Source: Utricularia gibba (lineage: Eukaryota > Plantae > Magnoliophyta). From it: DNA of 64,000 bases. The stretch is from assembly GCA_002189035.1 (NCBI GenBank), contig CM007989.1, positions 2,728,001 to 2,792,000 of the forward strand. Reading direction: 5' to 3'. The stretch's first letter is position 1. Each line of letters opens with the position of its first letter. Positions 1-64,000 of this stretch are shown piece by piece. The position numbers and the translations under genes were made by a program. Below the pieces are notes generated by a model, which was not told the origin of the DNA, did not search any database, and saw only the letters and a program-made list of their open reading frames with translations.

Positions 1-12
1 GTAGAAAATAAA

Positions 13-3000
13 TTGACTGAGAATCTGAGTCACACTCGGAGATTGTCCATGCCTTCACAGTATGTTGTAGATGGGAATTCAAGTCAGTATTTCAATGATT
101 CCAAAGCTAATGTAAATGAATCAAGCCACTTTTTAGGTGAACAGCTCATGAATCAGAGTTCAGTCAACTTTAAACAACCACTTTTTCAGGGCGTTCAGGC
201 CCCATATGTTCCTGCCGCTGGAAGGTCATCTGATGGACGACCATCTCATGCCCTGGTTGCATTTGGTTTTGGTGGAAAGCTTATTATAATGAAACCTAAT
301 TCCCCTAGTGAAAACATAAACTTTGTTCGTCAGGTCTGTGCTATTTCTCGTCCTTGTGCATTCTTATCAGCTTCTTCTAAAGATTTCTTTCTCAAAATGC
401 TTTGATTTTCATGAAGAATGATTTGGGAGGCCAGTTATCTATCATGAACTTGGCGGAGATTGCAAATGCCAATCGTGATGCTTCAATCCATGGAAGGGGA
501 GAAAATGATCTTTTCCAGGCTCTCTGTCACCATCCCATTCCTGGCCCACTTACCAGCGGATTTGGTGGCATGAAAGAGTTAAACAAATGGATTGATGAGA
601 GTATTGCAAAACTGGAACCTTTCAATGTGAACAGAGTGTTGCAGTTGCTGTTGTCCTTGCTTAAAATAGCTTGCCAACACTATGGGAAACTCCGTTCTCC
701 ATACGGTACAGACATTTTGAAGGTAAATGAATCTTCTTGTTGATGAATGAAAAAGAGATTTCTTTGGGAAAACTTGAGGATTTTTTGTGCATAGAACAAC
801 AATGCTTCTGTTGGCAAACGTTGCCCATTATTAGTTAATTATTTTGTTTTTTTCACTTCATAAAGCCTGCTCTTTTATCAGGAAAATGATTCCCCAGAGT
901 CTGCAGTTGCCAGATTGTTTGCATCTGCGAAGGGGAATGATCCTTATCTTAGTCAGTATGCAACCACATCATGGTGCTTGCAGCAAATGCCATCTGATGG
1001 AGAAATACAGGTATCCTGGGCTCTATGGATTTATGTAGTTTTAATTTCATGAGTATTGTGTATTTCTAAGATTTTTAACTTTAATTCGTAGTCCACTGCT
1101 GCTGAGGTTCAAAAACTACTGGTGTCTGGAAGAAAGAGGGAAGCATTGCAATGTGCACAAGAGGGTCAATTGTGGGGTCCAGCCATTGTTCTTGCTGCAC
1201 AACTTGGTGATCAAGTATGTCGCACTGGGCCTCTTTATGATTAATGCTAGATACTTGATTGCTGGTTATTAAGTACTTAAACTATCCGTGCAGTTCTATG
1301 CTGAAACTGTTAAGCAAATGGCACTTCGCCAGTTGGTATCAGGCTCGCCTTTGCGCACATTATGTCTTCTAATTGCTGGCTGCCCAGCTGATGTTTTTTC
1401 AGCTGGAAGCTCAAGTAAAGGCACCCTTTCTGGTGCTATGAATATGCCCCAGGAGACCACACAGGCATGGAGTAAATATTGCATCTTAATATGTGCTCTT
1501 TGTGATTTTGGTGAATAATTGAGAATATGTTCAATACGAGTTTTCTGGATTATTTGGAGTTATTTATTTTTATTTCCTCTTTTTAAATTTTAAACGTCAC
1601 GTTCTTCAGGAGGGTTGAAGTTTTGTTTGTTTTCTTCATTAATTTTTCATATTTGAAATTGGCAGTGTGGTATCAATGGCATGCTGGATGACTGGGAAGA
1701 AAATTTGGCGGTGATAACTGCAAACCGAACAAAGGGTGATGAACTTGTGCTTGTTCACCTGGGAGATTGTTTATGGAAGGAAAAAAATGATGTATGTTCT
1801 TTCTTTTTGTTTTCTTGGAAGTACAATCACGAAGGTTTGGAATTGCATTTTTAATCTCATATGCTACAGATAATTGCTGCACACATATGCTATTTGGTAG
1901 CAGAAGCCGTCTTTGAGCCATATTCAGACAGTGCTAGGTTGTGTCTTCTCGGAGCAGATCACTGGAAGTCACCCCGAACATATGCAAGTGCAGAAGCAAT
2001 TCAGGTAACTTATATTACCCTATGTTCAATGTAACCCAGTAAACGTAGCTGAATGATTTAGGATAAAGCAAAAATATTGAACGTAAGATTTTTTCCATTT
2101 CCCTTTCTTTCTTTCCTAGCACTTATGTGTGTCAGGATTGCTTTGTTATCTGATTTTTGTACTGGTGATTCTTCACTAATATGTATTGGGGTGCCAGAGT
2201 TTGGCGTTGGCTGATTATACAAAACCATATATGACAATAGAAACTTAAGCTGATTATACAAAACGTAGCTGAATGGTTTGGTTGCTTGCTTGAAGCAGTG
2301 TATTTGATCTTTATGTTTAATGCTAAATGCACTCGAATTATGATATCCTTTTATTGTCAGATCACTAGTATATATTAGGCTACCTCCAGAGGCATAGTTC
2401 TTCACTCGTTTTGTTTCTGCTGCTGAACTGTTAGCTTGTGCTTATTTCCACCTGCAGAGAACCGAGATATACGAGTATTCAAAAACTCTTGGGAACTCCC
2501 AGTTTGTGCTGCTTCCGTTTCAACCATACAAGTTTGTGTATGCAATGATGTTGATCGAAGTTGGCAAAATATCAGAGGCGTTAAAGTACCAACTCTTCCT
2601 TAGTCTTGTTAAGTAGTTTTTCCTTCGTTTCTCAATAATGTAATCAAAACAGGTACTGCCAAGCTGTTTTAAAATCACTTAAAACAGGCCGTAATCCAGA
2701 GGTGGAAAATTTGAGACATTTAGTTTCGTCTCTTGAAGATAGGATCAAAGGTCATCAGCAGGTATTTGTCTTATCATGCTGTTCCTTTTTTTGCCATTGG
2801 GTTACTATCAACGAATTATTCCTGTGATGCAGGGAGGGTTCTCCACCAACCCTAAAGAATTTATCGGCAAGCTATTGAACCTTTTTGATAGCACAGCACA
2901 ACGTGTTGTTGGGGGCATGCCACCTGTTCCACCAACCGCCGGTTTCCCACATGGTAATGATAATAATTACCAATCAATGGGAACTAGAGTATCAGCTAGT

Positions 3001-4731
3001 CAATCGACAATGGCATTGGTGCCGTCACAGTCGATGGAGCCTATTAGTGACTGGGCAGGTGATGATAACCGAAAGTCAAAGCATATGAGAAGTGTTTCTG
3101 AACCTGACTTTGGGAGAAGTCCAATGAAGGTATGTAAGAAGTCAGGGATAAGCTACCTGAGCATTCAGTTAGAAACTGCTTTATCGTAATTATGTTACAA
3201 TATATGGGATGCTTTTGACACCAATACAGGGTCAGGCGGATCCGCCTGTGGAAGCAAGCTCTTCTGCTGCACCTGCCAAACCATCTGCATCTGGAAGTAC
3301 ATCTCGCTTTTCTAGGTTCAATTTTGGATCTCAGCTAATCCAGAAGACTGTTGGTTTAATGCTCAATCGTCAAGGCCGCCAGGTAATTTTAAGTAAAAGC
3401 TTAGGTGATCATGTTTATTTTCAATTGTTTACAGCTGATGGAAGACCTTTTTATTGGAAAATAATAAATCATGAAAACTCTTACTCTAGACAAACCAACA
3501 TAAGATCGGCATTCTTTGTCACATGCCAAACAAAAATTTGTGCAATGAATGCAATGAATTGAATCAATCAACTCAGTTTCTAATCTCCAACTAAAAACGA
3601 TCAGTAAAACTGTTTTAATGGTTAGTCAACATTTTATGACTGTAGTTAAGCTTCTTTTTACAAGTTTTGCCCTCTGTTAAGATGCTCTTCTATTTTATAG
3701 GCAAAATTAGGGGAAACTAACAAGTTCTATTACGATGAGAAACTCAAGAGATGGGTGGAAGAAGGTGCTGAACCTCCCGCTGAAGAAACTCTCCTACCTC
3801 CACCACCCACAACTACAGCAGCATCTTTCCAGAATGGGAATTCGGACTTCAACTTGCAGAGTTCGTTCCCCGCCGACGCATCTTCTCAATATAAGGGTAG
3901 TCCAGAAATCAAGTCCCCAAATATGTTAGATAACAATAATTCAGGAATGCCGCCACTTCCTCCGACAACAAACCACTTGGCATCTCGTGGTCGTATGGGC
4001 GTCCGACAAAGGTAAGTTCTTTAACACACTTCATTGAACCCACCTACAATCTTGATACTCTGGAATTTGTGCCACTGTTGTTGGCGCAAGTCATTTGGAA
4101 TTTGTGCATCAACGTAGATAGATGGTACTGAGTATTAAACAACATGAAGTAGAAATCATGAGCTTCAGTGGTACTGTTTGTTATCTGTATTCTGTCACCT
4201 CTAAGCATCTAACTGTTATGTTATCTGTATCATGCTTGCAGGTACGTGGACACCTTTAACCAAGGTGTTGGGAACGCCAGTTCGTTCCGGTCACCTGCTG
4301 CTCCCATCAAACCAGCAGCTGTTGGAGGCAACACCAAATTTTTCGTGCCAGCTTCGATTTCCACCACCGAAGAGCCATCCCAGGAAGTTGCATATAGCAA
4401 TCAAAATGACTCATCTACTCCCCCACTCAAGAGCGATTCATTGGAACCTACTCCATCTCCTGCTACAGTGCAAAGAATAGGAAGTATGAACAGCATCCCA
4501 AACAAGACGATAAGTGGCAACAGCTCCATCTCTGTGCAGTCCCGGCGCTCCGCTTCGTGGAGTGGAAGCTTAAACGGGTCCTTCAGCCCCCCACCCAAGG
4601 CTGAAGTAAGGCACTTGGGAGAGGTTTCGGAGCAGCCCTACTACCACCACCAACAACAACAACCTTCAGCTTTCATGGCAGGTGAGTCGTCCGGTGGGTT
4701 CGGCGACGAGCTACATGAAGTGGAACTTTGA
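13..4731 (+). CDS. SEC16: Protein transport protein SEC16-like (COPII/ER exit site), multi-exon, 5' part lies outside the window
   Basis: Exons join in frame and give plant SEC16 motifs: SHALVAFGFGGKLI, GQLWGPAIVLAAQLG, DDWEENLAVITANRT, FQPYKFVYA, KFYYDEKLKRWVEEG and C-terminal ELHEVEL*. Confidence 0.93.
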
Positions 4732-4852
4732 AGGTTCGGTGGAGACTAGCGGACATGTAAATATCCACAACCACAGCCACAGCCATTATCAGTGCATGCC
4801 TTGAACCTGTTATGGAGAAAGGAATTCCAGAAGATTTTGCGTTTGTACCCCC

Positions 4853-4878
4853 CACGCCACGCCACGCCACGCCACGCC
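4853..4878. repeat. (CCACG)n pentanucleotide microsatellite downstream of the SEC16 stop
   Basis: About five tandem CCACG units read directly. Confidence 0.8.
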
Positions 4879-5271
4879 CTCGTCTACCTTTTCTTTTTAA
4901 GTTCCATGTTAAATTAAATGTTACTTAAAATAAACATTTATATTTGATTTTTAGGGGTTTAATTCCCAAATCCCAATTGGGGCATTGTGTTTTCATTCAT
5001 TTTATGTCAAGTGTAAGGTTGATGGGACCCGGTGTAGTTTTTAAATTCCTAATTGGGCTTTTAAGTAGAATTTTGAACGCAAGCTGAGGCCCGTGGGCAC
5101 CTCTAGCTAGAGCAGGCACAGAACAGCTTTTCTGGGCCACTCAGGAACGTGGACTGTTGCCCAAAAAGCCCAAACCTGATTGCCTCGTGAGTAGCCTTTC
5201 CTGGAGATGGAGCGGGTGAGAGACCTGGGAGAGAGAGAGAGACGGAAGTTGCAGAAAGGGCCGTGAAGAAG

Positions 5272-7229
5272 ATGCGTTTGACTCTCTTTGTCGGGATTCC
5301 GATTTTGTTAGTTCTAATATCTTTCATCTTCAAGTTACTCCCGAGCCACCACTCCCCATCTGCTGTAGGATTTTATTATTTGTTGTTGAACTACCTCATT
5401 CCTGTGACCTTCTGATTTATGTTTCTCTTTTTATCATACAGAAAATATTCACTGCAGAGGAGCTAGCACTTTACAACGGCTCCGATACCCAGTTGCCAAT
5501 TCTTCTTGGAGTTCTGGGGTATTGTTTTTATGGCATTTTTTTTTCGCCCAATGATATATGCAGCAAGGACACTTGTAAAATGTTTGTAGGCTGCGTCTAT
5601 TCCTGTAATCATATATTAAGCCATTGCCTTTTTCGCATTCTTTCGCACAGGTCAGTGTTTGATGTGACCAAAGGCAAAAGTCACTATGGCCCTGGAGGTG
5701 GGTATCACCATTTTGCTGGAAGGTTAGTGAAACTTGTAATATTGTATATGCATATTGTTAGGTGCTAGGGATTGCTCTCTACTTCTCAACTGCTTGCTGT
5801 TTTGAGCGAGTGAATCATACGTCTTTTGCGGCCTTCATTCTTTTGTTAAAAAGTAGTGAATAGTTGAATACATTCCAAGAATCATCTGAGGCAAATGAGC
5901 TAGCCTTATACTTTGTACATCTAAATACAATCGGTTTGCAATACGAAATAACAAGAAAATGATGCTACTAATTAGCTCTGATAGATGCTGCGAACGTCAA
6001 AATTGTGACTTCACATTTGGATTTTGGTTATTGTTTGCTTAGGGATGCATCTCGCGCATTTGTCTCTGGAAACTTCTCAGGCATGTACCCAACTCCTCAA
6101 CTCGTTATTTCCGTTTTTTTTTTGGTCATACACTTTGCATGTGTTGTTTCTTATTTTTTTTCCCACTAGTGCACTTAAATGAATTGAATGCCAGAGAGTA
6201 ATATCAGTTAATTGCATTACCAATCAGAATCCATTGCATGTTGCTAATATTCATCTTATATTTGTTGCTTAAGGTTGGCCCTAAGCATATTATATTAGAA
6301 AAAACTTTTTTATTATCTGCAGTTGCACTATAAAACTCATTTGATTGTATCCAGGGGAGGGACTCACTGATAATTTGAATGGCTTGTCCAGCTCTGAGGT
6401 AATTTGGTCTTATTCTTTATATTCATTCTTGGCTTGGCGCACGTTGAACACTTATCCTAGCTGCGGACACTTTTGTAGTTTATTTTATTTCTGGAACTCA
6501 TTTCATTTGCAACAGGTGAAGAGCGTCGTTGACTGGCGAGATTTCTATATCAGGACATATAAGTATGTTGCTCATTCACATTACATTTTTGTGATATGAA
6601 CTAGTTTCATGTTTCAACACAGACAAGTACAATCTACATCTGTCATTGAGAAAGCCCTTCTGTCCTGGCTTAGAATAGTGCCCAAATGCCCAACCCTTTC
6701 ACGTTTTGCCACTAGGCGTCAGCTCCCATTCAGACATGTTGACATCTCAAGTGCTCTGGACTGTATATTACAGGTACGTGGGTAAGCTAGTTGGCCGGTA
6801 TTATGACAGCCAGGGAAATCCAACAAAATACTTGAAAGGGGCAGAATCAAAAGGCGCAAGAGGAGCTCAGTTGCTAGAGAAACAGAAGGAAGAGGAGGCG
6901 AAGATAGTAAACTGCAACTCCAAGTGGAGTCAGGATGAAGGCTCTGAGGTACACACGACATTACACCCTTCCGTTGTTTCTGAATTCGTTATGTGAATAG
7001 GCATTTCATCTGAATGGCATGTCGTTCTGATGTAAATGGGAGGATGTTTTCCGTTCTAGGTGTGGTGTGATGAAGGGTATCCGAGATTAGTTCAGAAGCC
7101 CCACGACATTGCTTTGACGGAAAGATGAGCAAGCGTTGCATTTGCATCAAGGAAGATCAACTCAGTACGCAGTCCGGCTTGGAAATCTACCCTGGATGTG
7201 ATTTCTATTCAACCAGATGCCGCTTGTAG
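5272..7229 (+). CDS. MAPR4: Membrane-associated progesterone-binding protein 4 / neuferricin-like (cytochrome b5 heme/steroid-binding domain); 1-bp frameshift in the last exon
   Basis: Spliced translation gives an N-terminal TM, then [69 protein letters not shown] and CNSKWSQDEG. The C-terminal MSKRCICIKEDQL...CRL* sits in a shifted frame after 7120. Confidence 0.9.
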
Positions 7230-8288
7230 AAGACCCTCTGAGTCAAGGGTATGTTCTATAAAAAAACCTTTTCAGTGAGTATTGCAGCTGAAGTGCACAC
7301 TCGCAGCAGAAAAATGATTACCAGAATCGATGGAACAATGTGTGTCTATACCAAATACTGGTTGTTTTTTCCTTCGCAGCCAAACCCATGACTGTTTTAA
7401 CTCCAGGCACAGATGAATTCTGCATGCAACCATGAAGCCGTCTACCCATCCTCTGCTCTATACATAACTATTTCACTCAAGAACCAGAAAACAAAACTTT
7501 TGATTCTTATTCTCATATTCGTGCTCCTTGATGGCATTCTTCGTTTTCTCCGACCAGGTCATCGTCGCAAAAGCTTCATCACCCAGAACTGTTGCTTCCC
7601 CTCTGGGACTGAAATTTCTCAGACCCATTGCAAGGTTGCCATCGTTTACAGCAGCGATGTCGGGCGGGCGTCATGACGGATCGATGAATACTGAATACCA
7701 GGGCAGGCCCAATCCAAACCTCGTACGGCCCGTTGGGCCCATTTTGGAAATAAGAAGAAAGAGAGCACACGGGTTGCATTGCATTAATAGTCCATCAATT
7801 CCTTGATTAGGACTAATTAAGACAAGGCTATGCAACCTGTCGCTTTCACATGGGTAGACGTCAACATCCATGGCCCCACTTTAGAATTCTACACGACGTC
7901 ATCTCCATATTTTTGTAATGAAATAAATATTTGGTGCGATAAAATTGCCAAACTGGATGGATATCTACCCGTTGACCTCGTCCACCTCAGGTTTCATCGA
8001 TCGGGCATACCACCAGAAGTTCATTATTATTACTGCCCGGATCACTTAACTCTTTTTTTTTTGTTTATTAATAAAAAAATTGTGAATATTATTATTTATG
8101 GCATCATATCATCATCACCATCTAAAGTCTTGTCTTATACATTTGTTTTTATGTGTATTGATTGATAATTGAGATGTGTCACTTAATACATTTATGATTT
8201 TTAACCCCTACTCATCAGTTTATTAAATCTAACAAATCTACCAATTACATATTTATAAAATTTATATAAAAAACAGATTTTCAAACTA

Positions 8289-8316
8289 TAACTATAATAT
8301 ATATATATATATATAT
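8289..8316. repeat. (TA)n microsatellite; a second one lies at about 8688-8713
   Basis: Direct TA dinucleotide runs. Confidence 0.85.
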
Positions 8317-9627
8317 TATTTAAACAAACAAAAAAATCACTGACAAAGTGGACTACTTGATTGGTAATACTAGAGACTTAGATTTGTCCCCTCCTCCAAT
8401 GCCTTGGATTGAGTGTCCCACAAGTTGTGTTGTGGATAAGGATGGATATGTAAAGTGGCTATGGGGGTTTATCCAAAACTCAAAATTTTACATATATGAT
8501 ATCCAATTTTTTCACACATTTAAAAAACAGTGATTAATTTTGTAATACATCACAAATATATATATCGTTGTGATCCGCATGACCCAGGACACATCGTTTC
8601 GACGCTCTTTCTGAGCCCAACGCACGGGGGCTTGCTTGATGGGGTACAAAACGATGCTGCGTCACTTAAAACGCAGGCGCACGGGGTATATATATATATA
8701 TATATATATATATTCATGTTTGGTTTCTCCGAGTACCGTACCGCGACCCCTTCCTCCGAGAGCAGCAGCAGCAGCAGCCAGCAGGCATGAATAATCCAGC
8801 CATGTCCATTCTATTGGTAATGGAGCCCTGTCGGGTCGGGTCGGGTCTCCATCAGGAGAGCAGAGCAGAGCAGAGCAGTCACGAGATGAGGACTACGCCC
8901 AACGCTTCTCCCGTCCACCAACCACTACTACTACGCCCAATTCCAAATGCATGTAAAAGATTATTTTATATTAAATAATATATATATGATACATTATATA
9001 TTCTATTACTTTTCTTTTTTAATATTTCATGTAGATTGAACACACAAATTGATGCATGAAATAGATTTAATTAATCTTACGATATTAACTTATGATGTGT
9101 ATACATATTTTTTAATTCTATAATTAAATATCCTTTATGAAATATTATCAACTTTCATAACCCATTTTTCATCCGCTATTTTCTCTATCATGAAAAATTT
9201 ACACATAGTAGGATCATTTTTTTCACACACACAGAATGTCCATTTTTGTAATCTTTCTCTAGTGTGGTTCCATAAAATGGGGCTGGGCATTATTGAATCA
9301 CACAATAAGTAGAGAAAAAGGCAGGCAGGCTTTTAGTCTTGAGTCTTGAGAGACACCAACTGGCACGCCACGGCTCGGCCACGCGGTTTCGTTTCTTCAA
9401 AAGCAACCGCCAAATGATGAAGCGAACGGTCTGCCCTCCGCTGCGCGTGCACTGCATCGCGTCGCCTTCTCTTTTCTTTCTTTTATTAATTAATTAATTT
9501 ATTTATTTAATAGGATGGAAGGAAGGGAAGGGAAGGGAAATTCAAATTAATTGGGCGACCCGACTGCCAACGGACGGTGCGCTACGTGGGTCTTGCGGTG
9601 AGGCGGCCGTCGCTCCCAATGTCATAC

Positions 9628-9635
9628 TATAAATA
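9628..9635 (+). promoter_or_regulatory. TATA box of the aspartyl protease gene
   Basis: TATAAATA about 40 nt upstream of the ATG at 9675. Confidence 0.6.
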
Positions 9636-9674
9636 GATGGGAGGAGTCTCCAGGACGCCATACGCCAACTATCT

Positions 9675-11146
9675 ATGGCTTACCGTCTTCTCCTTCTCCT
9701 CCTGCTTTCCTTGGAGCTTCTCCGGCCGGTTCCTTCCCGGGCCGCCGTCCTCCTCCCTCTCTCCCACTCTGTCTCCGCCGTGCAGTTCAACGCCACCCAC
9801 CACCTACTCAAGTCGACCACCGCACGCTCTGCCGCCCGCTTCCACCGCCACACTCGCCGCGTCTCCCTCCCGCTATCCCCTGGAAGCGACTACACGCTCT
9901 CCTTCTCCCTCGGATCGCAGACCGTTTCTCTTTACATGGACACGGGAAGCGACGTTGTTTGGATACCCTGTCACCCGTTCCGATGCGTCCTCTGCGAGGG
10001 CAAATACTCCCTGCTGCGGTCTCCCACCCCGGCCCTCTGAACCTCACTCAGGGGCACATCGCTCGTACGCCCTGTAAATCCGCTGCCTGTTCGGCTGTTC
10101 ATTCCGCTACCCCTTCTTCCGACCTCTGCGCCATCGCTAAATGCCCCATCGAGGCCATTGAAATGGGGGAATGTGACAAGTTCTCCTGCCCGCCTTTCTA
10201 CTACGCCTACGGCGATGGAAGCTTTGTCGCAAAGCTGTATCAGGATACTCTCGACATTCCCATGTCAGCGCCGGGACTCAAGCTGCATAATTTCACCTTC
10301 GGGTGTGCGCATAGCGCGCTCGGAGAGCCTATTGGAGTGGCAGGATTCGGTCGCGGCGTACTCTCGTTGCCGGCGCAGGTCGCCGAGTTGTCGCCGGATA
10401 TCGGGAATTACTTCTCGTATTGCTTGATTTCTCACTCGTTTGACGAAACTCGAGTACGCCAGCCGAGTCCCCTGATTCTTGGCCGGCATCAGAGAAATAA
10501 AACGGATGAATTTAGCGTCAACGAGGAGGAGGAAGAGGTCGTGCTTTACACGTACACGCCGTTGCTCGAAAATCCGAAGCACTCGTACTTTTACTGCGTC
10601 GGTCTAGAAGCAATGTCGGTGGGGAATCGGAGAATCCGCGCTCCGTTGAGTTTACAGAGGGTTGATCGGAGAGGGAACGGAGGGATGGTGGTGGATTCAG
10701 GGACGACCTTCACAATGCTCCCGACGAAATTTTACCAATCAGTCCTCAGAGAATTCGACCGCCAAATCGGCGCCGATTACCCCCGCGCAGCCGCCGTGGA
10801 GGACCGGACTGGCCTCCGACCATGTTACTACGCCCAAGGAGACGAGCAAGGGAAACCCTGGCGCAGATTACCAAAATTGGCGCTACATTTCGGAGGAAAT
10901 TCAACAGTGGCGATGCCACGGAGAAACTACTTCCACGATTTCACGGACACCGACCTCCACCGGCGAGTGGGATGCGTGATGCTGATGGATGGCGGCGCGG
11001 CAGCGGCGGGGGAGGACGAAGGGGGCCCGGCGGGCCTGTTTGGAAACTACCAGCAGCAAGGATTCGAGGTAGTTTATGACTTGGAACAGAAGCGCGTGGG
11101 CTTCGCGCGACGCAAGTGCGCGTCGCTGTGGAAGACCCTCGGCTAG
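9675..11146 (+). CDS. Intronless secreted aspartyl protease (nepenthesin/A1B type, At4g16563-like); 1-bp frameshift at 10009-10011
   Basis: Signal peptide; catalytic DTGS (YMDTGSDVVW) in ORF 9675-10040 and DSGT (VVDSGTTFT) in the overlapping ORF 9959-11146; CPPFYYAYGDGS, FTFGCAH, GVAGFGRG and GNYQQQGFEVVYDLE. Adding one C to the C3 run fuses the two ORFs. Confidence 0.92.
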
Positions 11147-12275
11147 GGAATGACGTGGAAAGTGATCCTGGATCGGGTCGGGTCCCCTTTTTGCCCAAAA
11201 AAATTAACTACAACTTTTAAATGCTCATATTAGAGGGGGCACGACCGAAGCTGTAAATCTTCTGTACGGATATCCTCCCTCTTTTTTTTTTTTTTACTCT
11301 GTAATTCCATAATTCTGTTTTAATTTACTTCATCAAATTCAATTCAAAAGTCACAACGTCTAAAACCCATTAAAATACTAAATATTTTTTTCAAAAATAT
11401 TTATTCCATGAGGTCCAGAGGCGTCCTAGTCTCGACTCTATCATCAGCCCATTAAAGGATCCTTGCCTCAATCCAGCTGTCCATTGACGACGTACTGTGC
11501 TGTGCGTGCTTCAGCTGGCATCAGTCAGCTTTTTATTTATTTGTTTATTTATTTACTAAAAAAACAACGATCCTATGTATTATTATTATTATTATTACCT
11601 ATGCCACGGGGGGTCATATGATTGCACGATGTAATACCCAAACCCGAAGCCATTCATTGTCGCATTATGTCTATTCTATTATTGCCACAAGTAGCAAATA
11701 TATTACAAAAATAGTAATATGGTAACGGCGACGGGGCATGCACGCGCAAACGGACACGTGTTGGATTTGAAACCCCCCGGACTCGGAAAAACGTGCGATG
11801 CCAGCTGTTTCCCATCCACACGTGTGCCGTCCCCTCCACGTCTAGCCTCGCCACCATACTCCACTGGACCGGACCGGACCCGACCGGACACACTCTCACT
11901 TTATTAAAAAATTACATGAAAAAACTGTCAGTTCTTACAAAAATTAACCAAAAAAATAATAAACCCATTTATTTTTTGGGAAATTAAATTAATGCATTTT
12001 TCCCTGGGGGTAATGATGAATTTATGGAGTGGGTGGGAATGGATAAATCCTTCCTTCCACAGCTAGAGAGAGATTCTCAGTAGCTGGCGCATTGGACCAC
12101 AGGTGGTAGAAACACTGCACGGAGGGTTAAATTTTTTAATTACCCAGGAAGATATTTTCATTTAAAAAAACAAAAATTATTTATGAACAAAAAAAAACTC
12201 CAAATAATTATCTATTACAAGGTGGGCATGCAATGCAGGGAAAGAATGAAAGAATGAGGGAGGTGACAGAAGGAA

Positions 12276-14993
12276 TCACGTTAAACTACTGAAGCTCTCC
12301 ACGGGCTCTGATTCCTGGAGCAAGGACGCTGCCTGGAAGCAGTCGGCTGCGTCGCTCAGGCGTCCATCTTCCTTGTGAACGCATCCTAAATGGAACCAGG
12401 CCATGTGGTTGGTGGGTTCGATGCGCAGAGCATCCGAGAGAAGGGTTCGAGCCACGGGCAGCATTTTCGGCCCCATGCTCATCAACAGGGCGCCCAGCAG
12501 GATCTTGCTGGGAACGTACTTGGGTTCCAAGAGAAGAGCATTGATGTATGCGGCCATGGCGATCCTGGTCTCTCCTTGCTTTTCAAGCATAACACCTGAG
12601 ATGATAACATAACAAGGATGGAAGGCTGAATCTAACAACGCAAACGCAATGCCTCACATCTTACCATGGGCGTGTAGTATTTCAGGAGAATACTCTTTAA
12701 GTTCTCTAGCTTTATCCAAGCAAACCTCTACATCCTTCCAATGAGAAAGGCTCGAGTATAGTTTGGCAAGTCCGAGCCAAACTTCGTATTCAATGACAGC
12801 TTCATCTTGGTTCTACAGAGAAGAAAATCATCAGCGGGGAGGTAACTTCTTGGAATCAAGTAGAATGCAACAAATGACTGGACACGGCAGTACCTGAGGT
12901 ACTGTTCCAAGAGGGCCATATGATTTTTTTTGGGCTTGCACCAATGCAAGAAGATGACGGTAAGTTTCTATGGCATCTTTGTGTAGTGACTGCGAGCATT
13001 TGAGAATTGCTTTCGTCCTGAGAAGAGGACCTTGATCCCATCTCGATGTTTCATCTAGTGCGGCATCAATAACAACTCCGGACTCTGAAAATCGTTGCTG
13101 GGCAGATAGAATAAGAGCAAGGAGTCTCCAACCCCGGATCACGGATCCTCCAGTTGCATCTAGGTACTGCTTGGCATATCTTAAAGCAGCATCCAGATTA
13201 CGGTGTTCAGCATGTTGAATACCCAACTCAAATACAAGATCTGAATTCTCAACCTCCAGAGCTAAAGCACGATCTAATGCTTTAAGAGCCTCTGATTGAA
13301 GGTTAGACCTCTCAAAATCTGAAGAAGAAATCTTTGCTTGCTTTCGTAAGCAAAGGCCTAGCATATGAAAGCAAACACCTTGTAAGTGCGAATTTGCTCC
13401 ACCTGCATTGGCAACCGCCCTTTGAGCATATTTGACTCCCTCAGCAGCAAGACAAACACTGTCACTGCATATTTTCGCAGCAAGCAGCAAAGACATGATA
13501 TCATTTGGCTCCTCATTCTGGTTAAGAGTCTTTCTCAGCAAATCTAATGCAGAACTATTACGTTCAGATCCACAGAAAGATATTGCCATGATTTTCCACC
13601 GTTCAATACGCGTCAGTTCTCCTGGCATCACCTCTTCAAGTTGCTTTGCTAAAACTGATGTTTGGCCGCATAGAGATAGAGCAAAGGAAAGATGCTCCAG
13701 TACTGACTTATCCCACTTGATCTTACCCAGGTAAGACTTTCTCATGAGAATCATCAGAAGCAAAATTGCCTCTTCAAGATTATTTCTAGGAACATATGAG
13801 CCATCAATCTGCGAGGCTAAACTTGGCGGACCAGCCTCAACCCCACTGTACAACAAAAAAACTGCAAATTCTTTTTGAATCCTTGCACAACACTCATTAT
13901 CAAGATTCCATTGACTAAGTAGACCTCGCCGATAAGCTGCTATTGCTTCAGAATAGCACTTGGCCTGCTTCCATAACTCCGGAAGAAGTTCAACAGCACG
14001 ACTGACAGTTTCTTGAAGCTTATCTTCAACCATCACATCGGGCACACCATCAGAAAATATGTTTTCTACTGCGTCAAGAACACTTTTACATACAACAGCA
14101 GCTTCTGAAAAATTATCAAGAATAATGTTATCCCATCAGAAGACTGTTTGTTATGCCCCCTTAAACACATGCATGAGAAGTTTTTAAAATCAGAAGTGAA
14201 TATTACCATTAAATTTTCCAAGCTTCTGAAGTGATTTCGATTTCAAATATACAGCCTCAAGGAGCAGGCTTGTTGCATACTGTGAAATAGACGATGGTAC
14301 ATCACTACGAGAGCGCCCCTTTTTTGAAGTTGGTTTATCAGATTGAGATTGTTGCATCCGTTGAATGGCTGCTTGAAGATCAATACCTTCAAATACATGG
14401 AGGGCAGCTTCCACATTGCCTCGCTGATATTCTATCCTCCCAAGGAGAGCTCTTGCTTCCTGAAAATAATTTGATATTGTGTCACTTGGCACTTACCTTG
14501 GATCCATTATGAAAAAAAAAAAAAAACAAGTTGTATCGCCAGGTAAAGCATATACACTAGAAATACGACACTAGCCCTCTGTCAGTCAGCATTGTCAAAA
14601 ATTAATGCTTACTTGGTATTGCAAACCCAACCTACCACGAACACTCAATATGATATTAACATATAATACCTAAATACTGGAAGGAACACCCATTAGCAAT
14701 GTCACATGAGAAAAATAGAGTCAACCCACGAACAAACTTGCATTTTTGTCGACAAAGAATAGAACTTTAAGCTCACAATAAAAAACGCAGCAGTTTTTTT
14801 CTCTAAAAATATGTTAAACCTCAGAATTGAGTGATAGCCCTTCCCGCAATGCAGATTCAGCCTCTTGAATATTTCCCCCATTCAGCATCGCCTCAACTTC
14901 GTCGGTTTTTATCCGAGCTCCGTTTGCCACAACCTGACGAATAGAGGGATCATTCTCCCAATCAGACAAACCCGTTGATTCTCTTTCAGACAT
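12276..14993 (-). CDS. NPG1: NO POLLEN GERMINATION 1 family calmodulin-binding TPR protein, 5 exons
   Basis: GNIQEAESALREGLSLN|EEARALLGRIEYQRGNVEAAL, LLSQWNLDNECCARIQK, GWRLLALILSAQQRF, LLSDALRIEPTN and DCFQAASLLQESEPVESF; the splice junctions I checked are in frame. Confidence 0.93.
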
Positions 14994-16283
14994 GTCTGAA
15001 TCCAATCTGCTGCCATGGCAATTCGAGAAAAAACAACATCGAGTCATTCCAAACAGCGTCGACCTCGGATCAAGACAATGCGAATGCTGTTAATTACGAA
15101 TCCTATACAGCATGATCCACAAAAGACCCAAACAGAACAAGTAAACGAGGAAATTGACAAACCCAGATTAGGGGGATTCAGAGTTCTCCGATCGTCGGAG
15201 CTGGGGCAATGGGGATCAACCTTGAATAACGGTATCCCGAGTCCAATCCCTTCTTCATCTCAATGGCATCCGCGAATGGTTGATGACAGTTAGCCATTAT
15301 TTTCCCAATGCCACCACATCTGCACATCCAGCTATTCCAACCTTTTTTCCCCCAATAATTAAATTTAAAAACCCTCCTCTTTCATATTTTTCTTTTTTGC
15401 GCCTACTTAATTACTGAAAATGTTATAACATAAAAATTCATAAAATCGAAAGTGTCTTTTCGATTTTGTCGGGTTTTTTGGTTTTATGTTTTTTTCCCTC
15501 CCCTGCTACAGACAACACAAACTGAAGAAACGCCCTTGTAGTAACAGGGCGTGTAATGACAACTTCAGTTGGACGTTGGGTTGAATAAGGTTTGCAAATT
15601 AGAGAAAAAAGGGGCAAATGGGTGGCAAATAAGCACCACAGAAGGTGGGCTGTTAGCTGTACTGGCTGGAGGCATCGACAAGAAAGGACAAAGCTTAGAA
15701 ATGGGAACAGAGAAAGGGTTTGGGATAGGAGTATTCATAGTGTTGAAGCTGGTCCTTACCAGGTGAATCACATCAACAGGACGAGGCAATCATGTACGTA
15801 ACAAGGAGAAGGGAGGTGACCGGCGAATGCCGCAATAGCAATCCAGGAGAGATGAGATCATCACTCATTCAGAACCAACACCGTTCTTCATTGACTGTCA
15901 TTGCTGCAGTCGATAATGGGGAGAAGTCCCAGATCATGAATGAGCAGCGAAGAGAAAGATTCACCTACAGAGGGGGTTGATTACTTTCCTACAGAAACAC
16001 ATTACGGATGCTGTAATACGCAATTGTACAGTCATAAAGTCGATGCATTTATGAGGTCTAACAAAGGGTGCTCTGATCTGACCCCAGAAAGTAGCCAAAA
16101 ATTGGAAAGCACAAACCTTTTCCCTGTGTCTGGATTCACTTTAAGCAGCATCAATTGTGAATCAAAACCATGAAATCCCCGTTATGGTTCCTTGAGAGGT
16201 TAAAAAACTATAAGTGCACGTTTGGTTGGGTAGCAATCAAACGTGCCCTAAGAGACAATACCACAAGCATCTGGTGGGCAGCT

Positions 16284-16457
16284 CTATTCCTCATCTCCCC
16301 GTTTCTTGGGCTTCCGGTAGTTTTCTTCAAGATGCTTCGCAATCAGCATGCCAGTATTGAAGAGCTTCTGAATGTTGGGAACATCGTAATTCTGGGCTGC
16401 GTAGATTCCGAATGCGGTGCCCAAAAGGAACGAGAAGCCCCTCTTCAGTATTCCCAT
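16284..16457 (-). CDS. 57-aa short transmembrane mitochondrial protein 1 (STMP1/DUF4535)-like microprotein
   Basis: MGILKRGFSFLLGTAFGIYAAQNYDVPNIQKL carries the G-x-Y-x-AQNY-x-VPN signature, followed by a basic/acidic tail. Confidence 0.8.
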   Translation of the reverse strand: MGILKRGFSFLLGTAFGIYAAQNYDVPNIQKLFNTGMLIAKHLEENYRKPKKRGDEE

Positions 16458-17009
16458 TTCCGGCAATTTCAGCGACAAACGAGTTCAAAAAATCGTGGAT
16501 CCGCACCACTTCAGAATTCAAATGAAACCTGCGAGGAAACAAATCGTCCACGTTTTGGACAAATCAAATAAAACAGTAGACGAACGGCGGTCGCCGGAAT
16601 TTCGATCCCAGGACGACGTCGTTTCGAACACCAATTCCTCCAAAGAAACCAATCCGAAACTCTGGTTTGTGAAGCCGCGTCGACTGAGGGTTATGACTTT
16701 TTTGCAGCAAATCCAATTTTGAGTACAAAAAAATAGATTATGAATATAAAAATAAAATAATAAAGAAATAAAATTATTATGTGTAATTAAAGAAAATAAT
16801 ATCGAATCAAATAACGTTTTCTGAAAATAGCTCTTGCCACCTATTGGTCAATTACGCAATATGTACAGTTTAATAAAAGTCATGAGTTGACCGTTCATGA
16901 ATCGCCACCGCCATCGGGCACTAATAAATATCTGTGCGTTGAGGGAGGGAAGACCGTCACCAGAAATCTTCCCATTTCGCCGGAGATCTACTTATCGATT
17001 TACGAAGTA

Positions 17010-18425
17010 ATGCACAAGACACCATCCTCCTCCTATCTCGGCCCCGGCGGCCTCGATCTCTCCAAGTCCTTCTTCACCACGCTCCCTGGCGTAGAACATC
17101 CTTCGCCGACCAAACGCCGCACCAAGATCACCGTCGTCGGTGTTGGAAACGTCGGTATGGCGATTGCTCAGACGATTTTAACTCAGGATCTCGCCGATGA
17201 ACTCGTCCTCGTCGACGCCAACCCGGAGAAGCTCCGCGGCGAGATGCTCGACCTCCAGCACGCCGCTGCGTTCCTCCCACGGACCAAGATCCACGCCTCC
17301 GTCGACTACGACGCCACCGCGCACTCTGATCTTTGTATTATCACCGCAGGAGCGCGGCAGAACCCCGGGGAGAGCAGACTGGATCTCCTCAGCCGAAACG
17401 TCGCGATTTTCAAGAAAATAGTACCGCAGTTGGCGGCGTACTCGCCGGAGACGATTATTCTCGTGGTCTCGAACCCGGTTGACGTGCTCACCTATGCCGC
17501 GTGGAGATTTTCTAGGTTTCCGGCGAATCGGGTAATTGGGTCCGGTACGAATTTGGATTCGTCCAGATTCCGGTTCCTCATTGCTGATCATCTTGATGTG
17601 AATGCCCAAGATGTGCAGGTCGGTATCCTCTGTTCCCTTAATGATACAATTCCTTTTCTAATTCTAGTGGAAATCGAATCTTGACGTTGAATTAAGTGCT
17701 TATCCCTGTTGAGTAATACAGTGATTAGACTGTAATTTCTTATCCTTATGACTACTATTTGGATTGCCTGCAAGAGGCCATTACATGAGTATCCAGCTAC
17801 TTTGTATGCATATGTGTTTTGAGTACTTGTTCCCATTCTGAACCGGAACAATACCAGTTCGAGTTCAATCCAACCTCTCCAGAGGTGGATGTAACCTGCC
17901 ATGATGTCTATGTTCGATCCAGGATTCCCTTTTGAAAGCTGGATGGATTATTTTGTTGGGTGTATACTGCAGGCCTACATCGTGGGGGAGCACGGCGATA
18001 GTTCGGTGGCGCTATGGTCAAGCATCAGTGTGGGCGGAGTCCCGATCCTAAGCTTCTTACAGAGACAGCAGATCGCGTACGAGAAGCAGACCTTGGAGAA
18101 CATACACAGAGAAGTTGTGCAGAGTGCATACGAAGTCATACGCTTGAAGGGGTACACCTCTTGGGCCATAGGCTACTCCGTGGCGAACCTAGCCCGCAGC
18201 CTGCTTCGCGATCAGAGAAGAATCCATCCCGTGTCGGTCCTCGTCAGCGGTGTCCATGGCATCGAGTCCGGGAGTGTGTTCCTTAGCTTGCCTGCTATGC
18301 TCGGACGGGGCGGAGTGCTGGGGATCACCAACGTTAGCCTCTCTGAAGAAGAGACCCAACAGCTTCAAAACTCTGCCAAGACGCTGATGGAGCTGCAAGC
18401 GCAGCTGGACTATTTGATTGGCTGA
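17010..18425 (+). CDS. LDH: L-lactate dehydrogenase, canonical copy; exons 17010-17618 and 17973-18425 (353 aa)
   Basis: [36 protein letters not shown] and GYTSWAIG are all intact; GT-AG intron in phase 0. Confidence 0.96.
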
Positions 18426-18624
18426 GCTTTGAACGAATCTACTGCTATCTTATAAACCACTTTGTCTAATGTGTGTTGTCATTTCGGATTGAAAAAGGAG
18501 ATTTTGTGATTATTATAAAAGATATTCATGAAATATGAATAATAATAACTCGACCCACAAACAAAGACACGAGTGCAAGTGATGAATGAAGCATCGATGA
18601 CCGGAAAGACACCGGAGCACCGAC

Positions 18625-19004
18625 TCAGGCACACTGGAACCCAGACGGAACCTTCTTCCCGCAGTAGTTCAACAGAAGGCTCAAAGAAACAGGCACATTG
18701 AGATGAATCCCCAGTACATTCGCCTTAATGGCGGTGCAGAGGCACGCGGCGGCCTCAAGGTCCACGAGATCCTCGATCAGGGAGCAGCAGGGGTACTTGG
18801 GCGGGGTTCCGATGACCAGGTTCAACAGCCCGTTAAGCACGTCCGCGCACACGCCGAGCTTCAGAGCGTCCCTCGGGCACTTCGCTGTCCGGACGGGGGT
18901 TTGGGGTACTTATGCGGCGGCGGGGGACAAGGGACGGAGGAGGCGGATGCAGCGGCGAAGAGGAGGACGTTGAAGAGCAGAAGCACAGCTGCTTTTGAGG
19001 CCAT
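18625..19004 (-). CDS. Hybrid proline-rich protein (DC2.15/pEARLI1-like, 8-Cys motif); 1-bp frameshift at about 18889
   Basis: Signal peptide plus [13 protein letters not shown] in one frame, and [16 protein letters not shown]...PCCSLI...[10 protein letters not shown]...[12 protein letters not shown] in the next frame. Confidence 0.9.
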
Positions 19005-20501
19005 GGTGCTGCAACAACTGAGGCTGTGGATGCTGAGAGTGAGTCCCATGTGGTGTATTTATAGTTGGGAATGTGATGCATTAAAAAAACGAAAATAAGC
19101 AGTAAACTGGCACTCAACAAGAGAAGACAGGAAGGGGTTAGCCGGGTTAAGCAGCCATGTGAGCATGATTTGAAGGTCTGATGGTGAAGGGAGCATGGAG
19201 AGCATTCAAAAAGATGACACAGTGGATCCCCCCACCGCTGCCCATGAAGGTGACTATTCATGTCCTCTCCCGATTTTTCTAGTCTAGATATGGAATTACA
19301 AAATGTGTGGCCACCAACAAACCTTCACATTTTTTTTTTCAAAATAAATATATATTTTCGCATTTTAATAGAGGGAGACAGCTAGAGAGATTCCTTGTTT
19401 TTTTTCAGAATAAAATAATAATTACAATAGTGACGGATATGTCCCTCCAAATTGTAAGAATTGATATAAATTTTGGTTTTGACAGATATTAAATATTAGT
19501 AGAATTATTTTATATTTTTATAGAATATTATTAAGATATTTATGAAAACTTATCTAAAAAATAATATTATATTTTACTATTATAAGATTAATTAAATCTA
19601 TCTCACAAATGAAATTGTCTTCTATCTTGATTGAATGATTAAATAATCAAATGTTTTCATATCTAATCTTTGAAATTTAATTATCAAATATATGATTAAT
19701 ATATTGTGTAACATAGAATAATATTTTATATCCTATTGAACAAATCATAAATATTTGAATTCAGATTCATCTTACATTACTAGAGAAATGACTATTCAAA
19801 ATAAGAGTTCTAATAAAAGTTATGAACTAAGAGCAACAAGAACACATAAGCTCAAAAAGCAACAACTCTTGTTCATTTTTTTTCCTTTGACATCGTAACT
19901 TTGCCTTCCTTGTTATTCGGGTTCATAATCTCTTAAGCAACTTTTGATTCGTTCGTATTTTTTTCTAATAATTTATCTCAATAAGATTATTTTTCTAATG
20001 ATTGATTCTTACTGTATACATTACATTGTTTCGAATCTCATTTCAAGATTGTCGTATTGAGCCATGAAAGCTGATCGTTGGATTCAACTTGAAATTTCGT
20101 TCATGTCATTTAAAGAGGCTGAACGTGACCGACTTGCAACTTACTTCGACGTGATGATTCTCACTATGTACAACACAATGTTTCAAAGATCATTCAAAGC
20201 CGATCGTCGTTGGAGATGTTGGTTTTCTTCATTCTCCCTATTGATGATATTCATGATGTCATGTGCAGAATCACATTGAATCTGCAAGGCTGAGTGCTTA
20301 GGTAAATCATTGGGTTAGGACATGGCTGTGAGCCAGTTTATTAAAGGGTTAGGTGAGTTATTAGTGTAATTAGAGGATGTCACCCGTGATTTGATTACTT
20401 GGTGCGTCTTTTTGAGTGTCGTGAAGGAAATAGGGCACCACCCTCTCCCAGTTTATTGCAAGTTACACAGAGATGCAGGAAGCAGCAATCAAATGGAAGA
20501 C

Positions 20502-20935
20502 TCAGAGAGGAGGGCAGACAAAGCCAGGAGGGGATTCAATCCACATGTTGCGAGCACCTGAAGGGCCAAAGGAAGGAATATGTTGAGATTCAGAAGCCTG
20601 AGTCTCAGACTGGTGCACAGGCAAATCGCTGCTTCAAGCTCCAGCAGCCCCTGGATCACCGGGCAGCAGGTGTTGGCCACTGGATCTCCAAGGCCGATGT
20701 GCACCAACCCTCCCAGTACATCCACACACAGCCCCAGTTTCAGAGCGTCTATCGGGCATGTTGCGGCTGCCGGCGGTGGCGGCGAGATGGGAATCACCGG
20801 ACGTGGACTTGGAACACGACGGCGGCGCGTGTTGGGAGTAGGTGTAGAGGTGCAGTTGAGCCGTGAAGCTAAAGCTTGTGGAGTGAAGAACATGCACAGA
20901 AATAGAACGGCAGCAGCCTTGACGATGGCTCCCAT
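20502..20935 (-). CDS. Second hybrid proline-rich protein (8-Cys motif); 1-bp frameshift near the C-terminus
   Basis: Signal peptide, Pro-rich linker, CPIDALKLGLCVDVL, CCPVIQGL, ICLCTSL. Adding one C restores the typical end CGLNPPPGFVCPPL* (stop at 20502-20504). Confidence 0.9.
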
Positions 20936-22320
20936 GGTGAGCCAAGCTTGGGATTTCCGTGACGCCGTCTCTTGAAGAAGACTAGTATTTATAGGATAAA
21001 TTTGGTTTTTTTATATAACTTAAATTTTACAATTATAATTAAATGTATTTAGAAATATTTTATTTTTAATATTTCATGTAATTATGAGATCTCATCCAAA
21101 ACGAGATTAATCCTATGCTGATTATGAATGAGATAAAATAGATTAAACATAATTACCACACGAACTTTATACGATAAAATTTCAAAATTATAGCATGTTT
21201 AAACTGAAAATCTCAAAATGGGTAACCATTGTTGATTCTTCTAATTCAAAAGAACATAAAATCATTAGTAAATTATAACACAAATGGGAGTTAATTCTTC
21301 AGGGAATGATTTGACAATGAAATAGTGGTAGGTCCTGCGAGGCTCTCCATCCCTGTGTTCGTTGAGAACCCGTGAACAAGAATGGGGTTTAAGTCTTCCT
21401 CCCCACTGTTCCTCCTCATGGAAAGCACAAGTTTCACAGCTTGGCGTCCCTGTAGACGACGTTAGAAGTGACATTAACTTGGAGGTTTTCCCGACATGAA
21501 CGCCACTCCGTGACTCTCAAAACGCTGAGTCACATTGGGTTTTTATCATCTGGCATTAATAAATGGAGTTACGGATGAAAAATAGGATGAACTCTCACAT
21601 TAAATCGTGAAGTAAAAACAGTAACAAAAAATGAAGATTTTGGATTGAAAAAATAAGTGAATGAAGAACAATGTTTATTGCAATAGAGTAGATATAAAGA
21701 TAAACTGTGGACATCAGCTTTTATAAATTCAAAAGTAACAAACTTCAAATGAAAACAGAATCTAATGATACCATGTAATGAGACTAAATTTCAGATATTA
21801 ATAGCCTAACAAACCCAGAAGGCTGATTGAGTTACCCACTTCCAATGGCTGAGTAGTCTTTATTAATTGGTCTTATTTCAGTATTCCAAAATTATCTTCT
21901 AATTTAGCAGAAGTTCGTTCAACACATGAAACACCAGATTGAAAAGTGCAGTGGATAGTTATCAGGATGTAAAAGTTTTTGTTACCATGATCTGTGCAAA
22001 AGGGGGCAGGCATACCCATCTCAGAAAGCATTTCAGAGAAGGGGTGGAGTAGATGAGGATGATTTTCGAGAGTGAAACAGCCAGCTTCTCTGGATCTTCA
22101 ATTTTCATGGCAATGCCTTTTTTTCTTAGAATCAGCGTTTTTGAAATTTAGCACCAAGTGGGACAACAATGGGAGGTTTTTTATTACATCATTCGCCGCT
22201 TATTGGCAGGTAATCACAGACACGGTCTGTGGACAACGCGACACTTTGGAGACACTGAAACACAACACTCTGCGGCTTCTAGTACGAGTTGAACATTAGT
22301 ATCCATCATCCTCCACATAA

Positions 22321-23480
22321 TCAGTTCTTGACTTTCCCTTCACGATCGAACGACCCTTGCACTTCAAGCAGTGTTTCAGCACACTTTCTAAGCTGCTGGC
22401 TCTCTTCCTCAGAGAGACTGAGGTTGGCGATCCCCAGTACTCCGGACCTTCCAAGCAAAGCCGGCAGGCTGAGAAACACTTGGCCGCCGTCGATCCCGTG
22501 GACGCCCTGGACGAGGACCGAGACGGGATGGATTCGTCTCTGGTCGCGCAGCAGGCTGCGGGCTAGATTCGCTACAGAGTAGCCGATGGCCCAAGAAGTG
22601 TACCCCTTCAAGCTTATGACTTCGTATGCACTCTGAACTACCTCCTTGTGTATGTTCTCCAGGGTTTGCTTCTTGTATGGGATCTGCTGTCTCTCCAAGA
22701 AGCTTAGGATCGGCACCCCACCGACGCTGATGCTTGACCAGAGCGCCACCGAGCTGTCGCCGTGTTCCCCCACGATGTAGGCCTACAAGAAAGATCGCAC
22801 TTCGCTTCAAGTGTTTTTTTTTTAATAATTTTTCAATTAAAATAATATAGAAAAAAAAAAGTGATTCGGACCTGGACATCGTGAGCATTCACATCAAGAT
22901 GATCGGCAATCAGGAATCGGAATCTTGAGGAGTCCAGATTTGTACCCGACCCAATAACCCGGTTCGCGGGAAAGCCGGAAAATTTCCATGCAGCGTAAGT
23001 GAGCACGTTGACGGGGTTGGAGACCACGAGGATGATAGTCTCCGGGGAGTATGTTGCTAAGGGAGGCACAATCTTCTTGAAAAGGGCGATGTTTCTGTGG
23101 AGGAGATCCAGTCTAGTCTCCCCGGGGTTCATGCGGACGCCGGCGGTTATGATACAGAGATCGGAGTTGGCGGTGGCGGCGTAATCGACGGAGGAATGGA
23201 TCTTGGAGTGGGGGAGGAAGGCGGCTGCATGCTGGAGATCGAGCATCTCACCTCGGAGCTTGTCGGAATTAGTGTCTATGAGAACGAGTTCATCAGCGAG
23301 ATGCTGGGTGAGTATAGTTTGGGAAACCGCCATGCCGACGTTTCCGACGCCGACAACGGTGACCTTGGTATTGCCTTTGGTCGGAGGCTGCGGCTTCCCT
23401 CCGGCTAGCGGGGTGAAGAATGACTTGGAGAAGTCGAGGCCACCGGGGCCAAGGAAGCAGGACGACGGAATCTTGTGCAT
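22321..23480 (-). CDS. LDH: L-lactate dehydrogenase paralog, inverted; exons 23480-22872 and 22782-22321; variant loop GVRM and NPVN
   Basis: Intact ORF with the same intron position as the first LDH; the catalytic His, Asp and Arg motifs are retained. Confidence 0.94.
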
Positions 23481-24494
23481 TGTAGCAGGATGGAAGAAGG
23501 AACCTCGATGACAATTTTAGTGGAGACTAAAGGCGGCGGATATCCTATTTATAGACGCCGGCGAATACCCAGCCCTCCTTCTCAGGCATCACCAAATCCA
23601 ACCATACAGAAACGAGCTCACTCCATGTCTCGCCATCCTAGTCAAGGGTAACCAACATCGAATCCTGCGCTTTGGATACAGTAACCGCAAGTCATCGACG
23701 GATCCGCACCAAAGAGAGCGATGTCAAACCTCCAGCTAACATGTAGAAAAATGCAATCTACTGCAACAAGTTACATTCATAGAATTCCTGATGTAAGCAT
23801 CGTGGATATCACCCTATTGTGTCACCAAGTTGACTTGATCCCATTCAATTGAAAAGATCATTACAAGCATCTGTTTTGTATTTAAACATACAATTTTATA
23901 TAAAGATTTGAAAATGAAATAATTAAATATATAATTGATTATAAATCACTAATAATTATTTTGATATAATCTTTTCTAATAAGATTTACATTTGTTCCAA
24001 CCCATCATATATTTAATTTTAACATTCTCAACCATGAATGTGGCATTTTACTATGTTATGTCTTCAATCGCATCCAATTTTTGACATCTTAGGCGTTCTC
24101 GGTTGTATCGATTCTGCACCTTCTTTGAGAAAAGAAGCTGTGTGCTTCATGGGTCCATCCTACGATAATACCACCATCGAAGCTTTCGCACAGAAGTTAC
24201 TGCCGAGAGATGGGAATTAAAATGGTACGTATCTATCGTATTCAAAGTCATACCACCAACCTGCCGACGGCGCCGACGAGGCAATGCATGATGCATATGA
24301 TTACAGAATTCTTCCTTGAAATCAACAATTCAATCCAGGGGTTTTGTGCCATAATCCCATCAGAGAGTGAGTCTGCACCAAAGACACCATGGGCTGCACA
24401 CCGTTTCAATTTGAACCAGTTCCCGGTTCTCCTCCTCCCTCGTATAAATTGTGCAGGCACTGGTCATCTCTTCCAGTGAAATCAAGATTGCAAC

Positions 24495-26040
24495 ATGATA
24501 TCGGGAGAGGACATCTATAGGATAATTTCCGGCGTGATGCCACTCTACATGGCCATCGCCTTCGGGTACGCCTCGATTCGGTGGTGGCGAATGTTCGACT
24601 CCGACGACTGTGCCGCCCTGAATCGGTTTAGTTGCTACTGTGCCACCCCGTTCTTGATCTTCCGTTTGGTGTCCGGCATCGCCCCTGATCAGATGAACTT
24701 TCGTTTCCTCATGGGTATTGCTGTTGGTAACTTGATCGTAGTTGTTGCCCTAGCACTGTGGCTTCTGTTCTCCAACAACGGGGATTTGCCATGGGCCATC
24801 ACCACGTTGTACATGTCTACTTTCAAGAACACCGTGATTGTTGGGGTGCCAATGCTGGATGCGATGTACGGTCCCTTAGGGGTGGACTTGGTGACACAGG
24901 CCGGTGCCCTAAGTTACATAATTTGGGTCCCTGCCTTCTTGTTCCTCCTCGAATCCCGAAAAGCGTATTCCAGGGACGAAGCCGATGCGGCGGAGATGGG
25001 GGAGCAGCAAACACTCTCTCATTTCAGTAGGCTGAGGCAAACCCTCAGGATAGTGTGTTGGAAGCTGGCTACAAACCCCAACGCCTACGCCCCGGTCATG
25101 GGTCTCACGTGGGCTTTCATAGCCCAAAGGTGCGGTTCCATGTTCAGAAACTAACAGATTGGAAGATGGAATTGAAATAACATATGCATGTAAGAATGAT
25201 AGGTGGCATGTCGAGATACCTGTTATCGTCAATGGGTCGATCGTACTGATGGCGAACACTGCACGGACAGTGAGCATGTTCGCCCTTGGTAAGGAAGGAG
25301 TCAATCGAGACACAGATCCTAAAGAGATCTTCGTGTCCTAATCAGTTTTTTTTATTTTTTTTTTGTAGGAATGTTCATGGGAATGCAAGAAAAAATTGTG
25401 GCTTCCGGGGTTGTCCTAGCGTCGTACGGCATGCTTCTCTCGTTTGTCGTAGCGCCCCTTACAGCAGCCGTAGGGTGCATGGCTCTTGGACTCAGATCCG
25501 ACCCGCTCAGGATCGCTATCATCCAGGTTTGTTTGCTTATCCTTGCCAGGAATGTTGTTTAACTGGGAATGCAGTATGCGAGAGAAGTCAATTACAATTC
25601 AGTAAAATTGCAAGAATTAGGGTTCTTCGAATGCCAGAATCAAATCCCATCCCAATAGTGTCTGGTATATAGTTCATGATTGAGTTCAGGGCTAATATCA
25701 TGCATTCATGACGATGTAAATCAAAGGAAACTTTGGGTCCAACTTAAAGTATTGAGTTGAATCTACGCTCCCAAACCTGGAATAACAGCAGCCAATGCTT
25801 TGTAACCACAGGCTGCACTGCCGGAAGCCGTGGCGGCGTTCACATTCGCCAAGGAGTACAATCTGCACGGAGACGTGCACAGCACAGTGTAAGTTCCCCA
25901 GCCTCGGCCCTCAATCCCTTGGAATGGATCACACCTGACTTCGCTGCTGCTTGGTGTTTTACCGCAGGATATTTTTGAGCACGATGGCATCTCTTCCTCT
26001 CTTAACAGGATACTACGCAATTTTAAATGCTCTGCACTGA
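24495..26040 (+). CDS. PIN5: Short (PIN5-like) auxin efflux carrier, strongly divergent; exons 24495-25129, 25203-25288, 25369-25526, 25812-25888, 25968-26040
   Basis: MI..D.Y N-terminus, PLY.A...GY.S.RWW, ALNR, NPNAY, IAIIQ|AALP and FAKEYNLH; typical PIN C-terminal exon pattern, all in frame. The PIN5 orthology is inferred. Confidence 0.85.
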
Positions 26041-26302
26041 GATATCATCTGTTAGTGTAAAAGTAAAGCATTTGGTACATTGAATATCATCTGAGCTGCC
26101 ATTGTTGCCTTTGAACTGATGCGGATGGTTCCTTACCAGCCATCTTTTCTCTTTGCTAGTCTATCAGGGTGTTCTGTACTCTGTAGGGCTTACCCAAGAT
26201 GATTCATCATTGTGTAGTAAAGAATGAAGCAATGATCTCTTGTAAACAGTTTTATACACACAAAGATTAACATGTGAAGGCAAAGAATAATAAACCTTAG
26301 TA

Positions 26303-27295
26303 TCAGGAATCAATGAGGCCGCAATTGGTGATCACCACCTTGGAGTACGGCCTGTTGAACCCTCTCTCCGCCACAACCGCCCTCTTGTCTCCGATCAACT
26401 TCGCCACCCTGCAAACAACATCAGGCCCAGTATTTCAATGGTCTACTCATAAATCGGGCTGAAATTCGACATCATCTATAAAATGAAGTGGAGAGGGTTA
26501 CCTGAAGTAAGGAGAAGATGAGTTCTCTTGCACAGTTCTGACTTGGGAGATCCTCTCTACCACATCCATTCCTCTGATGATTCTGCCGATCACTAGCGCC
26601 GACTCGTCCAACTCCGGGGAGTCTCGCAGCACGATCGCGAACTCCGTCCCATTCGGCTCCACGCCCACTGCCTCTTCATCGATCTCCAGCTTTCCTTTCC
26701 GCGCAACCAGCTTCAATTTCGGTGGCGATTTCATCGGATCTCTCACAATTATGCTCACGCTCTTTGCTAAATTCTTTGTACCCGCGCAGTCGTTCTCCTT
26801 TTGTTTACTCCATTCCTCCAACAAAGCATCCGCCGTTGTCAGATCGTTCCCCGTCTTCCGCGCAACCTCCGCGTCCACACCGAACGATCTCAAGCCGCCG
26901 TGCTGCACGTAATTCGGCATGATTTTAACGAATTCCTTCCTGCGATAGGTCACGCCGGATTTCCCGCTCATCAGATCGGAAAATCTAGCAGCGCCTCGGG
27001 GGACGGATTCGGTGTACAGACCGATTACGATTCGCCCGACCGGTTCCCCGTCGATGGAAACGTCGATAAACGCCTCCTTAGTCGGAGACGCAGCCTGCAG
27101 GCATTCCGATGGAGAAGGAGAAAGAGAGGTTTCCGCTCTCAATTGCGGAGGACTGATGAGGCCAAGAAGCAAGGCGCCAGAGACGAACTCTCTGCGCTTG
27201 AAAAGCGGATATGGCGTTTGAATCGATGAAAACCAGGGCGCCAACGGCGGCTTAGCCAGCGGCGGCGGCATTTGGGTGGTGCAACGGCAATGCAT
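26303..27295 (-). CDS. CYP26-2: Chloroplast cyclophilin-type PPIase CYP26-2-like; exons 27295-26502 and 26408-26303
   Basis: AFIDVSIDGEPVGRIVIGLY, FVKIMPNYVQHGG, PPKLKLVARKGKLEIDEE, PNGTEF and SSPYFR|VAKLIGDKRAVVAERGFNRPYSKV. Confidence 0.9.
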
Positions 27296-27721
27296 CTCCG
27301 CGTTGGAACTACGAGTAGGACGGAATGAAGCTCCGGATAAGAGAACAGATAAACCTCCCCGTTCCCAAATCCTTCGACCTCATGCATTGGACACCGTTAG
27401 ATTCTGAATTTTCAATATTCAATTTTCTCCCCCACGTAATAACCAATCTCTCACATCGTATTGCGACCCCGTTAAATTCGATTCTGAATTTTCAATATTC
27501 AAATTCCCCCCCTATAAAACACGAAATAACCAATCTCTCACATCTTATTGGGACTCGGTTAGATTCCAACCTTGGTAAAATGTCTGCAGTGCTGGCCATC
27601 GGCCACTCTATGACATGTTGGGTTGCTGAATGATCGATCAGTTTGAGAACTGAATAGCTAGCTGATAACAACCAGAACTGGTTCAATCTTCAACTGATGT
27701 GTAGAACACGAAAACCGGCTT

Positions 27722-29137
27722 CTATTCGATAAGCCAAGGCTCGGAAACTGGACTCCATTCGCATACCTCTCCTTCCTTGAACCACAGAGCTGCAATAAGA
27801 ACGTATAAGCAAATAGAAGAAGCAAGTGATAAGCAAGAATGTAAGAGTGCGGTAGCCCTTGTGGTCTTATTGTAGAAAATGTTCTACTTTGTTCTAGCTC
27901 CATCACAGAAGAGCTGATTTCATGAAGCATGGAATCACTTAGAACGACAAGCTCAACATCACCATCTCAAAGAACAGGAACCCCAAAATCCATCCAGTTG
28001 CACAGAGTACAAATGTAACATGGCAGACAGGAAAATTTACCTATCTCCCTACTGCCATTCTCAGGGCTGTCGCTTCCATGCACTACATTTCTGCACATTA
28101 GAGAGAAACTTCGGTAACTGGATGAAACATGCAGCCAAAAGGTTTAACTATGAGGTGCAAAAGCTATGGGATTCTGTATTGCTTTCACCTTCCAGTTTGA
28201 ATTGCAAGGTCTCCTCTTATTGTCCCGGGTTCTGCATTAAGGGGGTTTGTAGCTCCGATCAATTTACGTGCTGAAGCAACGACACCCACTCCCTCCCAGG
28301 CCTTCCCACACAAGTTGAGAACGAAATTTAGGAAACACTTACAAATCAGTTGTTAAAGAAGATCAAAACGCACATACCATACAGACAACAGGTCCAGATG
28401 TAATGTAGTCAATGAGTTTAGGGAAGAACGGTTTAGAGTTTAAATCCCTGTAATGCTCCTGTAACAAACAACAATAATTGAACACGAGGACATCCCTGCA
28501 TGGCTAAACCTTCCATAGACGAGCCAATGGAGACCATGGAGCCATTTCATAGGCTCGGGCCAACCAAAAAATGACAGAACGCACCTCCGCTAGTTCTTTA
28601 GGGCATTGAAAGAGCTTCAAGCCTTTCAATTTGAAGCCCTTCTTCTCAAACCTGGAAATTATCTCCCCGACCTAGTTACAAACATGAAAGAGAACACTCA
28701 AGTCACCGGAATCAAATGAAGCTCATCGACAACAAATTGGGGAAACAAAAAAATCATACAAGGCCGCGTTGAACCCCATCTGGTTTAATCATAATATACG
28801 ATTCTTCAACATCACCCTGAAACACATCAGAATCAAATGCCGCTCAGAAAAAGCAAAAGAATGAGTTGAAAGCTGAACAAAGATCTAAATCAAATACCAG
28901 GGAAGCCACTAAAATGGGAAGGAAGATGTGGGGTTTGTCCTTCCCCTTGAGGCGGGGAGGCGAACGGGTGAAAAGGCTGGAAGTAGAAGGGAGAGCTGCG
29001 AGGCGGCGGGTGCGCACGTTAGCATAGCGAGCAATAGCAGGTGATAAAGAGGCGCTTTTTCTTGTAGTGGATGAAGAAGCGAGGGGAAGTGAGACAGCGG
29101 CGGTTGCTCCACCGAAGACAGCAGCTACAGAGTCCAT
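27722..29137 (-). CDS. NDPK2: Chloroplast nucleoside diphosphate kinase 2
   Basis: Transit peptide, then [13 protein letters not shown]|[22 protein letters not shown]|[29 protein letters not shown] and LWFKEGE...WLIE*. Confidence 0.94.
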
Positions 29138-29446
29138 CTACTGACCTCAAATTCGCATCCGCTCCTCTGCAACGTCCGCGTAGGCAATATTATTTATTGC
29201 GTATTTCACCATTTGTGATTTGACTAATACTAAAAGAAGGAATATTAGCACAAAACACTTTTTGAATATAAATTACAATTGGGAGGGTTTTTTTTTAAAA
29301 AAAAAAAATTCCCCCCAAACCCCCATACGAGGCTCGGCGTACTGGAGAGCATCCGTCGGGAAACCATCGTGCGGTGAGTGAAACACCTCCGATCCCGATT
29401 TTGATTGTGATTCTGCGGTGGAAGTTAGCCACCTTGATCGAGTAGG

Positions 29447-30128
29447 ATGGGTGGGCATGGAGGTTTGAATATCCTTCCACAAAAACGGTGGAATGCATAC
29501 AATAAGATTCCGCCGCCAGGAGGAGCAGCTTAAGCGTGAACAATCTCGGAGGCGTGATTCTGAACTTAGGCTTGAAAAGCTTCGAGAAGCCCGAGGGTTT
29601 CCTAGCCGCGTCTCTACCCAACTTGATGTGGATCCATCTTCGGCTTTTGCTCCGATTGAATCACCTGAAGTTCCTTTGGAATTGTCCATTTCTAAGCACC
29701 TCAATTTGTTTGAAGGATTCGGATATTTGACATAGCTAAGGAATCTGATAGGAAGGAAAGTATGCATAAGGGGAAGTATGCGGGTGCTACGAATAAGAAG
29801 GTGAGAAGGGAGGAGATTAGGGTAGTGGGTCCTGAGGATGAGAAATACCGTATGGTTTATGGGATAGCGGGGAAAGACTTGAAATTGCTGTGGTATATGG
29901 AGCGAAGGGTGGCAAATATGAGAAATGATGACGAAGAAGAAGAAGGCGGAGAGGAGCATTATGAGATGAAGTCGAAGGTAGCGAGAAAGACTGGCGAAAA
30001 AGAAAAAACGCAGTCTTGAGGAGTTGAGGGCGGAGAGGTTAAACAGAGAGAAATTGAAAAAGGAAAGAGTACGGGCTTCGCTGGCGAAATCTAGGAAAGA
30101 TGTAGGATTCTCGTCCACAAGGAGATGA
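29447..30128 (+). pseudogene. Decayed Cir_N / LENG1-like gene (CBF1-interacting corepressor N-terminal domain)
   Basis: Starts MGGHGGLNILPQKRWN and continues in other frames as EEQLKREQSRRRDSELRLE, HLNLFEG/IFD, GPEDEKYR..YG.AGK and LEELRAERL. At least three frame breaks and a deletion of about 11 codons relative to the family pattern as I recall it. Confidence 0.7.
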
Positions 30129-31179
30129 GTTATTTGTGATTTGATTATCCTCGACATTGGTTCACATCTTACGCCCAAGATAGGTGAGATTTCATTGTCA
30201 CGCTGTTGGTGAATGCTATGCTCTGTTTTCAAGATTTGTTCTTGAATTCAAATTTGATTCTTTAAATGGACAAAAAGATTATTTGAAAGGCTAGCTCATT
30301 TTTTTGAATGTGTGTTAAATGCCGTATGGAACAAGAACATCATAAATAGAAGACATTCACTTAGTCTATGTCAACCTCTTAAACGATTCGGGAGAATAAC
30401 TTCTGGAAAATCCATGTTTGTTAGTATCTTTCACTTGCATTGAACCTATGCCTTGACCCCATGTGTTGTTAGGGAGAGCTTTCCTTGATCAGGACCACAG
30501 CATCATGTTGATCCAACTGAGTTAATACATTCAGAAAATGCTAAAGCCTTGCCTTTTCATACACATGTGCGAATTGATTCACCCAACTTTAGAGGAAAGA
30601 TGGCATCTTGCAATTTTTGGTATTTTGCATGCAGAGAAACAGAAAAATTTGTGCCTATAGAGGAAAGATAGCATCTTGTGTAGGTATTACTCCAGCTTTG
30701 AGGAGCTTGATATGCTGAAGCCTGAATGCCGCGTCCTGGTCATGCTGAAGATTTATATTCCTTGTCAAAACCAACATTCTGTACATTTGACCGTTCAAGG
30801 GCCTTTCTGTCAGCTTGTTCTTTGCTTATCTGTGGAATGCAATGGTTTATCTACACGCATACATGAATCTAGTGTAACCTGTTGCCTTCCAGGTTCGATC
30901 CGGTTTTGTAACCATTGCAACAGCAGTTTCTGTTGCAGACAAAAGCTTTCAGCTGAAATCTTGTTCAAGGGCCATATTTGAAGCCATATGTATGGAGTAA
31001 TGAGGAAACGAGCGAGTCGAAAGAACCAGAATGGAACTAAATAGCAAATAACTTACATTTCCTTACCTATAAACGAGTGCTCAAAGATTACACAGTTCAA
31101 ATTGCATGAACTGAGCTCCCAAGTAAACTATCTACAGAAGGAATCTAGCACTAAGACCTGAAGGCTCTAAAGAAAGCAT

Positions 31180-31362
31180 TCAGGGAGCGCAAGAAATGCA
31201 AGCCAAGAACAAAAGTGCTGATGAGACAGCATCCTTTTCATAGTCCAAGCTGCTCTTCTTGAACCTTGGAGCTCCACTCTTGTTGCATTGGATCATCAGC
31301 TGCGGTACCTCTCTCCCCCTCACATATCTCTTCCCTTGAACTGCTTCTGCTCTGGAAACCAT
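31180..31362 (-). CDS. 60-aa uncharacterised plant small protein
   Basis: MVSRAEAVQGK...LMIQCNKSGAPRFKKSS...DAVSSALLFLACISCAP resembles a small-protein family I recall ending SSAILLLACIAC; not verified by search. Confidence 0.5.
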   Translation of the reverse strand: MVSRAEAVQGKRYVRGREVPQLMIQCNKSGAPRFKKSSLDYEKDAVSSALLFLACISCAP

Positions 31363-32386
31363 TCTTGTGTTGACCACTGGATGTCTGTATGTGTATTTCG
31401 CTAAATTATTGAAGCTGCATGGAAATCTTATGTGGATCTTCATTCATTTATAGACCTTAGAATGGGCTACATCCATTTGGTAGCAAGTAATAAACAGGGA
31501 CCACCCTCTGCTTGTCTTTTTCTTTTGGTTCAAAATCTCTTCCGTTTTACATTCCTTCCCCCTCCCCATCCAAAAATCCACACACCTTAAGGTTTTCCCT
31601 CTCAAATTTTACAAAACTTCTACTTTCCATTTCGTTTTCCAGAAGTTCCATGTTACTATTTTGATTTTTTCACATTGTTCTAACCTTAAACATGTCGATA
31701 GGTGATCGATCCATCAATGGGAGAGAACTTCCATGATGATGAGATTGGCCAGTGTTAGTACTCCAATCATCCCTCATTAATTCATCTTCTTTCCCCTACT
31801 TCACTTACTCATGTTCAAGTAATGTTTTTCTTTATTGTTTGTCGCAATTTCAGACAAGAATTGTGATAAGGAAGGAGAAGTCGGCATTGAAAAATCAACA
31901 AAAAAAAAAGAAAAAAGGAAAAGAAAAGGTGCATGTGCCTGGGCATATGCACCCATTGTAGAGTCGCGATCTTGGGATGGAGTCTTCGTGGCGAGCGCTG
32001 CCTCATTTTTTGTTTTGGGTTGCTCTCCCTGCCTCTAATTCCTAAAATGACAAACAAGAGATCCGCCCGCCATTCACACTCAATCAATCCGTTTCATAAT
32101 GTTCGAATTTCGCAAAATTTTTATATTTCGTATTTGATTCCAAATTCGAATGTCAATTTTTTAAAACATATTTTATTTTTAAATGATTTTAATTATTTTT
32201 TCTTTTTTAATCTTATATTTTATTCATTAATGGGCTGGGCCGATATGGTAAGTGGGGGCGGCGCGGCTCGGCCCGTATGGAGAAGGTTGTTTTGCTTGAT
32301 GGGCGGGCCCGATAAGGGACGAAGACACTCTGGAGTGAAAAGCTCTCAGTGTGTTGTCGTGTACTACTACGTACAGTTTCATCATA

Positions 32387-35300
32387 ATGCTTGGAACCTT
32401 ACCATCTTCACATCCTCTCTTGTTCCTGCTCCAAAAACCATCCTTAAACCCACCACTTCCAATGGCGCTCCTTACTTTCCGAAGCGGCTTCTAAAGGGGA
32501 AGTTCCCTCATCCTCGTTCTTATGCTTCGGATGAGTTACCTGTTGGAGACGATGAGGAGTTCCTGGCGTCCTTCGCGCCAAAGGACAAAGAATCTGAGGA
32601 GGACGCTAGAAGAAGGAATTGGGTTGAAAGGGGTTGGGCTCCATGGGAGGAAATTCTCACCCCTGAAGCTGATTTCGCTCGGAAGTCCCTCGTTGAAGGT
32701 GAAGAAGTTCCTCTACAATCACCTGAAGCAATTGAGGCTTTCAAGATGTTGAGTCCCAAGTACAGGAGGGAGAAAATGAAGGAGATGGGGCTTACGAAGG
32801 AAGAGTATTATGCTAAGCAGTTTGAGATTAAGGGTGAGATTCCGGAGCCATTGGAGACTTCATGGTCTGGGCCATTGGTGGTGGGTCTTGTACCTCCGAG
32901 GGATTGGCCTCCTAGAGGGTGGGAAGTGGACAGGGGCGAATTGGAGTTCATTCGCGGCGCTCACAAGATATTCTCTTCAATGAGAGTAAACTTTGAGGAG
33001 TTGGAGGACAAGGCGAAGAACGACACTGTGGATGTATGCCTTGAAAGATACAATTTGTTTCTGAAACAGTATAACGAGTGGGTAGAGGAGAATAGGGATC
33101 AGCTAGAAGAAGAGTCATACAAGGTTTGTTCTAGTCATTTACTAGGGAGTTTTTGTTTTCCGTTTTCATAAGAACTAGTGTCTGTTTAACAATTGATACT
33201 GAAAGAATACAAAAATTGCGGTGAGGTGACCAACTGCATGTTTCATTGCTTGAAGAAAATGAAAGAAACGTCTTTTAGCTGTGCGTGTTTACATTGATGC
33301 CATATATCCGCAAGAATGGTGTTTGGAATTGATGTGATATTGAGCTGTGATGCAGTATGACCAAGATTATCATCATGGAAGAAGGAAAAGAGGAAATAAG
33401 TATCACAAGGACATGGTATGAAATCATAGTATATTGTTACTAATGATTCCGGTGTTAGTGCACAACATTATGGTCACCATTCTGATTCTCATATTGTGTT
33501 TTTTTTTTCTCCTGCCTCCTACCTGTTGCTGCAGTATGAACTACCGTTCTATTACCCAGGGCAAGTAAGACAATCGCTTTTTTTTTCTTTGTCTTGCCAT
33601 GCAAGTTCTGTTAAACTTGTTAAGCTTATTCTTTGCATCCTGTGTCGAACTCCCCAGATCTGCGCTGGTAAAGTAGTTGCTGTTCATCTTTATCAAGGTG
33701 CATTTGTTGACATCGGTGGTGTTCATGATGGGTATAGCCATTTCTTTTTCTCATCACAACAAATTGATCCTTGGATCCTATTTTTCTTTCCCGGAAATGA
33801 AACTGATTCCTGATTGGTTCTATATGTACCTGGACTATGGGTTATGTCTAGCCTCTTGAGTGTATTTAGCCTTAGATTTGTGGATTTACTCATATTTTGT
33901 GGCAATTTTATTTGCTAAAACGCCCAATTTCAAGAGATGGTTGTGACTTCTGGCTCATGCAGATGGGTTCCCATCAAGCGGAATGACTGGTTTTGGATCC
34001 GGCATCACATTAAAGTTGGAATGCATGTGATGGTTGAGATTCTGGTTAGTATATATGTGTTTCTTATCTACTTTACCTTTTTATCTTGATTTTTGCGACA
34101 GGACTGAATGATATGGCTTTTGTTAAGGAACCCTTTTTTCCCCACATCTCATTTGCAGGCTAAACGAGATCCATATCGATATCGGTTTCCTATAGAGCTG
34201 CGGTTTGTACAGCCCAATATAGATCATCTGGTGTAAGCCTCAACTTTCTTTTAAGCTGGTCCAATTGGTTCTCAAACATATTGTCAAAGTTATATGGAAG
34301 CCTTCATCTGAATTAGATTTTTTTGACATCTGGTTTTCAGGTTCAACAGATTCGACTTTCCACCAATATTTCATCGTGATGATGATAAAAATCCTGATGA
34401 ATTGCGTGTGAGTGTATTCGTTTATAAGGAAGAGTAATTAGTCATTAGAATCCACGTTATAAGTAAGAAAACTGAACAAAATGCATCCTGGTCGTATTGA
34501 ACATTTGCATTTGTGCATAAGCATGGTTAGAAGCAAGCACTCTGTGCAGTGTTTAGCTGGTGCTTCATATATTTTTTCTTCACAGCGCTTATTTGCCTCC
34601 TTGCATGCACATGTTAACAGCGTGACTGTGGAAGGCCTCCAATACCTATTAAAGACCCTGAAATCAAATGGGAGGAGGAACCATTGTTATCAAACCATCC
34701 ATATGTTGATAAGGTTCTCTGTTAACTTACAATGATTTTGTAACTGAATCTCTTCTGCATGATGCTTATGAAACATCTTGTTAGAGTTTACTACTTGTCA
34801 CTTCATCCGTGGTGTTCTGTTTGTTGTGTGTACCATACAGCTTTGGGAGATCCATAATGCTGAACAGCTGATCTTGGATGATTTTGAGACGAATCCTGAT
34901 AAATACAAAGGCAAAAAGCTTAGTGAATTAGTTGACAATGAAGAGATTGATGATGACAATAGAATAGAGTATGGAGAAGCTATATACAAGAAATCACGAG
35001 TTCCAAAAGTAACTGTGGTAAGTGTTTTCATTTTCACCTTTCAATGATTGAAGAAGATGGAAACTCTATGATACTTTACTTCACCACCCTGGCAGAAAGT
35101 AAGTGTAAAAGAACTGGATATGGAAGCTGCACTTGCTGAACGTCAGGTCTGTGAGCTGCCATGTTTTGTTCATCAGCTTCTTAGCTTGCAGCCTATTCAC
35201 ATACAACTCAACACTATGAAAGCTGTATCATTTTCTTTTCCTGTGTGTGCCTTTTTTCTCTAGTTCCACCGCAAAATGATGAAAGAAGCTGAGGAACGAG

Positions 35301-35904
35301 GAGAGCCATACCAAATCATCAAGTTGAGAAGGAATGAGGAAATGGACGAATATGATCTCATCCATTGGCGCCGGTCTGTTGAAGAAAGAGAAGCCCTGCT
35401 CCGTGACATAAGCTGGTATAGTCCACGTGAGCTTCTTCTGTTCCATTTCTTCATCTGATTAAACTTTTTCATAATGAATGCAGCCGGAAGGCGCTGGGCT
35501 TGCCATTGGATGAACCAGGGCGATATGCAGATGCAAGCTTCTTCAAGGATGAATACGACCCTGATAATCCGTTGTACCGCTATGATTATTGGGGAGAACC
35601 GAAAAACTCAGAGGAGAGCAAGCATGCGCGCATGACAGAGGCACACAACAAGTCCATTGTTGGGAATGGAGCTGTTTGGTATGAAATGTCGTATGAGGAT
35701 GCTATAAAGCAGAAACAGGAGAGAGAAGCTCGTGGAATCAAACCTAGGGAGTACGATGAATATGATCCAAACGAGGATGATGATGACGATGAAGACTTCG
35801 ACTACAGCATTCTGGCATCCCCTAGTGCTGAGATTTCCAATGAGCTTCATGTCAATGGAACTGAGTCACTACGACTGTCTGATGAAGGAATGTTTGAGGA
35901 TTAG
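32387..35904 (+). CDS. PTAC10: Plastid transcriptionally active chromosome 10 (S1 domain, PEP-associated protein), multi-exon
   Basis: RRRNWVERGWAPWEEILTPEADFARKS, PPRDWPPRGWEVD, YELPFYYPGQ|ICAG, HLYQGAFVDIGGVHDG|WVPIK and YRYDYWGEPKNSE. The start at 32387 is inferred and needs +1 A at 32395-32396. Confidence 0.93.
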
Positions 35905-36134
35905 ATTTCTCCATGTCAGTCCTTGTATATGAGCAGATTATGCAGGTGTAGCATAACAGTTTTGTGACAAAAAACAACGAGGAATGAATTTGCTCCTAGC
36001 ACAAAGATCAAAACAGAAACTTGTGTTGAACAGGGCACCCATTCCAATTCAAAACATAAGCAGTACGCAATTTGCTGACTGCAGTGCTTGAAAATTATTC
36101 GAGCTAACCTCTGTTGAGAGTCTGCAATCTTCTT

Positions 36135-37160
36135 CTAAGAGTTTCTTCTTCTTCTTAGATGTAAAAAGCCAACAACCACAACTGATAAGCTGACCACGCT
36201 CACCGGAAAAACCCAGTATTGCTTGCTCAAGCGCAGTACTTTGCTAGTAAGACCCTCGGACTCACTTTTTTTGTGTGTAATCGTCAGTTCAGGAATTAAT
36301 GTCGATGCTTCTTCATAAATTTCTCCAATACAGAATTCCTCCATAAGTTCCCTCGCAGTGCGGCTGTGCCCAGCATCCTCGAATTCTTCTGTTGCGTCTT
36401 TACCTTCAAAAGAACACAAAGAGTGAAGTCTCTCAGTGTCAACATCCAGAATTTATTAAGAGACTGCATCTCAAATGCATACCAGTGGCTCTAAGCAAAA
36501 CGTCATCACCCCCCGGATGCTCTTCCAGATACGATGACACATCATAAACCTAGTCATATAGAAAACCACATGATCAACATACAGTAGACTTCACCAAAAA
36601 AAGTAATCAATATCCATGAACTTGATGCTTCAAATAGCCCAACATCTCTATCACGGTTCAAGTCGCATACAGATTCACGTTTGTAAATCAAGAACACACA
36701 TAGCTTTCTCTGAATCCAAAAATTTTCGGCACCAAATACACACTACATATTTCTAGTTGCACCAAAAAATTTCCATGATGTAAGATTGTAGCGGTAAAGG
36801 ACTTCAAACAACCCGGTCGAAAAACTTTGACAACTAATCAAAATTCTAACAAGAACTTCGAATTTCTACAACCAAAAGATTCCACCTTTAAAGAATAAAC
36901 CTAAAAAGTGAAACCAAAAGCGACATATTCAACTCCCACAAATGTTGTGTACGCAAGAGAAAATCACCACGTCGAATCCAACTAGTACAGAATCACTGCA
37001 TCCAATAAGTATTCCATCAAGCAGCAATAAGTTAATTATCCAACATCATCAGTTAAAGATAGAAGACAGACACCTTGCCGTCGATGACAACCCAGCAATC
37101 GTCAGGGGTTTTGTGTTCAGATGCTTCCTCCATGGTAAAAATCTTTGTCAGAGTAGGCAT
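36135..37160 (-). CDS. CB5-A: Cytochrome b5 (CB5-A-like), 3 exons, C-terminal TM anchor
   Basis: [26 protein letters not shown]|[18 protein letters not shown] and [14 protein letters not shown]. Confidence 0.93.
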
Positions 37161-37964
37161 TTTTGGTGGGAGCACCGACAAATCTTCGCGCTCGGCGGTT
37201 CTTGTTGCCTACTAACAGAAAATGAGTTGTCCTTTCGCGTAACTCCTGCAATCGGTGGAGATTTTGTAGCCTACCCCCGGCGAATGATCTACAGTAAAGG
37301 TGGGATCTTTGAATAAAAGTGAACTATTTTTAAATCAGGAATATGATGTCGGATTAATTATTTGCATTACTATTTAAATCTTTTAATTTTTTTAAAAAAT
37401 TAATTATATTTTTAGTGATTTAAAAAAATTATATGTAACATGAGTGCTTCTTTTACCTGTATATTGTATGTATACATGTTACTCAGTCGATTTCCTATTG
37501 TAAGTTTGTGAAATTGCTTCCGACTGTACTTCCCAGTTGGCTCTTCCTTTACCAAACAATGAAAATGATTAAATCGATGTCAAATTTTCAGTGAAAGAAT
37601 AATTCTATATTGCAGAAGCTGATAGATAGTGTTGAGGCTTAAGGAAGTTTACGTTTCCCCCTAGCCCCTTGTAACTTTGTGTTAATTTCCTTGTTTGCTT
37701 CAGAGGACCTGCTCATATAAACGAACCATGAAAAAATGTTGATTAGATTTCTCATGCTTAACAATTCAAAAGGCGATCCTTTTTCGAAAAAAGGTGAATT
37801 CTTTTGTTCCTAGTCGGCTGACACATTCAGCCACTGTTGAAAACTTCTTTCATGCTTTTCCTGCTGGTCTATCCATTGTAACTATACTTACTGTTTGATT
37901 TAACTGAATGGCTTCAGACTTCTTTTGATGTCCTTATTTGGCGTTCTGTTTGGTGTATCTCAGG

Positions 37965-38545
37965 ATGGCTGACATAGTGTTGGATAAAGCTCCCAGGAAG
38001 AAAGCCCTTTCCAGTCCTCAACTTTCATCTTCTCAGGGTGAGATCATTTTCCGCGCTAAAGTTAGATTGCAAAATCAATGAATTGATCTCCATAGCTTAC
38101 GCTTCCCACCTTTCTGTTTCTTTTCCTTCAAAACCGAATTCCATAAGAGTTGCTTCGTCATTTAATATAGTATTCTGGTGGAGATTCAACAATTCACATC
38201 TTCTTGGAAAAGATGCCACTTGATTTGCCTTCCCATGACTGCAATCTGTTTCATCCTGCTTATCAAGGAACTTTTCCCTTTTGTAGCTTTGTCAAGGTGC
38301 ATGCTGGACAAGGATCTGCAGAGCTTGACGGTGGAGAGGCTACGTGCTCTTCTCAAAGAGAAATGCCTCTCAGCATGCGGAAAGAAGGTAAGTTACATTT
38401 TTCTTTCTGCTCCATCCTCTTATGTTGATGCTCAATCATTTGCAACGTCAGTTGGAGCTCATGCTCCATGTCATATAAGATTGTGTCCTGCTTTCACTGC
38501 CCACAGAATGAGCTTATTGCACGCCTTGGAGCTGCAAATGAGTAG
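37965..38545 (+). pseudogene. SAP-domain-containing gene remnant or incomplete model
   Basis: The exons DKDLQSLTVERLRALLKEKCLSACGKK|NELIARLG* join via GT-AG and form a SAP helix-loop-helix. The upstream exon-like pieces do not join in phase. Confidence 0.5.
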
Positions 38546-38856
38546 AGATCAAGTGATAAAAGATGTGATAATTTCTTGCTCGTGCTCCGATCTGTAACAG
38601 CTAGATCAAGTTTACTGCACATTCGAGTTTCTATCTTTTTTTTTTTTTACTTGTATCTGCATTGGAAGCTTGATCCACACAATACACATTCAATGAGATT
38701 GGTTTAAACTGAGCATGTGTGTTTGAAGACATTCTGGTATGACATTATTATATCTGAGATCAAAGTTTTGCGCTACAATAAACCAATAACACCACTTCAA
38801 GTCACGGAAAAACAGAGCTCTGAGTTGACAGGGAGAAATCGGGGAACTTAAGAATC

Positions 38857-40964
<2,108 letters not shown>

Positions 40965-41768
40965 GGCAGAAAAACGCAGGTCCAAAAACACTTTTTTTCT
41001 TCCAAAACCACCTTGGTGACGGATGAGTTTCTGGAAGGGTTATATTCAAAAGTTTGATTGGGGAAGTGAATCCCAACTGTACCACTGATATCAAACAGAA
41101 TTTTTGGACTCAAGGGGCATTTCCGTCATTCCTCAGCGTCGTCTTCGACTTCAATCTTCTGTAGGTCACCTTCCAATTTCCATCTCCTCCTCATCCTTCT
41201 TGGTTTTCCTGCACTCGCGCACTCGAATGATATAATAGGAACGTTCTTGAAAGGATGGATGCATCACTGGCGCGGAGGACGACGAAGAGAGGAGAGCAAG
41301 CAACTGGCTACCGAAATCCCAAGGTGAGCGATCAAAAGAAAGAGGGTGGCGCGGAGCAAGATTCACGGCACTGTAAAAAATATGGTTTTGTTTTCACGGG
41401 TGATGAAAAATAGTAAAAACATGGAAGGAGCTCTTCACTTGTGGTTAATGAAGAAGCAATGTACTTGTGTTCTTTGGTACAAGGACGTGGTTCAGTGCAT
41501 AGTCCTGATAAACGAATGTTTGTCCGTTCCTTACATCAGCCGTTGATTGTCCGCACTTCCCGTAATGACTTCAACACAAATCTGAGAAAATTTGATAGGC
41601 AATCTCCATCTGTGACGTTGTCACATAACGTAACTGGTGATTGATTTGCTTTACCAACAGACACCTCTCATTTTATGCTCCCCTCCTCTAGGCCTGATTC
41701 CACTTGCAACATAACAGAGATTAGAGTTCTTTCTACCTTAGGATTCCACCGGCTTGATCCTGTCCGCT

Positions 41769-43958
41769 ATGAATTGCCTTCAGAGTTTCCCCAGGTATCT
41801 TCATTATACTATCAGACTTTTTTTCCTAAAGCTTATAATTTCACTGTCTTTCTTTCCTAGTTCCTTGACTTTGCCGTCGTGGACCTCAAAAAGTTCCTTT
41901 TCGGAGTCTCCCTTCACGGTTGCCATGTTTCTAAGAAGAAGGCTATCAGTGGGTGGCGTTATCAATTCGTCTCCCGGTCGCATTATCGTCGCCAAGGTGA
42001 GAGATGATATATGATGTGGGATTTCTTGTAGATGTTTCACCCTCAGCACATGGTGCAATTTTGGGTGGGAGTGGTTTTTTTTTTTTCTCTCTCTCTCTCT
42101 TGAGCTCTCTTTGTTCTTTAGGGGGTCCAAGACCCTGCACCCGATACAGAAAATGTGGCCTCTAAATTAGAGGACAAGTCTCAGACTTATAGTCAAGACA
42201 TGACTGCTGCTATGGGAGCCGGTGACAAGGATTTTTTTTTTTTTATGGCATTGCTTACAAATCCCCTTGTTTTCTGTATGGGGATAGTTCTCTATCTTTA
42301 TCCCGTGATTGATACATGAATGCAGTGTTAACATATCGGCATGAACTTGGGATGAATTACAATTTCGTTCGACCTGATTTGATAGTGGGATCATGTTACA
42401 GGCAAGCGCTTGAAACTTGAATGTAGACTGTAGTTTGCTTCTTTTGCTGCTCTTTTCACTCTCTTTTCTCGTGTTCAAACTTTCAGACTCCTGCAGATGT
42501 TGATAAGCTTCGGAGTGTTGGAGTGAAAACCATATTTTGCTTGCAAAAAGATGCTGATCTTGAGTATCCACATGCAATAGTTTCTTGACTTCATGTGTAT
42601 TCGTTTGAATCCTCGTTTTTTCCTAGTTTTATAGTTGCTGGGATGCTGTTATCCCAGATTTCTGTTAATTCCTTGATTACAGAATTTCAGGTATTTTGGT
42701 GTAGACATTTCTGCCATTCGTAGAAATGCCAACACCTTCAATGACATTCAGCACATACGTGCTGAAATACGGTATGATTCCTTCTTCCCCTGGTTTGTGT
42801 TTTTCCCTCATTACATCATATTTTTCGAGGCAGGGATTTTGATGGATATGATCTGCGACTACGCCTCCCAATGGTGGTCAGTAAACTTCACAAGGCCATC
42901 AACAAGAACGGTGGCGTTACCTACATACATTGCACTGCCGGTCTTGGGAGAGCCCCTGCCACCGCTGTAAAATTTGTTGCTTTGTCTTCCTTCTTTGAAA
43001 CTCTTCCATTCTTTTCACATTCAATTTGCACCAAGGATTTGCATTTCCTTTTATTTGCCTTAAACTGTAGTTGGCTTACATGTTTTGGGTGTTGGGGCAT
43101 TCGTTCAAGGAAGCGCACACGCAGCTTATGGTAAATCATTGTCTCCCTTCAGCTTCTAGGCTCTGGAAGACAAGCTTCCACGCCATTTTATTTGATCTGA
43201 TGTAAACGTTTGCAGAGCAAGAGACCCTGTTTCCCCAAGCTGGATGCTGTCAAGATTGCTACTGCTGATATTGTAAGGCTTTGTCCATCTTAACTCAAGC
43301 AATGGTTTTTCTGAGTCATTTGCACGTACTCTAAAGCTTACAGGCCTTGAAAAGAAGCCTATAAAGTTGACCTGGAGAGGTGATAATTGCTCAACAGTTG
43401 AGATCTCTGGATTGGACATTGGGTGGGGACAGGTAATGCTAGAAAATGCACTAAGCAATTCCTCTCAGCAACTTACATTTCCTTCAACTGCCTAAAGAGA
43501 ACACCTTTAGCATATGACAAGGAACAAGGTCTCTGGATTCTCCATAGAGACCTACCGGTGAGTGTTTCCCTTCATCCTCTGGCTGTCTTTTCGATGCTTA
43601 GTAGCGGTTCTAAGACTTCAGTCTCTTGGGCAGGAAGGAAGGTATGAGTACAAGTACATAGTAGATGGAGAATGGCTGTGTAATGAGGGTGAGCTTGTCA
43701 CCGCTCCCAACGGAGATGGCCATGTCAACAACTATATCACGGTAACAGTGAATAACAGCAGTCGAGTATATCAGATCACAGACTAAGCAAGGCAATCACT
43801 TGTAATATTCTCAGGTTGTTAACGACGACCCCGATAGTCGGAGTACCGAAATTCGTCGCAGAATGGCCGGCGATGACCCTCTTCTGTCTTCAGACGAACG
43901 AGAGACGATCAAACGATTCCTTGAAACCGCTGCTTCTGAGGATCAGGCCTTGGGCTAG
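41769..43958 (+). CDS. SEX4: Phosphoglucan phosphatase SEX4/DSP4 (dual-specificity phosphatase + CBM48), multi-exon; 1-bp frameshift at 42396-42397
   Basis: [20 protein letters not shown]|[36 protein letters not shown] and [11 protein letters not shown]. Confidence 0.94.
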
Positions 43959-44760
43959 TAACTTGTTTTTTTTTGTTTTGTTTCAGTGATAAACGACTAT
44001 TCTGAATAAATGAAATAAAAAATGTTAAAACTAAAAAAACGATTAAATAAAATTGTAAAACGGATCCCGGAGTTGGAGAAGACCACCGGAGCCGGAGCCG
44101 TGGACATTGATCTTTTTTTCTGTTTCCTCCTTCCAGTGGTTAACGAAGAACGTGAATAGGATTCAATGGAAATGTGAATTGTGGGCAGAGGAACACGAAG
44201 CATCTTATTCTCTGTTTAACCAGAGTTGTAAGTTTGCCAGGTCTCCCAGCAGAAGCATTGACCGATCGGCATCCTACTGTTGGTGCATACAGCCCCCGGC
44301 GATCTTGCACCATTGAACCTAAATGCATCATGGCTCAGCACTACATCCTGATGGAGGGTCAATGGTTGAGACAAGCTCTGTCGACGCAGGGCCTGTGGTT
44401 CCTCCCGGAAGGAAACTCTTGAGATCCCCAAACTTACCGTTGCTGTATGTCTGAATTCTTGCCATAGCCAACCGTGTTTGGGGATTCCGATGATCAGTCA
44501 CGGCTGTCGTTGGTGAAGTAATAAGTAAAAGCGGAAGACGCTGGTTGCTCGTCCATCTGATGTGGTTCAACTACTCAAGAAACGTGTCTATTTTTAGAAG
44601 CCTGCAGATCGTGCCACGTGTCGGCACGGGAAGGTGAGACATGCATGCAAGCTACCTCTGGTACAAATCATTTGACGGAAACATTTCTTGGATTTCTGGG
44701 AACACTCCTCGTTTCTTGTAGACGAAGAGGAGCGAATCAGATTCAATCAAATTTCTATGA

Positions 44761-46642
44761 ATGAGTTCCCTGGCATTTCAATCCCAATGTAGCTTCATTC
44801 AGGGACGCGATTTCCTACCGAAGAGTAGGATCGCCGCGAATCCTAGATTGGATTTCACGGGAACTCTGTTTCGGGATAAGCCTATTTCGCTTCTCCGATC
44901 GCTTAAACGAACAACAGCAATGGCGGATGCATCCGTGGATTCTACCATCGTTGGTCTAAACGCCGTGTTATCTCTATGCGCTGTTACCAATTTCTGGCTC
45001 ACCGGTTTTTTCTTGATTGCCTGGTTGGTGTTTCGGCGGCGGGCGGATTCGCCCGTGAAGTTGGAGTGGTTTCTGGTCCGGGAGATGGTGAAGAAGGAGG
45101 TGGAGGCGCGGCGAACCCTTGCTATACAGAGGGTTTTAGAAGGAACCGAAGATGAAAATTGCAAGAGCAAGAGGGAATATTCAATGTTTTGTTCCAAGAG
45201 GGGTGACTCCATTTTTACTCAGTCATGGACCCCTGCTAACACTCATGTAAGGTATAAGGCACATGCTGGAAATCAGTTGTTTTGATTGCGAAATCCTGGT
45301 GATTCCCAAGTTGTTGCCCCAATGGATCATCGCCTGCTGCCAGTTCCAAAGAGAAAGTAGTTTAGTATGAGGGAGATGTACTTGAAATTGAACTAATTTT
45401 TCATGTACTTACTACAGGGGACTGGTTGTGATACTGCACGGCCTGAATGAACACAGGTGTGGTGCGTATCTTCAAATTTCTGATATGCTTCTCTTTCATT
45501 CTTCTATCCATTTTTACATACTGTTGCTGAGCTTCTTTGGCAGTGGAAGGTACAATGATTTTGCAAAAAAGCTGAATCAAAGTGGCTTCAAGGCTTATGC
45601 GATGGATTGGATTGGTGAGTAACTCTGCAACTGACAATTTGGCAATGGGAGAGCACTCTTTCGGATCATAACTGACATGTCTTCTGGCTTGATACTGACA
45701 TTAAATGATAGTGAATACAAGAGCGTCAATATATTCATGTGGTTTGTTGTCTTCTGGCTTGCTTCAATGCAGGGCACGGTGGTAGTGACGGGCTCCATGC
45801 TTATGTTCATTCCATCGACTATGCTGTTGATGATCTGGTACATTTCATTTCCTCTCCCTTCAAGCATTCGCCTCTCACAAGTGGCTTATCAGAAAACCAT
45901 CCTTGTGCCACTCACAGAAATTGTTTATCAGTAAGGTCTTAGCAGAGAATCCAGGATCTCCCTGCTTCTGCTTCGGGCATTCAACTGGTGGAGCCATTAT
46001 CTTGAAGGTGACATAGGTCTGAACCAAACATCCAATTCAATTCAAAGTCAAATAAATTTCGTTGTTCGATCAATGAGCAGGCAATGCTTGATCCTGAAGT
46101 CGGACAACTTGTGAAGGGCATGGTGCTGACATCCCCAGCAGTAGGAGTTCAGCCATCCCACCCCATCTTCACTGTAAGTACCATCTCCTTGTCGGCATCC
46201 TTCGCTTGGTAAGCTTATTCACTTAACTATGCCTTCCTTTTAGGTTATTGCTCCCTTGTTTTCACTCTTAGCGCCCAGGTTTCAGTTCAGAGCAGCCAAC
46301 AGGATAGGTGTTGCCGTGTGTAGAGATCCACAGGCTCTAGTGGCTAAGTACTCTGATCTTCTAGTTTTCACAGGCTCTATCAGAGTGAGGACTGGCTACG
46401 AGATACTTCGTACGGCTGCCTTTCTTCAGAGGAATATAAGTTCACTGACGGTCCCATTTCTGGTACTTCATGGCACTTCTGACTCCGTCACAAGCCCGGC
46501 TGCCTCGCTGAAGCTGTACGAGGCTTCCTCGACAGACAAAACAATCAAACTTTGTGAAGGGCTATTGCATGATCTGCTCTTTGAACCTGAGAAAGAAGAG
46601 ATCATGGAGAATATCATCGAATGGCTGGTCACAAGATCTTGA
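44761..46642 (+). CDS. Monoacylglycerol lipase / caffeoylshikimate-esterase-like alpha/beta hydrolase
   Basis: LHGLNEHS, GHGGSDGLH, the nucleophile motif GHSTGG, VPFLVLHGTSD and LLHDLLFE; N-terminal TM; exons in frame. Confidence 0.9.
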
Positions 46643-47392
46643 ACGAAAATGACCACTGGGAGATTTGTAATCGATCTGAGGATGAAGGATATCATGATAA
46701 ATGAAGAACATCTTCTGAAAGAACAGAATGCAAATGTCATACAAAAAGTCACCTCTCTTTTTCTTACCAATTTCTTCACATCTCAGTTTGTTAGATTGAG
46801 CTGAGAAGGCGAATGATGGCGTCAAGTTTGAGGAGATGATATCCAAACTAACAATACACAAGCCTCAAAAAATCAAGTGATAACCATTCGTATGCAGAGA
46901 TAGAAGCAGGGAGACTTCCAAGATGGCTCCCCATAAACTGTCTTTGAACCGCCCACCGCTACAGCTACAAATGAATCTCTCACTGAGGTTCTTTACGTTA
47001 CCAATAAGCTGGATAGCGGCGACACGGACATACTTCCGCAACCTACGCCCTAGAAGTAATTAGCGGCGACACGACACGGCCTTCCGCCTTCCATCCTCCG
47101 CGAGGTCCGCATCCTCGCCGCACCGATTCCCCTCACAATATTAAGTGCCATCGTGTGTGCACTCAGCATCCCCGGCGGCAACATCACAATGCGGACGGAG
47201 AGTCCATGGAGCTTGGAAGGTTGGAGAGTTCGGCAACGAAAAAGCAGTTTGCTGGGACACAAACAATAAGCCCATTGATATACTGAAACGTGGGCCTCAA
47301 TGAAACACTGGCCCAATCATCTTTCAACATGTATGGCCCTCAAAATCCCCTAAACTCTCTTCTTCCGCACTGCCATCGCTGGCTCTCAAACC

Positions 47393-49030
47393 ATGCTTTC
47401 TCGCTTCATCTCCAGGACTCCACGCTTTCAACCTCTCCTCAGCTTCCTTTCTTCACGAACCCCCGATACATTCCCGAATCAGGTTTGTAGGAATGCTTTT
47501 TTACGGAGTTCCATCAACAAATTCTTCCCCAAAACCCCCGCTTTTTCCCAATACTCCACTAAGGACGATAATGGGAATTTGGGGATGCACACCCAACTAA
47601 AAATTTGTGGAAATTCTCCACAGAAACCGATGAAAGCGTCGAATCCGTGTTTGGGGACGACACAGGGAGTCTTGAAGGCTTTCATGATGGGGGTAGCCGC
47701 GACGAAGAGGGGATAGACGGCGATTTATCATGCGCTGTCGAAGATGCTGGGATTGCAGGTGTGGATGCTTTTGATGGAGCCTCAGAAGAAATTGGCGGTG
47801 GGGGCGAGGAATGGGCGAAGGAAGCGGGACTCGAGCCGTGGCGCTTCGACGGGGAGGCAGAAGTAAAGGACGTTTTTGGGATTGACTTGGAAGGGGGAGC
47901 AACTGATTTAACAGGTTTGGGGGATGACGTCGGGCAGGAGGTTCAGAGCAATGAAGAGCAGGAGAAGCTAGCAACAGAGGAGAAAGCTTTAACTGCTGTT
48001 CTTAAAGGTATGAACTTCATCAACATTTGGATCGCTACTTGATTTTCTATTTGCACCCCCACCCCAATGTAGTTGAAGTAAATGGGATGTGTGGAGAATA
48101 ACTCAATACATTTGCATTTGGTATGAACTCCTGCTCTCGCAGGAGTGAAAACTTCTCTTAAGTTTTATGTTTTCATGGGCTAATCTTACAGTTGGCTCCA
48201 TTTGGGAATGGTTGCAGGCTCCGATCGTGCATTTGGTGATCTTATTGCATCATCAGGGATCACAGATGAGATGCTGGATAGCTTGATTACTTTGAAAGAC
48301 TTTGAGGGCATTCCAGGTCTTCCTCCTCTGTCTGAAATCGAAGAAAAAAGGTACGAGAAGAATGCTCGTAAATCCAGCAGGGCTGAGATTGAGCGTCAGA
48401 AACAGGAGGAAGTGGCAAAGGCTCGTGTCAGGCAAGTAGATGATAAGGGGAGGGCTTATGGGACCGGAAGAAGGAAGTGCAGTATAGCCCGTGTCTGGAT
48501 CGAGCCTGGTGCGGGAAAATTCTTCGTGAATGACAAAGAGTTTGATGTCCACTTCCCAATGCTGGATCATCGGGCTACACTTCTCCGGCCGTTCTCTGAA
48601 ACAAAAACGCTGGGGATGTGGGATGTCAACTGTACTGTCAAAGGAGGTGGCACCTCAGGTGGAAGTACTTTCAATTGTAGTTTTTAGCAAGATCTGTTTC
48701 CTCTTTTGCTGCTTCATCCATGTGAGAGTGTTCTTATGCTCCTTTGCTGTATACCAAACAGGCCAAGTTGGGGCTATCCGTCTTGGAATCAGTCGAGCTC
48801 TACAGAATTGGGAACCGGGGTTCCGGCCACCTCTCAAAGCAGGTTTTGTCCTGCTTGCTTATCCCATTCAGCTCAGCATCAAGCTACGCTGTTTGAAATG
48901 GCTATTAGTGCTGAACTGATGAATCTGCGTTCTTGCAGCTGGTTTTCTTACAAGAGATTCTAGAGTGGTGGAGAGGAAGAAACCTGGAAAAGCCAAAGCA
49001 AGGAAAAGCTTTCAATGGGTCAAGCGTTAA
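47393..49030 (+). CDS. RPS9: Mitochondrial small-subunit ribosomal protein S9; 1-bp frameshift at 47581-47584
   Basis: Arg/Ser-rich presequence, [38 protein letters not shown] and [27 protein letters not shown]. Confidence 0.93.
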
Positions 49031-50026
49031 GATCCTCATTATGCCAAACCAGTGGCATCCAAATCGGTGCGGTTTAAATCGAACATTGTACTTGTTTATC
49101 ATTCTTGTTTCTCAGTAACAATCATAAGTTAGATACAGGGTTTGCATTTGTCGGACAGTGTTGCACATATGCAGCTAGTAAACATCTAGTTAGATAACGA
49201 AAATCCTAATTTACTTAAATGGGACAAGATAAAGCTATCCAGTGAAGCAACATGTAAGTGCGCCATGTACAATTGTTCGTTCGAAGGAACATAAATTTCA
49301 TTCTTGATGAGAATTCAGTTCCAAGCCTTCAGGAGCAAAGTGTTTGGAAACAAACTACACTGACAGTGGCCAAAGAGAATGACTACTTTTCTAAAACAAT
49401 AGACAACAATAAGAAAAATTCCAACACTTCAGAATAGATAAGTACCTCCTAAATGGTATAACGCGAATGCAATAGATATCTTCTCAACCCGTGCTGACCT
49501 CGAAGCATTTCTACTTTCCTATCTCAAATGCTTGCTCGGAGATAAGATATTGAAGGCGACTCCACAGGGAAGCGGCGGGGCAGCCTTGGCTGACGGGAAG
49601 CGACGACAACCAGTAGCTAGTCGCTATTATCAGGGATTGGGTGCAGCGATCAAGCAAATCAGCAAGCGATAGCAAAATTGGTTAAAGGCTTGAGGATCCA
49701 GAAACAAGGTTGACGATGACGCTTGCCGCAGTGAAGGGCACTGAAATTACACAGTTCGGCGTTACAACTGTTCGACAGAAGTAGCCAGGGGAAATCCAGA
49801 TGGCTCCCTCTGATTGGATTGTTTCTTCGCATCATTACTTTTCTTTTTTATTTTGCTGTTATCCAAAAAATAAAAATAAATTTGCAATATATTGAGAAAA
49901 GGCGATACCATACCCACTGCGCCAAAAAATCACCATTTTCCTGTGATCAAATTGATTCCAAATATATATTATTTACCGAAATTCAATAAAACCTGGGCAG
50001 ATCTCAGCAACAACATGAGTTTCCGC

Positions 50027-50364
50027 TCAGCAACTGACGGCGGCGACGGACAGCTCGTACGGGAAGGAGTTGGCGTACTGAAACGACAGCGTTCTACCAT
50101 TGAGCAACGGTTTCCCGTCGTTGACGAGGCAGTCATCGTACCGGAGACGCTTGAAGACATGCGGATTCACCATCCTCGCCGAGCTGAACCAGCCGCACCT
50201 CAGATGGATGCCACCGACGTCGCAGCCGGAGGGGCAAACGTTCATTATCTCCACCGTGTAATTTGGAATCCCGCTCGGAAGCGGCGCCGTCGACCCTTGA
50301 CTGATCACGATGTCGGAGGTGGAGCATTTTTCACTCCATATTCTGTTTGGGACAACTTTCCTAT
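50027..50364 (-). CDS. TAPETUM DETERMINANT 1-like Cys-rich peptide, last exon (5' exon not resolved)
   Basis: [52 protein letters not shown] and [13 protein letters not shown]...C*; AG acceptor at 50365-50366. Confidence 0.88.
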
Positions 50365-52711
50365 CTGCAACACCACAAAAAGATAATCAAATTTAATGAA
50401 AGCTCTCCTCTAGTACTTTTCCTAGGCTTTTCAAAGGCAACTATTGAATGAGTGAATTAATGCAACCCAGATGATTGCTGTCCTAAAGATGTTACCTTAA
50501 ATCAGGTCTAATCTCGTAAAAAAATTGCTAAAATCAGGGCTAAAGATGTTACCTTAGGATTACGGACTTGCAACTCAAACATAAAAAAAAGTGGGCTGCT
50601 AGGGAAAAGAAATTGGGTCAAAGAAGGGAAAAGAGGGGATCTTTAAAGCTGATCCTGTGCTGCATCACGTACACAACCGACAAGAGGGAGAAAACGGCAA
50701 TAACGCGCGCAGGTGCGAGCAGTAGACAGGACGCTCAGAAGTGGGTAGGTGTGTGTTTCATGCAAACATGTTAAAAGGCGAATGAAAAGCGAATAGCAGA
50801 GTCTACAGATAGCGGCCATCTCGCTGCGGTGTTCAGATAAAAAGTGGTGAAGAAATGCGCACATTTCAGTGCATCATTCGATTGACCTTGTCTTGGTGTT
50901 TTTATTTCATTCCAAAGTTCAATTAAACATGAAGCAACTTCACTCGTGTATCAGAAATTCTTTTCAATCAATGAAGAGCAGGAAAAATTTACCTTGTTCC
51001 AGCAGCTTTCTGTGTGGAAACCAGATGTTACCATTTTCGGGCATGTTTGAGATACTGTTCCGTGGTGGGAATGAGCTAAAAAACTCCATCATCAACCCAT
51101 GGCCTGAAAAAAGTTGGAACACACGAGGCACAAATTTGATTAGTGATTATGGTATGTCGTTAGCCGGTAACTTTAGCAGATTAGAGAACAAGATTAGTTG
51201 GAAATAAAAAGCTTTTGCAGGGTTTTGTCGCTGAACACTGAAAAAAGCCGAGCAATCAGCAATACTCTTCAGAATGTATGTACACAACGACTGTGATTTT
51301 TTTTGCTTTCTAACCTGCATATAGGCCAATAGCAAGCGGCAAGAATGCTGCAGCGAACATCGCCCAGAATAAAGCCACCCGCAGCCGCCTAAACACTGAT
51401 ACGGATTGGTCCCCCATAATTTTTTTTAGCTCAAGAATATTGAGATCTGGGTTCTCTTGACGGTGGATGGATCACGGGAAAGATGAGCTTCGAAGTGAGA
51501 TCTTCAGCAAATCGTCTTCAAAACTGTTGAGATGAAAACAGAAAAAGTTTAGGTCAATGACAAATGATTTGACATGACTCGACAGCGCGATTTCATTAAA
51601 GGATGCGGAAACGTATCAGAAAGATAATATTACGAAAAAACTCCAGTACCCATCACAGTTCTCACAGCCAAGATGCTCTCTAGAAGAAATTGTGGCCGCG
51701 CGAGTACTGAAGGTAAAAAAAGAACAAGACGAAGAAACCCAGAAACTTCAAAAATGAAGGTCACGAGTGACGAGAGGCGTAAACTTGAAACAAGAGGAAG
51801 ATAGCCTGTTCGATGAAAGTCCTCATCGAAATCCATGCATCGATCAAGGAAATCTTTCCGACATCGCTGCTAACAAAGACTCCGCGAAAAAGCCAATAGC
51901 AGAAATCGAAATCGCTTGCCAATAAATGCGACCCCAACCAAAAGAATACACAAATCAGAAAAAGGAATCTCGTTCTGGAGTCCAGTTCACAAAATGGTCA
52001 CAACATTAAAATCTATCCCCACGTCGGCAACACAAACCACACTCGAATACTCATCACGGTTGGAGACAGACGGACACAGCACTGAAAGAAAAACGAAATC
52101 CGTAACCAGAAACGAAAGAGAGAGCGAGAAATCGAACGATTCAGCGATTTCGAACGAGAGTTTCCGTAGCGATCTCCATCGATCTTCCATATTTACCTTA
52201 TGTTTCACTAGAGGAAGAAGAAGCAGAGACGTGCATGGGTGGAGAGAGAATCCCTGGTTTCTCTGTGCGTGTAGTGCTTTTAGAGAACAAGATGATGAAG
52301 AAATTACAGCGGTGGATTGCACGTGGAATTGAAACTCTCTCCGTTTTAACCGTGGGGGTTTTACCCGTTAAACATCACATTTTTGTTACCCCGACCCTCC
52401 TCTTGTGTCAATTTATGATATAATGATTGGACCGAGTCAAATTGTATTATTATTATTATTAAAACCATATGTTACTATATATCGTACCATACCAGTAATT
52501 AAAAATATTATAATATAAGGATGAGATAATAGAAAAATTAAAAAATATATTAACATATGTCCTTAAATAGTAAAATATCGTAAAAATTAATATCATTTAT
52601 CGTAATATATTTTTTTAAATCATTATCTCATTAAAAAAAGGAGCTGTAGCTTCACCACACAACCAAAAGAAAAGAAAATGGACCAGTGGGAAACGGCGTC
52701 GTTGCATCTCC

Positions 52712-53992
52712 TCAATTCTCCACAAGTTTCTCGAACTTCTTCATGGCGGATGCAGGCAATCCAAGAAGAACGTTGATGCTTCTCTTCTCCTTACCATGAG
52801 ACAGAAAGAGTACCACTTCCTTCTCCGGCAAAGTCACCGGGCCTGACAGGACGGGGGCGCCCCACCCGAAATCCGTGGTGTGAAAAGGGAGTCTCGACCA
52901 AGTTGTGATCAGCAGTGTGGCCGATAGAGAAGGCCGTGCTCGCGTCGCCTCGAAGTAGTCTATCGCCGATCTCATGTACCTGTCATCCACCATCTTGACA
53001 GCTTCCTGAACCAATCTCACGGAGAACGAGAGGGGATTCTCGATCATCTCCCCTGCTTTGCACACGGAGTTGGTTAAAACGATGGCGTTTCCGAAGTAGT
53101 TTTCAGGGATCGGAGGGTCGAATCTGTGCCGTCCATCCACCGCGAAAAGCAGCTTGGTTTGCTGATTGGGATTCAGATCCAGAGCCTGATTTCGTGCCCT
53201 CCACACGAACCCCGATAGGGCCTCAAACGCAGTGCATTTTGCGATAGCCCCATCTTCGACTGCTCTGTTTTTCAGATCTTGGAGCTTCTCAGGGGAGAAA
53301 CAGAATGAGCGGTAGACGATCTCCCCTTGCTCGGAAATAGAATTTGAAATGTCTTCGATTTCCGCGAACTCATGGTGTGGGAATTCGATCACTGGAGGGG
53401 ATCGCGCTTTCAGAATTGTCCTGTCGATAAATGGGGGAGACTTGATCGGCAACCCCCTTGCGATATCTCCCCAAGCGTTGACGAATCCCATAGCTCCGAT
53501 GCCATCGAACATGCCGTGATTCATACACAGCCCCAGAACGAATCCGCCGCATCTGAATTTCGTTACCTGTGCAACCAGAGGTGGAATTTGGAGGATATTT
53601 GCTGCACCAGGAGTGTCATAAACAAGTTTCCCAAGTATGACAGGATCAGGTTCCGCGATATCCCCTAACTCCTCCAATCCACAGTCCGCCTCCGCCTCCA
53701 CGAAAACCGCCCCTTCTCCGGTGCAATCAACGATAAGCTTCATCTCAGGGCTGATGCTCAGCCTCCCAGCCAACGGATAGTAATGAACAAGAACCTTAGA
53801 CAGAGCATTCTTTATCACTCCCGCCGCCTCCTCGTTCCCCCTTTCCTCCGACTTGAAACAGTAAAGTGTTTTAACAGTCACCGCAATGTTCTGATCAAGA
53901 TTGGACAAGAAGTAATACCCCTTTGGGATGTGATCGGCCGGCGGAACGAGAACTGGGTCCTGCTGCTCCACAATCATATTCACAGTCTCCAT
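52712..53992 (-). CDS. BAHD acyltransferase, omega-hydroxypalmitate O-feruloyltransferase (ASFT/HHT1)-like, intronless ORF
   Basis: [20 protein letters not shown], HxxxD (HGMFD), YFGN and DFGWG. Confidence 0.9.
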
Positions 53993-54595
53993 CCGAAACA
54001 AACGTGACTTACCAGAGAAACAGAGTGAAGGGTATGTCCAGGACAGGAGTTGGTCTACTCCAATGAAGACATAGGGCACAAATTTATACCGAGAGAGATG
54101 AGACAGATTGCGGTAGGCTACTCACCCAGCTGAAAAAACTACACAGATGAGCGAGAATCACAATGCTGGTGAACCAACACTGGACTCTGGGGTGGTCAAC
54201 TACACAGAGATCTCAATGTTGAGTAAACGCAGAGATCAGAAGCGTCATTTACTCCTAAAAATTAAGATTAACAAGATGATTAGTTCATATGAATGGTATG
54301 AATAAAGGGTAGGTCAAACAAGCCCAACCGAATCTGACCAGCTTCAGCATATCAAACTGGTGATCCCCCCCTTCCTCTCTGAATCGTGATCATCCTCATG
54401 TACCCATTTCTGGCCCTAACCTTATTTCTTGGCCTCGCCATTGCAACTCCATTCGCAGAAGTCAAATACCCCAACAAAAGCAGCTTTTTCTTTAGACCAA
54501 GTAAAATATAATAATAATTTTTATTTTTTATCAGTAAAAATATAATAAAAATTTTGAGGCATAACGTTGACGAGGGGCCAATTCATACTTGAGGT

Positions 54596-55097
54596 CAGTG
54601 TGTTAAAAATGGGTTAAACTCATTGAACCGTTTTGTTATGTTTTTGGGTTGAACTGATTTTTAATATGGGTTGAACCTGTTTCGATAAATTTTGATTATA
54701 TTTATTAAAATATTCAATTATAATTATAAAAGCATATTTTGATTATCAAAATATTAAAAATGTAAAAAATTAAATATATATACATAAACAATTGATAATA
54801 TTACATTAAATCATTTTAATGGTTCATTATGTCATTCAAATAATATATAATCCAACTATAAATGAATATTTTTTACTATCAATATAAATACATATATAAA
54901 AATATAATTATTAAGTTTAATCAATATACATATATCAAATATTTTTCATATCTCTTATATTTGCTATTAATTATTTATCTAAAATACGTATTAAAAAATT
55001 TTTAAAAATAAAATAAAAATAAAAGAATTGAATTAGATCCAATCCATAAAAGTACGGGTTTGGATTTAACCGGATCACCCATGATTTTAAAACACTG
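54596..55097. mobile_element. Non-autonomous AT-rich MITE, probably hAT-type
   Basis: Terminal inverted repeats CAGTGTGTTAAAA (54596) and TTTTAAAACACTG (ending 55097), subterminal AACC/GGTT motifs, a very AT-rich core, and only a degenerate possible 8-bp TSD (CTTGAGGT vs CCTGAGGG). Confidence 0.6.
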
Positions 55098-55721
55098 CCT
55101 GCCTGAGGGGACTAATACCATGAGGAAATGGGCCCGGATCAACACCTAGTGAAAGCCCAACATTTACATTCAACGCCCAACATTACTCAATTTTCCAGAT
55201 ATCATTTAGATCCTAAAACCTTTATTTCAAATATGAAACCTTATATACAATTGAATGTATATCTTTCAATTATATTATACTTAAACATTCTAATACCTTA
55301 CTTAGCAATCCCAAATGTTACCGCAACAATTTTTTATTGAACATTAAATAAAATAATAGGTTTAAAATTCAGAACACTGTTCACTTCCCTTCTCGTCAAG
55401 ATTCCGCCAAGACTAGAATATCAATATGTCATGCCGTGGTCGCCCCGAAATTGAAAAAAAAAATGCTCATTTTAAATTTTTTTTTTAAAAAAAGTACGAC
55501 CGGGTAACCTGATTCGTATTTAATGCTTAAAAAACGCCGATAACGCAGGAGTTTTCTAATGGGAATGTAGGAGAATATAATAAGAGTAGAGGAACTATAC
55601 ACAGACTTGCGTGAAGGGTTGGATTCAAATATATGTAATTCATTTTTATACACGATGCCCGGCGGTGGCGGGCTATAAATAGAGATGGATGCCGGCGCAG
55701 TGCTGGAGAGCATAGAGAAAG

Positions 55722-56266
55722 ATGGGAGGAAGTGGGAGGTGTGTTGTCACCTGTCTTCTGCTCTTCCTTGTCGTCGTTGTCAACTGTGAAACGACTCTTC
55801 TTCCTATACCACTGCCATGCTTCCCTGGTTGGCTTCCTCTCAATCTCTTGGATCCTCACTGCTCGCCTCCGCCTCCCTCTTCAGCTTCGCCTCCGCCTCC
55901 CTCTTCAGCTTCGCCTTCGCCTCCCTATTCAGCTTCGCCTCCGCCTCCCTATTCAGCTTGGCCTGCGCCTCCCTCTGCAGCTTCGCCTCCGCCTCCCTAT
56001 TCAGCTTCGCCACCGCCTCCCTCTTCAGCTTCACCTCCGCCTCCCTATTCAGTTTCGCCACCGCCTCCCTATTCAGTTTCGCCTCCACCTCCCCATTCAG
56101 CTTCGCCTCCGCCTCCCTATTCAGCTTCGCCTCCGCCCCCTATTCAGCTTCGCCTCCGCCTCCCTATTCAGTTTCGCCACCGCCTCCCTCTTCAGCTTGC
56201 CCTCCGCCTCCCCATTCAGCTTCGCCTCCGCCTCCCAAAAGCAATTGGACCGCACCCTGGCCATAG
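55722..56266 (+). CDS. Secreted extensin-like proline-rich protein, copy 1 (SPPPP-Y/S/H-S-A octapeptide repeats); 1-bp frameshift at about 56136
   Basis: Signal peptide, upstream TATAAATA, and a 24-nt tandem repeat. One unit is 23 nt; restoring it gives the end KSNWTAPWP*. Confidence 0.85.
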
Positions 56267-57636
56267 AGACGGGACGGCTGACAACCAGTCGACGTGTGGT
56301 TGCGAGTTGTGATGACGTAATAAAAGCTCTTTTTTTATCGCCAAAATAAAAAAAGAACACAACCTATTACTATTACTATTACTATTACTATTACTATACC
56401 ATCCATCCCACTTAAGGGTAGTTGAGGTGTTCCTTCCTTAGCACTTGTATTCTACAGCTACTACTGTCTTTCAAATGAATAATAGTCAACCGGTTTCATT
56501 ACCTTGTTAAATATAGGATATCGTCCTTCAGTTACATTTTTACGATATTATTCGTATCGTAAATTTCGACACTAAATTCCGTATTAATAATCGAAATACA
56601 AATCAGTTAGTTATTTTCCAGAGAGTGCATTCGATAACGTAATCTAATTAATTATGTATTTTTGTAATTTATATTTAAATAAATACAGAACACTTTTCAG
56701 TTCCCTTCTCGTAAAAGTGTACGCCAGGACTACAAAATCAATATGCCATGTCGTCGTCGCTTCCAAATTGAACAAAAAAATAAAGCTCATTTTAAAATAA
56801 AAAAAAAGTAAGCGGATTTAGAATTGACCCGATCACTTCAAATCGAACCGGGTTCAATTGTCATTTGTAGTTCGGAGTGTTCGGATCTACTTCTCTCACA
56901 TTTTTTTAAAACTTTAAAAGAAAATTATAACAAAACTATATTCCAACATACAGTCACGACCAACAATCCATTTGCATGATTTTGTCTCGAACACTAAAAT
57001 CTCATGATTTTATATTTTATATTTTTAGAAAAAAACTCTCTACAAAATTATTAAAATCTCTTTATTTAATCATATCATCTTTATTATCTGCAATCAATGA
57101 GGGATAATGCTATAGCCCATTTGCCTTACAACACCTACATCCATGACATGCTCTTAAAATTTAGTTCCAAAATCAAACTAACTGCATATCAATTCGATAT
57201 AAAACCTGCTCAAACTTGAATATTAGTTTTAAATACTTGCATCATTTTAAAAGTCTTATCGTTAATTTATGTGTTATAATATAAAATAATAATAAAAGGT
57301 CGAGTGAAGAGTTGAAAAAGATGCAAGTAATAGTAATAGACTCCACTCGGTGTACGGTTTTGCAAAAGTATTGTTTTAAAAAAGTATTTATTATAAAATA
57401 GAATTTAATATTTTATATTTTTGAAATAAGAAGATTAATAGTGTAATTTAACATCATTAATTAATTGAACTTATGTAATAGATGTATTTTTATTTCATTA
57501 TGAATAAAGTATTCATTAATAAAATTAATTGAATATTACTAAATATTGCTAAACCTAACATCTGAGTAATATAAAATAAGGTTAAAATTCCAAATGGAGA
57601 CAAATTGGTGTATTCTTTAAAACTGTAGATAAAATA

Positions 57637-57731
57637 GGGATGCAATAAGAGGATTCTCTAGAGGTCAACCATCCTAGTACTAATGTCACGCAAGCATACT
57701 TAACTTCGTTAGTGCTCATATTATTGCACCC
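57637..57731 (-). pseudogene. 5S rRNA pseudogene (orphan copy with a ~23-nt internal deletion)
   Basis: The minus strand reads GGGTGCAATAATATGAGCACTAA/CGAAGTTAAGTATGCTTGCGTGACATTAGTACTAGGATGGTTGACCTCTAGAGAATCCTCTTATTGCATCCC. This is colinear with plant 5S rRNA (...AGTTAAGCGTGCTTGGGCGAGAGTAGTACTAGGATGGGTGACCTCC...TTGCATCCC). Confidence 0.85.
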
Positions 57732-58301
57732 AAGTGATGTTGCACGATAAAATAAGTCATATGTCACACTCCTGTGTTCAATAATTATATCTTTCAAACC
57801 GTTTTAATCCATATGAAGTATCATGCATCGTTTCGAAGCTCTTTTAAAGGTTGATGCATCTGAGTATGCTTCAACATCGTATGATGATGATCTTTCGGAA
57901 CTTGAAACGCAGCCGTGATGTAGATGGTGTGCAGCCGTAACGCGTCATGATGAAGATGTAGAAGTTGCAATTTTTTATTGCTACTATGATTTGCGGAGTC
58001 TCTGTTTTCTAGTCGTTTGGCAACACATGGATATCCCGATTCGTATTTTATGATTAAAAAAACGCTGATAAGGCGTAATGGGAGCAGGGCTTCCATGGCG
58101 AGAGAAGGGGCAGCAGTTCCCCGACGGGGATGCAGGAGAATATAATAGGACTAGACGAACTATACGCCGACTTACGTGAAGGGTTGGATTCAAATATATG
58201 TGGTTCATTTTTAAACACCACGTCGTACACTGCGGTGTCCGGCGGTGGCCGGCTATAAATAGAGATGGATACCGGCGCAGTGTTGGAGATTATACAGAAA
58301 G

Positions 58302-58825
58302 ATGGGAGGAAGTGGGAGGTGTGTTGTCACCTGTCTTCTGCTCTTTCTTGTCGTCGTCGTCAACTGTGAAACGACTCTTCCTCGTGAACCACGGCCATGC
58401 CGCCCTGGTTGGCTTCCTCCCGACCGCAGTGATCCTTACTGCTCGCCTCCGCCTCCCTCTTCACCTTCGCCATCGCCTTCCCATTCACCTTCGCCACCGC
58501 CTTCCCATTCACCTTCGCCACCGCCTCCCCTTCACCTTCGCCACCGCCTTCCCCTTCACCTTAGCCACTGCCTTCCCCTTCACCTTCGCCACTGCCTTCC
58601 CCTTCACCTTCGCCACCGCCTTCCCATTCAACTTCGCCACCGCCTCCTCCATCACCTTCGCCACCGCCTCCCCATTCACCTTCGCCATCGCCTTCCCATT
58701 CACCTTCGCCACCGCCTCCTTCTCCTCCTCGCAGATTTGGCCCCTCGCCTTCACCGTCAGCTCGCCCTCCATCGCCATCCCCTGCAGTCTCACCCATAGG
58801 CAATCTGACCGCCGCCTGGACGTAG
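58302..58825 (+). pseudogene. Proline-rich protein copy 2 (Ser-Pro repeats); 1-bp deletion plus an in-frame TAG
   Basis: Identical signal peptide to copy 1. One repeat unit is 23 nt at about 58526; in the restored frame TCG has become TAG at 58562-58564. The ancestral end GNLTAAWT* lies at 58825. Confidence 0.7.
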
Positions 58826-60568
58826 AGACGAGACGGCTGACAGCCAGTCGACGTGTGGTTGCGAGTTATGATGACGTAATAAAAGCTCTTTTTATCGCCA
58901 AAATAAAAAAAGAGCACAACCTATTACTATACCATCCATCCTCCCTTAAAGGAAGTTGAGGTGTTCCTTCCTTGCACTTGTATTCTACTACTTTCTTTCA
59001 AATGAATAATAATTAACATGTTTCATTACCTTATCAAATAAATGATATCGTCCTTTGGTTATGATATTATTCGCATTATAAACTTCGACACTAAATTTCA
59101 TATTAATATTTGAGATACAACTCAATATATTTTCTAGAGACTGCATTCTATAACGTCTAATTACTTATGTATTTTGATTATTTATATTCAAATAAATATA
59201 TGTTATATTTTCATAATTAAAAAAATATAAGTTCTACATGTATGTATTTTCACGTGTTATTGAAAAAATTAGATGAGAAAAAAATTTGAAAAACGCGATT
59301 GAAATTTTTATAATAATTCATTTTATAAATCAGAAATTTATTTAAAATATATTTCTATCAAACATATAACTTATTTAAATAAATTTATCAAATAGGACGT
59401 GTTAGTTAGGATTATTTGTGCATTAGCATGCAGACGCATGAAACTGATGCAATGGTATTGGGCCGGATCTCTTCGTCTTTTTGGGCTCGCTTTGCACTCA
59501 AGCCCAAATGGAATCATCATCGCCTTCTTTGACGTCTCCGTGCGCAAGACAAATCCCTTCAGACAGCGGCTGAAATACCCCCTTTTTTTTCCGGTGGCCC
59601 TCATTATGAGGTTGGTCTTATTCAAAGTCCTTTCTTCTCCCATGTTTTTCTTTGAAACTGAATGTTTGTCTCATCAGCTGAACGATTAACATCTTAAACG
59701 GGCATGTGTAGAATTTCAGATCTGTATTCCTTTCATTTGAAATGTATGATTTCAATTTTTTTCAGGTATGGCTAAAATGATGGTCTAAATGTTACAGCCT
59801 CGGCAGCTGATGCTGCAGTCACTGCTCTTTGCTACGGGAATCAATTTTCCAGAGAAATTTTCGTTGATGATTGTAGAGGTGATGATCGGACAGTACATCC
59901 TTAAGATCAAGCCTATTTAATTTTAGATTTGACTGCTGTCCCCTGCCAAGAGCATCATACCATTAAACTTGGGGACAAGGGCCACTGCATGCAAATTCTA
60001 AGCTGATAGCAGACTTTAATTTTAGATACTTGTTGGCTACAGTGATTCAAAATCAGGTTAGCTCCCTGTCCCTCAAACTATCAATTGAACACCACTTGTC
60101 CAAGGATTCATATGTTACGTTACAATTTTGTAAGTGTATGTCAAACAACAGGCGTGTCCTAGGATTGATGTTTTTCTTTAGTTTGGTGCTGGGATGACAT
60201 GAATCTGCGATATCAATTCAAACAAAGAAGCTGCACTGGATGAAATACTTCAAAGAGTTAGAATATATGATGGAAACAGGGCAAGCTCAGGTTGTGGAAC
60301 TGGATGAAACTCAGTTGTCTGAACGAATAGACGTACTGCGAAGGATAGTTGCTGCTGGTATAAACGAACTTGCGGATCAAAAGCCATTGAGGTAACTCAA
60401 TCTTATTATTCTGATTAGGCCAATCTTTCTGACATGCTTAGTCTATGTACCTAAGTTTGTAGTACATTTTACAGTAGGAAAAGGCTCAGTATCGATACTC
60501 TTTATTGTATGACCTTTCCGCCAGTTTAGTAGCATATGTAACTGGATTTACCTCTGCCCTCGGGTATG

Positions 60569-62320
60569 TTAGACAATGCAACATGCATTTGGATTCTCAT
60601 CACTGAACATCTCCGATACGCGGTTGTTGATGATCATCTCATTTGTTGGTGGGTAGGCATAGTAATACTTGTTGCTATAGGGAGGAGGATAGTAGCGATA
60701 GGGATCAATTCTTTTTCCCCCTCGTCTTCTGGTTTCTTTTCCGGGTCAACTTTCAAAATGGTGACGTGTTTCCCGGTTTTCTGGTGGACGAAGTTCGCCA
60801 TCGTTTCCGGCGAGATCATGGTGCCCTTTACCGTGATCTGGGATGTGTTGAGATCCGCCTCCGCGCTCTCCACCCCTGAATCCATTTCAGACACCACGGT
60901 TTAAGCCAACAAAAAGAGGAAAAGGTATGTTTCAAAACACCGGCTGTGATTTACAGAAAAGAAAAGGACCTTGCAGTCTCTTGATGCGCCTCGTGATTTC
61001 ATCACCGCATGCCTCGCAGTGTATGTGAACACCCAGCACCACCGTAGTCACCGGAGGAGCCTCTGGTGTCTCCGGCGGCTTGTCCATCTCTTCCTTTTGC
61101 GGCGCGGGACAGACTAGCGCAACTTCTCGCTTCATCTTCTTCTCAAGCATCTCCATAGCCTTCGCCGGATCCAACTTAACTCCTTTCACGACCACCGTGC
61201 CGGTGTCCAAATTGGCTAGCACCTCCTCCACACCTGATGCAAGCCATATCGAACTCAATTTCGAACCAGAAGACAACTCATTCTCACACTCTTTCAAGTT
61301 TACCGTCAAGTTCTTGGAGGATCTTGCGAACTTTCCGAACGCAGCCCAGGCAATGCATGCAGACCTTGAGAATTACCACGTTATGGTGGTTTGAGCATGA
61401 TCCTCCAGCCTCCGGAGCGTCGGCCTCCTTCTTCTCCTCGGCGCAGTCCGGTTTCTTCTCAGGCTCCACTTTAAGTATCCTTACAGTGTTGCCTGTTTTC
61501 CGGTGGATGTAGTCGGCGAGGCTCTCCGGTGGCATCACTCCCTTTACGGTCACTTGGGAGATCTTTAGATCTACATCGACGCTCTCGACTTCTGCTCACA
61601 GTGACACCATGTATTCTTCAATAGCACTTTCGTAGTTGAATAGGTTTGGTAAAAACACACGATGCGAGATTGTGGTGACGAGAAAGCGACAAAAATCCAA
61701 ACCTGGGAGTCGTTTCAGACGATTCTTGATTTCATCAGCACAGGCTTCGCAGTGCAGATAAACCCCCAACACGACGGTAGTCATCTCACAACCCTACATT
61801 GCATGACGCCTTCAGATTTTTAATATTTACGTAGTCATTGACATGCAGGTGCATTGTGATCTGATGGCATGGCAAACCTCTTCTTTCTCCGGTGGCTTAG
61901 CCTCCTCTTCTTTCTCCTCCACTATCTCCGGCGGCGGCGGTTCCTGGACGGGCGGCGAGACTAACTCCACCTGACGGCGGCTCTTTTTCTTAACGATCTC
62001 CACCACCTTCTCTGCGTCCACTTTAGAGCCTCTCACGATCACGGTCTCCCCGCCGAAATCCGCGATCACCTCCTCCACCCCTGAAATACATAATTAAGCA
62101 CTTATGAATCCTCACAACTTTAAAAGCAATATTCACAGAACACTGGTGGATTCGCCGGTCACCCTCTAGACGTAGGAGGCTTTTGCGGACTTTCCGGGCA
62201 CAGCCGTGGCAGTGCAGGGAAACCCTTACGACGATTTCACTCTATCGACAGTAAAGCAGGTAATGAGCAAGAAAAAGAGACCAGAAAAGCAAGGCGACGT
62301 AGCGAAATTACCTCCCCCAT
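60569..62320 (-). CDS. HIPP: Heavy-metal-associated isoprenylated plant protein with FOUR HMA domains; exons 62320-62312, 62241-62163, 62080-61878, 61793-61703, 61591-61304, 61233-60970, 60875-60569 (413 aa after restoring 1 G)
   Basis: CxxC motifs CHGC, CEAC, CLGC and CEAC; all six GT-AG introns are phase-compatible; C-terminal MFSDENPNACCIV* CaaX box. Confidence 0.9.
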
Positions 62321-63689
62321 CAGTATCAACTACCGGAATGCAAATGCTTCTTAACTGCAACAACACAGAGCAAGCTCCCTTGTAGTCCGCCTATCAATTT
62401 ATAAATGATGAAAAAAAAAACCTTCAAATATTGTTTTTTTCAATTTAAATATTTATAAATAAAAATTCCTTAATAGTATATAATGTCATGTGATTAAATG
62501 ACTATAAAATTTTCTTCTTAATTTTGTTACCATGTTGAATTAAACAGATTATTTCAATAAAAAAGAATAGTTTCCGTACTTAATGTTTGGTGGTAAAGTG
62601 GATGTTTTTCATGACAATTCTCCCTAGAAACTGGGAACCTTTAGAAAAATCTGATGTCCATTTTAAAAAGTTGTTTTTTTTGTATTTAAACTATTTATTA
62701 AAAATATAAAAAGTGCCCCTGATTTACTGTGTAATCACATCTTATTCCCTGATATATACACATTATCTCAAATTAACTTTTTTGTTTAAAGTTTATTTAT
62801 TTCCAGAAAAATAGTTTAAAAAAGGATTTTTCACGCAATATATACATTGAATTAACTTTTGGGACAAGGAATGTCTTTTATTTTTTTTTTTTAAAAACTT
62901 TTTTCAGGAAAAAAAAGAGCAGAGCACAAGTTTTAGACATACTGCACCATGACAAAGCAATTCCTTGTCCGAATTTCTCGACTCTTTTGATGCAATGCCA
63001 AAATCTCAGTTGTTATATACAATATAATCGAATTCTAATTTTATTTTTACAAAGAAAATAAAAAAAACTACCTTTTATTTATTATTAGGCAACAGTTGCA
63101 AATATTATTCATTTAAAAATAAGATTTGTTTTTAATATATACAAATAAAAATAAAATATTAAACATAAAAAAATTGGATGATATCTAGAGTTTCGTGAGA
63201 TGACAAGAAATGATTCGAGCAATCATTCATTTAAATTCCAAATACTTTATTACATTTGAGGTTTCAGATGTATCAAGACAACACTAACTTCCGCCCCTTC
63301 ACATCTGATGCTATAGTAAGCGTGCGTATTTTGAAATGAGGGTGGAATATATGGATCTTTTTGAAAATTAATCATCTTAACATTATCTACTAAATCAAAA
63401 TTTTACATATAGAATGATTATTTTTCAGATAGAGTAGGGTTTATTTTCAAAATCATCCCGAATATATTATGATACGAGGTGGCGGGGGCAGGCACAGCAG
63501 CAGTAGGCAGCAGGCAGCAGTGATGACTCCTCCACCTCGTGCTGCCATGTGCCTTTCTATGGAGTTCTAGGTTTAAATTGCTTCACCGTTCAACTTCGCT
63601 ATGCATTCAATTGATTGAAATAGTGCATGGATTTGGTATCCCATCGTCTCCGGCGCCCGCCTATAAAATAAACTCACCCTTGCCGAGGA

Positions 63690-63971
63690 ATGCAACACAT
63701 GATGATGAGGGGAATTCGAAGCTTTGTGGTGATGGCTGGTCTCCTCTTCTTCCTGGCCGCTAGTGTTGCTGGTAAAAAACACAAATCACCGCCCCCGCCC
63801 CCTCCTAAACACTCCCCTCCGCCGCCTGCTCCTAATCACTCGCCTCCTCCTCCTCCTCCTAAACACTCGCCTCCGCCCCCTGGCAAACAGTCGCCTGCGC
63901 CCTCGCCCTTGCCGCCGCCCTCGCTGTCGCCGTCGCCGGGGCCGTCTCCGAGACCTCCACCTGCTTGCTAA
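63690..63971 (+). CDS. Small secreted Lys/His-containing extensin/AGP-like proline-rich protein
   Basis: TATAAAA at 63662, hydrophobic signal peptide, KHSPPPP repeats, SP dipeptides and a terminal Cys. Confidence 0.8.
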   Translation: MQHMMMRGIRSFVVMAGLLFFLAASVAGKKHKSPPPPPPKHSPPPPAPNHSPPPPPPKHSPPPPGKQSPAPSPLPPPSLSPSPGPSPRPPPAC

Positions 63972-64000
63972 TCGGCGCCATTCCACTACAAATACCTTAA

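What the first reader, a model, noticed from the sequence alone, without database searches (positions are those of the whole stretch)
22321..23480. Inverted LDH paralog with a rewired substrate-specificity loop (GARQ to GVRM): candidate new plant 2-hydroxyacid dehydrogenase
Seen: the first LDH has [16 protein letters not shown]; the second has [16 protein letters not shown] (CAG to ATG at 23130-23132, two base changes, so not an indel error). It also has NPVD changed to NPVN (23007-23009). The ORF, intron, GVGNVG, catalytic GEHGD and LDSSR are intact. Established: this Gln (position 102, standard LDH numbering) is the classic specificity determinant. Q102R gives malate dehydrogenase activity; mouse testis LDH-C carries GARMVSGE and accepts larger 2-oxoacids; engineering Met-Val-Ser into this loop of Bacillus stearothermophilus LDH broadens it to bulkier ketoacids. 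Inference: a neofunctionalised duplicate acting on branched-chain, aromatic or other 2-oxoacids, convergent with LDH-C.
Basis: partly seen in the sequence, partly recalled or inferred. Interest (0 to 1): 0.8.

Follow-up and report, generated by a model that had tools for sequence, protein, structure and literature searches.

The report
Plant LDH paralog with Met102
A plant genome carries, next to its normal lactate dehydrogenase gene, an intact, transcribed and selectively maintained second copy with methionine instead of the otherwise invariant glutamine that sets substrate choice; that suggests an altered substrate range, but no enzyme assay has tested it.

Summary
Window 23480..22321 (- strand) holds an intact two-exon LDH gene of 356 aa. 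It lies tail-to-tail with a normal LDH at 17010..18425 (+).

- **The changes:** copy 2 reads GVRM where copy 1 reads GARQ (CAG to ATG at 23130-23132) and NPVN where copy 1 reads NPVD (23007-23009).
- **Rarity:** both residues are unique among 204 plant LDH cluster representatives, which all have Gln and Asp. No protein in a 5.8-billion-sequence collection shares the loop.
- **Not decaying:** all other catalytic and NAD motifs are kept. A three-taxon codon model gives omega 0.094 for copy 2 and 0.098 for copy 1, and omega = 1 is rejected (p = 1.5e-5).
- **Origin:** the duplication is old (dS about 1) and lineage-specific. The two copies are sisters, and their nearest relative is the Genlisea aurea LDH.
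- **Transcription:** RNA-run contigs cover copy 2 exons at low depth and keep the Met codon. No contig crosses its splice junction.

The functional reading is plausible but untested. I think broadened specificity with pyruvate activity retained is more likely than a clean switch. Gene-wide selection gives no sign of adaptive change. I rate it a new variant of a known kind, of moderate interest.

The parts
22872..23480 (-). Copy 2 exon 1 (residues 1-203): plant-type N-terminal extension, GVGNVG NAD-binding motif, specificity loop, SNPVN, LDSSR
   Evidence: Pfam Ldh_1_N at 2.9e-46. TIGR01771 210.5 bits. Ungapped alignment to rat LDHA.
22783..22871 (-). Copy 2 intron: 89 nt, GT..AG, phase 0, at the same codon position as in copy 1 and in the Genlisea LDH
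   Evidence: No RNA contig bridges it, so splicing is inferred from homology and not shown.
22321..22782 (-). Copy 2 exon 2 (residues 204-356 plus stop): GEHGD (His195), GYTSW (Thr246), divergent C-terminal tail
   Evidence: Pfam Ldh_1_C at 1.5e-25. TIGR01771 151.7 bits. RNA contigs at 22484-22652 (X1) and 22495-22739 (X2).
23130..23132 (-). ATG codon: Met at the specificity position (Gln102 in canonical LDHs); copy 1 has CAG
   Evidence: 0 of 204 plant LDHs have anything but Gln. Unchanged in the X1 contig.
23136..23138 (-). GTC codon: Val at position 100 (Ala in copy 1 and in most plant LDHs)
   Evidence: Val or Ile occurs in 5 of the first 120 plant hits and Val in 35 of 146 broad representatives, so this change is not unusual.
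23007..23009 (-). AAC codon: Asn at position 143 of the NPVD motif (Asp in all other plant LDHs examined)
   Evidence: 0 of 204 plant LDHs have anything but Asp. 1 of 147 broad representatives has Asn.
23546..23553 (-). TATAAATA box, 66-73 nt upstream of the copy 2 start codon
   Evidence: Read directly. Promoter function is inferred only.
17010..17618 (+). Copy 1 exon 1 (canonical GARQ and NPVD)
   Evidence: TIGR01771 219.7 bits.
17973..18425 (+). Copy 1 exon 2
   Evidence: The spliced joint 17618/17973 is seen in RNA contigs of X2 (depth 178) and X3 (depth 16.7).

Best explanation
Copy 2 is a working NAD-dependent L-2-hydroxyacid dehydrogenase of the canonical LDH clade. It arose from a duplication of the resident LDH gene in the lineage of this genome, a Lamiales plant whose LDHs branch next to that of Genlisea aurea (Lentibulariaceae).

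Since then it has been kept under the same strong purifying selection as copy 1, and it is transcribed, apparently at a low level.

The Gln that in canonical LDHs packs against the methyl group of pyruvate has been replaced by Met, and Asp143 of the NPVD motif by Asn. Both changes are unique among the plant LDHs examined.

The most likely consequence (inferred, not shown) is that the enzyme still reduces pyruvate but discriminates less against 2-oxoacids with longer side chains, such as 2-oxobutyrate, 2-oxovalerate or 2-oxoisocaproate, and possibly 2-oxoglutarate. That would be a broadened range, as in mouse LDH-C, and not a clean switch.
For: **Shown**
- Intact ORF, with the intron at the same position as in copy 1 and every catalytic and NAD motif except Gln102 and Asp143.
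- Ldh_1_N plus Ldh_1_C domains.
- L-LDH equivalog TIGR01771 scores 210.5 + 151.7 bits over the two exons, against a cutoff of 303.55.
- Copies 1 and 2 are sisters (SH-aLRT 97), with the Genlisea main LDH as their sister.
- Nucleotide similarity between the copies is confined to the exons, and dS is about 1.
- Omega is 0.094 for copy 2 and 0.098 for copy 1. Omega2 = 1 is rejected (2dlnL 18.8, p = 1.5e-5).
- Exon-only contigs from RNA runs X1 and X2 keep the Met codon.
- Gln102 and Asp143 are invariant in 204 plant LDHs.
- No protein with this loop was found among 5.8e9 sequences or in JGI metagenome DNA.

**From the literature**
- Residue 102 is the specificity residue. Trichomonad LDHs use Leu there (PMC4109310), so a hydrophobic residue is compatible with pyruvate reduction.
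- Mouse LDH-C has Met at this position (2LDX). It is reported as promiscuous and reduces 2-oxoglutarate (review PMC12997371).

**From my own knowledge, not retrieved**
- Wilks et al. 1990 (Biochemistry 29:8587; only the citation was seen) put Met-Val-Ser at 102-105 of the Bacillus stearothermophilus LDH. Together with 236-237 Gly-Gly, this gave gains on 2-oxoisocaproate while pyruvate activity was retained.
Against: - No enzyme data exist.
- Only one of the three Met-Val-Ser loop changes is present. The 236-237 (Ser-Ala) and Thr246 pocket motifs are unchanged relative to copy 1.
- As far as I recall, human LDH-C has Gln here. It is also reported as promiscuous, so Met102 is not the only route to breadth.
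- Epistasis around position 102 is strong in this superfamily, so effects do not transfer reliably between backgrounds.
- Omega is equal in both copies (p = 0.94), so nothing gene-wide indicates adaptive change.
- Copy 2 differs from the consensus at 20 of 199 highly conserved columns, against 6 for copy 1. Q102M could therefore be part of a generally faster clock: dS 0.68 against 0.39.
- Expression evidence is three short low-depth contigs. No splice junction was observed, and the runs were selected because they hold this gene.
Confidence: 0.5

Rival explanations
1. Copy 2 is an ordinary second LDH isozyme. Q102M and D143N change kinetics only slightly, pyruvate and lactate remain the only relevant substrates, and the copies differ mainly in where and when they are expressed. 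They may also form heterotetramers, as plant LDH A and B subunits do.
For: - Two LDH genes, often close together on one contig, are common in plants: Paulownia, Quercus, Forsythia, Salvia and Castanea pairs appear.
- Omega is identical in both copies.
- A hydrophobic residue at 102 supports pyruvate reduction in trichomonad LDH, and mouse LDH-C is still physiologically an LDH.
- The relative abundance of the two copies differs between runs. Copy 1 is about 50 times deeper in X2, but it is absent from X1 where copy 2 is seen.
Against: - If Gln102 and Asp143 were dispensable for normal LDH function, they should not be invariant in 204 of 204 plant LDHs, many of which are duplicates.
- The Gln-to-Met change needed two base substitutions in one codon.
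Confidence: 0.3
2. Copy 2 has truly switched substrate. It is now a dedicated dehydrogenase for a 2-oxoacid other than pyruvate, with pyruvate activity largely lost.
For: - Two invariant residues changed, one of them the specificity residue and the other close to Asn140 in the sequence.
- Single changes at position 102 can shift specificity by many orders of magnitude in Bacillus stearothermophilus LDH.
- The gene has been retained under purifying selection across a dS of about 1.
Against: - The rest of the pocket is the same as in copy 1.
- Met is close in size to Gln and carries no charge to attract a new substrate group.
- The natural (LDH-C) and engineered (Met-Val-Ser) precedents keep pyruvate activity (and my own knowledge).
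Confidence: 0.12
3. Copy 2 is catalytically impaired or on the way to loss: a weakly expressed duplicate that has accumulated damage at conserved sites, or a non-catalytic subunit.
For: - Copy 2 alone accounts for 16 deviations at highly conserved columns, against 2 for copy 1 alone.
- Low contig depth and no spliced read.
- Its branch is longer: the Tajima test gives 31 against 11 unique changes, p = 0.002.
Against: - Omega is 0.094 and omega = 1 is rejected.
- There is no stop or frameshift, even though this assembly does carry indel errors elsewhere.
- All catalytic residues are kept.
- Most deviations are conservative: Ile to Val, Ala to Ser, Thr to Ser.
Confidence: 0.07
4. The unusual codons are sequencing or assembly errors.
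For: The assembly has single-base indel errors at 18894 and 20529.
Against: - The differences are substitutions, two of them within one codon, and not indels.
- An independent run's contig reproduces the region, with other allelic differences but the same Met codon.
Confidence: 0.01

Closest known systems
Canonical plant L-lactate dehydrogenase (for example the LDHs of Genlisea aurea, Handroanthus impetiginosus and Paulownia fortunei; At4g17260-type)
   Same: - 79-82% amino-acid identity and the same two-exon structure.
- The same N-terminal extension, NAD motif, Arg109, Asn140, Asp168, Arg171, His195 and Thr246.
   Different: - Met instead of the invariant Gln102, and Asn instead of the invariant Asp143.
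- A further 14 copy-2-only deviations at highly conserved columns.
- A different C-terminal tail.
Mouse testis LDH-C4 (PDB 2LDX)
   Same: It is a canonical-clade LDH with Met at the specificity position, in the context ITAG-x-R-M. It is reported to accept other 2-oxoacids, including 2-oxoglutarate.
   Different: - The loop continues Val-Ser-Gly-Gln in LDH-C and Asn-Pro-Gly-Glu here.
- LDH-C keeps NPVD. This is my inference from the hit to this segment; the alignment itself was not shown.
- The origin is independent (animal versus plant), so any similarity is convergent.
- No kinetic data exist for the plant protein.
Engineered Bacillus stearothermophilus LDH with Met-Val-Ser at 102-105, with or without Gly-Gly at 236-237 (Wilks et al. 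1990; cited from my own knowledge, citation seen)
   Same: Gln102 to Met in the mobile specificity loop.
   Different: Copy 2 lacks the 103 and 105 changes and the 236-237 Gly-Gly widening. It adds Asp143Asn, which that work did not examine.
Convergent LDHs with a non-Gln residue at position 102 (trichomonad Leu102, Cryptosporidium Gly102, apicomplexan Lys102 with Trp107f)
   Same: They show that pyruvate reduction does not strictly need Gln at 102 (PMC4109310).
   Different: Those enzymes arose from malate dehydrogenases. Copy 2 arose within the canonical LDH clade, from a Gln102 parent.

Membership tests
Canonical NAD-dependent L-lactate dehydrogenase (TIGR01771; Pfam PF00056 + PF02866) | Ldh_1_N and Ldh_1_C domains in order | tested here: met
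   PF00056 at 2.9e-46 on exon 1 and PF02866 at 1.5e-25 on exon 2.
Canonical NAD-dependent L-lactate dehydrogenase (TIGR01771; Pfam PF00056 + PF02866) | Score above the curated L-LDH equivalog cutoff, and L-LDH scoring better than the MDH models | tested here: inconclusive
   the exons were scored separately, 210.5 + 151.7 bits against a cutoff of 303.55. The simple sum passes, but the spliced protein could not be submitted by reference. The L-LDH models outscore every MDH model on both exons.
Canonical NAD-dependent L-lactate dehydrogenase (TIGR01771; Pfam PF00056 + PF02866) | GxGxxG NAD fold and catalytic Arg109, Asn140, Asp168, Arg171, His195 and Thr246 | tested here: met
   GVGNVG, GETR, SNPV, LDSSR, GEHGD and GYTSW are read. 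The exon 1 residues align without gaps to rat LDHA.
Canonical NAD-dependent L-lactate dehydrogenase (TIGR01771; Pfam PF00056 + PF02866) | Gln at specificity position 102 | tested here: not met
   Met, ATG at 23130-23132. Mouse LDH-C, an accepted LDH, also has Met here. The feature is therefore typical of the family and not absolute.
Canonical NAD-dependent L-lactate dehydrogenase (TIGR01771; Pfam PF00056 + PF02866) | Placement inside the plant LDH clade | tested here: met
   sister to copy 1 (97), and the pair is sister to the Genlisea LDH, inside Lamiales.
Canonical NAD-dependent L-lactate dehydrogenase (TIGR01771; Pfam PF00056 + PF02866) | Pyruvate/lactate oxidoreductase activity | not testable with these tools
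   Needs an enzyme assay.
Malate dehydrogenase | Arg at position 102 | tested here: not met
   Met. All known MDHs have Arg102 (PMC4109310). The MDH models score lower than the LDH models.
LDH-C-like or Met-Val-Ser-type broad-specificity LDH | Met102 together with Val103 and Ser105 in the loop | tested here: not met
   Only Met102 is present. Copy 2 reads Met-Asn-Pro, and 2LDX reads Met-Val-Ser.
LDH-C-like or Met-Val-Ser-type broad-specificity LDH | Measured activity on 2-oxoacids larger than pyruvate | not testable with these tools
   Needs an enzyme assay.

The most novel reading that the evidence does not exclude
A plant of the bladderwort family (judged from the LDH tree) has evolved, from its fermentative LDH, a distinct L-2-hydroxyacid dehydrogenase. 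Its Met102/Asn143 active site gives it a physiologically used activity on a 2-oxoacid other than pyruvate, for example 2-oxobutyrate, a branched-chain or methylthio 2-oxoacid, or 2-oxoglutarate. This would be convergent with mouse LDH-C. It would be the first natural specificity-residue change described inside the plant LDH clade.
Probability: 0.25. Interest if true: 0.65.

Novelty: new variant of a known kind. Interest (0 to 1): 0.45.

Why it matters
Residue 102 is the textbook specificity switch of the LDH/MDH superfamily. Natural departures from Gln inside the canonical LDH clade are very rare. I found none in 204 plant LDHs, and the only case among 150 broad cluster representatives was a chimeric singleton.

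A selectively maintained plant paralog with Met102 and Asn143 offers a ready natural experiment. It sits beside its Gln102/Asp143 sister gene, so the two can be compared directly. It can show how much one loop residue changes specificity in a eukaryotic LDH background, and whether plants have a second LDH-derived 2-hydroxyacid dehydrogenase.

If the two enzymes behave alike, that result would also be useful. It would show that the strict conservation of Gln102 in plants is not explained by pyruvate catalysis alone.

Tried and rejected
- **Hypoxia-responsive promoter element.** I scanned for GCCVCYGGTTTY (motif as given in PMC11660084) with up to one mismatch. There were 3 matches in the window, none near either LDH, and no more than chance. 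Nothing can be said about hypoxia regulation.
- **Orthologues of copy 2 with the GVRM loop.**
  - A region-restricted protein search gave 7 candidates, all with Gln.
  - A degenerate DNA pattern for T-A-G-[AV]-R-M-N-P-G-E in JGI metagenomes gave 0 hits.
  - No Logan or ENA fragment is more than 85% identical to either copy, so the species and its close relatives are absent from the protein collection.
- **Literature.** Searches for Q102M, Asp143 or Asp140 in LDH (only docking papers and unrelated proteins) and Utricularia with LDH gave nothing usable. Teng et al. 2016 (PMC5317044) is not held.
- **Role of NPVN.** I tried to see whether NPVN matches solved MDHs. Only LDH alignments with NPVD were shown. 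My recollection that E. coli and mitochondrial MDHs read NPVN stays untested.
- **Distance-based branch estimates.** Biopython YN00 failed on the saturated Genlisea pair. I replaced it with my own GY94-F3x4 three-taxon likelihood model.
- **Structure prediction.** Not run. The spliced protein has no reference to hand in, and the tool returns no coordinates with which to measure contacts of residue 143.
- **Genlisea tandem paralog as orthologue of copy 2.** Rejected. It is equally distant from both copies (46-47% identity), and its branch is too long to place.

Full report
**1. What is there**

Reading the - strand of 22000-24000 and splicing in a script gives a two-exon gene:
- exon 1 at 23480..22872;
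- an 89-nt GT..AG intron at 22871..22783;
- exon 2 at 22782..22321.

The product is 356 aa. A TATAAATA box lies 66-73 nt upstream of the ATG, at 23553..23546.

A second LDH gene lies on the + strand at 17010..17618 plus 17973..18425 (353 aa). Its 354-nt intron sits at the same codon position. The two genes are tail-to-tail, 3.9 kb apart, with two Hydrophob_seed/LTP-family (proline-rich protein type) genes between them.

A tblastn search finds no further LDH sequence in the window. Nucleotide similarity between the copies starts and stops with the exons.

**2.

The proteins are 81% identical and the coding DNA 79%. Three changes match the finding:
- GCG to GTC gives Ala100Val;
- CAG to ATG gives Gln102Met, at 23130-23132;
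- GAC to AAC gives Asp143Asn, at 23007-23009.

An ungapped alignment to rat LDHA puts Met117 on Gln99 (Gln102 in dogfish numbering) and Asn158 on Asp140 (Asp143). The motifs GVGNVG, GETR (Arg109), SNPV (Asn140), LDSSR (Asp168, Arg171), GEHGD (His195) and GYTSW (Thr246) are all kept. The Ser-Ala at 236-237 is the same in both copies.

Both exons match Pfam Ldh_1_N and Ldh_1_C. They match the L-LDH equivalog TIGR01771 better than any MDH model, at 210.5 + 151.7 bits against a cutoff of 303.55.

**3. How unusual the residues are**

- All 204 plant LDH cluster representatives have Gln at 102 and Asp at 143. They came from two searches, one seeded with copy 2 and one with a palm LDH. They span monocots, magnoliids and eudicots, and include the carnivorous Genlisea, Cephalotus and Sarracenia.
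- A search that drew its words only from the loop region returned 7 candidates, none with Met.
- A degenerate DNA pattern for the loop found nothing in JGI metagenomes.
- Among the 150 closest representatives of 50%-identity clusters across all life, Gln holds position 102 in 121.
  - Met appears once, in a singleton metagenome protein that is an LDH/ribosomal-protein-S3 chimera.
  - Asn143 appears once, in a mink LDHA gene model.
  - No representative has both residues.
- Val at position 100 is common (35 of 146) and is not noteworthy.

**4. Origin**

In maximum-likelihood trees the two copies are sisters (SH-aLRT 97). Together they are sister to the Genlisea aurea LDH, inside Lamiales. The genome is thus most likely a member of, or close to, Lentibulariaceae. 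I could not name the species: the runs are coded, and no protein of this species is in the collection (best hit 79% to copy 2; at most 85% to copy 1).

The duplication is old, with dS about 0.95-1.25 by pairwise methods. It appears to post-date the split from Genlisea.

**5. Selection**

Pairwise dN/dS is about 0.10.

I wrote a three-taxon GY94-F3x4 likelihood model using the Genlisea coding sequence (L001:1646-2254 plus 2683-3126) as outgroup.

| Branch | omega | dS | dN |
|---|---|---|---|
| Copy 1 | 0.098 | 0.39 | 0.038 |
| Copy 2 | 0.094 | 0.68 | 0.064 |

- Fixing omega of copy 2 at 1 is rejected (2dlnL = 18.8, p = 1.5e-5).
- Equal omega for the two copies is not rejected (p = 0.94).

Copy 2 does evolve faster. 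The amino-acid relative-rate test gives 31 against 11 unique changes (p = 0.002 with Genlisea as outgroup). Its ML branch is 0.28 against 0.12. It deviates at 20 of 199 columns that are at least 95% conserved, against 6 for copy 1, with 4 shared. But synonymous change is faster too, so this is a faster clock and not relaxed constraint.

Caveats:
- only three taxa were used;
- dS on the outgroup branch is saturated (1.43);
- the implementation is my own;
- no site-level test of positive selection was possible.

The gene is maintained.

**6. Transcription**

Logan contigs of four runs labelled with the same organism were laid on 17500-23480.

The runs are RNA:
- poly-T loose ends abut the 3' end of the neighbouring gene;
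- introns and intergenic DNA are uncovered;
- the copy 1 intron is spliced out exactly (17618/17973) at depth 178 in X2 and 16.7 in X3.

Copy 2 is covered only by short exon pieces:
- X1: 22484-22652 (depth 4.8) and 23047-23315 (depth 3.4);
- X2: 22495-22739 (depth 3.3).

The X1 piece spans the Met codon and carries other differences (for example A>C at 23207, which would give Ser92Ala), but none at 23130-23132. This supports the Met codon independently, in another individual.

Limits:
- no contig crosses the copy 2 intron;
- contig depth is a poor measure of expression;
- X1 and X2 were selected because they contain this gene.

I conclude that copy 2 is transcribed, probably weakly, and not in proportion to copy 1. 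Copy 1 is about 50 times deeper in X2 and undetected in X1.

**7. Mechanism**

Established:
- In canonical LDHs Gln102 packs against the C3 methyl of pyruvate. Residue 102 is the 'specificity residue'.
- Q102R turns Bacillus stearothermophilus LDH into an MDH.
- Convergent LDHs use Leu, Gly or Lys at this position.
- Effects at 102 depend strongly on the protein background (PMC4109310).
- Mouse LDH-C (2LDX) reads ITAGARMVSGQTR, with Met at the same position. A recent review reports LDH-C as promiscuous, including reduction of 2-oxoglutarate to S-2-hydroxyglutarate (PMC12997371).

From my own knowledge (only the citation was retrievable): Wilks et al. 1990 obtained a broad-specificity enzyme by putting Met-Val-Ser at 102-105 and Gly-Gly at 236-237. 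Pyruvate activity was retained.

Inference: Met is uncharged, similar in size to Gln, more hydrophobic and more flexible. Copy 2 therefore most likely still reduces pyruvate and tolerates longer aliphatic side chains better.

Points against a large shift:
- only one of the three loop changes is present (Met-Asn-Pro here);
- the 236-237 and Thr246 pocket motifs are unchanged;
- as far as I recall, human LDH-C has Gln and is also called promiscuous.

The role of Asp143Asn is unknown. It lies three residues after Asn140 and is invariant in LDHs. I recall that E. coli and mitochondrial-type MDHs read NPVN, but I could not verify this here.

**8. Verdict**

- the residue is the right one and is rare;
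- the gene is alive;
- the LDH-C parallel is real for Met102.

Neofunctionalisation and the proposed substrates remain hypotheses. My ranking:

| Reading | Confidence |
|---|---|
| Broadened-specificity L-2-hydroxyacid/lactate dehydrogenase | 0.5 |
| Ordinary isozyme with a different expression pattern | 0.3 |
| Dedicated new substrate | 0.12 |
| Impaired or decaying gene | 0.07 |
| Sequencing or assembly artefact | 0.01 |

I rate it a new variant of a known kind, with interest 0.45.

Noticed in passing
window 18894 and 20529: RNA contigs from three runs each insert a G after these positions. The assembly therefore has 1-bp deletions in both Hydrophob_seed/LTP-family genes. The one at 18894 explains why the first gene appears as two ORFs (18625..18852 and 18861..19049, - strand). 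The assembly carries homopolymer-type indel errors, so broken ORFs elsewhere in this genome should be read with care.
   Followed up: partly
L001:268-720 (Genlisea aurea contig KE534779.1): About 900 bp upstream of the normal Genlisea LDH, on the same strand, lies the last exon of a second LDH-like gene. Its ORF is intact but only 46-50% identical to any plant LDH. It reads GEHGQ where LDHs read GEHGD and GQTSF where they read GYTSW, and its tree branch is 2.8. Its first exon, with the specificity loop, is off the contig. This is a far more divergent LDH-derived paralog in the sister lineage, and it is not an orthologue of copy 2.
   Followed up: partly
window 18489-19031 and 20426-20968 (- strand): Two Hydrophob_seed/LTP-family (hybrid proline-rich protein type) genes lie between the LDH copies, both on the - strand. 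They are only weakly alike at the DNA level (68% over 150 nt). The first is strongly represented in RNA contigs, at depths of 194 and 138 in X1 and X6, with a poly(A) site near 18489-18510.
   Followed up: partly
window 17010-18425 versus 22321-23480: Synonymous divergence since the duplication is unequal (dS 0.39 for copy 1 and 0.68 for copy 2), although both genes lie 4 kb apart in one genome. GC3 is nearly the same (0.70 and 0.68). Possible causes are codon-usage constraint on the highly expressed copy 1, a local difference in mutation rate, or estimation noise from saturation.
   Followed up: no
window 24495-25154 (+) and 26498-27295 (-): The neighbours of copy 2 are a Mem_trans (auxin-efflux-carrier/PILS-type) membrane protein exon and a cyclophilin-type peptidyl-prolyl isomerase domain protein. 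Genes are closely packed throughout this part of the window.
   Followed up: no
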